64,000 bases of DNA. Source: Scyliorhinus canicula. Taxonomy: Eukaryota. A program made the translations under genes and the position numbers. Under the pieces are notes generated by a model. The model was not told the origin of the DNA, did no database searches, and was given only the letters and a program-made list of their open reading frames with translations. Each line of letters begins with the position of its first letter. Within the stretch, counting starts at the first letter, position 1. This document shows, one piece after another, positions 1 through 64,000 of this stretch. The DNA lies in NCBI RefSeq assembly GCF_902713615.1, contig NC_052175.1:7209941-7273940 (forward strand), in the 5' to 3' direction.

Positions 1-2045
1 TAACCAATCCTCTATCCATGCTACTACTTTACCCTTAATGCCATGCATCTTTATCTTCTGCAGCAACCTTTTGTGGGGCACCTTGTCAAAGGCTTTCTGG
101 AAATCCAGATATACCACATCCATCGGCTCCCCGTTATCTACTGCACTGGTAATGTCCTCAAAAAATTCCACTAAATTAGTTAGGCACGACCTGCCTTTTA
201 CGAACCCATGCTGCGTCTGCCCAATGGGACAATTTCTATCCAGATGCCTCGCAATTTCTTCCTTGATGATAGATTCCAGCATCTTCCCTATTACCGAAGT
301 TAAACTCACTGGCCTATAATTTCCTGCTTTCTGCCTACCTCCTTTTTTAAACAGTGGCGTCACGTTTGCTAATTTCCAATCCACCGGGACCACCCCAGAG
401 TCTAGTGATTTCGGTAAATTATCACTAGTGCATCTGCAATTTCCCTAGCCATCTCTTTTAGCACTCTGGGATGCATTCCATCAGGGCCAGGAGACTTGTC
501 TACCTTTAGCCCCATTAGCTTGCCCATCACTCCCTCCTTAGTGATAACAATCGTCTCAAGGTCCTCACCTGTCATAGCCTCATTTCTATCAGTCACTGGC
601 ATGTTATTTGTGTCTTCCACTGTGAAGACCGACCCAAAAAACCTGTTCAGTTCCTCAGCCAATTCCTCATTTCCCATTATTAAAACTCCCTTCTCATCCT
701 CTAAAGGACCAATATTTACCTTAGCCACTCTTTTTTGTCTTATATATTTGTAAAAACTTTTACTGTCTGTTTTTATATTCTGGGCAAGTTTACTCTCATA
801 CTCTATCTTACTCTTCTTTATAGCTTTTTTAGTAGCTTTCTGTTGCCCCCTAAAGATTTCCCAGTCCTCTAATCTCCCAGCAATCTTTGCCACTTTATAT
901 GCTTTTTCCTTCAATTTGATACTCTCCCTTATTTCCTTAGATATCCACGGTCGATTTTCCCTCTTTCTTCCGTCCTTCCTTTTTGTTGGTATAAACCTTT
1001 GCAGAGCACTGTGAAAAATCGCTTGGAAGGTTCTCCACTGTTCCTCAACTGTTCCACCATAAAGTCTTAGCTCCCAGTCTACCTTAGCTAGTTCTCTCAT
1101 CCCCTTGTAATCTCCTTTGTTTAAACACAAAACACTAGTATTTGATTTTACTTTCTCACCCTCCATCTGTATTTTAAATTCCACCATATTGTGATCGCTC
1201 CTTCCGAGAGGATCCCTAACTATGAGATCATGAATCAATCCTGTCTCATTACACAGGACAAGATCTAGGACCGCTTATTCCCTCGTAGGTTCCATTACAT
1301 ACTGTTCTAGGAAACTATCGCGGATACATTCTATAAACTCCTCCTCACGGTTGCCTTGACCGACCTGGTTAAACCAATCGACATGTAGATTAAAATCCCC
1401 CATGATAACTGCTGTACCATTTCTACATGCATCAGTTATTTCTTTGTTTATTGCCTGCCCCACCATCTCGTTACTATTTGGTGGCCGATAGACTACTCCT
1501 ATCAGTGACTTTTTCGCCTTACTATTCCTGATTTCCACCCAAATCGATTCAACCTTATCCTCCATAGCACCGATGTCATCCCTTACTATTGCCCGGATGT
1601 CATCCTTAAATAACAGAGCAACACCACCTCCCTTACCATCCACTCTGTCCTTCCGAATAGTTTGATACCCTCGGATATTTAACTCCCAGTCGTGACCATC
1701 CTTTAACCATGTTTCAGTAATGGCCACTAAATCATAGTCCTTCACGATGATTTGTGCCACCAACTCATTTACTTTATTCCGAACACTACGAGCATTCAGG
1801 TAAAGTACACTTATGTTGGTTTTTTTACCTCTGCTTTGAATCTTAACATCTCCAGTTTTATTCCTTTTGTTATTACTGGGCCTATTCACTGTGCTCCCCT
1901 CAGTCACTGTACCTTGTACTGTCGCCCTTATTGGTTTCTGACTATGTCTTCTCTGCCTTGCACTTTCCCCCTTACTTCCTTCTGTTTCTGTCCCTGTTTT
2001 ACTACCTTCCAACTTCCAGCATTGGTTCCCATCCCCCTGCCACAT
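1..2045 (-). pseudogene. CR1 family A ORF2 (APE plus start of RT), interrupted
   Basis: ORF pieces 1275-2045 and 402-1238. Premature TAA at about 1275, where copy 2 has CAA. Further frameshift near 400. Confidence 0.9.
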
Positions 2046-2992
2046 TAGTTTAAACCCTCCCCAACAGCTCTAGAAAACACCCCCCCTAGGATATCGGTTC
2101 CAGTCCTGCCCAAGTGCAGACCGTCCGGTTTGTACTGGTCCCACCTCCCCCAGAACCGGTCCCAATGCCCCAGGAATTTGAATCCCTCCCTCTTGCACCA
2201 TCTCTCGAGCCACGCATTCATCCTATCTATCCTGACATTCCTACTCTGACTAGCTCGTGGCACTGGTAGCAATCCTGAGATTATTACCTTTGAGGTCCTA
2301 CTTTTTAGTTTAACTCCTAAATCCCTGAATTCCGCTTGTAGGACCTCATCCCGTTTTTTACCTATATCGTTGGTGCCTATGTGCACCACGACAGCTGGCT
2401 GTTCACCCTCCCCCCCTAGAATGTCCTGCAGCCGCTCCGAGACATCCTTGACCCTTGCACCAGGGAGGCAACATACCATCCTGGAGTCTCGATTGCGTCC
2501 ACAGAACCGCCTGTCTATTCCCCTTACGATCGAGTCCCCTATCACTATAGCCCTGCCATTTTTCTTCCTGCCCTGCTGTGCAGCAGAGCCAGCCACGGTG
2601 CCATGAACCTGGCTGCTGCTGCCTTCCCCTGGTGAGCCATCTCCCTCAACAGTATCCAAAGCGGTATATCTGTTTTGCAGGGAGATGACCGCAGGGGACA
2701 CCTGCACTGCCTTCCTACTCTTGCTCTTTCTTTTGGTCACCCATTTTCTATCTCCCTCAGTAACCTTCACCTGCGGTGTGACCAACTCGCTAAACGTGCT
2801 ATCCACGATCTCCTCAGCATCGCGGATGCTCCAAAGTGAGTCCATCCGCAGCTCCAGAGCCGTCAAGCGGTCTAACAAGAGCTGCAACTGAACACACTTC
2901 TTGCACGTGAAGGAGCCAGGGACAGTGGACGTGTCCCTGAGCTCCCACATCGCACACGAGGAGCATGACACGGGTCTGGGAACTCCTGCCAT
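2045..2992 (-). CDS. CR1 ORF1p (CxxC...CxxC zinc finger, leucine zipper, SGNH esterase), 315 aa, intact
   Basis: CSSC and CKKC pairs, LQLLLDRLTALELRMDSL heptads, then GDS, HIGTND and DGLH esterase blocks. Confidence 0.9.
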   Translation of the reverse strand: MAGVPRPVSCSSCAMWELRDTSTVPGSFTCKKCVQLQLLLDRLTALELRMDSLWSIRDAEEIVDSTFSELVTPQVKVTEGDRKWVTKRKSKSRKAVQVSPAVISLQNRYTALDTVEGDGSPGEGSSSQVHGTVAGSAAQQGRKKNGRAIVIGDSIVRGIDRRFCGRNRDSRMVCCLPGARVKDVSERLQDILGGEGEQPAVVVHIGTNDIGKKRDEVLQAEFRDLGVKLKSRTSKVIISGLLPVPRASQSRNVRIDRMNAWLERWCKREGFKFLGHWDRFWGRWDQYKPDGLHLGRTGTDILGGVFSRAVGEGLN

Positions 2993-3130
2993 GTCTTAAA
3001 CCCTTGGTAAACTTAAACAACTACAATTTCAAAATAAAAATAAGTAAATTAGACAATGAAAAGAAAAAGAGAGACTACTTACCAGTCACTTACCAGGGTT
3101 AAAGAGCACCTCCTCACACTCTGCACCGAA

Positions 3131-3886
3131 TTACCTCACTGCACCAAATTACCAAATTTGAATCCTCCACTCTGTACGAGTCTCACTCCGGATGAGTCTC
3201 CTGGAAAGTGCTTGCTTACTTTGTGCGCAGTCTCTCTGACTTTTATACAGACCTCAGCTAACCGATGACTCAAAAAAATACCTTAACTTCAAAGAGAAGA
3301 ATACAATGTGCCCCTAAACAGGCCTCAACAGGCCTCAGGTGATTGATAGATAACTGCCTCTCAGCAATTAGGGTGGGGGCAGCTTCAACCAATCAGACAC
3401 TAAGCTCCACACTGCACTTTTAACTGAAAAACAGCAGAATTAGATTTTCCACTTACCTTTGCTGATTTACCTCACTGCACCAAATTACCAAATTTCAATC
3501 CTCCACTCTGTACGAGTCTCACTCCGGATGAGTCTCCTGGAAAGTGCGTGCTTACTTTGTGCGCAGTCTCTCTGTCTTTTATACAGACCTCAGCTAACCG
3601 ATGACTCAAAAAAATACCTTAACTTCAAAGAGAAGAATACAATGTGCCCCTAAACAGGCCTCAACAGGCCTCAGGTGATTGATAGATAACTGCCTCTCAG
3701 CAATTATGGTGGGGGCAGCTTCAACCAATCAGACACTAAGCTCCACACTGCACTTTTAACTGAAAAACAGCAGAATTAGATTTTCCACTTACCTTTGCTG
3801 ATTTACCTCACTGCACCAAATTACCAAATTTCAATCCTCCACTCTGTACGAGTCTCACTCCGGATGTGTCTCCTGGAAAGTGCTTG
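3131..3886 (-). repeat. Tandem 336-bp monomers (about 2.25 units) in the CR1 5' UTR
   Basis: aatcctccactctgtacgag recurs at 3161, 3497 and 3833 (period 336). Each full unit contains ccaatcag. Confidence 0.92.
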
Positions 3887-4778
3887 ACATTGATAGATTA
3901 CAACAAGATCGGTGGCATAGTCGACAGTGAAGAAGATCATCAAGGATAGGATCTTGATCAATAGGGCCAGTGGTCTTAAGAATTACAGTTTGAGTTTAGA
4001 TAATTATGAGGTGTTGTATTTTGGTAAATCGAATCGGGACAGGGCCTACTCTGTTAATAGTACGGTCTTAGGGAGAGTTGTCGAACAAATAAATCTGTAA
4101 GAACATGGTCATATCTCCTTGAACGTAGAGTCTCGGGAGTGCAGAGTGGTGAGGAAGGCATTCGGCATACTTGGTTTCATTAGTCAGAACATTTCATAAT
4201 TGAGTTGGGACGTTTTGCTGAAGTTGTCGAAGACTTTTGTAATGCCACACTTGGAATAATGTGCACAGTTCTGGTCACACCATTATCGAAATAATCTTTT
4301 AAACTAGAGAGAGTGCAGAAACCAATTACTAAGATACTACCGGGACTTGATGGTTGGAGTTAGGAGGGGAGGATGGACAGACGTGGACTTTTTCCCTGCA
4401 GCGCAAGAGTCTTTGGGGTGAACTTATAGAGGTCTGTAAAATTAATCAGGGGCATAGAGAAGGTAGATTGTAAAAATATTTTCCCAAATGTAGGGGATTC
4501 TAATACTGGAGGGCATAGGTTTAACGTGAGAGGGGAGGGATACAAAGGGTCCAGAGGGTGGTGGGTGTCTGGAAAGAGCTTCCAGAGGCAGTAGTAGAGG
4601 TCGGTACACATTTGTCTTGTAAACGCATTTCGATAGTTCAATGGCAAATTGGGTTGTAGTGGGATATGGACCAAATGCGGGCAATGGGACTAGTTGATTG
4701 GGAAAAACTGGAATGGGCATGGTTAAGTTGGACCGAAGGGCCAGTTTCAATGCTGTAAACCTCGATGACTCTATAATC
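3887..4778 (+). mobile_element. Old CR1 3' fragment (RT C-terminus to 3' UTR)
   Basis: Degenerate similarity to the 3' part of the intact ORF2 at 8866-11769, with many stops. Confidence 0.75.
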
Positions 4779-4903
4779 AATGAGTGGGCTAATTCGCAGT
4801 TGCACTGTTCTATGGTTTTGATGAACGCTTGCAATTCGGAACGATATGAAATGCCTTTTTAAGATTTTTGGATGTTAATGTTTAATATTTTTCTTAGTTT
4901 CAG

Positions 4904-4978
4904 GGCGGACCTCTCTACGCTTCTCTGGATATTGCCGCATTGGAATTGAGATCACAAACGAAGGCGGGACGCAGATAA
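4904..4978 (+). CDS. Terminal cytoplasmic exon of an upstream receptor gene (GGPLYASLDIAALELRSQTKAGRR*)
   Basis: Acceptor ttcttagtttcag ends at 4903. Phase-0 frame contains YASL. AATAAA at 5050-5055. Clear paralog at 19299-19450. Confidence 0.6.
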   Translation, partial: GGPLYASLDIAALELRSQTKAGRR

Positions 4979-5879
4979 GAATCCCATTGATTTCCCTCAG
5001 ATAGATTATGGAGGAAACAGGATGTTTCTACCAGTCCGCAGCCTTTAGCAATAAATCGTGTATCTAATGAGACTCACATCAAACAGTTAAACTGTCCCCA
5101 TATATCTGGCGAAAAATGTTGTTGAGTGTAATTTATTGGTTTTAGTTACCGTTTGCGATATTCCACTGTAACCGGTGCCAATCATGTGTGAAGGATACAT
5201 TGAGTAAATATTGGGACTTTACTGAGTTGTTCAGAAAACCTTCTAGTAATTTTGTAGCTCCATTACTGCCTGGAATTTTAATTATTTGCAAACGTAGCCA
5301 TATAAATAAATAATGCTACCTTTAGAACGATGATTTGTATTACTCAATAGTCGACTTCTTAAATGTGATCGATATCAAATTGCGATATCTGTTGAATTGT
5401 CAATCTCAATACTGGATTTTGATGATGTGAGTGTTGGCCTTAAAATTCTGAAATATGCAATATCGAATCATTTATAGATTTTAAATGCAATCTGAGATGG
5501 ATACGGGCCGCAATGTCTGAAAATTCTGATGCTTCCACCTGACATTTACGTTATGGATTATATGAAATGTTAACCCTACATGTCAGAGCAAAATGCGCCA
5601 TCGAAATACGCGAGTTTACCGATCTCGATTACTTTCCCCATAAACATTAGGTGATCATGGTCCTGAAATATGATTGTTTTTTGCGGGATTACTGGCTATA
5701 TGCATCTCAAAACCATGCCATTCCAATGCAAGCTTAAAGTCTCTTCTCAGTTCTGGGAATATTAGAAAAGTAAAATTAAAGGAGATGATATGAGTACAGG
5801 TTCGTGAGGCCGATGGTACCCGAAAAAAAGGTGAAAGACAAACGGTTAAAAATCTTTCTGTCACAATTAGTTATCACAC

Positions 5880-6330
5880 AGGAAGGACATTTGACAATAG
5901 GGCTTTTTAAGAGCTTTAAATCTAAATTCACGAAGCATTCTTAACAAAATGAATGAGTTAACGACACAAATAGGCACACAAGGCCTATGATTTGGAGGCG
6001 ATGTAACATATATGGTCTTATGGAAGGCGCTTCATAACGTGCCAGACAGAAGGTTAATACACAAGGTTAGACCACATGTGGTAAGGGGTAATTTATTAGT
6101 TTGGATAGAAGACTGGCTGACGGAAAGATGACAGTGAGTCGGGATAAATTTGTCTATTCAGGATTGCAAGATGTAATTAATTGTGTACCACAGGGTTCAG
6201 TACTTAGACTGCATTTATTTACAATCTGTATTAACAACTTAAATACAGGACTAGGAGGTTGTACAGGCGAATTTGCAGACGTCATTGAAATAGGTGAGAT
6301 AGTAATTTGCAGTGAGGAAATACCTAGAAC
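5880..6330 (+). mobile_element. Mosaic of short degenerate CR1 ORF2 fragments
   Basis: APE-like start near 5925-6000 and RT motifs VPQGSVL and FAD near 6180-6290. Confidence 0.6.
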
Positions 6331-6335
6331 ATAGA

Positions 6336-8190
6336 ATGGTCTACATCTGAACCTGAGGGGCACCAATATCCTGGGGGGGGGGGGATTTGTTAGTTCTCTT
6401 TGGGGGGAGGGTTAAACAAATTCAGCAGGGGCATTTGAACCTGGATTGTAGTTTTGGGTAACGGCAGATTGAGAGTATAGAGGTCAGGAGCACAGATTTG
6501 ACTTTGCAGGAGGGTGCCAGTCTTCAGGTAGGTGGTTTGAAGTGTGCCTACTTCAATGCCAGGAGTATACGAAATAAGGCAGGGGAACTGGCAGCATGGG
6601 TTGGTACCTGGGACTTCGATGTTGTGGCCATTTCAGAGACATGGATAGAGCAGGGACAGGAATGGTTGTTGCAGGTTCCGGGGTTTAGGTGTTTTAGTAA
6701 GCTCAGAGAAGGGGGCAAAATAGGGGGAGGTACAGCGCTGCTAGTCAAGGACAGTATTACGGTGGCGGAAAGGATGCTAGATGGAGACTCTTCTTCCGAG
6801 GTAGTATTGGCTGAGGTTAGAAACAGGAAAGGAGAGGTCACCCTGCTGGGAGTTTTCTATAGGCCACCTAATAGTTCTAGGGATGTAGAGGAAAGGATGG
6901 CGAAGATGATTCTGGAAAAGAGCGAAAGTAACAGGGTAGTTGTTATGGGAGACTTTAACTTTCCAAATATTGACTGGAAAAAATATAGTTCGAGTGCATT
7001 AGATGGGTCGTTCTTTGTACAATGTGTGCAGGAGGGTTTCCTGACACAATATGTTGACAGGCCAACAAGAGGTGAGGCCACATTGGATTTGGTTTTGGGT
7101 AATGAACCGGGCCAGGTGTTAGATCTGGAGGTAGGTGAGCACTTTGGAAACAGTGACCACAATTCGGTGACCTTTACATTAGTGATGGAAAGGGATAAGT
7201 ATACCCCGTAGGGCAGGAGTTATAGCTGGGGTAAGGGTAATTATGATGCCATGAGACATGACTTAGGATGTGTATGTTGGAGAAGTAGGCTGCAAGGGTT
7301 GGGCACACTGGATATGTGGAGCTTGTTCAAGGAACAGCTATTGCGTGTTCTTGATAAGTATCTACCAGTCAGGCAGGGACGAAGGGGTAGAGCGAGGGAA
7401 CCGTGGTTTACCAAAGAAGTGGAATTTCTTGTTAAGAGGGAGAAGGATGCCTATGTGAAGATGAGGCGTGAAGTTTCAGTTGGGGTGCTTGATAGTTACA
7501 AGGAAGCGAGGAAGGATCTAAAGAGAGAGCTGAGACGAGCAAGGAGGGGACATGAGAAGTCTTTGGCAGGTAGGATCAAGGAAAACCCAAAAGCTTTCTA
7601 TAGGTATGTCAGGAATAAAAGAATGACTAGGGTAAGAGTAGGGCCAGTCAAGGACAGTGGTGGGAAGTTGTGTGCGGAGGCTGAGGAGATAAGCGAGATA
7701 CTAAATGAATACTTTTTGTCAGTATTCACTCAGGAAAAAGATAATGTTGTGGAGGAGAATGCTGAGACCCAGGCTATTAGAATAGATGGCATTGAGGTGC
7801 GTAGGGAAGAAGTGTTGCCAATTCTGGACAAGGTGAAAATAGATAAGTTCCCGGGGCCTGATGGGATTTATCCTAGGATTCTCTGGGAAACCAGGGAAGA
7901 GATTGCTGAGCCTTGGCTTTGATTTTTATGTCATCATTGGCTACATGAATAGTGCCAGAGGACTAGAGGGTAGCAAATGTGGTCGCTTTATTTAAGAAGG
8001 GGAGTAGAGATAACCCTGGTAACTATAGGCCAGTGTGCCTCACGTCTGTTGTGGGTAAAGTCTTGGAGAGGATTATAAGAGATACGATTTATAATCATCT
8101 AGACAAGAATAATATGATTAGAGTTAGTCAGCATGGTTTTGAAGGGTAGGTCATGCCTCACAAACCTTATCGAGTTCTTTGAGAAGGTGA
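6336..8190 (+). mobile_element. CR1 family B, older host copy, left part (ORF1 end, APE, start of RT)
   Basis: Colinear with 8803-10658. Stop at 7209-7211. Ends at ttctttgagaaggtga. Confidence 0.9.
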
Positions 8191-11100
8191 GTCCCTGTAA
8201 GAGGGACTGGGAAGAAGCAGTCAGTGCAGGGACCCCCTGCGGTCGTTCCCCTGAGTAACATGTATACCGTTTTGGATACTTGTGGGGGGGACGACTTACC
8301 AGGGGTAAGCCATGGGGTACGGGCCTTTGGCACGGAGTCTGTCCCTGTTGCTCAGAAGGGAAGGGGGGAAAGGAGTAGAACATTAGTAATTGGGGACTCA
8401 ATAGTCAGGGGCACAGATAGGAGATTTTGTGGGAGCGAGAGAGACTCACGTTTGGTATGTTGCCTCCCAGGTGCAAGGGTACGTGATGTCTCGGATCGTG
8501 TTTTCCGGGTCCTTAAGGGGGAGGGGGAGCAGCCCCAAGTCGTAGTCCACATTGGAACTAACGACATAGGTAGGAAAGGGGACAAGGATGTCAGGCAGGC
8601 CTTTAGGGAGCTAGGATGGAAGCTCAGAGCGAGAACACAGAGTTGTTATCTCTGGGTTGTTGCCCGTGCCACGTGATAGTGAGATGAGGAATAGGGAGAG
8701 AGAGCAATTAAACACGTGGCTACAGGGATGGTGCAGGCGGGAGGGATTCAGATTTCTGGATAACTGGGGCTCTTTCTGGGGAAGGTGGGACCTCTATAGA
8801 CAGGATGGTCTACATCTGAACCTGAGGGGCACCAATATCCTAGGGGGGAGATTTGTTAGTGCTCTTTGGGGGGGTTTAAACTAATTCTGCAGGGGCATGG
8901 GAACCTGGATTTTAGTTTCGGGGTACGGGAGATTGAGAGTATAGAGGTCAGGAGCACAGATTTGACTTCGCAGGAGGGTGCCAGTGTTCAGGTAGGTGGT
9001 TTGAAGTGTGTCTACTTCAATGCCAGGAGTATACGAAATAAGGTAGGGGAACTGGCAGCATGGGTTGGTACCTGGGACTTCGATGTTGTGGCCATTTCAG
9101 AGACATGGATAGAGCAGGGACAGGAATGGTTGTTGCAGGGTCCGGGGTTTAGGTGTTTTAGTAAGTTCAGAGAAGGGGGCAAAAGAGGGGGAGGTGTGGC
9201 GCTGCTAGTCAAGGACAGTATTACGGTGGCGGAAAGGATGCTAGATGGGGACTCTTCTTCTGAGGTAGTATGGGCTGAGGTTAGAAACAGGAAAGGAGAG
9301 GTCACCCTGTTGGGAGTTTTCTATAGGCCACCTAATAGTTCTAGGGATGTAGAGGAAAGGATGGCGAAGATGATTCTGGAAAAGAGCGAAAGTAACAGGG
9401 TAGTTGTTATGGGAGACTTTAACTTTCCAAATATTGACTGGAAAAGATATAGTTCGAGTACATTAGATGGGTCATTCTTTGTACAATGTGTGCAGGAGGG
9501 TTTCCTGACACAATATGTTGACAGGCCAACAAGAGGCGAGGCCACATTGGATTTGGTTTTGGGTAATGAACCAGGCCAGGTGTTAGATCTGGAGGTAGGT
9601 GAGCACTTTGGAAACAGTGACCACAATTCGGTGACCTTTACGTTAGTGATGGAAAGGGATAAGTATACCCCGCAGGGCAAGAGTTATAGCTGGGGGAAGG
9701 GCAATTATGATGCCATTAGACATGACTTAGGATGTGTTAGTTGGACAAGTAGGCTGCAAGGGTTGGGCACACTGGATATGTGGAGCTTGTTCAAGGAACA
9801 GCTATTGCATGTTCTTGATAAGTACGTACCAGTCAGGCAGGGAGGAAGGGGTCGAGCGAGGGAACCGTGGTTTACCAAAGAAGTGGAAACTCTTGTTAAG
9901 AGGAAGAAGGAGGCCTATGTGAAGATGAGGCGTGAGGTTTCAGTTGGGGCGCTTGATAGTTACAAGGAAGCGAGGAAGGATCTAAAGAGAGAGCTGAGAC
10001 GAGCAAGGAGGGGACATGAGAAATCTTTGGCAGGTAGGATCAAGGAAACCCCAAAAGCTTTCTATAGGTATGTCAGGAATAAAAGAATGACTAAGGTAAG
10101 AGTAGGGCCAGTCAAGGACAGTGGTGGGAAGTTGTGTGTGGAGGCTGAGGAGATAAGCGAGATACTAAATGAATGCTTTTCGTCAGTATTCACTCAAGAA
10201 AAAGATAATATTGTGGAGGAGAATGCTGAGACCCAGGCTATTAGAATAGATGGCATTGAGGTGCGTAGGGAAGAAGTGTTGGCAATTCTGGACAAGGTGA
10301 AAATAGATAAATCCCCGGGGCCGGATGGGATGTATCCTAGGATTCTCTGGGAAGCCAGGGAAGAGATTGCTGAGCCTTTGGCTTTGATTTTTAGGTCATC
10401 ATTGGCTACAGGAATAGTGCCAGAGGACTGGAGGATAGCAAATGTGGTCCCTTTGTTCAAGAAGGGGAGTAGAGATAACCCCGGTAACTATAGGCCGGTG
10501 AGCCTAACGTCTGTGGTGGGTAAAGTCTTGGAGAGGATTATAAAAGATACGATTTATAATCATCTAGATAGGAATAATATGATTAGGGACAGTCAGCATG
10601 GTTTTGTGAAGGGTAGGTCATGCCTCACAAACCTTATCGAGTTCTTTGAGAAGGTGACTGAACAGGTAGATGAGGGTAGAGCAGTTGATGTGGTGTATAT
10701 GGATTTCAGTAAAGCGTTTGATAAGGTTCCCCACGGTCGGCTATTGCAGAAAATACAGAGGCTGGGGATTGAGGGTGATTTAGAGATGTGGATCAGAAAT
10801 TGGCTAGTTGAAAGAAGACAGAGAGTGGTAGTTGATGGGAAATGTTCAGAATGGAGTTCAGTTACGAGTGGCGTACCACAAGGATCTGTTCTGGGGCCGT
10901 TGCTGTTTGTCATTTTTATAAATGACCTAGAGGAGGGCGCAGAAGGATGGGTGAGTAAATTTGCAGACGACACTAAAGTCGGTGGAGTTGTAGACAGTGC
11001 GGAAGGATGTGGCAGATTACAGAGGGACATAGATAAGCTGCAGAGCTGGGCTGAGAGGTGGCAAATGGAGTTTAATGTGGAGAAGTGTGAGGTGATTCAC

Positions 11101-11868
11101 TTTGGAAAGAATAACAGAAATGCGGAATATTTGGCTAATGGTAAAATTCTTGGTAGTGTGGATGAGCAGAGGGATCTCGGTGTCCATGTACATAGATCCC
11201 TGAAAGTTGCCACCCAGGTTGATAGGGTTGTGAAGAAGGCCTATGGTGTGTTGGCCTTTATTGGTAGAGGGATTGAGTTCCGGAGCCATGAGGTCATGTT
11301 GCAGTTGTACAAAACTCTAGTACGGCCGCATTTGGAGTATTGCGTACAGTTCTGGTCGCCTCATTATAGGAAGGACGTGGAAGCTTTGGAACGGGTGCAG
11401 AGGAGATTTACCAGGATGTTGCCTGGTATGGAGGGAAAATCTTATGAGGAAAGGCTGATGGACTTGAGGTTGTTTTCGTTAGAGAGAAGAAGGTTAAGAG
11501 GTGACTTAATAGAGGCATACAAAATGATCAGAGGGTTAGATAGGGTGGACAGCGAGAGCCTTCTCCCGCGGATGGAGGTGGCTAGCACGAGGGGACATAG
11601 CCTTAAATTGAGGGGTAATAGATATAGGACAGAGGTCAGAGGTGGGTTTTTTACGCAAAGAGTGGTGAGGCCGTGGAATGCCCTACCTGCAACAGTAGTG
11701 AACACGCCAACATTGAGGGCATTTAAAAATTTATTGGATAAGCATATGGATGATAAGGGCATAGTGTAGGTTAGATGGCCTTTAGATTTTTCCATGTCGG
11801 TGCAACATCGAGGGCCGAAGGGCCTGTACTGCGCTGTATCGTTCTATGTTCTATGTTCTATGTTCTAT
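8191..11868 (+). mobile_element. CR1 family B, young 5'-truncated copy nested in the older copy
   Basis: Partial, frameshifted esterase ORF1 (8224-8884), intact ORF2, and a 3' tail of (TTCTATG)n. Flanked by GTGA on both sides. Confidence 0.93.
8866..11769 (+). CDS. CR1 ORF2p, APE endonuclease plus reverse transcriptase, open for 967 codons
   Basis: NARS, SETW, GDFN and SDH APE motifs. RT motifs NYRPVSLTS, QHGF, DFSKAFD, PQGSVLGP and FADD. The annotated start is TTG; the likely start is near 8884. Confidence 0.95.
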   Translation: MGGFKLILQGHGNLDFSFGVREIESIEVRSTDLTSQEGASVQVGGLKCVYFNARSIRNKVGELAAWVGTWDFDVVAISETWIEQGQEWLLQGPGFRCFSKFREGGKRGGGVALLVKDSITVAERMLDGDSSSEVVWAEVRNRKGEVTLLGVFYRPPNSSRDVEERMAKMILEKSESNRVVVMGDFNFPNIDWKRYSSSTLDGSFFVQCVQEGFLTQYVDRPTRGEATLDLVLGNEPGQVLDLEVGEHFGNSDHNSVTFTLVMERDKYTPQGKSYSWGKGNYDAIRHDLGCVSWTSRLQGLGTLDMWSLFKEQLLHVLDKYVPVRQGGRGRAREPWFTKEVETLVKRKKEAYVKMRREVSVGALDSYKEARKDLKRELRRARRGHEKSLAGRIKETPKAFYRYVRNKRMTKVRVGPVKDSGGKLCVEAEEISEILNECFSSVFTQEKDNIVEENAETQAIRIDGIEVRREEVLAILDKVKIDKSPGPDGMYPRILWEAREEIAEPLALIFRSSLATGIVPEDWRIANVVPLFKKGSRDNPGNYRPVSLTSVVGKVLERIIKDTIYNHLDRNNMIRDSQHGFVKGRSCLTNLIEFFEKVTEQVDEGRAVDVVYMDFSKAFDKVPHGRLLQKIQRLGIEGDLEMWIRNWLVERRQRVVVDGKCSEWSSVTSGVPQGSVLGPLLFVIFINDLEEGAEGWVSKFADDTKVGGVVDSAEGCGRLQRDIDKLQSWAERWQMEFNVEKCEVIHFGKNNRNAEYLANGKILGSVDEQRDLGVHVHRSLKVATQVDRVVKKAYGVLAFIGRGIEFRSHEVMLQLYKTLVRPHLEYCVQFWSPHYRKDVEALERVQRRFTRMLPGMEGKSYEERLMDLRLFSLERRRLRGDLIEAYKMIRGLDRVDSESLLPRMEVASTRGHSLKLRGNRYRTEVRGGFFTQRVVRPWNALPATVVNTPTLRAFKNLLDKHMDDKGIV

Positions 11869-13030
11869 GTGACTGAACAGGTAGACGAGGGTAGAGCAGT
11901 TGATGTGGTGTATATGGATTTTAGTAAAGCGTTTGATAATGTCGGCTATTGCAGAAACTACGGAGGCTGGGGATTGAGGGTGGTTTAGAGATGTGGATCA
12001 GAAATTGGCTAGTTGAAAGAAGACAGAAAGTGGTGGTTGATGGCAAATGTTCAGAATGGAGTTCAGGTACGAGTGGTATACCACAAGGATCTGTTCTGGG
12101 GCGGTTGCTGTTTGTCATTTTTATAAATGACCTAGAGGAGGGCACAGTAGGTTGGGTGAGTAAATTTGCAGACGACACTAAAGTCGGACGAGTTGTAGAC
12201 AGTGTGCAAGGATGTTGCAGGTTACAGAGGGACATAAATAAGCTGCAGAGCTGGGCTGAGATGTGGCAAATGAAGTTTAATGTAGAGAAGTGTGAGGTGA
12301 TTCGCTTTGGAAAGAAAAACAGGAATGCGGAATATTTGGCTAATGGTACAATTCTTGGCAGTGTGGATGAGCAGGGGGATCTCGGTGTCCATGTACATAG
12401 ATCCCTGAAAGTTGCCACCCAGGTTGATAGGGTTGTGAAGAAGGCCTATGGGGTGTTGGCCTTTATTGGTAGAGGGATTCAGTTCCGGAGCCATGAGGTC
12501 ATGTTGCAGCTGTACAAAACTCTGGTACGGCCACATTAGGAGTAATGCGTACAGTTCTCGTCGCCTCATTATAGAATGGACGTGGAAGCTTTGGAACGGG
12601 TGCAGACGAGATTTACCAGGATGTTGCCTGGTCTGGAGGGGAAATCTTATGAGGAAAGGCTGATGGACGTGAGGTTGTTCTCGTTAGAGAGAAGAAGGTT
12701 AAGAGGAGATTTAATAGAGGCATACAATATGATCAGAGGGTTAGATAGGGTGGACAGTGAGAGCCTTCTCCCGCGGATGGAGGTGGCTAGCACGAGGGGT
12801 AATAGATATAGGACAGACGTCAGAGGTAGGTTTTTTACAGTGGTGAGGCAGTGGAATGCCCTACCTGCAACAGTAGTGAACTCGCCAACATTGAGGGCAT
12901 TTAAAAGTTTATTGGATAAGCATATGGATGATAATGGCACAGTGTAGGTTAGATGGCCTTTATATTTTGACTTTCCATTTCGGTGCAACATCGTGGGCCG
13001 AAGGGCCTGTACTGCGCTGTATCGTTCTAT
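11869..13030 (+). mobile_element. CR1 family B, older host copy, right part (RT to 3' end)
   Basis: Begins gtgactgaacagg, the exact continuation of the left part. Has stops and small deletions. Ends tatcgttctat. Confidence 0.9.
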
Positions 13031-13471
13031 TGAACTGTACTGCACAGTACAGGCACTTCAGCCCACTATGTTGTGCCGACCATTTACCCCAATCTAAGAT
13101 CAACCTAACCTAAACCCGTTCAATTTACTGCTTTCCACTCTATCCATTCCTCACATCACCTTGTACACCTCGATCAAGTCACCTCTCTGCATTCTTCGCT
13201 CTAGTGAGAAAAGCCCTCGCTCCCTCAACCTTTCTTCATAAGACATGCCCTCAATACTAGGCAACATCCTGGTAAATCTCCTCTGTCGCCTCTCCAAAGC
13301 ATCCACATCCTTTCCATACTGAGGCGACCAGAACTGAAGACAATGTTCCAAGTGTGCTCAAACTAGAGTTTTATAAAGCTGCAGAAAAACCTCGCGGCTC
13401 TTAATCTCAATCCCTCAAGCGAATGAAAGCCAACACGCCTTCCCAACAACCGGATTACGCTGCGTGGCAAC
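13031..13471 (-). mobile_element. CR1 3' fragment
   Basis: Minus ORF 13151-13351 (CLQFWSPQYGKDVDALERRQRRFTRML) matches the CR1 ORF2 C-terminus. Confidence 0.8.
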
Positions 13472-13727
13472 TTAGTGTGTTTGGTCATTTGACTTCCTTC
13501 CAAGGAAACTACTATTTTCTGGAATATTTCCGGCCTGATCAACGAGGGACAGACCGATCCCGGTACAATGGAGGAGGGCAGAGCCTATAGCATCCAAAGT
13601 CACGTCACGGTGTCGAGAGAAACCTGGAGAAGCGTCGATATCTGTACTTGTCTTGTTCAACTTGGGTCTCCAGGGAAAAATTGGATAAAGAGCGTGTCGT
13701 TCGTCAAGGCAGCAGAATCATGGACAG
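13472..13727 (+). pseudogene. Ig C1-set exon remnant, paralog of 36079-36384
   Basis: LVCLVI*LPSKETTIFWNISG...YSIQSHVTVSRETWRSVDICTCLVQ aligns without gaps to the intact C1 (26 of 74 identical by hand). TGA at 13490-13492 sits opposite Gly. The 5' part is replaced by CR1. Confidence 0.8.
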
Positions 13728-14795
13728 ATGAGTTGGTGATCTGTGCAAGGAAGGCTTTCTTTCAACTTTTGCATGAATTCGCTTTATTTTGTAGCTTCTG
13801 AAAATCTGTAGATCACCAGATGTATAGTGTATGAATTTGTTGGTATGCGTTTGTGTTTGTGTCTGTGAATGTGTATGTCCGTTAACTTGTTAAAATGTGT
13901 CAAATTAAATTATAATTATATTTGCCCAGAATGGGTTCTTGTCTGGTAAACACTTTCTTGTCTCGCCTTACATTTCTGCAAACACCTTAGATGCTTTGAA
14001 CGAGGCACGCAAAAGGATCGAATTCGTTCGGTCCTGCCTCAGGTCTCCCTTTGAAAGTGCTGCCCGATTCGGACCACTGTTTTGCAATAGGCCTGTCATT
14101 TGTTCTCCTTCACATAAAAATGTAATACCCGTTTTGAAAGTTATTATTAAAACTGCTGTCACCACCGATTTCGCGCACATCTTGGACTGGAGTTGAGGTT
14201 GGTTCAACAATACAGGCGCTTTATAATCCGAAAAGAACACGAGGTTAAACGGACGCCTGTGCTTCAGTTACCTATTTTAGCACCCAGAAACTTACTGTTC
14301 AATGTTCAACTAGCTCGTGAAATCTATGTTAGTGTCTGTTTTACTTCCTGATATCAGTAATCACAAATAGCATCGCTGACCAGACAAGATCGTACGGGAT
14401 GGTGGAACAGGGTCGATGGGCTGAGTGGCCGAGTCCTGTTCATCTGCCCCTGGGATCCATCGGTTAACCGCAGATGTTGAAGCTTCACAGGATTTGGATT
14501 GTCCGAAACGGTTTGAATTGAGGAACGGTCAATAAATGTGGGAAACTTGGGGGTCTAACCACAAATCATTGGAGATCTTTAATAAATCACAGAGGATCCA
14601 TGGCCTTTGAAATAGCCGATTTATGTCCAAAACGATGAAGCAATGATGCAATTTAGCAACATTCTGTTTTACTAAACTGGATTACTTGTGCTTAGTTACG
14701 TGCACAGCATTGTCATATAAATGCGAAGACGTTGCGGAAAAATATTCACGAGAATGACCCGAAGGCTGAGGATATCCGAATAATGAATACAATTA

Positions 14796-15124
14796 GGGCG
14801 GCACGGTAGCTCAACTGGACAGCACTGTGGCGTCACAGCGCCAGAGTCCCAGATTCGATTCCCTGCTGGGTCACTGTCTGTGCGGAGTCTGCACCTTCTC
14901 CCCCCCTTGTCTGCGTGGGTTTCCTCCAGGTGCTCCGGTTTCCTCCCACTGTCCAAAGACGTGCAGTTTAGGTGGATTGGCCATGATAAATTGCCCTCAG
15001 TGACCAAAAAGGTTTGGAGGGGTTATTGGGTTCCGGGGACAGGGTGGAAGTGAGGACTTGAGTGGGTCGGTGCGGACTCGAAGAACCGAATGGCCTCCTT
15101 CTGCACTGTATGTTCTTTGTTCTA
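14796..15124 (+). mobile_element. HE1-like V-SINE
   Basis: tRNA-like head with A and B boxes, central gggtttcctcc...ccactgtccaaagac block, and a CR1-like tail. Confidence 0.85.
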
Positions 15125-15799
15125 ATTGAGAAACGGCAGTTGCTTTCTTAAGATAAGGAGCTTGAGGGGAGATTTTATCGAATTGTTGACAATTACATGA
15201 AAATTACAGTGCAGGTGGGAAGATACGATTCACCATGGCAGAGTGGCCGAGAGCCAGGTAGTGTCGATGCAAAAGAAGAAACAATGATAGGACGAAAATC
15301 ACTTGTGGGAGAAGGGAGGAGGTGGAATGTACTCAGAGCAGACATGCAGAAGAGATTTAATCACCGTGTTCAAAACTATGAGGGTTTTCGGTACAGGAAA
15401 CAAAGGAGAATATTTTTAGAGTCGGTAACCAAGCGGGTAGAGATTGAAGGTGATTGGTAAAATGAGAGAAACTATCTTTTCAGATCAGGTGAGGATTACT
15501 GTGTATTAGAGACATTGCAATACTTATTTCTCCATTGTAATTCCCTTCTGATAGTTTTCACTGAGTTAATTATATTTTTCTTTCAAAAGGCAGCGACAGT
15601 GGATGCCGTGATCAAAAGTGAGTAACAGATGTATTTACAAAGTTCACCACTATAATCGCATTCTCTTTCACACGACATCAAAACTATCGCATATCAAAAT
15701 CTGGTACCAACTGTGTCTACTGGCATTTTCTATGATGTTTGGAGTTGGCTTTTGTTTATTGTTACGTGTACCAAGGTGTTTTTTTCTGCGAACAGTTCA

Positions 15800-16027
15800 A
15801 TAGATCATTAAGTACATGAAAAAATGTAAATAAAGTAAAATACATAATAGAGCAACACAGGCTATACAATGTAACTACATAACACCGGCATCGGGTGATG
15901 TAAACAGCGTCGCAGTGTTAATGAGGTCAGTTCATATGAGAGTCGTTTGGAGTGTAGTAGCTGCGGGGAAGAAGCTGTTATTGAGTCAGTTCGTGCGTGT
16001 TCTCAGATTTTGAACCTCATGCCCGAT
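15800..16027 (-). mobile_element. Rex1-like LINE 3' fragment
   Basis: The reverse complement matches 26597-26690 (SGKRYKSL...RLKNSLFPAAIR region). Confidence 0.65.
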
Positions 16028-16031
16028 TCAA

Positions 16032-16348
16032 TATACACCAATAGACAATCTTATGTTCAAAGATGTACTGCGCCTGGGATTGCAGTTAGAATGTCTAACA
16101 TTCGTTTGGTATATTTTTCCACATCCAGTTTTAGCTTGAGCAAGCCAAGGCAAAGAAACTGCCGGAATGAGCGACAAAAGGATAAGTTTCTTGAAATATT
16201 TGCGCAGATTAGATGCTGGAATTGGGAAACTGAAAAGTTTAATTCCCGTATTGCTTGAAGATTGTGGAGAAAACACGTATCGATGATTTGTTGGGTCTTG
16301 CATCCATCAACAATTAGCACAATTATGAAAATCGTAAATTCTCCAACT
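16032..16348 (+). pseudogene. Decayed Ig C1-set exon of the CxVxHPS type
   Basis: LQLECLTFVWYIFPHPVLA*ASQGKE...KSLIPVLLED, then one frameshift near 16260, then WRKHVSMICWVLHPSTISTIMKIV. TGA at 16137-16139 falls at the expected Trp position. Confidence 0.5.
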
Positions 16349-17283
16349 GTGCGTTGGTCCTGAGGAGAAGGCAATGCACCTGTTTGAGCTCTGATTGGTT
16401 TCATTGCTTGCATGGAGAATGCGCGAGATAACTGATGATTCCACTTAATGCCAAGATTAGTTGAAATGTAAAAGAGGTATTTCGACTGATTGTCTTGGGG
16501 AATGAATCATAGAATGGCTTCCGCCTATTTTGTTTAGTTGGAAAATCCACAATGTGTACACACACGTTCTTTCTGCAAACAACGTACGCTTTCCACCATC
16601 AGCAGTTGATATAATCACTTTCCATATTTTTGTCTCATATGAGGGGCAATATTTGTGTGAATATTTTGTGTGAACATTAGGAAACACTCTTGCAGTGATA
16701 TACCCGTTGGACAGGAGACAACAGGCATTGGTGCTGGTTAGCGCTAATCCACTTACTGGCGAATTGGATTCCTTTGAATAATTGCAGAATATTTGTCATT
16801 TTTGCAAGAGTTTAGGGATTGTGAGTGATTTGAAGATAGTGGCTTATTGACATATCGGAGTATTTGGCACTTTGTTGGTCATTGGTGGAAGTCGTCTCTG
16901 TAATTAATAATCGATTATGTACACAGTGATGCCATTTCAAATCATTTTTGATCATTCACATACAGGGGGCCACCGTGAAGCAGCGGCAAGGCGGACAACC
17001 CAGAAGTGAGTGTAGTGAATTCCTTATACTGAAACGCAGATAAAATATTTCTGCATTCGTGCACAAGGTACCTCCTGCAGTTATTTCACAGTTCTCAAAG
17101 AATAGCTCACAGACAAGAGCAGCTGAATTTTCAAAACCTTAGCGCACTCGCCATCTGATAATACATTTGGTGCTCTAATGCTCCGGCTAGACTTTTTCCT
17201 CAATCTTGGTTTGCAGCAGTTTATATTTAAGATTTTCCATTTCTTGATTATCTTTTAACTTTGTTCGTCCGTCTGGCAGGTTT

Positions 17284-17630
17284 TAGAACATAGAACAGTA
17301 CAGCACAGAACAGGCCCCTCGGACCCCGATGTTGTGCCGAGCAATGGCCACCCTACTCAAACCCACGCATCCACCCTATACCCGCCACCCAACAACCACC
17401 CCCCCCCCTTAACCTTACTTTTTAGGACACTAAGGGCAATTTAGCATGGCCAATCCACCTAACCCGCATATCTTTGGACTGTGGGAGGAAACCAGAGCAC
17501 CCGGAGGAAACCCACGCACACACGGGGAGGACGTGCAGACTCCACACAGACAGTGACCCAGCCGGGAATCGAACCTGGGACCCTGGAGCTGTGAAGTATT
17601 TATGCTAAACACCATGCTACCGTGCTGCCC
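17284..17630 (-). mobile_element. HE1-like V-SINE
   Basis: Complete head to (TTCTATG)n tail on the minus strand. Confidence 0.88.
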
Positions 17631-17724
17631 CGAAGTCTTTTGAAATCTTCTACACACTCATTTTGTTTCTGGTAAATATATCATACACTGGAATTACAAT
17701 AAGTATAAGACCAATGCATACATT

Positions 17725-18030
17725 CCTATAGTGCAGAAGGAGACCATTCAGCCCATTAATACTGCCCAAGCATCTGAAAGAGCAACCCACCGAGGGCCAT
17801 TCCCCCGACTTATCCCCGTAACACCCCCTAACCTGCACATCCAGAAACTAAGGGAGAGTTTTCGAGTGGCTAATCCATCTAATCTGCCCATGTTTGGACT
17901 TGGGAGGAAACCGAGGCGTTCGAAGTAAACCTACGCCGACAAGGGGAGAAAGTGCAGACAGTCAACCAAGGCTGCAATTGTACCCGTCTCCCTGGCACTA
18001 AAAGGAAACAGTGCTAACCACGGCGCCAAG
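17725..18030 (-). mobile_element. Degenerate V-SINE
   Basis: Colinear with the other copies but diverged. Confidence 0.7.
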
Positions 18031-18104
18031 GGGACGCCAAAGCACTGGGAAGATAAAATCGTTGTGGTAAACTGACAAAATGAATTACATTGGGAGAATA
18101 CCTA

Positions 18105-18232
18105 TGCTTGTGTGGTTGTCTGCGTGTGCGTTTGTATGTGTGCGTTTGCATGTCTGTATGCATTTGTGTGTCTGTCTGTGTGTGCGTCTGTGAGTGGTGG
18201 GTATGTGTGCGCATGTATGTGTGCGAGAGAGG
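18105..18232. repeat. Degenerate (TG)n microsatellite
   Basis: Interrupted gtgtgc/gtatgt runs. Confidence 0.85.
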
Positions 18233-19298
18233 GAGTAAGAAAGAAACAAGGAGGCAGTTTTTGGTACATACATTAGCGACTGGAATTTCAAAGACGAAAA
18301 GCCAAAACTAGGGTAGATAAATCGAGACATTTCCAATGGTCCGATGTTTCAAATCGAAATATGCGTGTATCTGTGTGCATGTGTTTGTCCGTATGTGTTT
18401 GTTTCTGAGATAACGTGGGCATGATTGTCAGCGATTAGTTCGTCGGGATCTATTTAACTATAGCCCACGCAGCCCCAAACCTCCATCACTGAGATGACGT
18501 TTAAAATAAAACGTTTAAAGGCTGTGATTTCAAGTGGGATGCAATATGTAATCGGCAATATTCAAAAGAGGAAATGGCGCAGTTACCATCTCTGGCTTGT
18601 TTGATAATTAATCCTCAACCAGCAGCACACAAGCAAAATAACATAGGTTGTTGTCGTCAGACTATTCATGTGATCTTACTGTGTACAAACTGCTTGCTGT
18701 ATTTCCTGCATTACAAACAGTGACTATGCTTCAGGAAATTGGCGTTCAGACGATTTGAACATTCCGGTGGTCCGAGATATGCACAGTCCTATCAATTGGT
18801 TGTGACATTCACTGGATATCATTAATTCTCTAGACCTGGCCAATTGTGCAGATGGCCATGTTAAAACATAACAACTGGATTGACTGCAACACATCATCAT
18901 AATTGTCGGCAATTAGGAGACTCGCTGTTTCTAGACTGAGTATTGGCGATTTCTGGGTTAAGTTTTTTTCGACGTCAAATTCTTTCCAACCAAATTTCAA
19001 TTCAGAGCAATCTTACAAAGCACATGAAACAACAAAAAATTAAATAAGCACAGAGACTAATACTGAAAAACGAATTAGATAAATACTCGAAAGGGAGATA
19101 ATGCAGAAATAGTGGGGAAGGAACGGGTCGAGAAGGACTAATTGGATCACTGACTCAAGAATCTGCACAGATTCAATGCACTGAATTGCCTCCGACATCA
19201 TTCCGGTATCATTTTATGATTCTATCAAATGTAATTGCAGGACGGACTAACTTGATCTTAATTTTATCTATTTTTCAACGCTGGTATTTATTTCCCAG

Positions 19299-19358
19299 TC
19301 TTCGGGTCTCTACGCCTCCCTGGATTTGGCCGCATTGGAAATAAGGTCAATAAAGTAG
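19299..19358 (+). pseudogene. Terminal cytoplasmic exon paralogous to 4904-4978 (SSGLYASLDLAALEIRSIK*)
   Basis: Acceptor tttcccag ends at 19298. TAG at 19356-19358 aligns with AAG (Lys) in the 4904 copy. AATAAA at 19445-19450. Confidence 0.6.
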
Positions 19359-19654
19359 GCGGGTCGCAAAGGAGAACCGGGATATTTCCCTCTGGTGAAT
19401 TATGGAGGATACAGGATTTGCCAATGAACAGACTGCCTTAGCGAAATAAATATTAAACCAAATAGACACCTGTCAAACAAAGAGACTTCCCGCGATATTC
19501 AGCACAGTTTTAAAAGACTGGCTCATTATGCCAATTGTGAAACGAGATTTCTTGAGCATTGCGAAAGATGTACCACGGTTTGAATGTAACTCGAATGTGA
19601 AATGAAACACGAGGGACTTCTCTGGGTTTATGTTAATCTTCGCTGCGCACCCTA

Positions 19655-22230
19655 GTCACTAGGGCAGATTGCACATAAACTGAAGGGGCACCAATATCCT
19701 GTGTGGGAGGTTTGCTAGAGCTCTTCGGGAGCGTTCAAAATAGTTTGGAAGGCTGATGGGAACCAGAGCTATGGATCAGAGGGTAGGGTAGCTGTTGAAC
19801 AGACAGAAATAGTATGCAGCGAGGGTTTTTAATTTATTTTCATATTTCTGTTTGTAAATAAAACAAATCAGATCAGAGGGCACGGAAGCTTGGGAAGTTG
19901 CATGCTCTATTGTTGCAATTGCATGAGCAGGATGTGGATGGTGAGGGACACAAACCGGTGTTCCCGCTGACTGCACCAGCGGGGAAGTGCACCCAACTCC
20001 AGCTCCTCCTCAAGGAAATAGAGCATGAGCTGGATCAACATCGGATCATCCGTGAGGCACAGGGGGTGATAGAGAAGGGTTACAGGGAGGTACCACACCC
20101 AAGGTACAGTACAAGAGTAGGTGGGGTACAGTAAAGGGACAGAAAAGTAGCGGGCAGACAGTACAGGAATGCCCCGTGTCCATTCCCCTTCAAAACACGT
20201 ATGCCGTTTTGGATACTGTTGGGGGAGGGGGAATGACCTAATGGGGCAAAGCCCTAACGGCCAGGTCTCTGACACTGAGTCGGGCTCTGTGACTCAGAAT
20301 GTGTGGGCAGAATTGGAAAGCAATAGTGATAGGAGTTCGGTGTTAGGTGAACGGATAGGAGATTATGTAGTCGCGAACGATACCCGCGGAACGTATGTTG
20401 CCTCCCGGCAGCCAAGGTCAGTGATGTCTCGGATAGAGTCGATAGGATTCTTACGGAGGAGTGAGCGTAACCAGAACTCGAGGTACACATAGATACCAAT
20501 GACATAGCTAAGAAAAGCGATGTACATCCAAAAGGTGATTTTAGAGAATTAGGTTGGAAGCTAAAGAGCAGGACAAGCAGAGTAGGGACCTCCGGATTGC
20601 AACCGTTGACACGTGCAAGTGAAGCAAGGACCAGATAGCGAGTGCGGCTGAACGCGTGGCTACAGGGCTGGTGCAGGAGGGAAAGCTTCAGATATGTAGA
20701 TCATTGGTATATCTTCTGTGAACGTGAGACATGTACATGAAGGGCAGATTGCACTTAAGCTGAAGGGGCACCAATATCCTGCGTGGGAGGTTTGCTAGAG
20801 CACTTCGGGAGGGTTCAAACTAGTCTGGAAGGGTGATGGGAACCAGAGCTATGGATAAGAGGATAGGGTAGCTGTTGAACAGACAGAAATAGTATGCAGC
20901 GAGTCTGTGAAGAAGAATATACAGTTGATGGGGCAAATTTGATCCAGCAGAGGGCAGCAGAGCAGAGCTTCTAATTGGCTGTTCCGGGGAGATTTGCATA
21001 CGTGCAGTGCGGTCAGCGTAAGTTGAAGGTGCACCTGCATCAGTGACCCGAGGAGTTCGACGGAATTGAGCATCCAGCTGAGGGCAGCAGAGCAGAGCTT
21101 CTGATTGGCTGTTCCGGGGAGATTTGCATACGTGCAGTGCGGTCAGCGTAAGTTGAAGGTGGTTTGTGAAGGGGCTGTTCTCGAGTGACAGCTTGACGAG
21201 ACACGTTGATGATGGTGGTCAGTGGATGTGGCGTATATGCATTTTAGTTAGGCATTAGATACGTTTTTCCATGGTCGGCTCATTCAGAAAGTTAGGGGGC
21301 ATGGAATACAGGGAAATGTGGCTGTCTGGATGCAGAATTGGCAGGCCGAAAGAAGACAGCGAGTGGTAGTGGGTGGAAAGTATTCCGCCTGGTACGGTGA
21401 CCAGTGTTATCCTGCAGGGATCTGTTGTGGGATCTCTGCTCTTTGTATTTTTTAGAAATGACTTCGATGAGGAAGTGGAAGGGTGGGATAATAAGTTTGC
21501 CGATGACACGAAGGTTGGTAGAGTTGTAGATAGTGCAGAGGGTTGTTGTAGGTGACAGGGCACTGCAGGACATTTCCATGATGCAAAGGGCTGAGAATTG
21601 GCAGATGGATAAAAGTGAAGTGATTCATTTTGAAAGGTCGAATTTGAATGCTGAAAACAGGGTTAAAGGCAGGATGTTTGGAAGTGTGTAGGATGAGAGG
21701 GATCCACGGACATAGATCCCTCAAAGTTTCCACCCAGGTTGATAGGGTTGTTGAGAAGTCGTATGGTGTGGTGGCTTTCATTAACAGGGTGATTGAGTTT
21801 AAGAGGCGCGAGGTTTTGCTGCAGCTTTATAAAACCCTGATTAGACCACATTTGGAACATTGTGTACGGTTCTGGTCGCTTTATTATCGGAAGGATATGG
21901 ATGGTTTGGAGTGGGTGTCAAGGTGATTTACCAGGATGCTGCCTGGACTGTAGGGCATGTCTTACGAAGAAAGGCTGTGGGAGCTAGGGCTTTTTCTAAC
22001 TGGAGCGAAGAAGGAAGAGAGGTGATTTGATAGACATGGTGATGAGAGGCATGGATAGAGTGGATAGCCAGAAACTTTCCCCCAGGGTGGAAATGGCTGT
22101 CACGAGGGGACATACATTTAATATGATTGGAGAAATGTATAGGGGAGTGTCAGAGGTAGATTCTTTACACAGAGAGTGGTGGGTGCATGGAACGCAGTGC
22201 CAGCAGAGGTGGTGGAGGCAGAATCATTAG
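19655..22230 (+). mobile_element. Mosaic of degenerate CR1 pieces (ORF1 esterase, 5' UTR duplication, RT to 3' end)
   Basis: Esterase-like HIDTND remnant near 20490, FADD near 21495, and HLEHCVRFWS near 21850. Confidence 0.75.
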
Positions 22231-22263
22231 GGTTTGAGATGTGATTTGTTTCATCATTTACAG

Positions 22264-22499
22264 AACCGGGACACAGCACAAGAGAGTCCGGCGCAGTGTT
22301 TTTACGTCTGTGCTTTGTTTATCCCAAATGTCAGAGTTATCGCTTGAGTGCACTGGCTTATGGAATTACACCTTGGGACCTATCAGTCCAAAATCTACAT
22401 CAATGGGGGATCCCACATTGTGTCTGAAATGTTGTGGAAAAATTGATCTAGATTTGTTTGTCATGTCAGCACATTATTATGATAAACGGCAACTGCCAG
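22264..22499 (+). pseudogene. Decayed Ig C1-set exon
   Basis: After the acceptor tttacag, one frame reads FYVCALFIPNVRVIA*VHW...YINGGSHIVSEMLWKN*SRFVCHV. The Y, V, S, W, C and V spacing matches the intact C1, and TGA at 22444 sits opposite Gly. Confidence 0.5.
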
Positions 22500-23009
22500 G
22501 TTGTTAGAATGCTACCGTGACATAATTTAATCTTCTGCTATCTAGATATTCCTGTTTTCCTAATCCTGGAGTATTAAATCTTTTCATGAAGCCATTCTGC
22601 TGGAGAGAGGGAGAAGTGGGTAATGATATCACATTGCATCACAACTCATTACCGAACAGAATCACATCAGTCTAAATATTCCCTTTGTGATTATTCGGCA
22701 ATCTGATCATGCACCGACTTAGCTTCGCAAGCGTGTCAGTGAGCACCCTGTAGACATTCTTTCAAGATCTCTCTCCCAGAAACTATCCAATAAAACTCCT
22801 GCAATAAATACGAAAAGTTAAATTCGCATTCCTGTTCATACCGATTTAGATTTAATTACTGTAGTATTTAAATCAGATCTGAGTTCGCTAGAATGATACA
22901 GGGGATGGAATGGTTCAATTACGATGACAGGTTGCACAGACGGGGTTTGCGTTCCCTCGAGTGCAAAAGATGTATCATCTACTCAAGGGGTTAAGCTGGT
23001 TAACTCATT

Positions 23010-23235
23010 AATTAGATACAAATACAGAAAATACAGGAAAATCTCAGCAGGTCTGAAACATCTATGGAGAGAAAGGGAGCTAACGTTTCGAGTCTGGATG
23101 ACGCTTCGTTGAAGCTCACCCAGACTCGGAACGTTAGGTCATTTTTTACTAACATATGCTGTCAGACCTGCTGAGATTTTCCAGCATTTTACATTTTTGT
23201 TTCAGATTCTAGAATCCGCAGTAATTTGCTTTTAA
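23010..23235. mobile_element. Penelope-like palindromic remnant
   Basis: Perfect 21-bp inverted arms at 23036-23056 and 23162-23182. Inner 18-bp arms at 23080-23097 and 23120-23137 have one mismatch. Confidence 0.6.
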
Positions 23236-24289
23236 TTTATTGATACGGGTCTAAACAGACAAACTATTTATCCGCGTGGGAAAATTACAGATGCGGTAAT
23301 GCCGAAGCGGCGAAACAATAAAATTTGAGCCAAACAGTCCAGAGGTGATCCCGAGAAGGCCTTTCTCAAAGGAATGGCATGGAAATCTGAGACTCTACCC
23401 CAGAAAGCATTTCTTGAATATAAATCCATTTCCTTGAGCTGGAGGTGTCGAAGTGGATATGAAATCAAGGTATATAGGCGGGGCTTTTTATGTTAATATT
23501 AACAACCGACTGAAGCCCAACTATTGCCTGTCAGTGATATTGAATGTATAAAGGACACAGATCACAGCTCCTCAGTGAAATGTCCTTTCAATTTTCCTTC
23601 CGAATTTATCTATTTCCTTTATTGTGAAGATAATCAATGAACTTAAACTGTGGCAGAAAGAAATGGAAACATCTTTCGACGGAATTGAAATGTTATATTT
23701 CCAAGTGTCAAAGTATTTTTGAAGTGGGCCTTTTCTGTTTGGCGCGTAGAGAAACGACGAAGTGTTGATTCAACGTTCTCTGTTCATTATTTTTTATTGA
23801 ATGTGCACATTCAGACTGAAATAGAATTTTACATGGCAGGATCTTGAAAAGGTTAGCCTCCTGGCACTTCGGCAAAGCAGAGTGACCTGCCTCCAACAGA
23901 AAACACGTTATATCCCGGAAGTATAATATATCTTTAATTTAGTTTGGCATCTGAGTGTAATGCGCATTATACGCAGTCGAGCATAACATATGAGAGAAAC
24001 ATAAAAAGAGCCGTTATCCCGTGACATGTGGAGGCCACTCTGCCCTTAGACCCTGTTCATCCGTCATTTAAATCATGGCGGATTCGCATCTTTATTTATC
24101 CCACTTCCCGAATCCTTAATACCCTTAACCGAGTCAAACAAAATCAAGGTTTGACGATCTGTGCTGATAGTCTATATATTCTTTCAATTGCTGGTGACAA
24201 ACGAAACAAAGGTGCAGAAAGAGGTAATTCAGCTGACTTGCAAAATACAATTAACATTAACCGAATTGGCCTCTTTGATTATGCATCTC

Positions 24290-24815
24290 GCTTTCCCAAG
24301 TCAGCGGGAGGTTTGGACAGAATCACCGGATGGGAGGGGGTTCGCGTGATAGACTGGGCCATGTTCACGACATTATGGAGCTTCGTGAACCCTGCCCAGT
24401 CCATCACGCGAAGCCCCTTCCATCCATTGACTCTGTCTAAGCCTACCACTGATTTGGGAAAATGATCCGTACAATTAAAGTTCCTCCCGCCCAGACGATT
24501 CTCTATTCCGTCTTCCTCCATCGAGCAGGAAATGCAAAAGTCTAATAACACCCACTAACTTATTCAAAACATCATCCCCGCTATTACCAGACTCCTAAAC
24601 GGCACTCGTATGGACTGATCTGATCTCTTCACACGCCTTCTCTACTGAATAGTACTTCGTTCCTATATGTCTCAGCTGATGCCTGTGTCGATTTATTTAG
24701 ATTGTGCATATATACTTGCCCTCTGCATTTTCTCATATACGGAATGATCCAGCTGCAGAACAACACTTTTTACTGTACCTCGGTCCACGTGACAATCAAC
24801 AATGCCAATCGAATC
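24290..24815 (+). mobile_element. Rex1-like LINE 3' fragment
   Basis: Similar to 26440-26850. Confidence 0.6.
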
Positions 24816-25059
24816 TTAACAGAGATGAAAGATACGAGCCGCTCATTTTATTTCCACTTACCAGCACCTAGTGTGCAGTCTTGCAACTTACTTCTGTAAT
24901 CAGGTTCAGATTCCTTTCCCCTTTTAATAAATTTAGTGTTTCAATAGCAACAGATAAAAAAGTCAATTAAGTCCAGAGACACACTGGATAAGTCCGCTCT
25001 AATCATTCAACCAATCACCTTAAATGTATGATGAGCTCGCGGAGGTCCAATCTTTCATG

Positions 25060-27290
25060 TCCGGCCTATCGTGGCGTATGACAACAATTCAGATCCTGCA
25101 GAGGGCGGCAGAGCGGCAACGCTGACTTGCTGTTGCGGGGAGTGAATTGTGGAAAGCTGCTGTCGGGAGAGTTTCTAGAACTAATATATTTCAGGCAATG
25201 GCTTAACCCGATAAACTGCACAGGTAGTGTCTTCCACCCATCCTCCTCCTCTAACCAAAAAAAAGACTTTGTGATGAGTTTGTGAGGGAAGCATTTCTTT
25301 CCTTTTCCTCTCTCCATCCTGACACCACCTCTAACCCGCGGGGACTATGAAAATCAAGTAAGCCTTTTTTCCATGGATGACAGGTGAAATTGAGAGTCTA
25401 GCTCAGAGGAAAAAGGAAGCATACATAAGGTCTAGGCGATTGAAGACAGACTAAGATTTGGAAGCATATCGGGAATGTAGGACCAACCTGAAACGAGGAC
25501 TCAAGAGGGCTAAAAGGGGTCATGAAATGCCTTTAGCAAAAATGGTTAAAGAAAATCCCAAAGCCTTTCATTCGTATATAAGGAGCAAGAGGGTAACGAA
25601 ATAAAGGGAGGAAAGTTGTGTGTGGAGTCAGAGAAAATGGGTGAGATTCTTAACGATACTTTGCATCGGTATTCACCGAGGAGAGGGATATGATTGATGT
25701 TGAGGTTAGGGATAGATGTTTGATTACGCTAGGTCAAGTCGGCATAAGGAGGGATGATGTATTGTGTATTCTAAAAGGCAGTAATGTGGACGTCCCCAGG
25801 TCCGGATGGGATCTATCGCAGTTTACTGACGGAAGTGAGAGACAAAATTGCTGGGGCATTAACAGATATCTTTGCAGCATCTTTGAACAAGGATGAGTAA
25901 CCGGAGGACTGGAAAATTGCTAATGTTGTTCCCTTGTTTAAGAAGATTAGCAGGGATAATCCAGGTGAGTATAGACCGGAGAGCCCAATGTCATTGTAGT
26001 GAAGGTGCTGGAGAAGATACTGAGGGTTAGAGGAAGATACTATTCTCATTTGAAAGAAAATGGGCTTATCAGTGACAGGCAACATGGTTTTGTGCAGGGA
26101 AGGTCATGTCTTACCAACTTAACAGAATTCTTTGAGGAAGTGACAAAGTTGATTGATGAGGGAAGGGCTGTAGATATTAAATTCATGGACTTGAAAATGT
26201 TCCCCACGGTAGGCTGATGGGGAAAGTTAACTCTCATGGGGTCCAGGGTGTACTAGCTGGATGGACAAAGAACTGGCTGGGCAATAGGTGACAGAGAGTA
26301 GTAGTGGCAGGGAGTTTCTCAAAATGGAGAACTGCGACCAGTGGTCTTCCACAGGGACCCGTGCTGGGACCACCGTTGTTTGTGATCAAAATAACAAGGA
26401 CAAATTACAGCACAGGAACAGGCTCTTCGGCCCTCCAAGCCGCAGGAAACTACAAAAGGTCGTGAATGTTGCCCTGTCCATCACGCAAACCAGCCTCCCA
26501 TCAATTTACTCGATGTATAATTCCCGCTGCCTCGGAAAGGCAATCAGCATAATTAAGAAACCCACGGACCCAGGACATGCTGTCTTCCTCCTTCTTACAT
26601 CAGGAAAAAGATACAAAAGTTTGAGTTCACGTACCAACCGACTCAAGAACAGTCTCTTCCCTGCTGCCATCAGATTTATCAATGGCCCTATCTCATATTG
26701 AGTTGATCTTTTCTCCGAGTCCCAGTTATGACCGCAACAATGCTTTCTGTAGTCTCTCCTTCCTTCCCTACGTACGGTGTGCATTGCAAGAAACAATTAT
26801 TTTTACTGTATACTAATATGTGTGACAATAATAAATCAAATCAAAATCTAATGTTCCATTCGAATGATGTCGGGATGTAGCATTTATGTGGAAGACCAGG
26901 AAGAATAATCCATGCGGAAAGAGCCCCAAAACATCCCACAATCATTATGAGGGCCAGAGTGGATAGCCAGGGGAGTTTTTCCAGGGTGGAAGAGTCAATT
27001 CCGAGAGGAAATAGGGTTAATGTGCCAGGGACAAAGTTTAGAGGAGTTGTGCGAGGGGAGGCTTTCAACACAGAGGCTGCTGGGTACCTGGAACTCGTTG
27101 CCGCAGGAGGTGGTGGACGCAAGCACGATAGTGACGTGTAAGGGGCGTCTTGACAAATAAATGAATAGGATCGGAATAGAGGGATACGGAACCTGGAAGT
27201 GTAGAAGATTTTAGGTTAGAAGTGAAGCGCGCTCGGCGCAGTCTCGGAGGGCAGAAGAGCATGTTTCTCTGCTGCACTTTTCATTGTTCT
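25060..27290 (+). mobile_element. Degenerate CR1 with deletions, interrupted by a Rex1-like fragment
   Basis: QHGFVQGRSCLTNLTEFFEEV at about 26080-26140. CR1 3' end at 26950-27290. Confidence 0.7.
26395..26850 (+). mobile_element. Rex1-like LINE 3' end
   Basis: RKLQKVVNVALSITQTSLPSI...SRCLGKAISIIK...SGKRYKSL...RLKNSLFPAAIR, followed by an (AATCA)n-type tail. Confidence 0.7.
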
Positions 27291-27305
27291 TTGTTCACGA
27301 GTACC

Positions 27306-27820
27306 CAGCCTGCAGAGCTACCAGCCACAGCTGACGAGGTCAGCCACCCTGACCTGTTAACAATCCCAGCATACACACACTCAGACAGTATGAATGTCTA
27401 AAATAGTTTAACAGACGTTCTTCCACGACTGGAAGCGAGGGGATTCATATCGGCAATTGGGAAACCTTTGCTCTCAGCCCCACTCTTCAGATTAACTCTC
27501 CAAACTGTGCAAGGCCGAAAGCATGGTATAATTAAACTCAAGGCCCACTGCTGCACGTCCTCTCTTCGGAATATAAAGGCGGACGAATTAGCCAAACAAG
27601 GTGCCTGGGAGGGAGAATTTTGGCAACCATTGTAACCCATTGAGTTTGAAGCTGTAACTATCTGGCACACGAAGGCAGAATGCCTAAAACAGGCACAAAG
27701 CAGTCACCAGCACCTGAACCAAATTCAGGAAGGGCATACTCTGTCTCCGTTAAAACTGGCGAGACACACTAGTCCCCAAACACGGCCGATATGTAGTCCC
27801 GACGAGAGGATCAGTTCAGA
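27306..27820 (+). mobile_element. Retrovirus-like/LTR element pol fragment (RNase H plus linker)
   Basis: One frame with one stop: QPAEL...HSDSMNV*NSLTDVLPRLEARGFISAIGKPL...GIIKLKAH...RNIKADELAKQGAW. Confidence 0.75.
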
Positions 27821-28619
27821 GGAGGTGTCAGGGAAACATTTTCATCCAGAAAATGGCAGGAGTCTGGAACCCACTACCTGAACGGATGGTAGAGACAGAG
27901 AACCTCACAACATTTAAGACGTATTTTGGTGTGCACATGCAATGTCACTCATGAAAGTGTATAGGCGACGTGCTGGAAAATGGGACTGTGACAATTAGGT
28001 GGTTGTTTGTCACTGATGCAGATCGAATTGCCTGAAGGACTTGTTCTGTGCTGGCGACCTTATGACTCTTCGACTATGAACTTAACTCGAGGTCACCATT
28101 GGTAATCGTGTCTTTATGCAAATTAAAATCACACTTGATTATTTTTGTACTTAGCTTACAATGCATTTCCTGGTTTATACTGTGTTCAATTGTGGAACCT
28201 TTGTAACGCGACCTCGAGATTTTTCCGCCAGGGTTTTGTTTCTCTTGTATTTCCGATTGATTCCGAGAATGTTTCCATGCCTTGATTCCCGTTGGCAACA
28301 TTATTTCTCACACGAGCACATAGCTAATCCTTCACTAATACAGATATTCAAACTCATTTGCATTGATGTTTATCCTTCCAAAACACTAATTATGCTTGGC
28401 TATTAAGGAACATCACTGAATTTGTACGCTAAGAATCAGCAATTCGAATTTTTGATTTGGCTAAGGCTGACTTCAACCGATGAGATAGCAACTGTACACT
28501 GTAAACTGGGAAGATCGGGTAATGAGTCACACAACTGAAGATCAGTGGAGAATATGTCACAAAACAATTATCGAAATACTAAATCCCTGAGAGGGAACAA
28601 AAACCTATACTTGCATGGA

Positions 28620-28925
28620 ACAGACAGTGTAGAAGGAGGCCATTCGGCCCATCGATTTTGCACCGACCCAATTAAGCCCTCTCTTCCACTCTATCCCCGT
28701 AACCCAATAACCCCTCCTAACATTTTTGGTCACGAAAAGCAATTGATCATGGCCAATCCACCTAACATGCACTTCTTTGGACTGTGGGAGGAAACCGGAG
28801 CACCCAGAGGAAACCCACGCACACACGGGGAGGATGTGTAGACTCCGCACAGACAGTGACTCAAGCCGGAATCGAACCTGGGACCCTGAAGCGATTGTGC
28901 TAGCCACAATACTACCGTGCTGCCC
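28620..28925 (-). mobile_element. HE1-like V-SINE
   Basis: Head, central block and tail recognisable. Confidence 0.85.
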
Positions 28926-29723
28926 TATAAACCATAAATTGGTCAGACGGTAACTAATAAGACCTACTAATACGTTTAATAAAGAAAACTTGCAGGAGAC
29001 GTCAATAACAATTATAGTTATAATATTATAGTTATATGAAAGGCAAACAAATGGTCAAGCTAAAATTTGGAGATATTGTTATTTATAATACGGAAATTTC
29101 AGACATGTTAAAAAATTACTTTGCCTCCGTATATACAGTTTAATAGGAGGATGACTTCTTGCAAGTACCGAAAAAATACTATTCGAGAGAGAATAGGGAC
29201 TTGATAGAATGACCACAGGCAGCGAATCGGTAACAGGGTAATTAATGGAAATGAAGTGTGGCAAATCCCCAGGACCTGACGTTTTCCATCCGATGGTGTT
29301 GCAGGAAATTGGGAGAACCTTGTCGATGCCCCAACGGTGTATTTCAGAGTTCCCTTGATTGGGGAGTTGTCTTGAGGATTGGAAAATTGCACATGTCACT
29401 CCAAATCCTGAGAAGGGTGAAAGAGGAAAACCAGTGAAAGACAGATTGTTTTGCCGAGCATCTGCGGTGGGGAAATTGCTGGAGTCTAAAATAACACGCA
29501 GCGTAATTCAGCACCTCGAAATAAAATCGTTCCATCAGGCAGTCACCATCGGTTCGTGAAAGTAATGACTTGTCTGACAAATCTCATCAATTTTTTTGAG
29601 TGTGCGGTAAGTCAGTGGACAGGGGAATGTCAATGGATTTTATTTTATAAAGTTTACAGATGTTACCAAATTAGGTGGGAACGTGAATTGAGACGAGGAT
29701 GCAGGGATCCAACAGCATGATTT

Positions 29724-30077
29724 GGCAGCACGGTAGCATTGTGGATAGCACAATATCTTCACAGCTCCAGGTTCTCAGGTTCGATTCCGGTTTGGGTCAC
29801 TGTCTGTGCAGAGTCCGCACATCCTCCCCGTGTGTGCGTGGGTTTCCTCCGGGTGCTCCCGTTTCCTCCCAAAGTCCAAAGATGTGCAGGTTAGGTGGAT
29901 TGGCCATGATAAATTGTCCTTAGTGTCCAAAATTGCCCTTAGTGTTGGGTGGGGTTACTGGGTTATTGGGATAGGGTGGATGTGTTGAACTTGGGTAGGG
30001 TGCTCTTTCCAAGAGCCGGTGCAGACTCGATGGGCCGAATGGCCTCCTTCTGCACTGTAAATTCTATGATTCTATGA
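29724..30077 (+). mobile_element. HE1-like V-SINE
   Basis: Full head to (TTCTATGA)n tail. Confidence 0.88.
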
Positions 30078-31519
30078 TCTGGATAGGGTTGACGAGTTGG
30101 CAAACCAATGGCAGATTAAGTATAATTTGGATAAATTTGAGGTTATTCATTTTGGAAGCAAAAATAGGAAGGCAGATTACTACCTGAATGGTTGTAAATT
30201 GGTAGAGGGGAGTGTTCTTGTACACCATTCGGTGACGGTAAGCATGCGGGTGCAAAATGCGGTAAAGACGTCGAATGGTATGTTGGCCTTCATTGTTGGA
30301 GGTTTCGAGTACAGAAGTAGGGATGTGTTGCTGCAGATGTACAGGGTCTTGGTGAGGCCACACTTGGAGTATTGTCTGCAGTTCTGGTCTCCTTCTCTGA
30401 GGAAAGATGTTCTTGATCGTGAGAGAGTGCAGCGAAGGTTTACCAGACTGATTCAAGGGATGGCGCGACTGTCACATGACGATAGATTGACTAGGTTGGG
30501 ATTGTACTCGCGGGGTTCAGAAGAATGGGGGGTGGGGGGAGTCTCATAGAGACTTATAAAATTATAACAGGACGAGACAGGGTAGATGCAGGTAAAAATG
30601 TTACCAATGATATTTGTGTCCAGAACCAGGGGTCACAGTCTGAGGATTCGGCGTAAACCATTTTGGACAGTGATAAGGAGACATTTCTTCACAGAAAGAG
30701 TGGTGAGCCACAGGAAGTAGTTGATGCGAAAACTTTGAATATATTCAGGAGGCGGCTGGATATAACACTTGGGGAGAATGTGATCAAAGGCTCTGGGTAG
30801 AAAGCAGGATTAGGCTGTTGAGTTGCATTATCAGCCATTATCGTGATGAATGGCGGAGCAGGCTCGAAGGGTCAAATGGCCTCTTCCTGCTCCTTTCATC
30901 TCTGTATCTATGTATTTATATCGGCTTTCTGAAGGCGTTTGATGAAGTCTCAGATAAGGAACTTTAAACTAAGGTGGAATCCCAACGGAGCTGTGAGAAA
31001 ATAATTGAAATGGATAGGAAATTGAGCAAAGAAGAATGCAGAACAGGAACAGGTCCATCGGCCCTCCAAGCCTGCACTGGTGTAATATGGAAGTGCCCAA
31101 CGTGGGGCGCCAACCCACGACCCTCAGATTAAATGTCGAATACTCTACCGACTGAGCTAGCCGGGCTGGTAAACTAGTTAAATGTCAGGCCAGAGCGAAT
31201 GGGATGATGCGTAAGTTCTCTCATTGGCAGGATGCGACTAGTGGTGTACCACGATGATCAGTGTTGAACCCTCAATTTTTCAAATTATTGTTAACTACTT
31301 AGATTATGGCATAGAACGCCATATAACCAAATTATCTTATGGTACAAGGTTATCGACAGTCGCGATAATAGCATAGCAAACATCAAATGAACGTCATGAC
31401 ATTGGGAAGTTTCTAGGGACAAAGGGACCTTGATGTATTTCTCCATAGTTGTTTAAACGCAGGAAGGCAGGTGAATAGCGTCTTAAAAAGGCATATGGGA
31501 CACTTGCTTGTTTTAATCG

Positions 31520-31700
31520 AGATGCGGAGATGCCGGCGTTGGACTCGGGTGAGCATAGTAAGCATAATAGCATAATAGCATAATAGATTTCGGAGCACTG
31601 CTTCTTCCTCAGTTGAATATTCACCTGAGGAAGGACCAGTGCTCTGAAAGCTAGTGCTTCGAAACAAATGTGTTGCACTTTATCCTGTTGTAAGACTTTT
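31520..31700. mobile_element. Penelope-like palindromic remnant with hammerhead-like motifs
   Basis: 25-bp inverted arms at 31588-31612 and 31625-31649 (3 mismatches), each with CTGAGGA...GAAA. Short (AGCATAAT)n at 31553-31586. Confidence 0.6.
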
Positions 31701-34633
31701 TCCTGTTTTAATCGAGGTATTGACTCCAAAAGCAAGGAAGTCACATTGTAGAGAGATTTGGTGAGACCACAGCTGGTACACTGTGAAATTCTAATCACCA
31801 CGTTATATATGGATGTGATAGCACTGGAGGGGTACAGAGGCTATTCGCTACGATATTTTTTGGGATGGTACATATAATTTGTTAAGACGAGATGGATAGG
31901 CTTGTGTTGATTCACTGGAGCCGAGAAAGCTGTGGGACGATCAGATCGAGTGGCATGGGCAAAGTAGATAGCGACCAGCTGTTCTCCTTAGCTGAAGGGT
32001 CCGTCAGGAGGTGACACAAGTTAAAGGTGAGGGCAGGAGGTTAAGGGAGGGTGTGACGGAAACTCTTTTACCCAAAGGCTGCTGAAGGTCTGGAATGCAC
32101 TGCCTCGACGGGAGGTCGAATCGGGTGGCCTCACATCATTTAAAACATTCCTGGATGAATGCGCGGCACATCATAACATTCAGCTGCTGGAAAATGGGAT
32201 TGGGTAGACAGTTCAGGTAACTTTCATGTGTCGCTGCAGACCCCTGAGTTCTAATTTGCACTTTATTATTCTGTGATGCTGTGATACAGTTACAATGAAT
32301 GACAAATGTTTTGGCAGATTGAATTTAATGTAAGTAAGTGTGCAGTTATCAATTTTGGGCCAAGAAATGATAGAATAGGGCACTATCTAAATCTGAAGAT
32401 TTTAAGGATGGTGGATATCCAAAGGGACTTTGGGGCCGGATACATAGATCTTGAAAATGTAAAGAGCAAGTGCAGAAGATAACCAGAAAGATTTATTGAA
32501 TGCTGCCTTCATATCAGACTTCCGGATATAAAGACACAGCAGTAATGCGTCAAGTACACATGACCCTGTGTGAGCAACTGTGGGCACAACACCCTGGGGG
32601 TGACATATTGTTCTTGAAAGGAGTGCAGCGCAGATTTTCAAAATTAGACTTGAATTATAGTCGTTAAATTAGGAAGAGAGGTTACACAGAGTCGACCTGT
32701 TTTCACTAGAATTTAGATGGTTAACGAGCTATCTGAGTGAACTCTTCAAGATATTCACAGGAACAGGCAGACTACGTCAATGTAACCTATTTAAACTGGT
32801 TTCGGATTATAAAACTAGGAGACATAGTCTAAACGTTCGGGCCAGACCATTCAGGATAGATCTTAAAAAGGACTTATTCAAACAAAGCATGAGAGAGGTT
32901 TGGAATTCTCTCCCACAAGCAGCAGTTCAAGCCACAACAGGTGTAAATTTTAAATCTGAGATAGATAGATTTTGTTCCGCAAACACAATAATCGATATAG
33001 GCCAAATGCGTATGGATAGAATTACGCCATGATTTCATTGAATGGCGGCATGGGCCCATGGGATTAAGGGCCTACTCCTTTTCCTATGTTCTTATGTCTG
33101 ATAGTCCAATGCAATACCATGGGAGCTCTCTTCTTTCGAGCATGCTGTAATTATGTCTCAATAATGAGCGACAGTTCAATTATACAGTTTTTATTTCTAT
33201 TAATTGGACTTTTAGGGCCACATTTCCAGACCAGCTCCGGACAGCAGCTCAGGGTATTTGTGAAAATGGTCGGATTTTTACAACAATTGGCCTTGATTGC
33301 GAGGTTCGTGTTTAATTGCAACATCGCGACCTGCCGTAGTGGGATCCGAAACCTGTTGCCCAGGTTAGTTTCTCGATCCCTGGATTACAGAGCCTGTACC
33401 ACTGCAGCAGAGCTCCCTGGAACAGTTCTCTGCACAAACATAGCATTCTGAAAGGCTTCTTATAGATGGTCAAACTACTTTTTCTCGGAAATGCTTTACG
33501 CAAATGAGCTGCCGCGTCCCACAGTTTGCGACACTAACCTCACTTCCAAGGATACTTCATTGGCATTATCGAGATTTGAAACATCCTTTGATCGGGACTG
33601 GCGTTGTTGAAAAGCACGACGCTCTTTCTTTCAGCAGGGCGATTATTATCGCATCTAATTCATGACAAAAACGTTCTGATTACCAACCATTATAACAAGG
33701 GAGGTCCAGCTTTCCACTTTCACATGGGGTCTCGACAAGGATTCTCTTCAGAGAAGGATTATGTATATTGTACTAAGCAGAGGCATTAATTCACAGTCTG
33801 GGCTGGACCGAGCCTTTTAATTATATTTTAAGAAGTTATTACTCGACACATTATGGCACATTATAAGCCATCTGTAAGGTAACTTGCCCCTTCCGGGCGA
33901 TCAAGCATCACGTGACCATCCTGCAATCCATCCCCTCTTCAAATCACGGGCAACTACATATAGTTCCATTCCTTACTCCATCATGCGTCTATCTAGCTTT
34001 CCCCTCAACTGCATCTTTGCAATTCACACATCACGCCTTGTGGAAACCACGGCCATTTTTGACCAACCGATGAAATTTCCCCCACATAAATTCTTGATTG
34101 GAGATAGTGCTGTCCATCTGATATTGATGACTGATAGTTTTTTTTATCCTGCAGATGCATCTCCCCTACTTCTGCCTTTTTGGCTCAATGCGTAATTCTG
34201 TAAACATCGATCAAATAAACCTCAATCTTATTTTTCAATGAAGAAATGAGCTCCAACCATCACATTATTTCCTGATAGTTGTCTCTTCTCGGTTTTCGCG
34301 TCACCCTTGCGAAATATTTACTCCATCTCTTTCAATGCCCTGTGTCCTTCTCGAATGTCGAGCTCTGTGCGCTATCCTGAAAATGTGGCATGGCGGATAG
34401 AATAGATACCTGAGGTAAATTGCAAAGCAGATTCAGAATATGTGCCAGCACTTCGAACTGTAGTAAACAGGAAAACCGCAGTGAGCTGCCTACCTGCAAG
34501 ATGTTCTAACCTCAATCGTGTACTTATTAATAAACACGGAGCGCTATCCACACTGCATATTTCACACCTCCTTCACCCAGAGAGAACAAGAACGAGTTCA
34601 TGGAGACGTTTGAATTGATTGGAGCTCAGAGTC

Positions 34634-34697
34634 ATGCCGTCTGTATCACGGACAATGAGCGTCCTCAGTGTCTGTTCATTGTTTCATCTCTTCCAGG
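34634..34697 (+). CDS. Leader exon of the VJ-C1 receptor (MPSVSRTMSVLSVCSLFHLFQ)
   Basis: In-frame ATGs at 34634 and 34655. Phase-1 donor CAGG|GTGAG. The phase matches the V acceptor at 35651. Confidence 0.6.
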
Positions 34698-35651
34698 GTG
34701 AGATGTCCTGGTGTGTTCAGATAGAGCAGGTAGGTTTAGATAGGTAAAATAAGGATGTAATGCTTCCAATGGCAGGAAAGGAGGCAAGCAGTGGGTCACA
34801 GATTGAAGATACTCAGTAAAAGAATCAGAGAGAGAAATCAGCTAGTTTTATTTTTATAGAGCAAATTGTTGTGACATGGAACTCATTGCCTGAAAGGCGG
34901 TGGTAGGAGATTCAAATGCGTGATCTGCACAAATACTTGAATGGGAAGTAGGTTTTGCACGACATAGTGAAGAGAAGCGCGGGAGGGGGGACAAATCTTG
35001 AAAAGATTCGGAACAGATACAAAGAGCCAACTCGCCTCCTTGCGTTCTGTGCGGTGATATTATTGTCCATCAGTGTGTACGTTTAATTAAGAAAAAAGAT
35101 GTATTAGACAGAGTGGAAAGTGCCTTGGATCAGTTAATTAATTAGGTAATTAATCCGGAATGTGAAATACCGTGAGGTACATTGTGATTATTGCGGACAA
35201 TAAGATGTAATGTCATGAACTAAATACGGCGGCAAACGTCAGCTGAGAGGAGAATGAAAGGAAGAGAGGTTCAGGGAAACAATAATTATTTCAAATTTTC
35301 GCATTGAATAGGCGCTTTAAGTTTTTAACTAAAGTTAGTTCCCCAGTGCTGATTCCAGTCATTAAACCAGCTTTACTGGTTAATGGACTCCGACTGTGCC
35401 TTCGGAAAATGATGGGGAAAGCTGCGCTATTAACGCCCCAACCAGTAAAAGTTTTGTCTTGCGATCAGCGGGACCATGTGTTTGGAAACAGCCGAGTATT
35501 TTAAAAAGATCCGTTTTCCTCTGGGCCTATGTTCGCCTGAATTTGGCATGGTGGAGGTGGGGGGGGGGGGGGGGGGGAGGAGTTGGCGCGGTGAGGCTGC
35601 GGATTGTGCTCCATTACCTGATATGTCTCTTTATTTCTCTCTTTTGCCCAG

Positions 35652-35987
35652 TTATTTTACCTCAGCCCATCGTGTCCCTGTCTCCGCCGGTTCAGACACT
35701 CCCTACCGGTAGTCTTGCTAAACTTAGCTGCCGAATTTGGAGCACAGTGGCTCAAACCGTCTTCTGGTACAAACAAAGGGAGAGAAACGATATGAAGTTG
35801 GTCTACACTACGGACAAGTATCTCTCAGCAAAGGACAGGTTTTCCAGCGAGATTCATGAGAAAGAGGGTAATTATTCACTGATCATTGCGAATGCCCAGA
35901 GGAATGATTCTGGAATATATTACTGTGCAACCCACAACTACAAACTGGGGCGAATATTCGCAAACGGCTCCAAGTTAATTATCACAG
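35652..35987 (+). CDS. V-set exon with germline-joined J-like segment
   Basis: Acceptor ttttgcccag. LSC, VFWYKQ, DRFS, YSLII and DSGIYYC motifs, then RIFANGSKLIIT. Phase-1 donor G|GTAAAG. Confidence 0.92.
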
Positions 35988-36078
35988 GTAAAGCACGTTT
36001 TGTCCGTTAAATTTCGACAATTGTCGAATATGAGGTGCTCCAAATATTAATGTATTCCATTTTACTTTCTGATTTTAG

Positions 36079-36384
36079 AGGGTTCCCCCAGCATATTCCT
36101 ACTTATCCCTACGCAGGATGTGATTCCCTCCATGGAATGGATTCCGTTGTTGTGTTTGGTCAGAGGCTTGAATCCCGATTCATTTCCCGTCCGCTGGAAC
36201 GTGGCTGGGCGGGACACCGAGGGACACAGCGCTTCCGCGACAATACAGCCAGACGCGACCTACGCCATCAGGAGTCACGCCAGCGTCTCGGTGGATTCTT
36301 GGAGGAGCGGAACTCCCTGTATTTGTGCCGTTCAAATCAACGCTAGTGAATTACTTCTCAGTGAAAGTGTGTCATCTCAGAGAG
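36079..36384 (+). CDS. C1-set exon
   Basis: Acceptor gattttag. GSPSIFLLIP...LLCLVRGLNPDSFPVRW...YAIRSHASVSVDSWRSGTPCICAV. Phase 1 at both ends, so the frame runs on from the V exon. Confidence 0.9.
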
Positions 36385-36557
36385 GTAGCTGCTTAGAATA
36401 ACGTTTCACCAAACTAGTTACTGCTCATGAGAGGCTTTTCTGAGAGAATTGTATGTGTGTAAATTGCAGTATCTTCCTTTTCCTGTGTGTCAATGCATAA
36501 TAGTCTCATAATTCAACTATCACATACCTCTCAATATTTCAGAGTACTGTTTGCTGT

Positions 36558-36730
36558 GGACGGAATTCTCCCTCCCGTCGCACCCGTTTTCGGGTGCAGT
36601 GCACCTCTGCCGGCTGCGGGATCCTGCAAACCGTCAGCTGGCTCATTAGGTTTTCCAATGTTGGCATCACCACGCCATCGGAAAATTTACGCGCGTGAGT
36701 GCGCTGCCGGCGAAACCGAGAATTCCACCG
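36558..36730. mobile_element. Candidate GC-rich MITE
   Basis: Terminal inverted 9-mers ggaattctc (36562-36570) and gagaattcc (36718-36726) around a GC-rich, partly palindromic core. Confidence 0.4.
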
Positions 36731-36999
36731 ACTGAGAATTTCCATCTGTTCCTTATATTCCATGGAGCTGTGGATGTTCTACCACTGAACACGAGGGAAA
36801 ATAAGAATATGGGGAAAGTTAACTTAATATGTCAGATTCGCCATGACCGAATTGAGTTGCGGAGCGGCCGCGATAGGCTGGCTGTCATCATGCTCCTAAT
36901 TATTCAGCTCTGGTGCATGGTTTGGCCGTATTCGCATGGGTAAAGTTCAGTGGCTGCTTTGCCAGAGATGAAACATGAGAGCTACGAGTATATTCCCAG

Positions 37000-37985
37000 T
37001 TGCCAGCCAAATTACAGATTGTTATTTATATCGATGATTTGGATGAGAATTTAAGAGGCATGCTTAGTATGTTTGCAGATGACATCAAGATTGGTGGCAT
37101 TGTGAAGAAGGTTATGTCAGATTGAAACGGGATCTTGATCAATTGGGCCAGTGGACGGATGAATGGCAGATTGAGTTTAATTTGGACGAATGTCAGGAAA
37201 TACATTTTGGTAGATCGATTCGGGACAGGGCCTACTCAGTTAATGGTACGGCGCTGGGGAGAATTGTAGAACAAAGCGATCTAGGGGTACAGGTTCATAG
37301 CTCCTTGAAAGTGGAGTTACAGGTGGACACGTTGGTGAAGAAGCCATTCGGCGTGACTGGTATAATTATTCAGAACATTGAATACAGGGGATGGGGTATC
37401 TTGTGAAGGTTGTCCAAGACATTCGTGAGGCAGCACTTGGAATGCTGTGTACAGTTCTGGTTAGTCGATTATAGAAAGGATATTATTAAATGAGAAAGAG
37501 TGCAGAAAGTATTTACTAGGATGCCACCGCGACTTGATGGTTTGAGTTATAAGGAGGGACTGCTTAGACTGGAACATTTGTTCCCTGGAACGTGGGAGAC
37601 CTCGGGGTGATCTCATGGCGGTAGATAAAATCATGAGCAGCATAGATAAGATAGATAGTCAACATATTTTTCCAATGCTAGTGGAGTCCACAACTAGCGG
37701 GCACAGGTTTAAATTGAGAGGGGTGGGATACAAACGGGTCCAGAGAGAAAGTTTCATCCCACTAAGGACAGCGAGTGCCTGGAACGAGCTGCCAGAGGCA
37801 GTAGTAGAAGCAAGTATAATTTTGACTTTTAAAAACCATTTATACATTTACATGGGTAAAATGTGTATAAAGGGATATGGGCCAAATTCCGGCACCCGGG
37901 ACCAGCGTAGTGGGCAAACCTGGCGACATGTAAAAGTGGAGCCGAAGGGCATGTTTCCATGCTGTAAACCTATATGACTATAATT
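37000..37985 (+). mobile_element. Old CR1 3' fragment in the C1-TM intron
   Basis: FADD near 37075 and a degenerate RT C-terminus. Confidence 0.75.
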
Positions 37986-38070
37986 CTATTCAGATGTTAC
38001 AATATTTTAATTTATTCAATTATTTCCGCAAACGTTGCTTTTTAATGTTCGTTTTTAATTGCAATTGCAG

Positions 38071-38181
38071 ATTCTTTATCTCCATTCTGTATTTTCACGC
38101 TTTCTGGTACTTTGGCAGCGCTACTCCTTCTTGGATTATTTTTTGTGGCCTTGAGAAGGATGTTCAGGAAGAGGCAGACAG
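38071..38181 (+). CDS. Transmembrane exon (DSLSPFCIFTLSGTLAALLLLGLFFVALRRMFRKRQT)
   Basis: Acceptor gcaattgcag, phase 1. About 23 uncharged residues followed by a basic stop-transfer stretch. Donor CAG|GTATCG. Confidence 0.8.
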
Positions 38182-41100
38182 GTATCGATTCTATAATTCC
38201 TCGGCGCTCTCCATCCAATCCTTCATCACTGGTTTGTTCATCATTTCAATCGCCTCAATGTGCAATTTATAATCTGTATAAAATGTTCTTTCTGGCAGTA
38301 ATAAGAACATAAGAACATAAGAACATTAGAACTAGGAGCAGGAGTAGGCCATCTGGCCCCTCGAGCCTGCTCCGCCATTCAATGAGATCATGGCTGATCT
38401 TTTGTGGACTCAGCTCCACTTTCCGGCCCGAACACCATAACCCTTAATCCCTTTATTCTTCAAAAAACTATCTATCTTTACCTTAAAAACATGTAATGAA
38501 GGAGCCTCAACTGCTTCACTGGGCAAGGAATTCCATAGATTCACAACCCTTTGGGTGAAGAAGTTCCTCCTAAACTCAGTTCTAAATCTACTTCCCCTTA
38601 TTTTGAGGCTATGCCCCCTAGTTCTGCTGTCACCCGCCAGTGGAAACAACCTGCCCGCATCTATCCTATCTATTCCCTTCATAATTTTAAATGTTTCTAT
38701 AAGATCCCCCCTCATCCTTCTAAATTCCAACGAGTACAGTCCCAGTCTACTCAACCTCTCCTCATAATCCAACCCCTTCAGCTCTGGGATTAACCTAGTG
38801 AATCTCCTCTGCACACCCTCCAGCGCCAGTACGTCCTTTCTCAAGTAAGGAGACCAAAACTGAACACAATACTCCAGGTGTGGCCGCACTAACACCTTAT
38901 ACAATTGCAACATAACCTCCCTAGTCTTAAACTCCATCCCTCTAGCAATGAAGGACATAATTCCATTTGCCTTCTTAATCACCTGTTGCACTTGTAAACC
39001 AACCTTCTGTGACTCATGCACTAGCACACCCAAGTCTCTCTGAACAGCGGCATGCTTTAATATTTTATCGTTTAAATAATAATCCCGTTTGCTGTTATTC
39101 CTACCAAAATGGATAACCTCACATTTGTCAACATTGTATTCCATCTGCCAGACCCGAGCCCATTCACTTAACCTATCCAAATCCCTCTGCCGACTTCCAG
39201 TATCCTCTGCACTTTTCGCTTTACCACTCATCTTAGTGTCATCTGCAAACTTGGACACATTGCCCTTGGTCCCCAACTCCAAATCATCAATGTAAATTGT
39301 GAACAATTGTGGGCCCAACACGGATCCCTGAGGGACACCACTAGCTACTGATTGCCAACCAGAGAAACACCCATTTATCCCAACTCTTTGCTTTCTATTA
39401 ATTAACCAATCCTCTATCCATGCTACTACTTTACCCTTAATGCCATGCATCTTTATCTTATGCAGCAACCTTTTGTGTGGCACCTTGTCAAAGGCTTTCT
39501 GGAAATCCAGATATACCACATCCATTGGCTCCCCGTTATCTACTGCACTGGTAATGTCCTCAAAGAATTCCACTAAATTAGTTAGGCACGACCTGACTTT
39601 TACGAACCCATGCTGCGTCTGCCCAATGGGACAATTTCTATCCAGATGCCTCGCAATTTCTTCCTTGATGATAGATTCCAGCATCTTCCCTGTTACCGAA
39701 GTTAAACTCACTGGCCTATAATTTCCTGCTTTCTGCCTACCTCCTTTTTTAAACAGTGGCGTCACGTTTGCTAATTTCCAATCCACCGGGACCACCCCAG
39801 AGTCTAGTGAATTTCGGTAAATTATCACTAGTGCATCTGCAATTTCCCATGCCATCTCTTTTAGCACTCTGGGATGCATTCCATCAGGGCCAGGAGACTT
39901 GTCTACCTTTAGCCCCATTAGCTTGCCAATCACTCCCTCCTTAGTGATAACAATCGTCTCAAGGTCCTCACCTGTCATAGCCTCATTTCTATCAGTCACT
40001 GGCATGTTATTTGTGTCTTCCACTGTGAAGACCGACCCAAAAAACCTGTTCAGTTCCTCAGCCATTTCCTCATTTCCCATTATTAAAACTCCCTTCTCAT
40101 CCTCGAAAGGACCAATATTTACCTTAGCCACTCTTTTTTGTCTTATATATTTGTAAAAACTTTTACTGTCTGTTTTTATATTCTGAGCAAGTTTACTCTC
40201 ATACTCTATCTTACTCTTCTTTATAGCTTTTTTTAGTAGCTTTCTGTTGCCCCCTAAAGATTTCCCAGTCCTCTAATCTCCCAGCAATCTTTGACACTTT
40301 ATATGCTTTTTCCTTCAATTTGATAATCTCCCTTATTTCCTTAGATATCCACGGTCGATTTTCCCTTTCTTCCGTCCTTCCTTTTTGTTGGTATAAACCT
40401 TTGCTGAGCACTGTGAAAAATCACTTGGAAGGTTCTCCACTGTTCCTGAACTGTTCCACCATAAAGTCTTAGCTCCCAGTCTACCTCAGCTAGTTCTTCT
40501 CTCATCCCCTTGTAATCTCCTTTGTTTAAACACAAAACACTAGTATTTGATTTTACTTTCTCACCCTCCATCTGTATTTTAGATTCCACCATATTGTGAT
40601 CGCTCCTTCCGCGAGGATCCCTAACTATGAGATCATGAATCAATCCTGTCTCATTACACAGGACAAGATCTAGGACCGCTTGTTCCCTCGTAGGTTCCAT
40701 TACATACTGTTCTAGGAAACTATCGCGGATACATTCTATAAACTCCTCCTCACGGTTGCCTTGACCGACCTGGTTAAACCAATCGACATGTAGATTAAAA
40801 TCCCCCATGATAACTGCTGTACCATTTCTACATGCATCAGTTATTTCTTTGTTTATTGCCTGCCCCACCATCTCGTTACTATTTGGTGGCCGATACACTA
40901 CTCCTATCAGTGACTTTTTCGCCTTACTATTCCTGATTTCCACCCAAATGGATTCAACCTTATCCTCCATAGCACCGATGTCATCCCTTACTATTGCCCG
41001 GATGTCATCCTTAAATAACAGAGCAACACCACCTCCCTTACCATCCACTCTGTCCTTCCGAATAGTTTGGTACCCTCGGATATTTAACTCCCAGTCGTGA

Positions 41101-41436
41101 CCATCCTTTAACCATGTTTCAGTAATGGCCACTAAATCATAGTCCTTCACGATGATTTGTGCCACCAACTCATTTACTTTATTCCGAATACTACGAGCAT
41201 TCAGGTAAAGTACACTTATGTTGTTTTTTTTACCTCTGTTTTGAATCTTAACATCTCCAGTTTTATTCCTTTTGTTATTACTGTGCTCCCCTCAGTCACT
41301 GTACCTTGTACTGTCGCCCTTATGGATTTCTGACTATGTCTTCTCTGCCTTGCACTTGTCCCCTTACTTCCTTTTGTTTCTGTCCCTGTTTTACTACCTT
41401 CCAACTTCCAGCATTGGTTCCCATCCCCCTGCCACA

Positions 41437-42384
41437 TTAGTTTAAACCCTCCCCAACAGCTCTAGAAAACACCCCCCCTAGGACATCGGTTCCAGTCCTG
41501 CCCAAGTGCAGACCGTCCGGTTTGTACTGGTCCCACCTCCCCCAGAACCGGTCCCAATGCCCCAGGAATTTGAATCCCTCCCTCTTGCACCATCTCTCGA
41601 ACCACGCATTCATCCTATCTATCCTGACATTCCTACTCTGACTAGCTCGTGGCACTGGTCGCAATCCTGAGATTACTACCTTTGAGGTCCTACTTTTTAG
41701 TTTAACTCCTAACTCCCTGAATTCCGCTTGTAGGACCTCATCCCGTTTTTTACCTATATCGTTGGTGCCTATGTGCACCACGACAGCTGGCTGTTCACCC
41801 TCCCCCCCTAGAATGTCCTGCAGCCGCTCCGAGACATCCTTGACCCTTGCACCAGGGATGCAACATACCATCCTGGAGTCTCGATTGCGTCCACAGAACC
41901 GCCTGTCTATTCCCCTTACGATCGAGTCCCCTATCACTATAGCACTGCCATTTTTCTTCCTGCCCTGCTGTGCAGCAGAGCCAGCCACGGTGCCATGAAC
42001 CTGGCTGCTGCTGCCTTCCCCTGGTGAGCCATCTCCCTCAACAGTATCCAAAGCGGTATATCTGTTTTGCAGGGAGATGACCGCAGGGGACACCTGCACT
42101 GCCTTCCTACTCTTGCTCTTTCTTTTGGTCACCCATTTTCTATCTCCCTCAGTAACCTTCAGTAACTCAGTGACCAACTCGCTAAACGTGCTATCCACGA
42201 CCTCCTCAGCATCGCGGATGCTCCAAAGTGAGTCCATCCGCAGCTCCAGAGCCGTCAAGCGGTCTAACAAGAGCTGCAACTGAACACACTTCTTGCACGT
42301 GAAGGAGCCAGGGACAGTGGACGTGTCCCTGAGCTCCCACATCGCACACGAGGAGCATGACACGGGTCTGGGATCTCCTGCCAT
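41437..42384 (-). CDS. CR1 ORF1p, 315 aa, intact
   Basis: Almost identical to 2045-2992. Confidence 0.9.
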   Translation of the reverse strand: MAGDPRPVSCSSCAMWELRDTSTVPGSFTCKKCVQLQLLLDRLTALELRMDSLWSIRDAEEVVDSTFSELVTELLKVTEGDRKWVTKRKSKSRKAVQVSPAVISLQNRYTALDTVEGDGSPGEGSSSQVHGTVAGSAAQQGRKKNGSAIVIGDSIVRGIDRRFCGRNRDSRMVCCIPGARVKDVSERLQDILGGEGEQPAVVVHIGTNDIGKKRDEVLQAEFRELGVKLKSRTSKVVISGLRPVPRASQSRNVRIDRMNAWFERWCKREGFKFLGHWDRFWGRWDQYKPDGLHLGRTGTDVLGGVFSRAVGEGLN

Positions 42385-42522
42385 GTCTTAAACCCTTGGT
42401 AAACTTAAACAACTACAATTTCAAAATAAAAATAAGTAAATTAGACAATGAAAAGAAAAAGAGAGACTACTTACCAGTCACTTACCAGGGTTAAAGAGCA
42501 CCTCCTCACACTCTGCACCGAA

Positions 42523-43252
42523 TTACCTCACTGCACCAAATTACCAAATTTGAATCCTCCACTCTGTACGAGTCTCACTCCGGATGAGTCTCCTGGAAAG
42601 TGCTTGCTTACTTTGTGCGCAGTCTCTCTGTCTTTTATACAGACCTCAGCTAACCGATGACTCAAAAAAATACCTTAACTTCAAAGAGAAGAATACAATG
42701 TGCCCCTAAACAGGCCTCAACAGGCCTCAAGTGATTGCCAGATAACTGCCTCTCAGCAATTAGGGTGGGGGCAGCTTCAACCAATCAGACACTAAGCTCC
42801 ACACTGCACGTTTAACTGAAAAACAGCAGAATTAGATTTTCCACTTACCTTTGCTGATTTACCTCACTGCACCAAATTACCAAATTTCAATCCTCCACTC
42901 TGTACGAGTCTCACTCCGGATGAGTCTCCTGGAAAGTGCTTGCTTACTTTGTGCGCAGTCTCTCTGTCTTTTATACAGACCTCAGCTAACCGATGACTCA
43001 AAAAAATACCTTAACTTCAAAGAGAAGAATACAATGTGCCCCTAAACAGGCCTCAACAGGCCTCAAGTGATTGCCAGATAACTGCCTCTCAGCAATTAGG
43101 GTGGGGGCAGCTTCAACCAATCAGACACTAAGCTCCACACTGCACTTTTAACTGAAAAACAGCAGAATTAGATTTTCCACTGACCTTTGCTGATTTACCT
43201 CACTGCATCAAATTCAATCCTCCACTCTGTACGAGTCTCACTCCGGATGAGT
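42523..43252 (-). repeat. Tandem 5' UTR monomers (336 and 327 bp spacing)
   Basis: aatcctccactctg at 42553, 42889 and 43216. Confidence 0.9.
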
Positions 43253-43832
43253 GACGAACAGTGATGACGAACTGGCAGTCTCCAGATCACACCCGCAGAA
43301 TAAGGAGGTAAACGTATTAACTAATTGTTGTCATATTTAATCCAGGGTTTCATATAAATGTCACATGATCCGAGATGTCTTTGCACAGTCGCACGACAGC
43401 ACAAGAAAAACTAGGCTGGCATTTATTAAGATTTATTGAAGTTTGTCACAGGAATTTAAGTTGGTTACATGATTCGAGAAGCTTGACAGGGAGATATTAT
43501 TTTATTTGGTTGAGGGAATCCAGAACAAGGAGGCAATAATTAAACAATTGAGCCATTCAGAACAAGAGGTAAGGCCATAAAAGAAGAAAGGAAATCTAAA
43601 CCTGTCTCCAAAAAAAGGTTTTGAGTCTTGGGTGTCATTTGAAACGTTGGAACTGATGTTGCTAGATATTCACTTGCTAATGGACCGAAGTGTAATGGAA
43701 CGATGGTTGGTGGGCGGGGTCAGCCATGCACCATGAACTAGTGGAATGCATTTGGAAAGCCCAATGATCCTCTCCTGTCTCTCTAATGATGGCGTCGATT
43801 ATTTATTGCAATCTGTTTATTTTTCTCGGCAG

Positions 43833-43877
43833 ACAATATATGCTGACCTGGCCTTTAAACAGGATTCCAGACTCTGA
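43833..43877 (+). CDS. Terminal cytoplasmic exon TIYADLAFKQDSRL*
   Basis: Acceptor ttttctcggcag. Phase 0 matches the donor at 43308. Contains TxYxxL. AATAAA at 44313-44318. Confidence 0.7.
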   Translation, partial: TIYADLAFKQDSRL

Positions 43878-44423
43878 ATCAAGGGAAACGCGGGGAAGCC
43901 TGCTTCCCAGACAAGATGAGTTGCAGAAAGTTTCCACTTTTGGGCTGGAAAATCCGAACGTCCAAAGAGCGTGGATGCCTGCACATTTTCGCCGTAATTT
44001 TATGATTGCACGAAAAGTGGAAGTGGAATTATCGCTTGATGTCTCTCTTTTAACGATAAAATATATGGCACGCAGTTACGGTGAGGAGATTGCCAGGTTT
44101 CTACTTTCTTTATGTTACGCTTCAATTTCATAGTGCACTTTTTACAATTCATGAGCGTTTTATTGTTCAACTAATTTTTTCAACGCACCCCGTCCGGATT
44201 ACCAATATATTAAAACTGATTTGAAAACGAATGTGTTCCTCTTGATTCAAGTTTTTTTTCACTTATTCAGAGAATATGTGCTCGGGATGTTTATTGGACA
44301 AATTGACACAATAATAAAAATGAGCGTGGAGGAGTAAAAATCCGGGTAAGAACCGAAGGATCTTGCCTGAACATTTAGTACGCATTATTCTGAAAGTTGT
44401 ACTGTTAGTTTTTATGATATCAT

Positions 44424-44741
44424 TTACAGTGCAGGAGGAGGCCATTTGGCCCATCGAGTCTGCACCGGCTCTGGAAAGAACACCCTACCCAAGGTCAACA
44501 CCTCCACCCTATCCTCATAATCCAGTAATCTCACCCAACACTAAGGGCAATTTATCATGGCCAATCCACCTAACCTACACATTTTTGGACTGTGGGAGGA
44601 AACCGGAGCACCCGGAGGAAACCAACGCACACACGGAGAGGATGTGCATCCCTTACACAGACAGTGACCCAAGCCGGAATCGACCCTGGAACCCTGGAGC
44701 TGTGAAGCAATTGTGCTATCCACAATGCTACCGTGCTGCCC
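44424..44741 (-). mobile_element. HE1-like V-SINE
   Basis: Full copy on the minus strand. Confidence 0.87.
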
Positions 44742-45479
44742 TAGTTAGAAAGTACGATTTAGTGGCAGAAGTGAGGCATTCAACACATCCACTGTACTTG
44801 GTAATTCGATGAGATCGCGGCTGGCAAAGTGCCCACGGAGATTAATTGGCCCATGACGCCAGTTCCCGGCACATTGACTGTTCCCGTTAATCCCAATTCG
44901 AACTATCTCCTCATGACACTGAGAATAAGCCCTCGTGCGGCATATCTCCCACCAGTGCACAGCACAATCAGGGGCTGTCAGTGAAAGCGGTTTGTTGCTG
45001 AAATTCATAATTAACAATCATTAACACAGTTCGCTCCTCACAATAAGGAGTGCAGTCAAATGTTCGATTAAACCTCACATGACGTCTCATTAATGTGATG
45101 AAATATAGTTCCCTGATATGTATAATGCCATAAACATGTAAAGGTGGGATTGAAAACCATGAGCATGATGAATACTGCCTAAACCGGTTGGATATTAAAC
45201 TCTGCCTGACTCTGACCTTCTTCAACAGCCAGCGGATGACACATTCTTAAATTGTCACCGGCTGGAAAAACAACCATTCTGCGCTGATATTGTAAAGAGA
45301 TTTTGGAGACATATGCTAAAAGGTGCAAATTGGAAAGGTCCATCTGGAAAGGTTTTTCCCTCTAAACAAAAATGAGCAAGACATTTGTTCAGCGCATTAG
45401 AACTTTGTGTGTCCAACTCCACGTTATCAACAGTCAGTATTCCAGCTTTGCAGCTTCCACGTTCCCCAAGCGTTACAAA

Positions 45480-46312
45480 AGAACAAAGAACAACGATAAT
45501 TACAGCACAGGAACAGGCCCTTCTGCCTCCAAGCCTGCTCCGACCATGCCGCCTGTCTAAACTAAAATATTCTACACTTCCAGTGTTCGTATTCCTATAT
45601 TACAATCCTATTCATCTTTTTCTCAAGATGCCCCTCAAACTTCACCATCGTCCCTGCTTCCACCACCTACTTCGGCAACGAGTTCCATGCACCCACTATC
45701 CTCTGTAAAAAAAAACCTGCCTCGTGCCGCTCCTCTCAACATTGCTCCTCGCACCTTCAACATATGCACCCCCCCCCCCCCAGTAATTGACCCCTCTATC
45801 CTCGGAAAAAGTTTCTGACTATCCACTCTGGATAAGGGAAGGTGGTAAGAGAGGGGGAGAGGTGGCATTGTTAGTCAAGGACAGTATTACGGTGGCTGAG
45901 AGGACATTTGATGAGGACTCGAATACTGTGGTAGCATAGGCTGAGTTAAGAAACAGGAAAGGAGAGGTCACCGTGTTAGGGCTTTTCTCTAGGCTTCCGA
46001 AAAGATCTAGAGATGTAGAGGAAAGGATTGCTAAGATGAATCTGGATAGGAGCGAAAATAACAGGGTAGTTGTTATGGGGGACTTTAATTTTCCAAATAT
46101 TGACTGGAAACACTATAGTTCGAATATTTTAGATGGATCCGTTTTTGTCCAATGTGTGCAGGAGGGTTTCCTGTTGCAGTATGTAGAATGGCCAACAGGA
46201 GGCGAGGCCGTATTGGACTTCGTACTGGGTAATGAACTAGGACAGGTGTTAGATTTGGAGGTAGGTGAGCATTTTGGTGATAGTGACCACAATTCGATTA
46301 CGCTTACATTAA
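45480..46312. mobile_element. CR1 3' fragment (minus) abutting a family B APE fragment (plus)
   Basis: ORF 45973-46371 (VVMGDFNFPNIDW...SDHNS) matches the family B APE. Confidence 0.75.
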
Positions 46313-47519
46313 TTTCCTATAAATACAGAATACAGAATAAACTAGCATCCATTTATTTCTATCACCTATAACACACATTCGATTTGGTACAGATTTGTTT
46401 AGTATCTACCATTAAATTGTCCTGTTCTAATTCATCGATAAATGGTCGACTATACTGTACACTCATTTTACATCACAACAGTGTAAATAGAGCCTCGTAC
46501 ATTATTATGAAATGACAATTTTTAATTGTAGTTTCGGTTCCGATTAAACGCAACAGTTCTCTTTTCAAACTCGGTCACTGTCGACAGCAGGGTCATAGTT
46601 TATGGTGTTCTGTGTTGTTGAACAGGTGAACTCGAGAAGTAGTCATTCAACTTTTGTCACTGTAGTGAGTTCCTCTGAGCGACGAATGTGCTTTTCTGTG
46701 GGACTATTCTTCAGTTCACGAAACACTGTCTAGCGATGGATCCTTACGCATTGTTTGGGCACCTGACCTTTCACGTCATGGCCTCCATATAAGACTGTTG
46801 CACGTTCCGTGCATTGATAAACCTCACTGTCAATAAAATTCATCCATCACGACAGTCATGTATGAATGAATTGGAGACCGAAGACCTGTGGTGCCAAAGT
46901 CCTAATTAAACCGGACGTTTTAGCTACTGTGGAAGAAACAGGCAAATGTGTGTTGTGATCTAATGGAGCGAGGAATGCCAACGGCGTATGTTCATTACCT
47001 CACTTCCCGAAACAACTAATATCAATCGCAGAAATGAATAGGCTGCACTCATGAATATGAATTAACTAATCCTTGAACCAGGTTGTGGAACGCATGGGAG
47101 CAGTGTGACCGATCTGCTTATGCCTGTGTGTCTAATTTATAAAACAATCAGCAAATTTGCTCATGAAAAGAAAGCATTGAGAGGTTGAATAGAATAAAAG
47201 GTTAATTCTATCCACTCATTGTCTGATGAATTATGTATTCTTGCAGACTTTAGCATGATTCAATTCCAACATTTCATTACTAAACTGTCCAGTAGTTTGA
47301 GGTGTTTGTGACTTGCAACTTGTTGTTTGTTTTGGAATTTTATCTGCTGATGCAATAGGTTTGTTCAAGTGCATGCAACTAATTGCAATTATCCATGCTA
47401 TTGTCATGGCACCACAGTTTTTTAAAATTGTATAACTCATGGGAACTAGTTATAAATTAGAAGCTCGGCGTGTAGAGTACGTTTCTGGACCCTGTAGCAA
47501 CATTCGCTGTTACTTTATC

Positions 47520-47589
47520 ATGGGATATACATTCATTCTGCCGATAGAACACATTTACTATCCTCTTCTCGCAGCAGTTGGAATTCCTG
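47520..47589 (+). CDS. GPR139-like GPCR exon 1 (MGYTFILPIEHIYYPLLAAVGIP)
   Basis: ATG at 47520, start of TM1, and phase-1 donor G|GTGAGT. Confidence 0.8.
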
Positions 47590-47626
47590 GTGAGTCTCAC
47601 CTTTACCTGTCAGTGATGTCAATAAT

Positions 47627-47938
47627 GGCAGCACGGTAGCATGGTGGTTAGCACAAATGCTTCACAGCTCCAGGGTCCCAGGTTCGATTCCCGGCTGGGT
47701 CACTGTCTGCACGTCCTCCCCCTGTGTGCGTGGGTTTCCTCCGGGTGCTCCGGTTTCCTGCCAGTCCAAAGATGTGCGGGTTAGGTGGATTGGCCATGCT
47801 AAATTGCCCATTGTTTCCTTAAAAACTAAGGGGGGGGGGTTGTTGGGTTACGGGTATAGGGTGGATACGTGGGTTTGAGTAGGGTGATCATTGCTCGGCA
47901 CAACATCGAGGGCCGAAGGGCCTGTTCTGTGCTCTATG
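47627..47938 (+). mobile_element. HE1-like V-SINE in the GPCR intron
   Basis: Tail caacatcgagggccgaagggcctgt is shared with the family B CR1 3' end. Confidence 0.88.
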
Positions 47939-49070
47939 ATGTGTAACTCTGTTGATAAATTTGGCAATTTTTCGCTTAATACACTCAACTGCCTGCTCTA
48001 TTGCATGAATGTTGATGAGACTTAAGTATATTTTCCAGCTCTCTTTTACTTGTTCACAGATAACTGGAATGATCTATGTGCCTGCGCCGAAAGTCTTCCT
48101 GTTCAAGAAACAAGCACTTGTCGACAATTTTAGTTGAAAGTGTGATGTGATCGACTGATAATTTTACGTCAAACTGTGCTAGTTTCACAAGGCAGGATCT
48201 CATCCGAAATTACTGTTTCAGTTAAAGTGCGCATTACGAAATATTGTTCCATTATATGTGCATCTCGCTCAGAAACATGTGTATCGAGGAGACAGAGTCA
48301 GTGAAATGACAGAACACAGAAGAAGGACATTTGGTCACGGAGCTCATGCCAGCTACCTCTCGAGTTAACAAATCAAAATCCTTAATCATCATGGTAGCAT
48401 GATGGCGCAGTGGTCACCATTGTTGTCTCACAGCGCCGAGTTTCCAAGTTCGATCGCGGCTCTGGGTCACTGTCCGTACATTTGTACATTCTCCCGGTGT
48501 CTGCGAAAGTTTCGCCCCGACCACCAAACTTGTGCAGGTTCGGTGGATTGGCCACAGTAAATTGTCGCTAAGTTGGAAAAACTTAATGGGGCACTGTAAA
48601 TTTATTTTAAAAATACCTAATCGTCGCTATCTCCTTCCATTTGGAAGATCATTTCCATCATCAGATTTTATAAATAATAATGCTTTGTTTCATGTTCAGT
48701 CATAAGCTTTTAATCCAAACTCATACTGCCTAAAACAAATATCTTCACCATGATTCCCGTGCCAATTGGACAGACCATTAAATCTGCACCGCTTGATCTT
48801 TGTGTCGCAGCGGATTGAATAGATGACAAATCCTGTCCGTTGATGCGGCAGGAAACTGATTTCATTTCATAACATTTACTTTCTCTGATAACGGCCAGCA
48901 ATTGGAAACACGGAAGGAATCTGAGAAACTGAGATTATTGATTCCATTCAATTTGCAATGACATGCCGCAAAGAATATCTAGTTTCTAGATTGGGGAATC
49001 ACATAATTAAATATTAATATTTGTCAGTGACCTCTTGTCTCATTTTCACTTTCTTTCTCTCCCTTTTCAG

Positions 49071-49975
49071 TTAACGTGATTGCGATTGTGATCCTTTCCC
49101 GAGGAAAGTGTGGTCTCTCCCAATGCATCGTAAGTTATATGCTGGCGATGGTGCTTACCGACCTACTGGTTATTACCACTGAAGTCATATTATTTCGGAT
49201 GGGTTATGAATTTTACCCCGGCTCTTTCCTGTCACTTACCCCTGTCTGCAGCGTTGTCGCTGTTCTGACCCGCGCATCGAGGGACAGCTCAGTTTGGTTA
49301 ACCATCGCATTTTCTTTTGATCGGTTCATTGCTATTTGTTGCCAGAAGCAGAAGACAAAGTATTGCACGAAGAGAACTGCGTCTGCAATTATATCAACAA
49401 CATGCATTCTTCTGAGTTTGAAAAGCACTGTTTGGTATTTTATATACGAACCTCGGGAGATAATCGACACTGTCCCGTGGTTCTGCGAGGTAAAACCGAA
49501 CTATTTTACTGAGCCAGGTTGGGTGGCCTTTGATTGGTTTGATACAATGTTAACTCCGATTCTCCCATTCGGTTTAATATTACTGCTTAATACTCTGACA
49601 GTCAGACATATTTTCGTGGCCAGTCAAGTCCGTAAGGGACTGAAGGCTCAGAGCAACGGGGAGAAACAAAGTGACCCTGAGATGGAGAGCAGAAGGAAGT
49701 CCGCTGTTTTGCTCTTTACTATTTCAGGCAGCTTCATAATTTTGTGGTTGCCGTATGTCGCAGATTTTTTATATTATGTCATTGCAGAAACAACCCCGTT
49801 AGTTTACAGCGATTCATTGCACAGCATTGCTCGTATCGGCTTTATGATGCAGAATTTAAGTTCCTGCACAAATACCTTTATATATGGGGTTACCCAGAGC
49901 AGGTTCAGGGAGCAGTTCACAGCTGTGTTGAAATATCCGATTATCTTGGTTGTTAAATTATTTCAGAAGGGATAA
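49071..49975 (+). CDS. GPR139-like class A GPCR exon 2; spliced product 324 aa
   Basis: Long pyrimidine tract then cag|TTAAC. Motifs TDLLV, VC, FSFDRFIAIC, TPILPF, WLPY and SSCTNTFIY. 70 + 905 nt = 325 codons. The family name comes from recognition, not a search, so no symbol is given. Confidence 0.85.
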
Positions 49976-51565
49976 CCCTTAAATTAGTGAAGAACAACAA
50001 CATCTAGAATCTGTAGAGAATTGCCAACAGTTTGAAGATCTTATAATAAATTGTAATAAAGATAATAGCGAAGCATTCCTTGCCAATTGTCAATTGTCAA
50101 CTCCATTGTCAATTCAGGCGCCGGAATATCATTTATGGGAGATACAGCTCAGCTTTCATTTTGTTCAGTTCATCAATGCCGTGCCAGCTAATGTATGCGA
50201 TGTTCATAATGATGCTGTATAAATCAGAAGCTTGCTTTCATATTGGGAGAAATCGGAATATCCACTGAAGCGAGTCTTTGTTTTTTTAACCCACATAGAT
50301 ATTTATGAACATTTTGATTCGGTTGTGCACTAATTTAATGTTGTCTTCTCTCCGAGAGTAAATGTTTCGGTTCGGGTTTTGGACTCCTGTGCCACAACCA
50401 TTAGTTCGGAAAATGACCATCATGCGGCTCCTAAGGAGCAGCTGGACTAATGGCGGGTCACTCACCAAATTACTGCAATATGTATTTATTCAATCTGAAC
50501 AAAACATTTAAATATGACAGAACAGATTTATTGAGTGTTTACTGTAATGCTAATAGTTATTTCAGCGCTAAGGGCTGGCATTCACGCGGTGCTGAGATGC
50601 TGAGTGGGGGGGGGGGGGGCATCGATTTGGTAACAAAGCGGGAGAGTAGAAACTGCAGCAATGATATGAGTGGTGGAAGCATGAGGCCATAATGACACAG
50701 AGAGGTGGGCTGATCACAGGGCAGGACATGCCCTATACAATGATCACACTGTTGGAGCAGAAACATAGTGAGATGGGGAGGTACCAGAGGCATCAACGCC
50801 AAATATCTATCTTCAAATTTACATGGACTCATGTTATTCTTTCTGCGTTTTCCCGAACCGGCCTCCCCGAGCAGGTACCGGAATGTGGCGACTGGGGGCT
50901 TTTCGCAGTAATTTCATTGACGCCTACGTGTGACAATAAGCGATTATCATATTATTATTATTATTAACCTATTTATTCTCTTTTATCATTTATTAAATGC
51001 GTTATGAAACATTCGAACACATTAGAATACATTATATCTTACGTTTTCAGTAATTTAACCTACTGGAAAGTTTCCGAATTCATTAGTGTTCGTATTACAC
51101 CTTAATTAAACCGATCCAAAATACCACATTTCATTATTTGCAATCATGTATTATCTTCAATGAATTCTTGCCAATACTTGTCAGACACATAGGCAAAACA
51201 AAATTACTGGTTATTGTAATAATTCATAACAAATTACCTTTTATTGTAAATGGTACAACACTATAAATAGCACAACTCGTTCAATCATATGTATTTTATT
51301 TAAACTTCCAGATCTTTTGTTGATGCGTCCAGCTTAGAATAAACCTCTATAGCAACAACTTATCATTGACAAGTATTGTAAATCTTTAGAGACCTTCAAT
51401 CACAGTCTCTGCCACTTTGTAAATTGTTTTCGACCTATAGAAACATCATTAAGCACATGGAATTTGCGCAGCCAAATAATTCCAGATGCGTACGACACCA
51501 CTTGCTGTTGAAAAGACGTTCCTCATAACCCCTCTGATCCTTTCTTCAGCCATGTAATACATAAG

Positions 51566-51755
51566 ACTGGTTTAGCACACTGGGCTAAATCGCTGGCTTT
51601 TAATGCAGACCAAGGCAGGCCAGCAGCACGGTTTAATTCCCGTACTAGCCTCTCCGAACAGGCTCCGGAATGTGGCGACTATGGGCTTTTCGCAGTAACT
51701 TCATTAACTTCATACTTGTGACAATAAGCGATTTTAATTTCATTTCATTTTCATA
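51566..51755 (+). mobile_element. Second short SINE-like family (other copies at about 50852-50968, 58400-58538 minus, 59893-60065)
   Basis: Shared ggtttagcac...ggaatgtggcgact...cttttc(a/g)cagtaacttcatt...gtgacaataagcgatt, with a tRNA-like head. Confidence 0.7.
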
Positions 51756-52416
51756 TGCCCTCTTGTAAATGACCTCTCAACAAGCGGAGACAGCTCTTGC
51801 CTGTCTACCCAATCTCAGCACCTTAGTGTTATGTAAACTTCAAATATGTCATCGTCAGCTTTCTCTGCTCTGAGCAAAACAACCGATTCCTCCTCATTTC
51901 TGTGATTTTGAAGACGAGGAAATCTCCGCTGCATATTGGCCAGAGCCATTATACCCTTCCTATAATACAAGAGCTCTTCAGACAATAATCTCGCAGTTGC
52001 TTGCAGTGCAAAAGAAGGCCACTCAGCTCATCACTGACCTTCTGAAAGAACACCCTACCGAGGCACACTCCACCGCCCTATTCCTGAACACCCACATAGG
52101 CTAAACTGAGAGGCATTCTGAGAGGCATTTATTTTATCATGGCCAATCCACCCAAACTGCACATTGTGGATTGTGGGAGGAACCGGAGCACCCGGGAAGC
52201 CAAGGCAGACAACGTACAAACTCCACACAGATATTCACCAAAGGCCGAAGTTGAACCCAGGGCCGCAATGCTTGAAGGCAAAAGTGCTTACAAAAAATAA
52301 ATTTAGAGTACCCAATTGTTTTTCTTTTCCAATTACTGGGCATTTTAATGTGGCCAATGCACCTCATCTACACCTGCTTTTGCTGTGGTGGTGAGACCCA
52401 CGCAGACACGGAAGAT

Positions 52417-52593
52417 GGGGGCAGCACGGTAGCATGGTGGTTAGCATAAACGCTTCACAGCTCCAGGGTCCCAGGTTCGGTTCCCGGCTGGGTCACTGTC
52501 TGTGCGGAGTCTGCACGTCCTCCCCGTGTGTGCGTGGGTTTCCTCCGGGCGCTCTGGTTTCCTCCCACAGTCCAAAGATGTGCGGGTTAGGTG
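52417..52593 (+). mobile_element. 3'-truncated V-SINE, with a degenerate minus copy at about 52020-52290
   Basis: Head and central block are near-identical to 47627. Confidence 0.8.
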
Positions 52594-53719
52594 AAGACGT
52601 TGTGATCTGGAATGAAGTGGATGTCTTACAAAGGAACACATAATGTATGATTTATTTACCACTTTATCCACCACTCCGACCTCCTTCAGTAACATATGGA
52701 CATACATTCCAATGATTTTCACTTGATCAACCTGTCTCGTAGTTGTCCTGCTAATTGTCTATTCCCTGGTTGTGTTTGCCCTCCACGATCGCATTGGTTC
52801 AAAGTTATGCTGATTGAATTTCATTTTTCACTTTCCGCCCACCATTAATATATTTGCGGGAGCCAATGGCTCTGGTCTTCCATATCAACTACATTGACAT
52901 TTCTTTATCATCTTAAACATTCCAGATCATGCCTTCCACAACTAACTCACGATTGTTAAGATACAGAAAAAACAAACAAACCGGCCACTTACCGCTGTTG
53001 TTCGGCAATGGAAACGACTTCCAATTCACAAACATACCCATTCACCAACACATTATTTTCTAGTCACTGACTGAGCCAATTTTCCAGAGAACTCGCCGGT
53101 CTGCTGCACCGCATTGAACTGCAATTTTTCGTTCAGGTTGCCTATTCAGGTATTTGTCTATTTCTTTACTAAATTCCATGAACAGCACAGATTGCATTAG
53201 CGTCAACGATCCTCTCTGTTGTATTCTCAAATACAATTGATTATGTTAATGACACCCGTTTTCCTCTAACAAAAGTAAGGTGCCAGTTCATGATCCCGTT
53301 CATTAAGGCTTGGAGGAGAGGCGGGAGGGGGACGGGGTGGGGGGGGGGTCGACAATTGGAGGAGTTGGTCATCCGCCGAGAATGAGGCTATGCTGTCTGC
53401 CACCTCTCTGGATGCCCGTCCACAAATCTGCCGATCGAAGGGTGATCGTTAGAGTCTCAATTGCCAGCGTGAACACGTCGCTGCACTCAAAGACCATGAG
53501 AAGAAAGTTACTTAACAATCGTCATTGTTGCAAAGAAGATTGATTATGTTTGTAATATACGTTCTTCCCCAACAAAACAATACTGCCACTTCCTGATCCC
53601 TTCCATAACCCTGCCAGCTAACTGGGTGGCAACTAACAAGCCAGAGCCGCAGATTGCCCACAACGGCTGCTCCGCGTAAAAAAACCACTGTGGTCAGCAC
53701 TTGCGAAGATTAGAGGATA

Positions 53720-54125
53720 TTAAAAGAGAGTTGGAGAGAATTAAAGGGGAATAAAGACAATTTTAAGAGTTAGAGAGGAATTCAAGAGAGTGGAAGATAA
53801 ATTACACTGGTCGAGAGACTTTAAAGAGAGCGAGAAAGAATTTAAAGAGCCTCAAAAATAATATGAAGAGAGACAGAGAGAATTGTAAGACAGCTCGACA
53901 AAAATTAAAGTGAGTAAGAGATAAATTAAAGAGAGTGAGAGAGAATTTAAAGAGAGTTTGAAAGAATTTAAATAGGGTGAGAGCGAAATTAAAGAGAGTG
54001 AGAGAGAACTTAAAGAGAGTTAGATAAAATTAAAGAGGGTGAAAGACAATTTGAAGAGTTCGAGATATTCAAAGAGAGTGACAGAGGACTTGAAGCGAGT
54101 TAGAGAGAATTTAATGGAAATGAGA
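53720..54125 (+). repeat. Degenerate 21-bp purine-rich tandem repeat (consensus TTAAAGAGAGTGAGAGAGAAT)
   Basis: Unit starts at 53905, 53926, 53947, 53968, 53989, 54010, 54030 and 54051. Confidence 0.85.
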
Positions 54126-57100
54126 GAAAGTTACCTGCTGCAGATGCATCTGTCAAGGACAGTAATAGTTGAAGTGACACCTGCACAGTCCTTGTGGAGA
54201 GAAAGTACCGTCCTCACATTGAGGATGTGCTCCATCGTTTTATGTGGCACGACCATCGTGATAAATGGAATAGATATCGAGCAGATTGAGCAACTTGAGA
54301 CTGGGCTTTCATGAGGCTTTGTTGGCTATCAGCAGCAGCAGAATTGTATTCGAACACAATTTGCAACCTCATGTTTCGGCATATTCCCCACTCTGCCATT
54401 TCCCCAAGACAGGTGATCAACGCTGGTTAAATTAAGAGTGTATGAGAGTATGCCAGGAGCAACATCAGGCATACCGATGAATCTTCAACACAGGAAAACC
54501 TGTGTGCCAAACAGCAGAATGATCAAGTATTAGAGAGAGCAAAGCGTTTCCGCAACCAACTCACAAGGTTGAAGCTCCGATGTCCTGCCACATCCAGCCG
54601 TGAATGTAGTGGACAATTGAACAACTCACTGGAGGAGGCGGCTCTACAAATATTCCCTTCCTTAATGATGGAGAAGCTCAGCACATATGTGCGAAAGACA
54701 AGGCTGAGACATTCGCAACAATCTTCAGCCAGAGCAAATAATCCATTTGGGTCTCTTCCAGAGAAGGTCCCTAGCACCCTACGAGGGAACAAGCGGTCCA
54801 AGATCTTGTCCTGTGTAATGAGACAGGATTGATTCATGATCTCATAGTTATGGATCCTCTCGGAAGGAGCGATCACAATATGGTGGAATTTAAAATACAG
54901 ATGGAGGGTGAGAAAGTAAAATCAAATACTAGTGTTTTGTGTTTAAACAAAGGAAATTACAAGGGGATGAGAGAAGAACTAGCTAAGGTAGACTGGGAGC
55001 TAAGACTTTATGGTGGAACAGTTGAGGAACAGTGGATAACCTTCCAAGCGATTTTTCACAGTGCTCAGCAAAGGTTTATACCAACAAAAAGGAAAGACGG
55101 AAGAAAGAGGGAAAATCGACGGTGGATATCTAAGGAAATAAGGGAGAGTATCAAATTGAAGGAAACAACATATAAAGTGGCAAAGATTGCTGGGAGATTA
55201 GAGGTCTGGGAAATATTTAGGGGGCAACAGAAAGCTACTAAAAAAAGCGATAAAGAAGAGTAAGATAGAGTATGATAGTAAACTTGCTCAGAATATAAAA
55301 ACAGACAGTAAAAGTTTTTACAAATATATAAGACAAAAAAGAGTGGCTAAGGTAAATATTGGTCCTTTAGAGGATACGAAGGGAGTTTTAATAATGGGAA
55401 ATTAGGAAATGGCTGAGGAACTGAACAGGTTTTTTGGGTCGGTCTTCACAGTGGAAGACACAAATAACATGCCAGCGACTGATAGAAATGAGGCTATGAC
55501 AGGTGAGGACCTTGAGAGGATTGTTATCACTAAGGAGGGAGTGATGGGCAAGCTAATGGGGCTAAAGGTAGACAAGTCTCCTGGCCCTGATGGAATGCAT
55601 CCCAGAGTGCTAAAAGAGATGGCTAGGGAAATTGCAGATGCACTAGTGATAATTTACCGAAATTCACGAGACTCTGGGGTGGTCCCGGTGGATTGGAAAT
55701 TAGCAAACGTGACGCCACTGTTTAAAAAAGGAGGTAGGAAGACAGCAGGAAATTATAGGCCAGTGAGCTTAACTTCGGTAGTAGGGAAGATGCTGGAATC
55801 TATCATCAAGGATGAAATTGCGAGGCATCTGGATAGAAATTGTCCCATTGGGCAGACGCAGCATGGGTTCGTAAAGGGCAGGTCATGCCTAACTAATTTA
55901 GTGGAACTTTTTGAGGACATTACCAGTGCAGTAGGTAACGGGGAGCCGATGGATGTGGTATATCTGGATTTCCAGAAAGCCTTTGACAAGGTGCCGCACA
56001 AAAGGTTGCTGCATAAGATAATGATGCATGGCATTAAGGGTAAAGTAGTAGCATGGATAGAGGATTGGTTAATTAATAGAAAGCAAAGAGTTGGGATAAA
56101 TGGGTGTTTCTCTGGTTGGCAATCAGTAGCTAGTGGTGTCCCTCAGGGATCCGTGTTGGGCCCACAATTGGTCACAATTTACATAGATGATTTGGAGTTG
56201 GGGACCAAGGGCAATGTGTCCAAATTTGCAGATGGCACTACGATGAGTGGTCAAGCGAAAAGTGCAGAGGATACTGGAAGTCTGCAGACGGATTTGGATA
56301 CGTTAAGTGAATGGGCTAGGGTCTGGCAGATGGAATACAATGTTGACAAATGTGAGGTTATCAATTTTGGTAGGAATAACAGCAAACGGGATTATTATTT
56401 AAACGATAAAATATTAAAGCATGTCTCTGTTCAGAGAGTCTTGGGTGTGCTAGTGCATGAGTCACAGAAGGTTGGTTTACAAGTGCAACAGGTGATTAAG
56501 AAGGCAAATGCAATTTTGTCCTTCATTTCTAGAGGGATGGAGTTTGAGACTAGGGAGGTTATGTTGCAATTGTATAAGGTGTTAGTGCGGCCACACCTGG
56601 AGTATTGTGTTCAGTTTTGGTCTCCTTACTTGAGAAAGGACGTACTGGCGCTGGAGGGAGTGCAGTGGAGATTCACTAGGTTAATCCCAGATCTGAAGGG
56701 GTTGGATTATGAGGAGAGGTTGAGTTGACTGGGACTGTACTCGTTGGAATTTAGAAGGATGAGGGTGGGATCTTATAGAAACATTTATAATTATGAAGGG
56801 AATAGATATGATAGATTGGGACAGGTTGTGTCCACTGGCGTGTGACAGCAGAACTAGGGGACATAGCCTCAAAATAAGGGGTAGTAGATTTAGGACTGAG
56901 TTTAGGAGGAACTTCTTCACCCAAAGGGTTGTGAATCTACGGAATTCCTTGCCCAGTGAAGCAGTTGAGGCTCCTTCATTACATGTTTTTAAGGTAAAGG
57001 TAGATAGTTTTTTGAAGAATAAAGGGTTATGGTGTTTGGGCCGGAAAATGGAGCTGAGCCCACAAAAGATCAGCCATGATCTAATTGAATGGCGGAGCAG

Positions 57101-58340
57101 GCTCGAGGGGCCAGATGGCCTGCTCCTGCTCCTAGTTCTTATGTTCTTATGTTCTTATATTACAGATGTCAGTATTCAGCCAGTACGAATAGCTCCACGT
57201 GATATGAAGGCACTGTATATTGCAAATGCTTTGGGTCCTGATAATGTTGCGGCATTACTACTGAATACTTGTGCTCCAGAACATTCTGTACCCATTGTCA
57301 AGCTGTTCCATTACAGCTACAACCCTGGCATCCACCCGGAAATGTGGGAAATTACCCGCGTCTGTCCACTACAGAATAAAGAGGGCAAATCCAACCCATC
57401 CAGTTCCTACCCATTCGGTCAACTCTCCATCATCAGAAAAGCCGTGGTAGAAGTCATAAACAGTACTATCAAGCGGCACTTACTCTTCAATCACCTGCTC
57501 ATGAACGCTCAGTTTGTGTTCCGCCAGGGTCATAGCCTTGGTTCAATAATGGACAAAAGAATGCCAAAGGCGAGGTGAGAGTGACTGCCCTTGGCATCAG
57601 GGCAGCGTTTGACTGGGCATGGCATCAGAGAGCTCAAGCTAAACTGGAGTCAATGGGAATCAGAGGGGGAAAACTCTTTTGGTTTGAGTCATACCTGCCA
57701 CAAAGGAAAATGTTTGTGGTGGTTGGAGGTCCATCATCTCAGTTTAGGATATCACTGCAGGAGTTCATCAGGGTAGTGCCTTCGGCCCATTCATATTCAG
57801 CTGCTTCATCAATAACCTGGCGCCATCATAAGGTCAGAAGTGGGGGGTGTTTGCGGATGACTGTACAATGATCAGCACTATATGTTACTCCTCAGATAAT
57901 GAGGCAGTCTGTATCCATATGCAGCAAGACCTGGTCAATATTCGGGCTTGGGCTGAGAATTGGCAAGTTACATTTCTGCCACGCAAGTACCACACACTAA
58001 CCATCTCCGACAAGCGACAATCTGAGCACTGGTCCTTGGCATTCAATTGACATTACCATCGCCGAATCCTCCACGATCAACATTCCATGGGGTCACCGAT
58101 TAGCAGAAAATGAACGAGACTAGCCACATTAATACTATACTGTGGCTACCAGGGCTGGTAAAAGGCGAGGAATCCTCCGGCGAGTAACTCACCGCCTGAC
58201 CCCCCCCCCCCCCCAAAAAAAAAAAACCTGTGTCACCATCTACAAGGCACAAGTTAGGAGTCTAATGGAATACTCTCCACTTGCCGGGATGAGTGCAGCC
58301 CCAGCAACACTCAGGAAGTTCGATGCCGGAATGAAGCGAC
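54122..58340 (+). mobile_element. Old LINE ORF2 (CR1/L2 group, different family), split by a family A CR1
   Basis: The left part ends ggtccctagca (54776). The right part resumes ttacagatgtcag (57160) and carries degenerate RT motifs (QFVFRQG, AAFD, FADD). Confidence 0.7.
54777..57158 (+). mobile_element. CR1 family A, copy 3, 5'-truncated
   Basis: ORFs 54829-55263 and 55409-56728 match copy 2 ORF2. (TTCTTATG)n tail at 57137-57158. Confidence 0.93.
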
Positions 58341-59525
58341 CAGTGGCTTTTCACAGTAACCTCATTGAAAATTAAAATCGCTTATTTGAAGTAGGCTTCA
58401 AATAAAGTTACTGTGAAAAGACCCTAATCGCCACATACCGGCGCCTTTTCGAGGAGACTGGTACGGGAATTGAACCGTGCTGCTGGCCTAACCTTGGTCT
58501 CAAATCCAAAGATTTAGCCCTGTGCTAAACCAGCCCCTTTGCAGTGTTAATGTAAACCTACTTGTGAAAATAAAGATTATTTTTGCCACCACCCAGGACA
58601 AAGCAGCCTGCTTGAATGCTTCTCCCTCCACCACATTCAAACACTCCACTGCCGACGAACAGTGGCAGCCGGGTGTACGAACTAGAAGATGCACTGAAGG
58701 AACTCACCAACGTTCCTTTCACAACACCTTGATAACCGACGACCACGACCAACTAAAATGACAAGAACAGCAAATAGCTGGGAACCACACAACAAGGAGG
58801 TTCCTCTATACGTCACTCAACACGCTGACTTGGAAATTATTGTTATTACTTGGAAGTATATCGCCCTTCCTTCACTATCGCTGGGTCAAAATTCTGGTAC
58901 TTCCTCCTTTGCAGCATATTGTGAAAGAACTGGACCACTTCAGGACCAGTGAGGGGAATCTATGTGTTGAGGCAGAGGAAATGGGCAAGGTACAAAATAA
59001 GCACTTTGCATTAGTGTTCATCAAATAAAATAACTTTGCAGAGGACGATTCTTGGGTACGGTGTTTCGACCGGCTGGATCACGTTGACATCGAAAAGGAG
59101 GAGGTATTGGATCGTTTAAAAGATATTAAGGTCGATACGTCTCCTGAGCCGGATGGGATTTACCGTTAATACTGAGGGAAGCAAAGGAGTACAATTTTGG
59201 GGCCTGGACTGACGTCTGAGTACCCTCATTGGCATCAGGCCAGATCCCAGAGAGCTGATGAATAGCGAATGTGGTACTGCAGTTTATGAAAGGAGCAGGG
59301 ATAATCCTGGAAACTAAAGGCCCTTGAGCCTCACGTCGGTTGGTGTTGTTATCGTAGAGGCTCTCAGGGACAGGATTTATACCCATTTGGAAAGAAAAGG
59401 ACTCGTCAGCGATAGGCAGCACGGTGTGGTGAAGTTGATATCGTGCCTCACTAACTTGATCAAATTTTTTTGTGGAGGTGTCAAAGATTATTGATGAGGG
59501 ATGCACGGTGGAAGTTGTTTACATG

Positions 59526-59884
59526 TACAAAATGATCAGAGGGTTCTACAAAATGATCAGAGGGTTAGATAGGGTGGACAGCGAGAGCCTTCTCCCGCGG
59601 ATGGAGGTGGCTAGCACGAGGGGACATAGCCTTAAATTGAGGGGTAATAGATATAGGACAGAGGTCAGAGGTGGGTTTTTTACGCAAAGTGTGGTGAGGC
59701 CGTGGAATGCCCTACCTGCAACAGTAGTGAACTCGCCAACATTGAGGGAATTTAAAAGTTTATTGGATAAGCATATGGATGATAAGGGCATAGTGTAGGT
59801 TAGATGGCCTTTAGTTTTTTTCCATGTCGGTGCAACATCGAGGGCCGAAGGGCCTGTACTGCGCTGTATCGTTCTATGTTCTCT
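59526..59884 (+). mobile_element. CR1 family B 3' end, inserted after an old CR1 RT fragment (about 58940-59525)
   Basis: Near-identical to 11518-11850. Confidence 0.9.
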
Positions 59885-60079
59885 GTATTGAGGCTCGTTT
59901 AACACATTGGGCTAAAGCTGGCTTTTAAAGCAGACCAAGGCAGGCCAGCAGCTCGGTTCCATTCCCGTATCAGCCTCGCCGAACAGGCGCCGGAATGTGG
60001 CGACTGGGGACTTTTCATAGTAACTTCATTTGAAGCCTACTTATGACAATAAGCGATTTTCATTTTCTGAGAAACATTG

Positions 60080-60870
60080 AAACATAGAATTTACAGTGCA
60101 GATGGAGGCCATTCGGCCCATCGAGTCGGCACCGGCAGCGGATCTTTGAAAGAGCACCCTACCCAATCCCACATCTCCACCCTACCATCATAACCCAGTA
60201 ACCCGACCCTACACGAAGGGCATTTTGTGGCACTAAGGACACATGACGTTTGACTTTCCGTGTTTGCAGTGTCGGTTTGACCAATCCACCTAACCTGCAC
60301 TTCTTTGGACTTTCCCCCATTTCCCTTATTCAAAGGTAACAGAAATTTATTGTGACAATAATTATCGAAATCTGGCAGGATACAAAGTTATCAGTTGATC
60401 CACAGGTCTGCATTTCATTCCATGAAATAAAGACGACGTACTGTACAATGATATTTTAGTTCAGTTCCCATTTTGTTCCTTCGAATTATTTTATTCGTTT
60501 CACAAGACAAACATGTCCTCCAGAAGATTTGCAGAAATTGAGTTGTAATACATTTGCCACTGCACGTTCCCAGTTTGGGTGTTCGGCTGGCACAGTGGTT
60601 AGCACTACTGTTTCGCAGAGCCAAGTTCCCTTGTTTGATTCCCGACTGTGTGGAGTCTGCACATTCTCCCCGTGCCTTAGTGGGTTTCCACTGGGTGCTC
60701 CGGTTTCCTCTCATATGTCACGAAAGAGGTGCTTGTTAGGTGAATTGAAAATTCTGAACTCTCCCTAAGAGAGGCCCGAACAGGCGACGTTGTGTGGCGA
60801 CTAGACAATTTTCACTGCACTGTTAATGTAAGCTTATTTGGGACTCTAATAAAGAGTATTTATTGGGCAG
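60080..60870. mobile_element. Two degenerate SINE pieces (minus about 60080-60312, plus about 60585-60870)
   Basis: V-SINE central blocks. The plus copy ends in the tail of the second SINE family. Confidence 0.6.
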
Positions 60871-61136
60871 TGAGATTACAAATTCATTGCTCATCATCAA
60901 GAATCATTATTTTGTTCCTGGGCATATATACATGAGTAAATTAGTTTCTATTGCAAGGAATCCGAAATTCCTCACAGATAGATCACGGGAAACCATCCCT
61001 CCCTAATACAGTTCGGTTACATTTGATTATGTCATGCGATGTAATAGGCTTTCACAAAATACACGTAGAGATCCACCATATTAATGTTCATGCTTTCATC
61101 CTGGTGCATAATAGCCCCTTTTTCCATTATTTACAG

Positions 61137-61957
61137 TTAACTTCACGATTATTCTGATTCGCTTTCGGAAGAAATGCGGTCTCTCAAAATGTGTCACTCG
61201 CTACCTTTTGGCCATATCAGTGGCAGATCTACTAGTTCTTTTCACCGACCTGTACTAAGGCAGAATTCAATTGCTTATTATGACGTCTTTAGTCCATCTT
61301 CCAGTGTGCAATATCCATGCTGTATTACTTTACGCAGCTCCTGACTGTTCTGCCTGGTTCACCGTCTCTTTCACCTTTGACCGATTTTGGACCATTTATT
61401 GTTAGAACCTGAAAATTAAATATTGGACCGAGAAACTGACGGCTGTGTTTATTGGCACAATGACTGTGTTGTTTCTTGTGAAGAACATATTCTGGTACTT
61501 CATGCTGACAAGCAGTTGTATTCTTATGAGAGCACCCTGGTTCTGAATGTGCAATGCTTTCATCAGTGTGGTCAACAATTGAATTGTTACACTGTATTAT
61601 GACCCCATGTGTAACGCTTACTATGATTCTGATGTTCAACATTTTAATTATCAGGCATATTTTAGTCACTTAGAGACTTCGGTATCGGGTCAGTGGGGAA
61701 CATCACAGTGACCCAGAGACGAAAAGCAGAAGAAGATCAATCATGTTACTTTTAATGATATCTGGGAATTTTATCGTTCTCTGGGCTTTGATCCTGATCC
61801 ATACCACACATTCTGGAATTACTTTACTTCCCAATGTTAATATTCCTCAAATGTCGAACATCGTACGCGAGCTTGGTTATGTGCTTCAGCTTCTTAGCTG
61901 CTGCAAAAACACTTTTATTTATACTGCAAGTAAATTCAGGGAGAAAGTGAAAAAGTA
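61137..61957 (+). pseudogene. GPR139-like GPCR pseudogene (exon 2)
   Basis: Acceptor tttacag|TTAAC at the same position as in the intact gene. KCGLSKCVTRYLLAISVADLLV, SAWFTVSFTFDRF and SCCKNTFIY motifs, with stops and frameshifts. Confidence 0.85.
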
Positions 61958-62250
61958 CTTAGAACATAGAGAAATACAGCACAGAACAGGCCCTTTGGCC
62001 CACCGTGTTGTGCCGAACATTTGTCCTCGGTTAATCATAGAATTTTGGACACTAAGGGCAATTTATCATGGCCAATCCACCCAACCTGCACACCTTTGGA
62101 CTGTGGGAGGAAACCGCAGCACCCAGAGGAAACCCACACACACATGGGGAGGATGCGCAGACTCAACAGCAGTGACCCAAGACGAAATCGAAACTGGGAC
62201 CCTAGAGCTGTGAAGCAATTGCACGATCCACAATGCTACCGTGTTGCACT
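61958..62250 (-). mobile_element. HE1-like V-SINE inserted at the pseudogene 3' end
   Basis: Tail to head on the minus strand. Confidence 0.85.
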
Positions 62251-62254
62251 TAAG

Positions 62255-63750
62255 CTCAAATGAATCTACACTCCATTATTCTACCATAATCCATGTACCT
62301 ATCCGATAACCGCTTGAAGGTCCCTAATGTTTCCGACTCAATTACTTCCACAGGCTGTGCGTCCCATGCCCCCACTATTCTCTGGGAAAAGGACCTACCT
62401 CTGACATCCGCCTGTACCTTCCACCATTCACCTTAAATTTATGTCCCCTTATAATGGTTTGTTCCACGAGGGGAACATTATCTGACTGTTTTCTCTATCT
62501 ATTCACCTGATCATCTTATAAACCACTGTCTCGTCGCCCCTCATCCTTCTCCGTTCTAATGAGAAAAGGCCTAGCACCCTCAACCTTTCCTCGTAAGACG
62601 TACTCTCCATTCCAGGTAACATCCTGGTAAATCTCCTTTGCAACTTTTCCAAAGCTTCCACAGCCTTCCTAAAATGAGGTGATCAGAACTTCACACAGTA
62701 CTCCAAATGTGGCCTTACCAAGGTTTTGTACAGCTGCATAATCACCTCACGGTTCTTAAATTCAATCCCTCTGCTAATGACCACGAGTACACAGCCTTCT
62801 TCACAGCTCTACCCACTTGAGTGCCAACATTCTAAGATCTATGAATATGGACCCCAAGATCTCTCTGCTCCTCTACATTGCCAAGAACCCTACCGTTAAA
62901 CCTGTATTCCGCATTCATATTTGTCCTTCCAAAATGGACAACCTCACACTTGACAGGGTAAAACTCCATCTGCCATTTCTCAGACCAGCTCAGCATCCGA
63001 TCTATGTCTGTTTGCAGCCGACAACCGCCCTCCTCACTATTCACAACTCCACCAATCGTCTTACCATCTGCAAATTTTCTGACCCACCCTTCAACTCACT
63101 CATCCGTTATTAATGGAAATCACAAACAGCAGAGGACCCAGAACTGATGCCTGTGGTACGCCACTGGTAACTGGGCTCCAGGCTGATTTTTTTTGCCATC
63201 CACCACCACCCTCTGACTTCTATTGGTTAGCCAGTTCGTTATCAAACAGGCCAAATTTCCGACTATCCTTCTTACTTTCTGCATAAGCCTACCGTGGGGA
63301 ACATTATCAAATGCATAACTAAAATTCATGTACACTACATCCACTGCTTTACGTAGATCCACATGCTTAGTCACCTCCTCAAAAAATATAATAAGACTTG
63401 TAAGACAAGACCTACCCCTTACAAATCCGTGCTGACTATCCCTAATCAAGCAGTGTCTTTCCAGATGATCAGTAATCCTATCACTCAGTACCCTTTCCAT
63501 TACTTTGCCGACCACCCAAGTAAGACTAACTGGCCTGTAATTCCCAGGGTTATCCCTATTCCCTTTTTTGAACAGGGGCACAACATTTGACACTCTCCAA
63601 TCCCCTGGTACCACCCCTGCTGACAGTGAGGACGATTAGATCATTGCTGACGGCTCTGCAATTTCATTTCTTGCTTCCCATAGAATCCTTGGATATAACT
63701 CGTCTGGCCCGGGGAACTTGTCTATCCTCAAGTTTTTCAAAACGCCCAAC
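62255..63750 (-). mobile_element. CR1 RT to 3' end fragment
   Basis: Minus ORFs 63120-63614 (NYRPVSLT, QHGF) and 62832-63044. Confidence 0.85.
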
Positions 63751-63970
63751 ATAAGAACATAAGAACATAAGAACTAGGAGAAGGAGTAGGCCATCTGGCC
63801 CCTCGAGCCTGCTCCGCCATTCAATTAGATCATGGCTGATCTTTTGTGGACTCAGCTCCACTTTCCGTCCCGAACACCATCACCCTTAACCCCTTTATTC
63901 TTCAAAAAAAAAGGGATTCACAACCCTTTGGGTGAAGAAGTTCCTCCTAAACTCAGTCCTAAAACTCAGT
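63750..63970 (-). mobile_element. CR1 family A 3' end with internal deletion
   Basis: (TTCTTATG)n tail at about 63750-63775. Matches 38303-38460 and 38538-38580. Confidence 0.85.
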
Positions 63971-64000
63971 CCAACACATCATCCTTCCCAACAAGTATCT

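Follow-up and report, generated by a model that had tools for sequence, protein, structure and literature searches.

The question raised by this locus is what an antibody-like receptor gene of the shark Scyliorhinus canicula can still produce once a retrotransposon lies inside one of its coding exons. We analysed a window of 64,000 nucleotides (NC_052175.1, positions 7,209,941 to 7,273,940), in which all coordinates below are counted from the first letter. Our reading, to which we give a probability of about 0.75, is that an antisense CR1-type LINE split the 59-nt penultimate exon of the gene and that the cytoplasmic tail is now cut off from normal splicing.

Judged from its sequence, the S. 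canicula gene is a predicted non-rearranging VJ-C1-TM receptor, antibody-like, with a TxYxxL tail (Table 1). The VJ exon matched light-chain and TCR V domains in the PDB, and the C1 exon matched Ig heavy-chain constant domains at 1e-17. The TM segment, FCIFTLSGTLAALLLLGLFFVAL, is uncharged and lacks a Lys or Arg for pairing with an adaptor. All six exons are open and bounded by canonical splice sites, and the Ig hallmark residues are preserved. The only tyrosine motif of the receptor, TIYADL, is encoded in the last exon. With Thr at -2 it departs from the strict ITIM (S/I/V/L)xYxx(I/V/L), and with Leu at +3 from the strict ITSM (TxYxx[V/I]), so that its predicted residues are best called ITIM/ITSM-like. 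The copy has the layout of the family, in which the V domain and a J-like strand share one exon, followed by C1, TM, a 59-nt cytoplasmic exon and a last exon with T[IL]YA[DR]L, except that its 59-nt exon is split. No protein with the same V domain is on record in a collection of 5.8 billion proteins. Homologues of the gene have been named automatically, for instance 'Ig heavy chain Mem5-like'.

SIRP-type receptors are V-C1 inhibitory receptors, and the YADL-type tyrosine motif of the S. canicula gene is presumably similar to the motifs of SIRP-alpha. UrIg and UrIg2 of elasmobranchs are non-rearranging VJ-C1 receptors (PMC12227049). Like both groups, the gene described here has a germline-joined VJ domain followed by a C1-set domain. 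It differs from UrIg/UrIg2 in its single C1, its uncharged TM and its short TxYxxL tail. Identity with UrIg/UrIg2 was considered and rejected, because these have several C1 domains after VJ and only one C1 exon was found between the VJ and TM exons.

Table 1. Exons of the receptor gene, parts of the inserted LINE and the sites relevant to splicing, in window coordinates.
Feature	Position	Strand	Details
Leader exon	34655..34697	+	MSVLSVCSLFHLFQ; phase-1 donor; tblastn of S. torazame P0001
Germline-joined VJ exon	35652..35987	+	V-set domain; ends FANGSKLIIT; Pfam V-set E=3e-15; tblastn
C1-set Ig domain exon	36079..36384	+	Pfam C1-set E=6e-7
Transmembrane exon	38071..38181	+	ends RRMFRKRQT; phase-1 donor at 38181
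5' stub of first cytoplasmic exon	38299..38302	+	4 nt, TAAT; native acceptor ...ttctggcag
CR1-type LINE	38303..43252	-	4950 bp; near full length; antisense to receptor gene
Octamer microsatellite 3' tail	38303..38326	-	(ATGTTCTT)x3 on element strand; TRF 38301-38332
TAA stop after V-I-R-T	38310..38312	+	inside LINE octamer tail
Reverse-transcriptase part of ORF2	38413..40272	-	620 open codons; Pfam RVT_1 E=2.6e-32
Apurinic-type endonuclease part of ORF2	40344..41291	-	Pfam Exo_endo_phos E=6.5e-13
ORF1, intact	41437..42384	-	315 aa; Cys-rich N-terminal part and GDSL/SGNH esterase
5' region of tandem monomers	42523..43252	-	336-bp x 2.2 units; AACCAATCAG in each full unit
AG of weak GAG cryptic acceptor	43250..43251	+	created by LINE 5' end
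Rest of first cytoplasmic exon	43253..43307	+	55 nt; (M)TNSDDELAVSRSHPQNKE; donor GAG|gtaaac
Last exon	43833..43877	+	TIYADLAFKQDSRL plus TGA; phase-0 acceptor

The initial annotation, made from this DNA alone, had placed an antisense CR1 insertion 4 nt inside the first cytoplasmic exon, with flanks that rejoin to an open exon, and both junctions bear this out. The native acceptor reads ttctggcag|T at 38296-38298, so that the exon starts at 38299. The right junction lies at 43252|43253: the 336-bp x 2.2 array found by Tandem Repeats Finder has its last base at 43252. At this base the third unit leaves the other units and the sibling copy A (...GGATGAGT followed by GACGAAC versus CTCCTGG). On the left, the boundary is marked by the octamer tail, (AAGAACAT)x3 starting at 38303, a tail of (AAGAACAT)n type that sibling copies B and C also have. 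This edge is ambiguous by 2 nt, as the AT at 38301-38302 can be assigned to the exon or to the tail. The LINE is on the minus strand and the gene on the plus strand, and a putative promoter in the 336-bp monomers may drive antisense RNA across the TM, C1 and V exons. When the LINE is removed, 38299-38302 and 43253-43307 join to 59 nt reading VMTNSDDELAVSRSHPQNKE (letters ...ggcagTAATGACGAACAG...), and this exon leads in phase 0 to the TIYADLAFKQDSRL-stop of the last exon. There is no target-site duplication and no bases were lost. We considered CAGTAAT (38296) and CAGTGAT (43259) as a duplication, which would give a 46-nt exon in the wrong phase. This was rejected because the homologues show AAC AGT GAT GAC GAA CTG (NSDDEL), which is ancestral coding sequence.

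The empty site was judged from homologous proteins. Seven homologues, from Scyliorhinus, Mustelus and Cetorhinus, each have exactly 20 codons here, and their tails align to the 20 rejoined codons without a gap. As judged from these alignments, the 20-codon agreement is far beyond chance. Fifteen of the 20 tail residues are identical to those of S. torazame scyTo_0016627. P0001 of S. torazame is the best match in a large receptor family and thus a candidate orthologue. The S. torazame gene spans 4166 bp and its product reads through the split-exon region, whereas the S. canicula gene extends over 9223 bp, of which 4273 bp are left when the LINE is subtracted; the S. torazame gene therefore has no room for an insert. 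The annotation expected an empty site to read TAATGACGAAC. The letters differ, since GIMN... of S. torazame implies GN-ATH-ATG-AAY, and on a literal reading the annotation thus fails its own refutation test, but there is no indel. As the differences at the insertion site fall at positions that also vary among other species, the substance of the split-exon reading stands. Two tail residues of S. canicula are unlike those of its relatives: the first codon encodes Val against Gly in all eight homologues, and the Pro in SHPQN differs from all of them. A blastn search for a paralogous empty site within the window, with the two flanks and the V-C1 region as queries, returned only the queries themselves. 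Terminal exons with YASL, at 4904 and 19299, were examined as paralogous tails and discarded, being unrelated in sequence.

Four copies of the LINE family lie in the window. The inserted copy resembles the CR1 clade in its ORF1 esterase, in an ORF2 with an APE-type endonuclease followed by RT, in its 3' end of a microsatellite of about 8 nt without poly(A), and in its abundance in the window. The esterase matched Pfam Lipase_GDSL_2 (E=2.4e-13), and in the Atlas its closest clusters consist of chordate GDSL proteins. CR1 ORF1 reportedly carries an SGNH/GDSL esterase domain. The C-terminal ...FFTQRVVNLWNSLP... of the LINE's protein we take to be similar to that of chicken CR1. ORF1 ends on T_TTA_AAC TAA. 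An Rfam scan of the LINE gave chance-level matches only. The CR1 clade is dominant in shark genomes, and CR1 LINEs make up 21.8% of the whale shark genome, where they are mostly intronic (PMC8455134). The family described here differs from the clade in the 336-bp tandem monomers at its 5' end, and this copy is exonic rather than intronic. The insertion is a clean, base-exact case of a CR1 in an exon, whereas the spread of CR1 reported for shark genomes is mostly intronic, and it struck a member of an antibody-like receptor family that has hardly been studied.

The insertion had been described as young, and this is right in part. ORF1 and the tail are intact, and substitutions private to the inserted copy amount to 15 of 1364 sites (1.1%), compared with 5 in copy A. 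However, ORF2 carries three frameshifts. Its endonuclease part is cut off by a 13-nt deletion near 41284 and by a 2-nt deletion near 40367 that is private to this copy; an A-run near 40234 has one A too many, and the RT part is out of frame with the endonuclease part. The LINE is therefore a dead copy and not a fresh one. The insertion would be later than the divergence from the S. torazame lineage, and it is probably old enough for the element to have decayed.

LINE insertions in exons, for example those of L1 in human disease genes, abolish or truncate gene products. The present case is similar in that a retrotransposon lies in a coding exon, the splice sites are separated and a stop is introduced, and here too the expected outcome is exon skipping or a poison exon. 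Unlike the L1 disease cases, it involves a CR1-type element that ends in an octamer tail, lacks poly(A) and made no target-site duplication; it occurred in a shark, and it hit one gene of a multigene immune receptor family. The insertion is an ordinary gene-breaking LINE hit on one family member, and such disruption of a single member is expected background. Should the insert prove polymorphic, the function of the receptor could be learnt from it as a natural knock-out or tailless allele.

Splice sites were scored with a rough donor matrix from general knowledge and with pyrimidine counts instead of MaxEntScan. In the proposed mechanism, the LINE would have entered antisense 4 nt into the penultimate exon, without duplication or base loss. 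Its acceptor and donor would now be 4.95 kb apart, and the exon would therefore no longer be definable. Splicing to the native acceptor would join the phase-1 G from the TM exon to the stub and give GTA ATA AGA ACA TAA, that is V-I-R-T-stop. Cryptic donors in the LINE on the plus strand are found at 38844 and 38877; their use with the native acceptor would leave an early stop, and the message would probably be degraded. If the exon is skipped, the frame shifts and the TM exon joined to the last exon reads DNIC-stop. Skipping would be the favoured route because its stop falls in the last exon. A gene model of a Mustelus relative, described below, also skips this exon, which counts in favour of our main reading. 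Each of the two likely products adds four residues to the membrane-proximal RRMFRKRQT and then stops. The initial annotation had claimed both products and the loss of the tyrosine motif, and rightly so: TIYADL is absent from both, and the ectodomain and TM exons are intact. Its length of 276 aa is also correct when counted from a second, upstream ATG at 34634, which is in frame with the leader; from Met 34655, common to all homologues, the length is 269 aa. The receptor made from this copy would thus have its normal ectodomain and uncharged TM but lack a signalling tail.

The tail would be retained if the insertion acted as a long intron and a cryptic acceptor beside the exon remainder were used, and to this we give only a slim chance. 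Only two acceptors keep TIYADL in frame, GAG at 43250-51 and CAG at 43276-78 (ten residues lost). Both open in-frame exons to the good native donor at 43307, and some tail-bearing product from them is possible. As had been claimed, the weak GAG site restores the frame: its AG at 43250-43251 follows a G, and the exon 43252-43307 is one residue shorter. The 17 nt upstream of GAG contain 10 pyrimidines, equal to the native acceptor. Nevertheless, GAG is the rarest-used acceptor triplet. For the CAG at 43276-78 the pyrimidine tract is poor (6/17) and the exon left is only 29 nt long, a nearer CAG at 43259-61 breaks the frame, and the intact native acceptor at 38298 would compete with all of these. 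That the assembly misplaced a LINE copy between the halves of an intact exon is scarcely credible. The family is abundant in the window, but nothing specific points to such an error; both junctions are clean, and the substitutions, indels and 5' end point of the inserted copy are all distinct from those of copy A.

In another reading, which we regard as unlikely, the gene had been silent or redundant before a neutral insertion struck it, and it is becoming a pseudogene with no decoy role. This reading is consistent with the missing record of a protein with this V domain, with the two unusual tail residues and with the time that the element has had to decay. The six open exons, with their canonical splice sites and kept hallmark residues, argue the other way. 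A divergence of about 1% is too small for visible gene decay and fits functional and silent readings alike.

Returning to a split exon in a working gene, the CR1 may have fixed a splice form that the family makes already, so that a tailless isoform, until then optional, became the sole product, a dedicated decoy or dominant-negative partner in a paired-receptor family. We consider this quite unlikely; if true, it would be a transposon-driven route from an inhibitory receptor to a decoy. The idea comes from a Mustelus relative, in which skipping of the 59-nt exon gives a tailless isoform. The 'isoform X2' of Mustelus P0003 has the tail DTLRSPSLQ-stop, which can be encoded only as frame-shifted TLYARLAFN[E/D]. 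This predicted gene model thus ends in just the frame-shifted read expected from skipping the 59-nt exon.

A LINE insertion that is real and precisely delimited removes the signalling tail from one receptor of a multigene family. The host gene lies in vertebrate DNA that is rich in LINEs, whose copies are marked by blocks of strong GC skew. We placed its six plus-strand exons by tblastn with the best homologue, Scyliorhinus torazame scyTo_0016627 (P0001, 302 aa; 82-87% identical). Every exon is open and every splice site is canonical. Pfam assigned a V-set domain (E=3e-15) and a C1-set domain (E=6e-7). Among solved structures, the V domain is closest to the V domains of antibody light chains and TCRs, and the C1 domain to Ig heavy-chain constant domains. 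The tail motif TIYADL matches neither the strict ITIM nor the strict ITSM pattern. The receptor is a member of a shark family with inconsistent names in public annotation, where such models also carry misleading names like "kappa light chain-like" and "lambda-1 light chain-like". Assignment to UrIg or UrIg2 was rejected on domain number, as there is one C1 exon. An extra in-frame ATG lies 7 codons upstream of the conserved start Met (34634-34654). Cetorhinus models read ...SRTMSFLGVC across the matching stretch, so it is conserved, either as an alternative start or as 5' UTR.

Exons of the receptor gene, computed splice routes and coding features of the CR1 insert
Feature	Coordinates	Strand	Basis	State or product
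Leader exon	34655-34697	+	tblastn	
VJ exon	35652-35987	+	tblastn	germline-joined
C1 exon	36079-36384	+	tblastn	
TM exon	38071-38181	+	tblastn	uncharged TM, phase-1 donor
Cytoplasmic exon 1	38299-38302 + 43253-43307	+		LINE-split
Last exon	43833-43877	+	tblastn	reads TIYADLAFKQDSRL-stop
Native acceptor	38298			...RKRQT-VIRT-stop; 269 aa when started at the conserved Met, 276 aa when started at ATG 34634
Exon skipping to last exon				...RKRQT-DNIC-stop; 269 aa, stop within last exon
AG acceptor (GAG)	43250-51			open, in frame; loses one residue
AG acceptor (CAG)	43276-78			open, in frame; loses ten residues, exon 29 nt
AG acceptor (CAG)	43259-61			frame shifted, without TIYADL
ORF1	41437-42384	-	Pfam	intact, 315 aa, GDSL/SGNH esterase domain
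ORF2 break 1	near 41284			13-nt deletion
ORF2 break 2	near 40367			2-nt deletion, private versus both copies A and B
ORF2 break 3	near 40234			A7 run; A6 in the in-frame copy A

The initial annotation placed a young antisense CR1 4 nt inside the first cytoplasmic exon, and the position holds: the insert begins at 38303, after the exon stub. When rejoined, as also claimed there, the flanks form an open exon of 59 nt, which is entered in phase 1, has the reading VMTNSDDELAVSRSHPQNKE and joins the TIYADL exon in phase 0. Exactly 20 codons occupy this position, aligned without gaps, in all seven homologues (S. torazame, three from Mustelus asterias and three from Cetorhinus maximus); S. torazame reads GIMNSDDELAVSRSQHQNKE. 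On this alignment the split exon is real. The S. torazame gene spans only 4166 bp, versus 9223 bp for the host gene (4273 bp minus the LINE), so the insert is absent from it. The confirmation of the empty site is at the protein level of the relatives only. Near the junction, the positions at which the host differs from the relatives are variable between species too, with one exception: the first codon is Val, and Gly in 8/8 relatives, because exon base 1 (38299) is T, not G. The Pro within SHPQN (43284-43286) also differs from all relatives. Both changes could reflect relaxed constraint after insertion.

The right edge is set at 43252|43253 because the terminal unit of the insert (...GGATGAGT-GACGAAC) departs there from copy A, another copy of the family (1-3886), and from its own earlier units (...GGATGAGT-CTCCTGG). 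At the left edge, AT at 38301-38302 is either exon sequence or the end of a tail unit, a 2-nt microhomology. The two edges lack a target-site duplication. The internal repeat GACGAAC...GACGAAC was considered as a possible duplication and rejected, since it belongs to the ancestral coding sequence (NSDDEL).

The insert (38303-43252, minus strand) is a CR1-type LINE and shows four CR1 features. ORF1 ends in GGT TTA AAC TAA, which contains a T_TTA_AAC heptamer (41441-41447, minus strand); in copy A the -1 frame is open from this heptamer into the endonuclease. ORF2 has endonuclease and reverse transcriptase domains (Pfam). At its 3' end the element strand carries a tail of three octamers, (ATGTTCTT)x3, and two further copies have the same tail: B (54778-57161) and C (from 63748 up to the end of the window). 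The 5' end consists of 2.2 tandem units of 336 bp (42523-43252), and copy A carries about 2.3 of the same monomers (3128-3886). The two start points differ by 26 nt within the third unit. Every full unit contains AACCAATCAG. This resembles a CCAAT-box site and has 5 matches in the window versus 0.2 expected, 4/5 of them in the monomers. The insert's monomers are directed to lower coordinates, so the antisense geometry described initially is right: transcription from the putative promoter that ran on beyond the LINE tail would cross the TM, C1 and V exons in antisense orientation.

Calling the insert young was correct in part. It is 98.4% identical to copy A in substitutions over 3.8 kb. With copy B as outgroup, private substitutions numbered 15/1364 sites (1.1%) in the insert and 5 in copy A. 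Set against the split of the Scyliorhinus species the insert is recent, yet it is dead, as ORF2 is broken at three places. The A7 state is common to the insert and copy B, and no nonsense substitutions were seen in the insert's open segments. Unless it was trans-copied from an already broken source, the insert has been resident long enough to decay. Slow evolution has been reported for shark genomes (PMC8455134), so 1% divergence may equal millions of years. The "recent allele" reading is unproven. A LINE insertion here is an ordinary event, of modest interest unless polymorphic or expressed.

Splice products, acceptors and donors were computed from the sequence; the route actually taken is inferred. 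The outcomes proposed initially for the native acceptor (V-I-R-T-stop), for skipping (a frame shift) and for the GAG acceptor (one residue lost) were all reproduced. Of 24 AG sites in the 350 nt preceding the donor at 43307, only 2 keep TIYADL without a stop (GAG 43250-51 and CAG 43276-78). Plausible plus-strand donors lie within the LINE at 38844 and 38877, and poly(A) signals inside it occur only from 40082 on. Since the exon's splice sites are 5 kb apart, skipping or a poison exon is expected, and under both the tyrosine motif is lost. Because its TM is uncharged, the product cannot become an activating receptor coupled to an adaptor. The reasonable reading, as in the initial annotation, is a tailless decoy or the lack of any product.

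A relative's gene models already contain the TM-to-last-exon splice. Mustelus asterias P0003 (NCBI name "Ig heavy chain Mem5-like isoform X2") ends in RNRQK-DTLRSPSLQ. By exhaustive back-translation, the sole possible encoding of DTLRSPSLQ after a phase-1 G is a shifted read of TLYARLAFN[E/D], the family's last exon. P0003 is a predicted natural isoform in which the 59-nt cytoplasmic exon is skipped and the tyrosine motif is absent. The Carcharodon model P0010 lacks the TM exon and joins C1 directly to the 59-nt exon, and the Cetorhinus model P0002 ends after C1; these are either annotation errors or secreted isoforms. Two orphan-looking terminal exons in the window (4904-4978 and 19299-19358) encode ...LYASLD[IL]AALE[LI]RS... 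behind good acceptors. Their DNA is unrelated to that of the TIYADL exon. The exon at 4904-4978 lies 1 kb past the 5' end of copy A.
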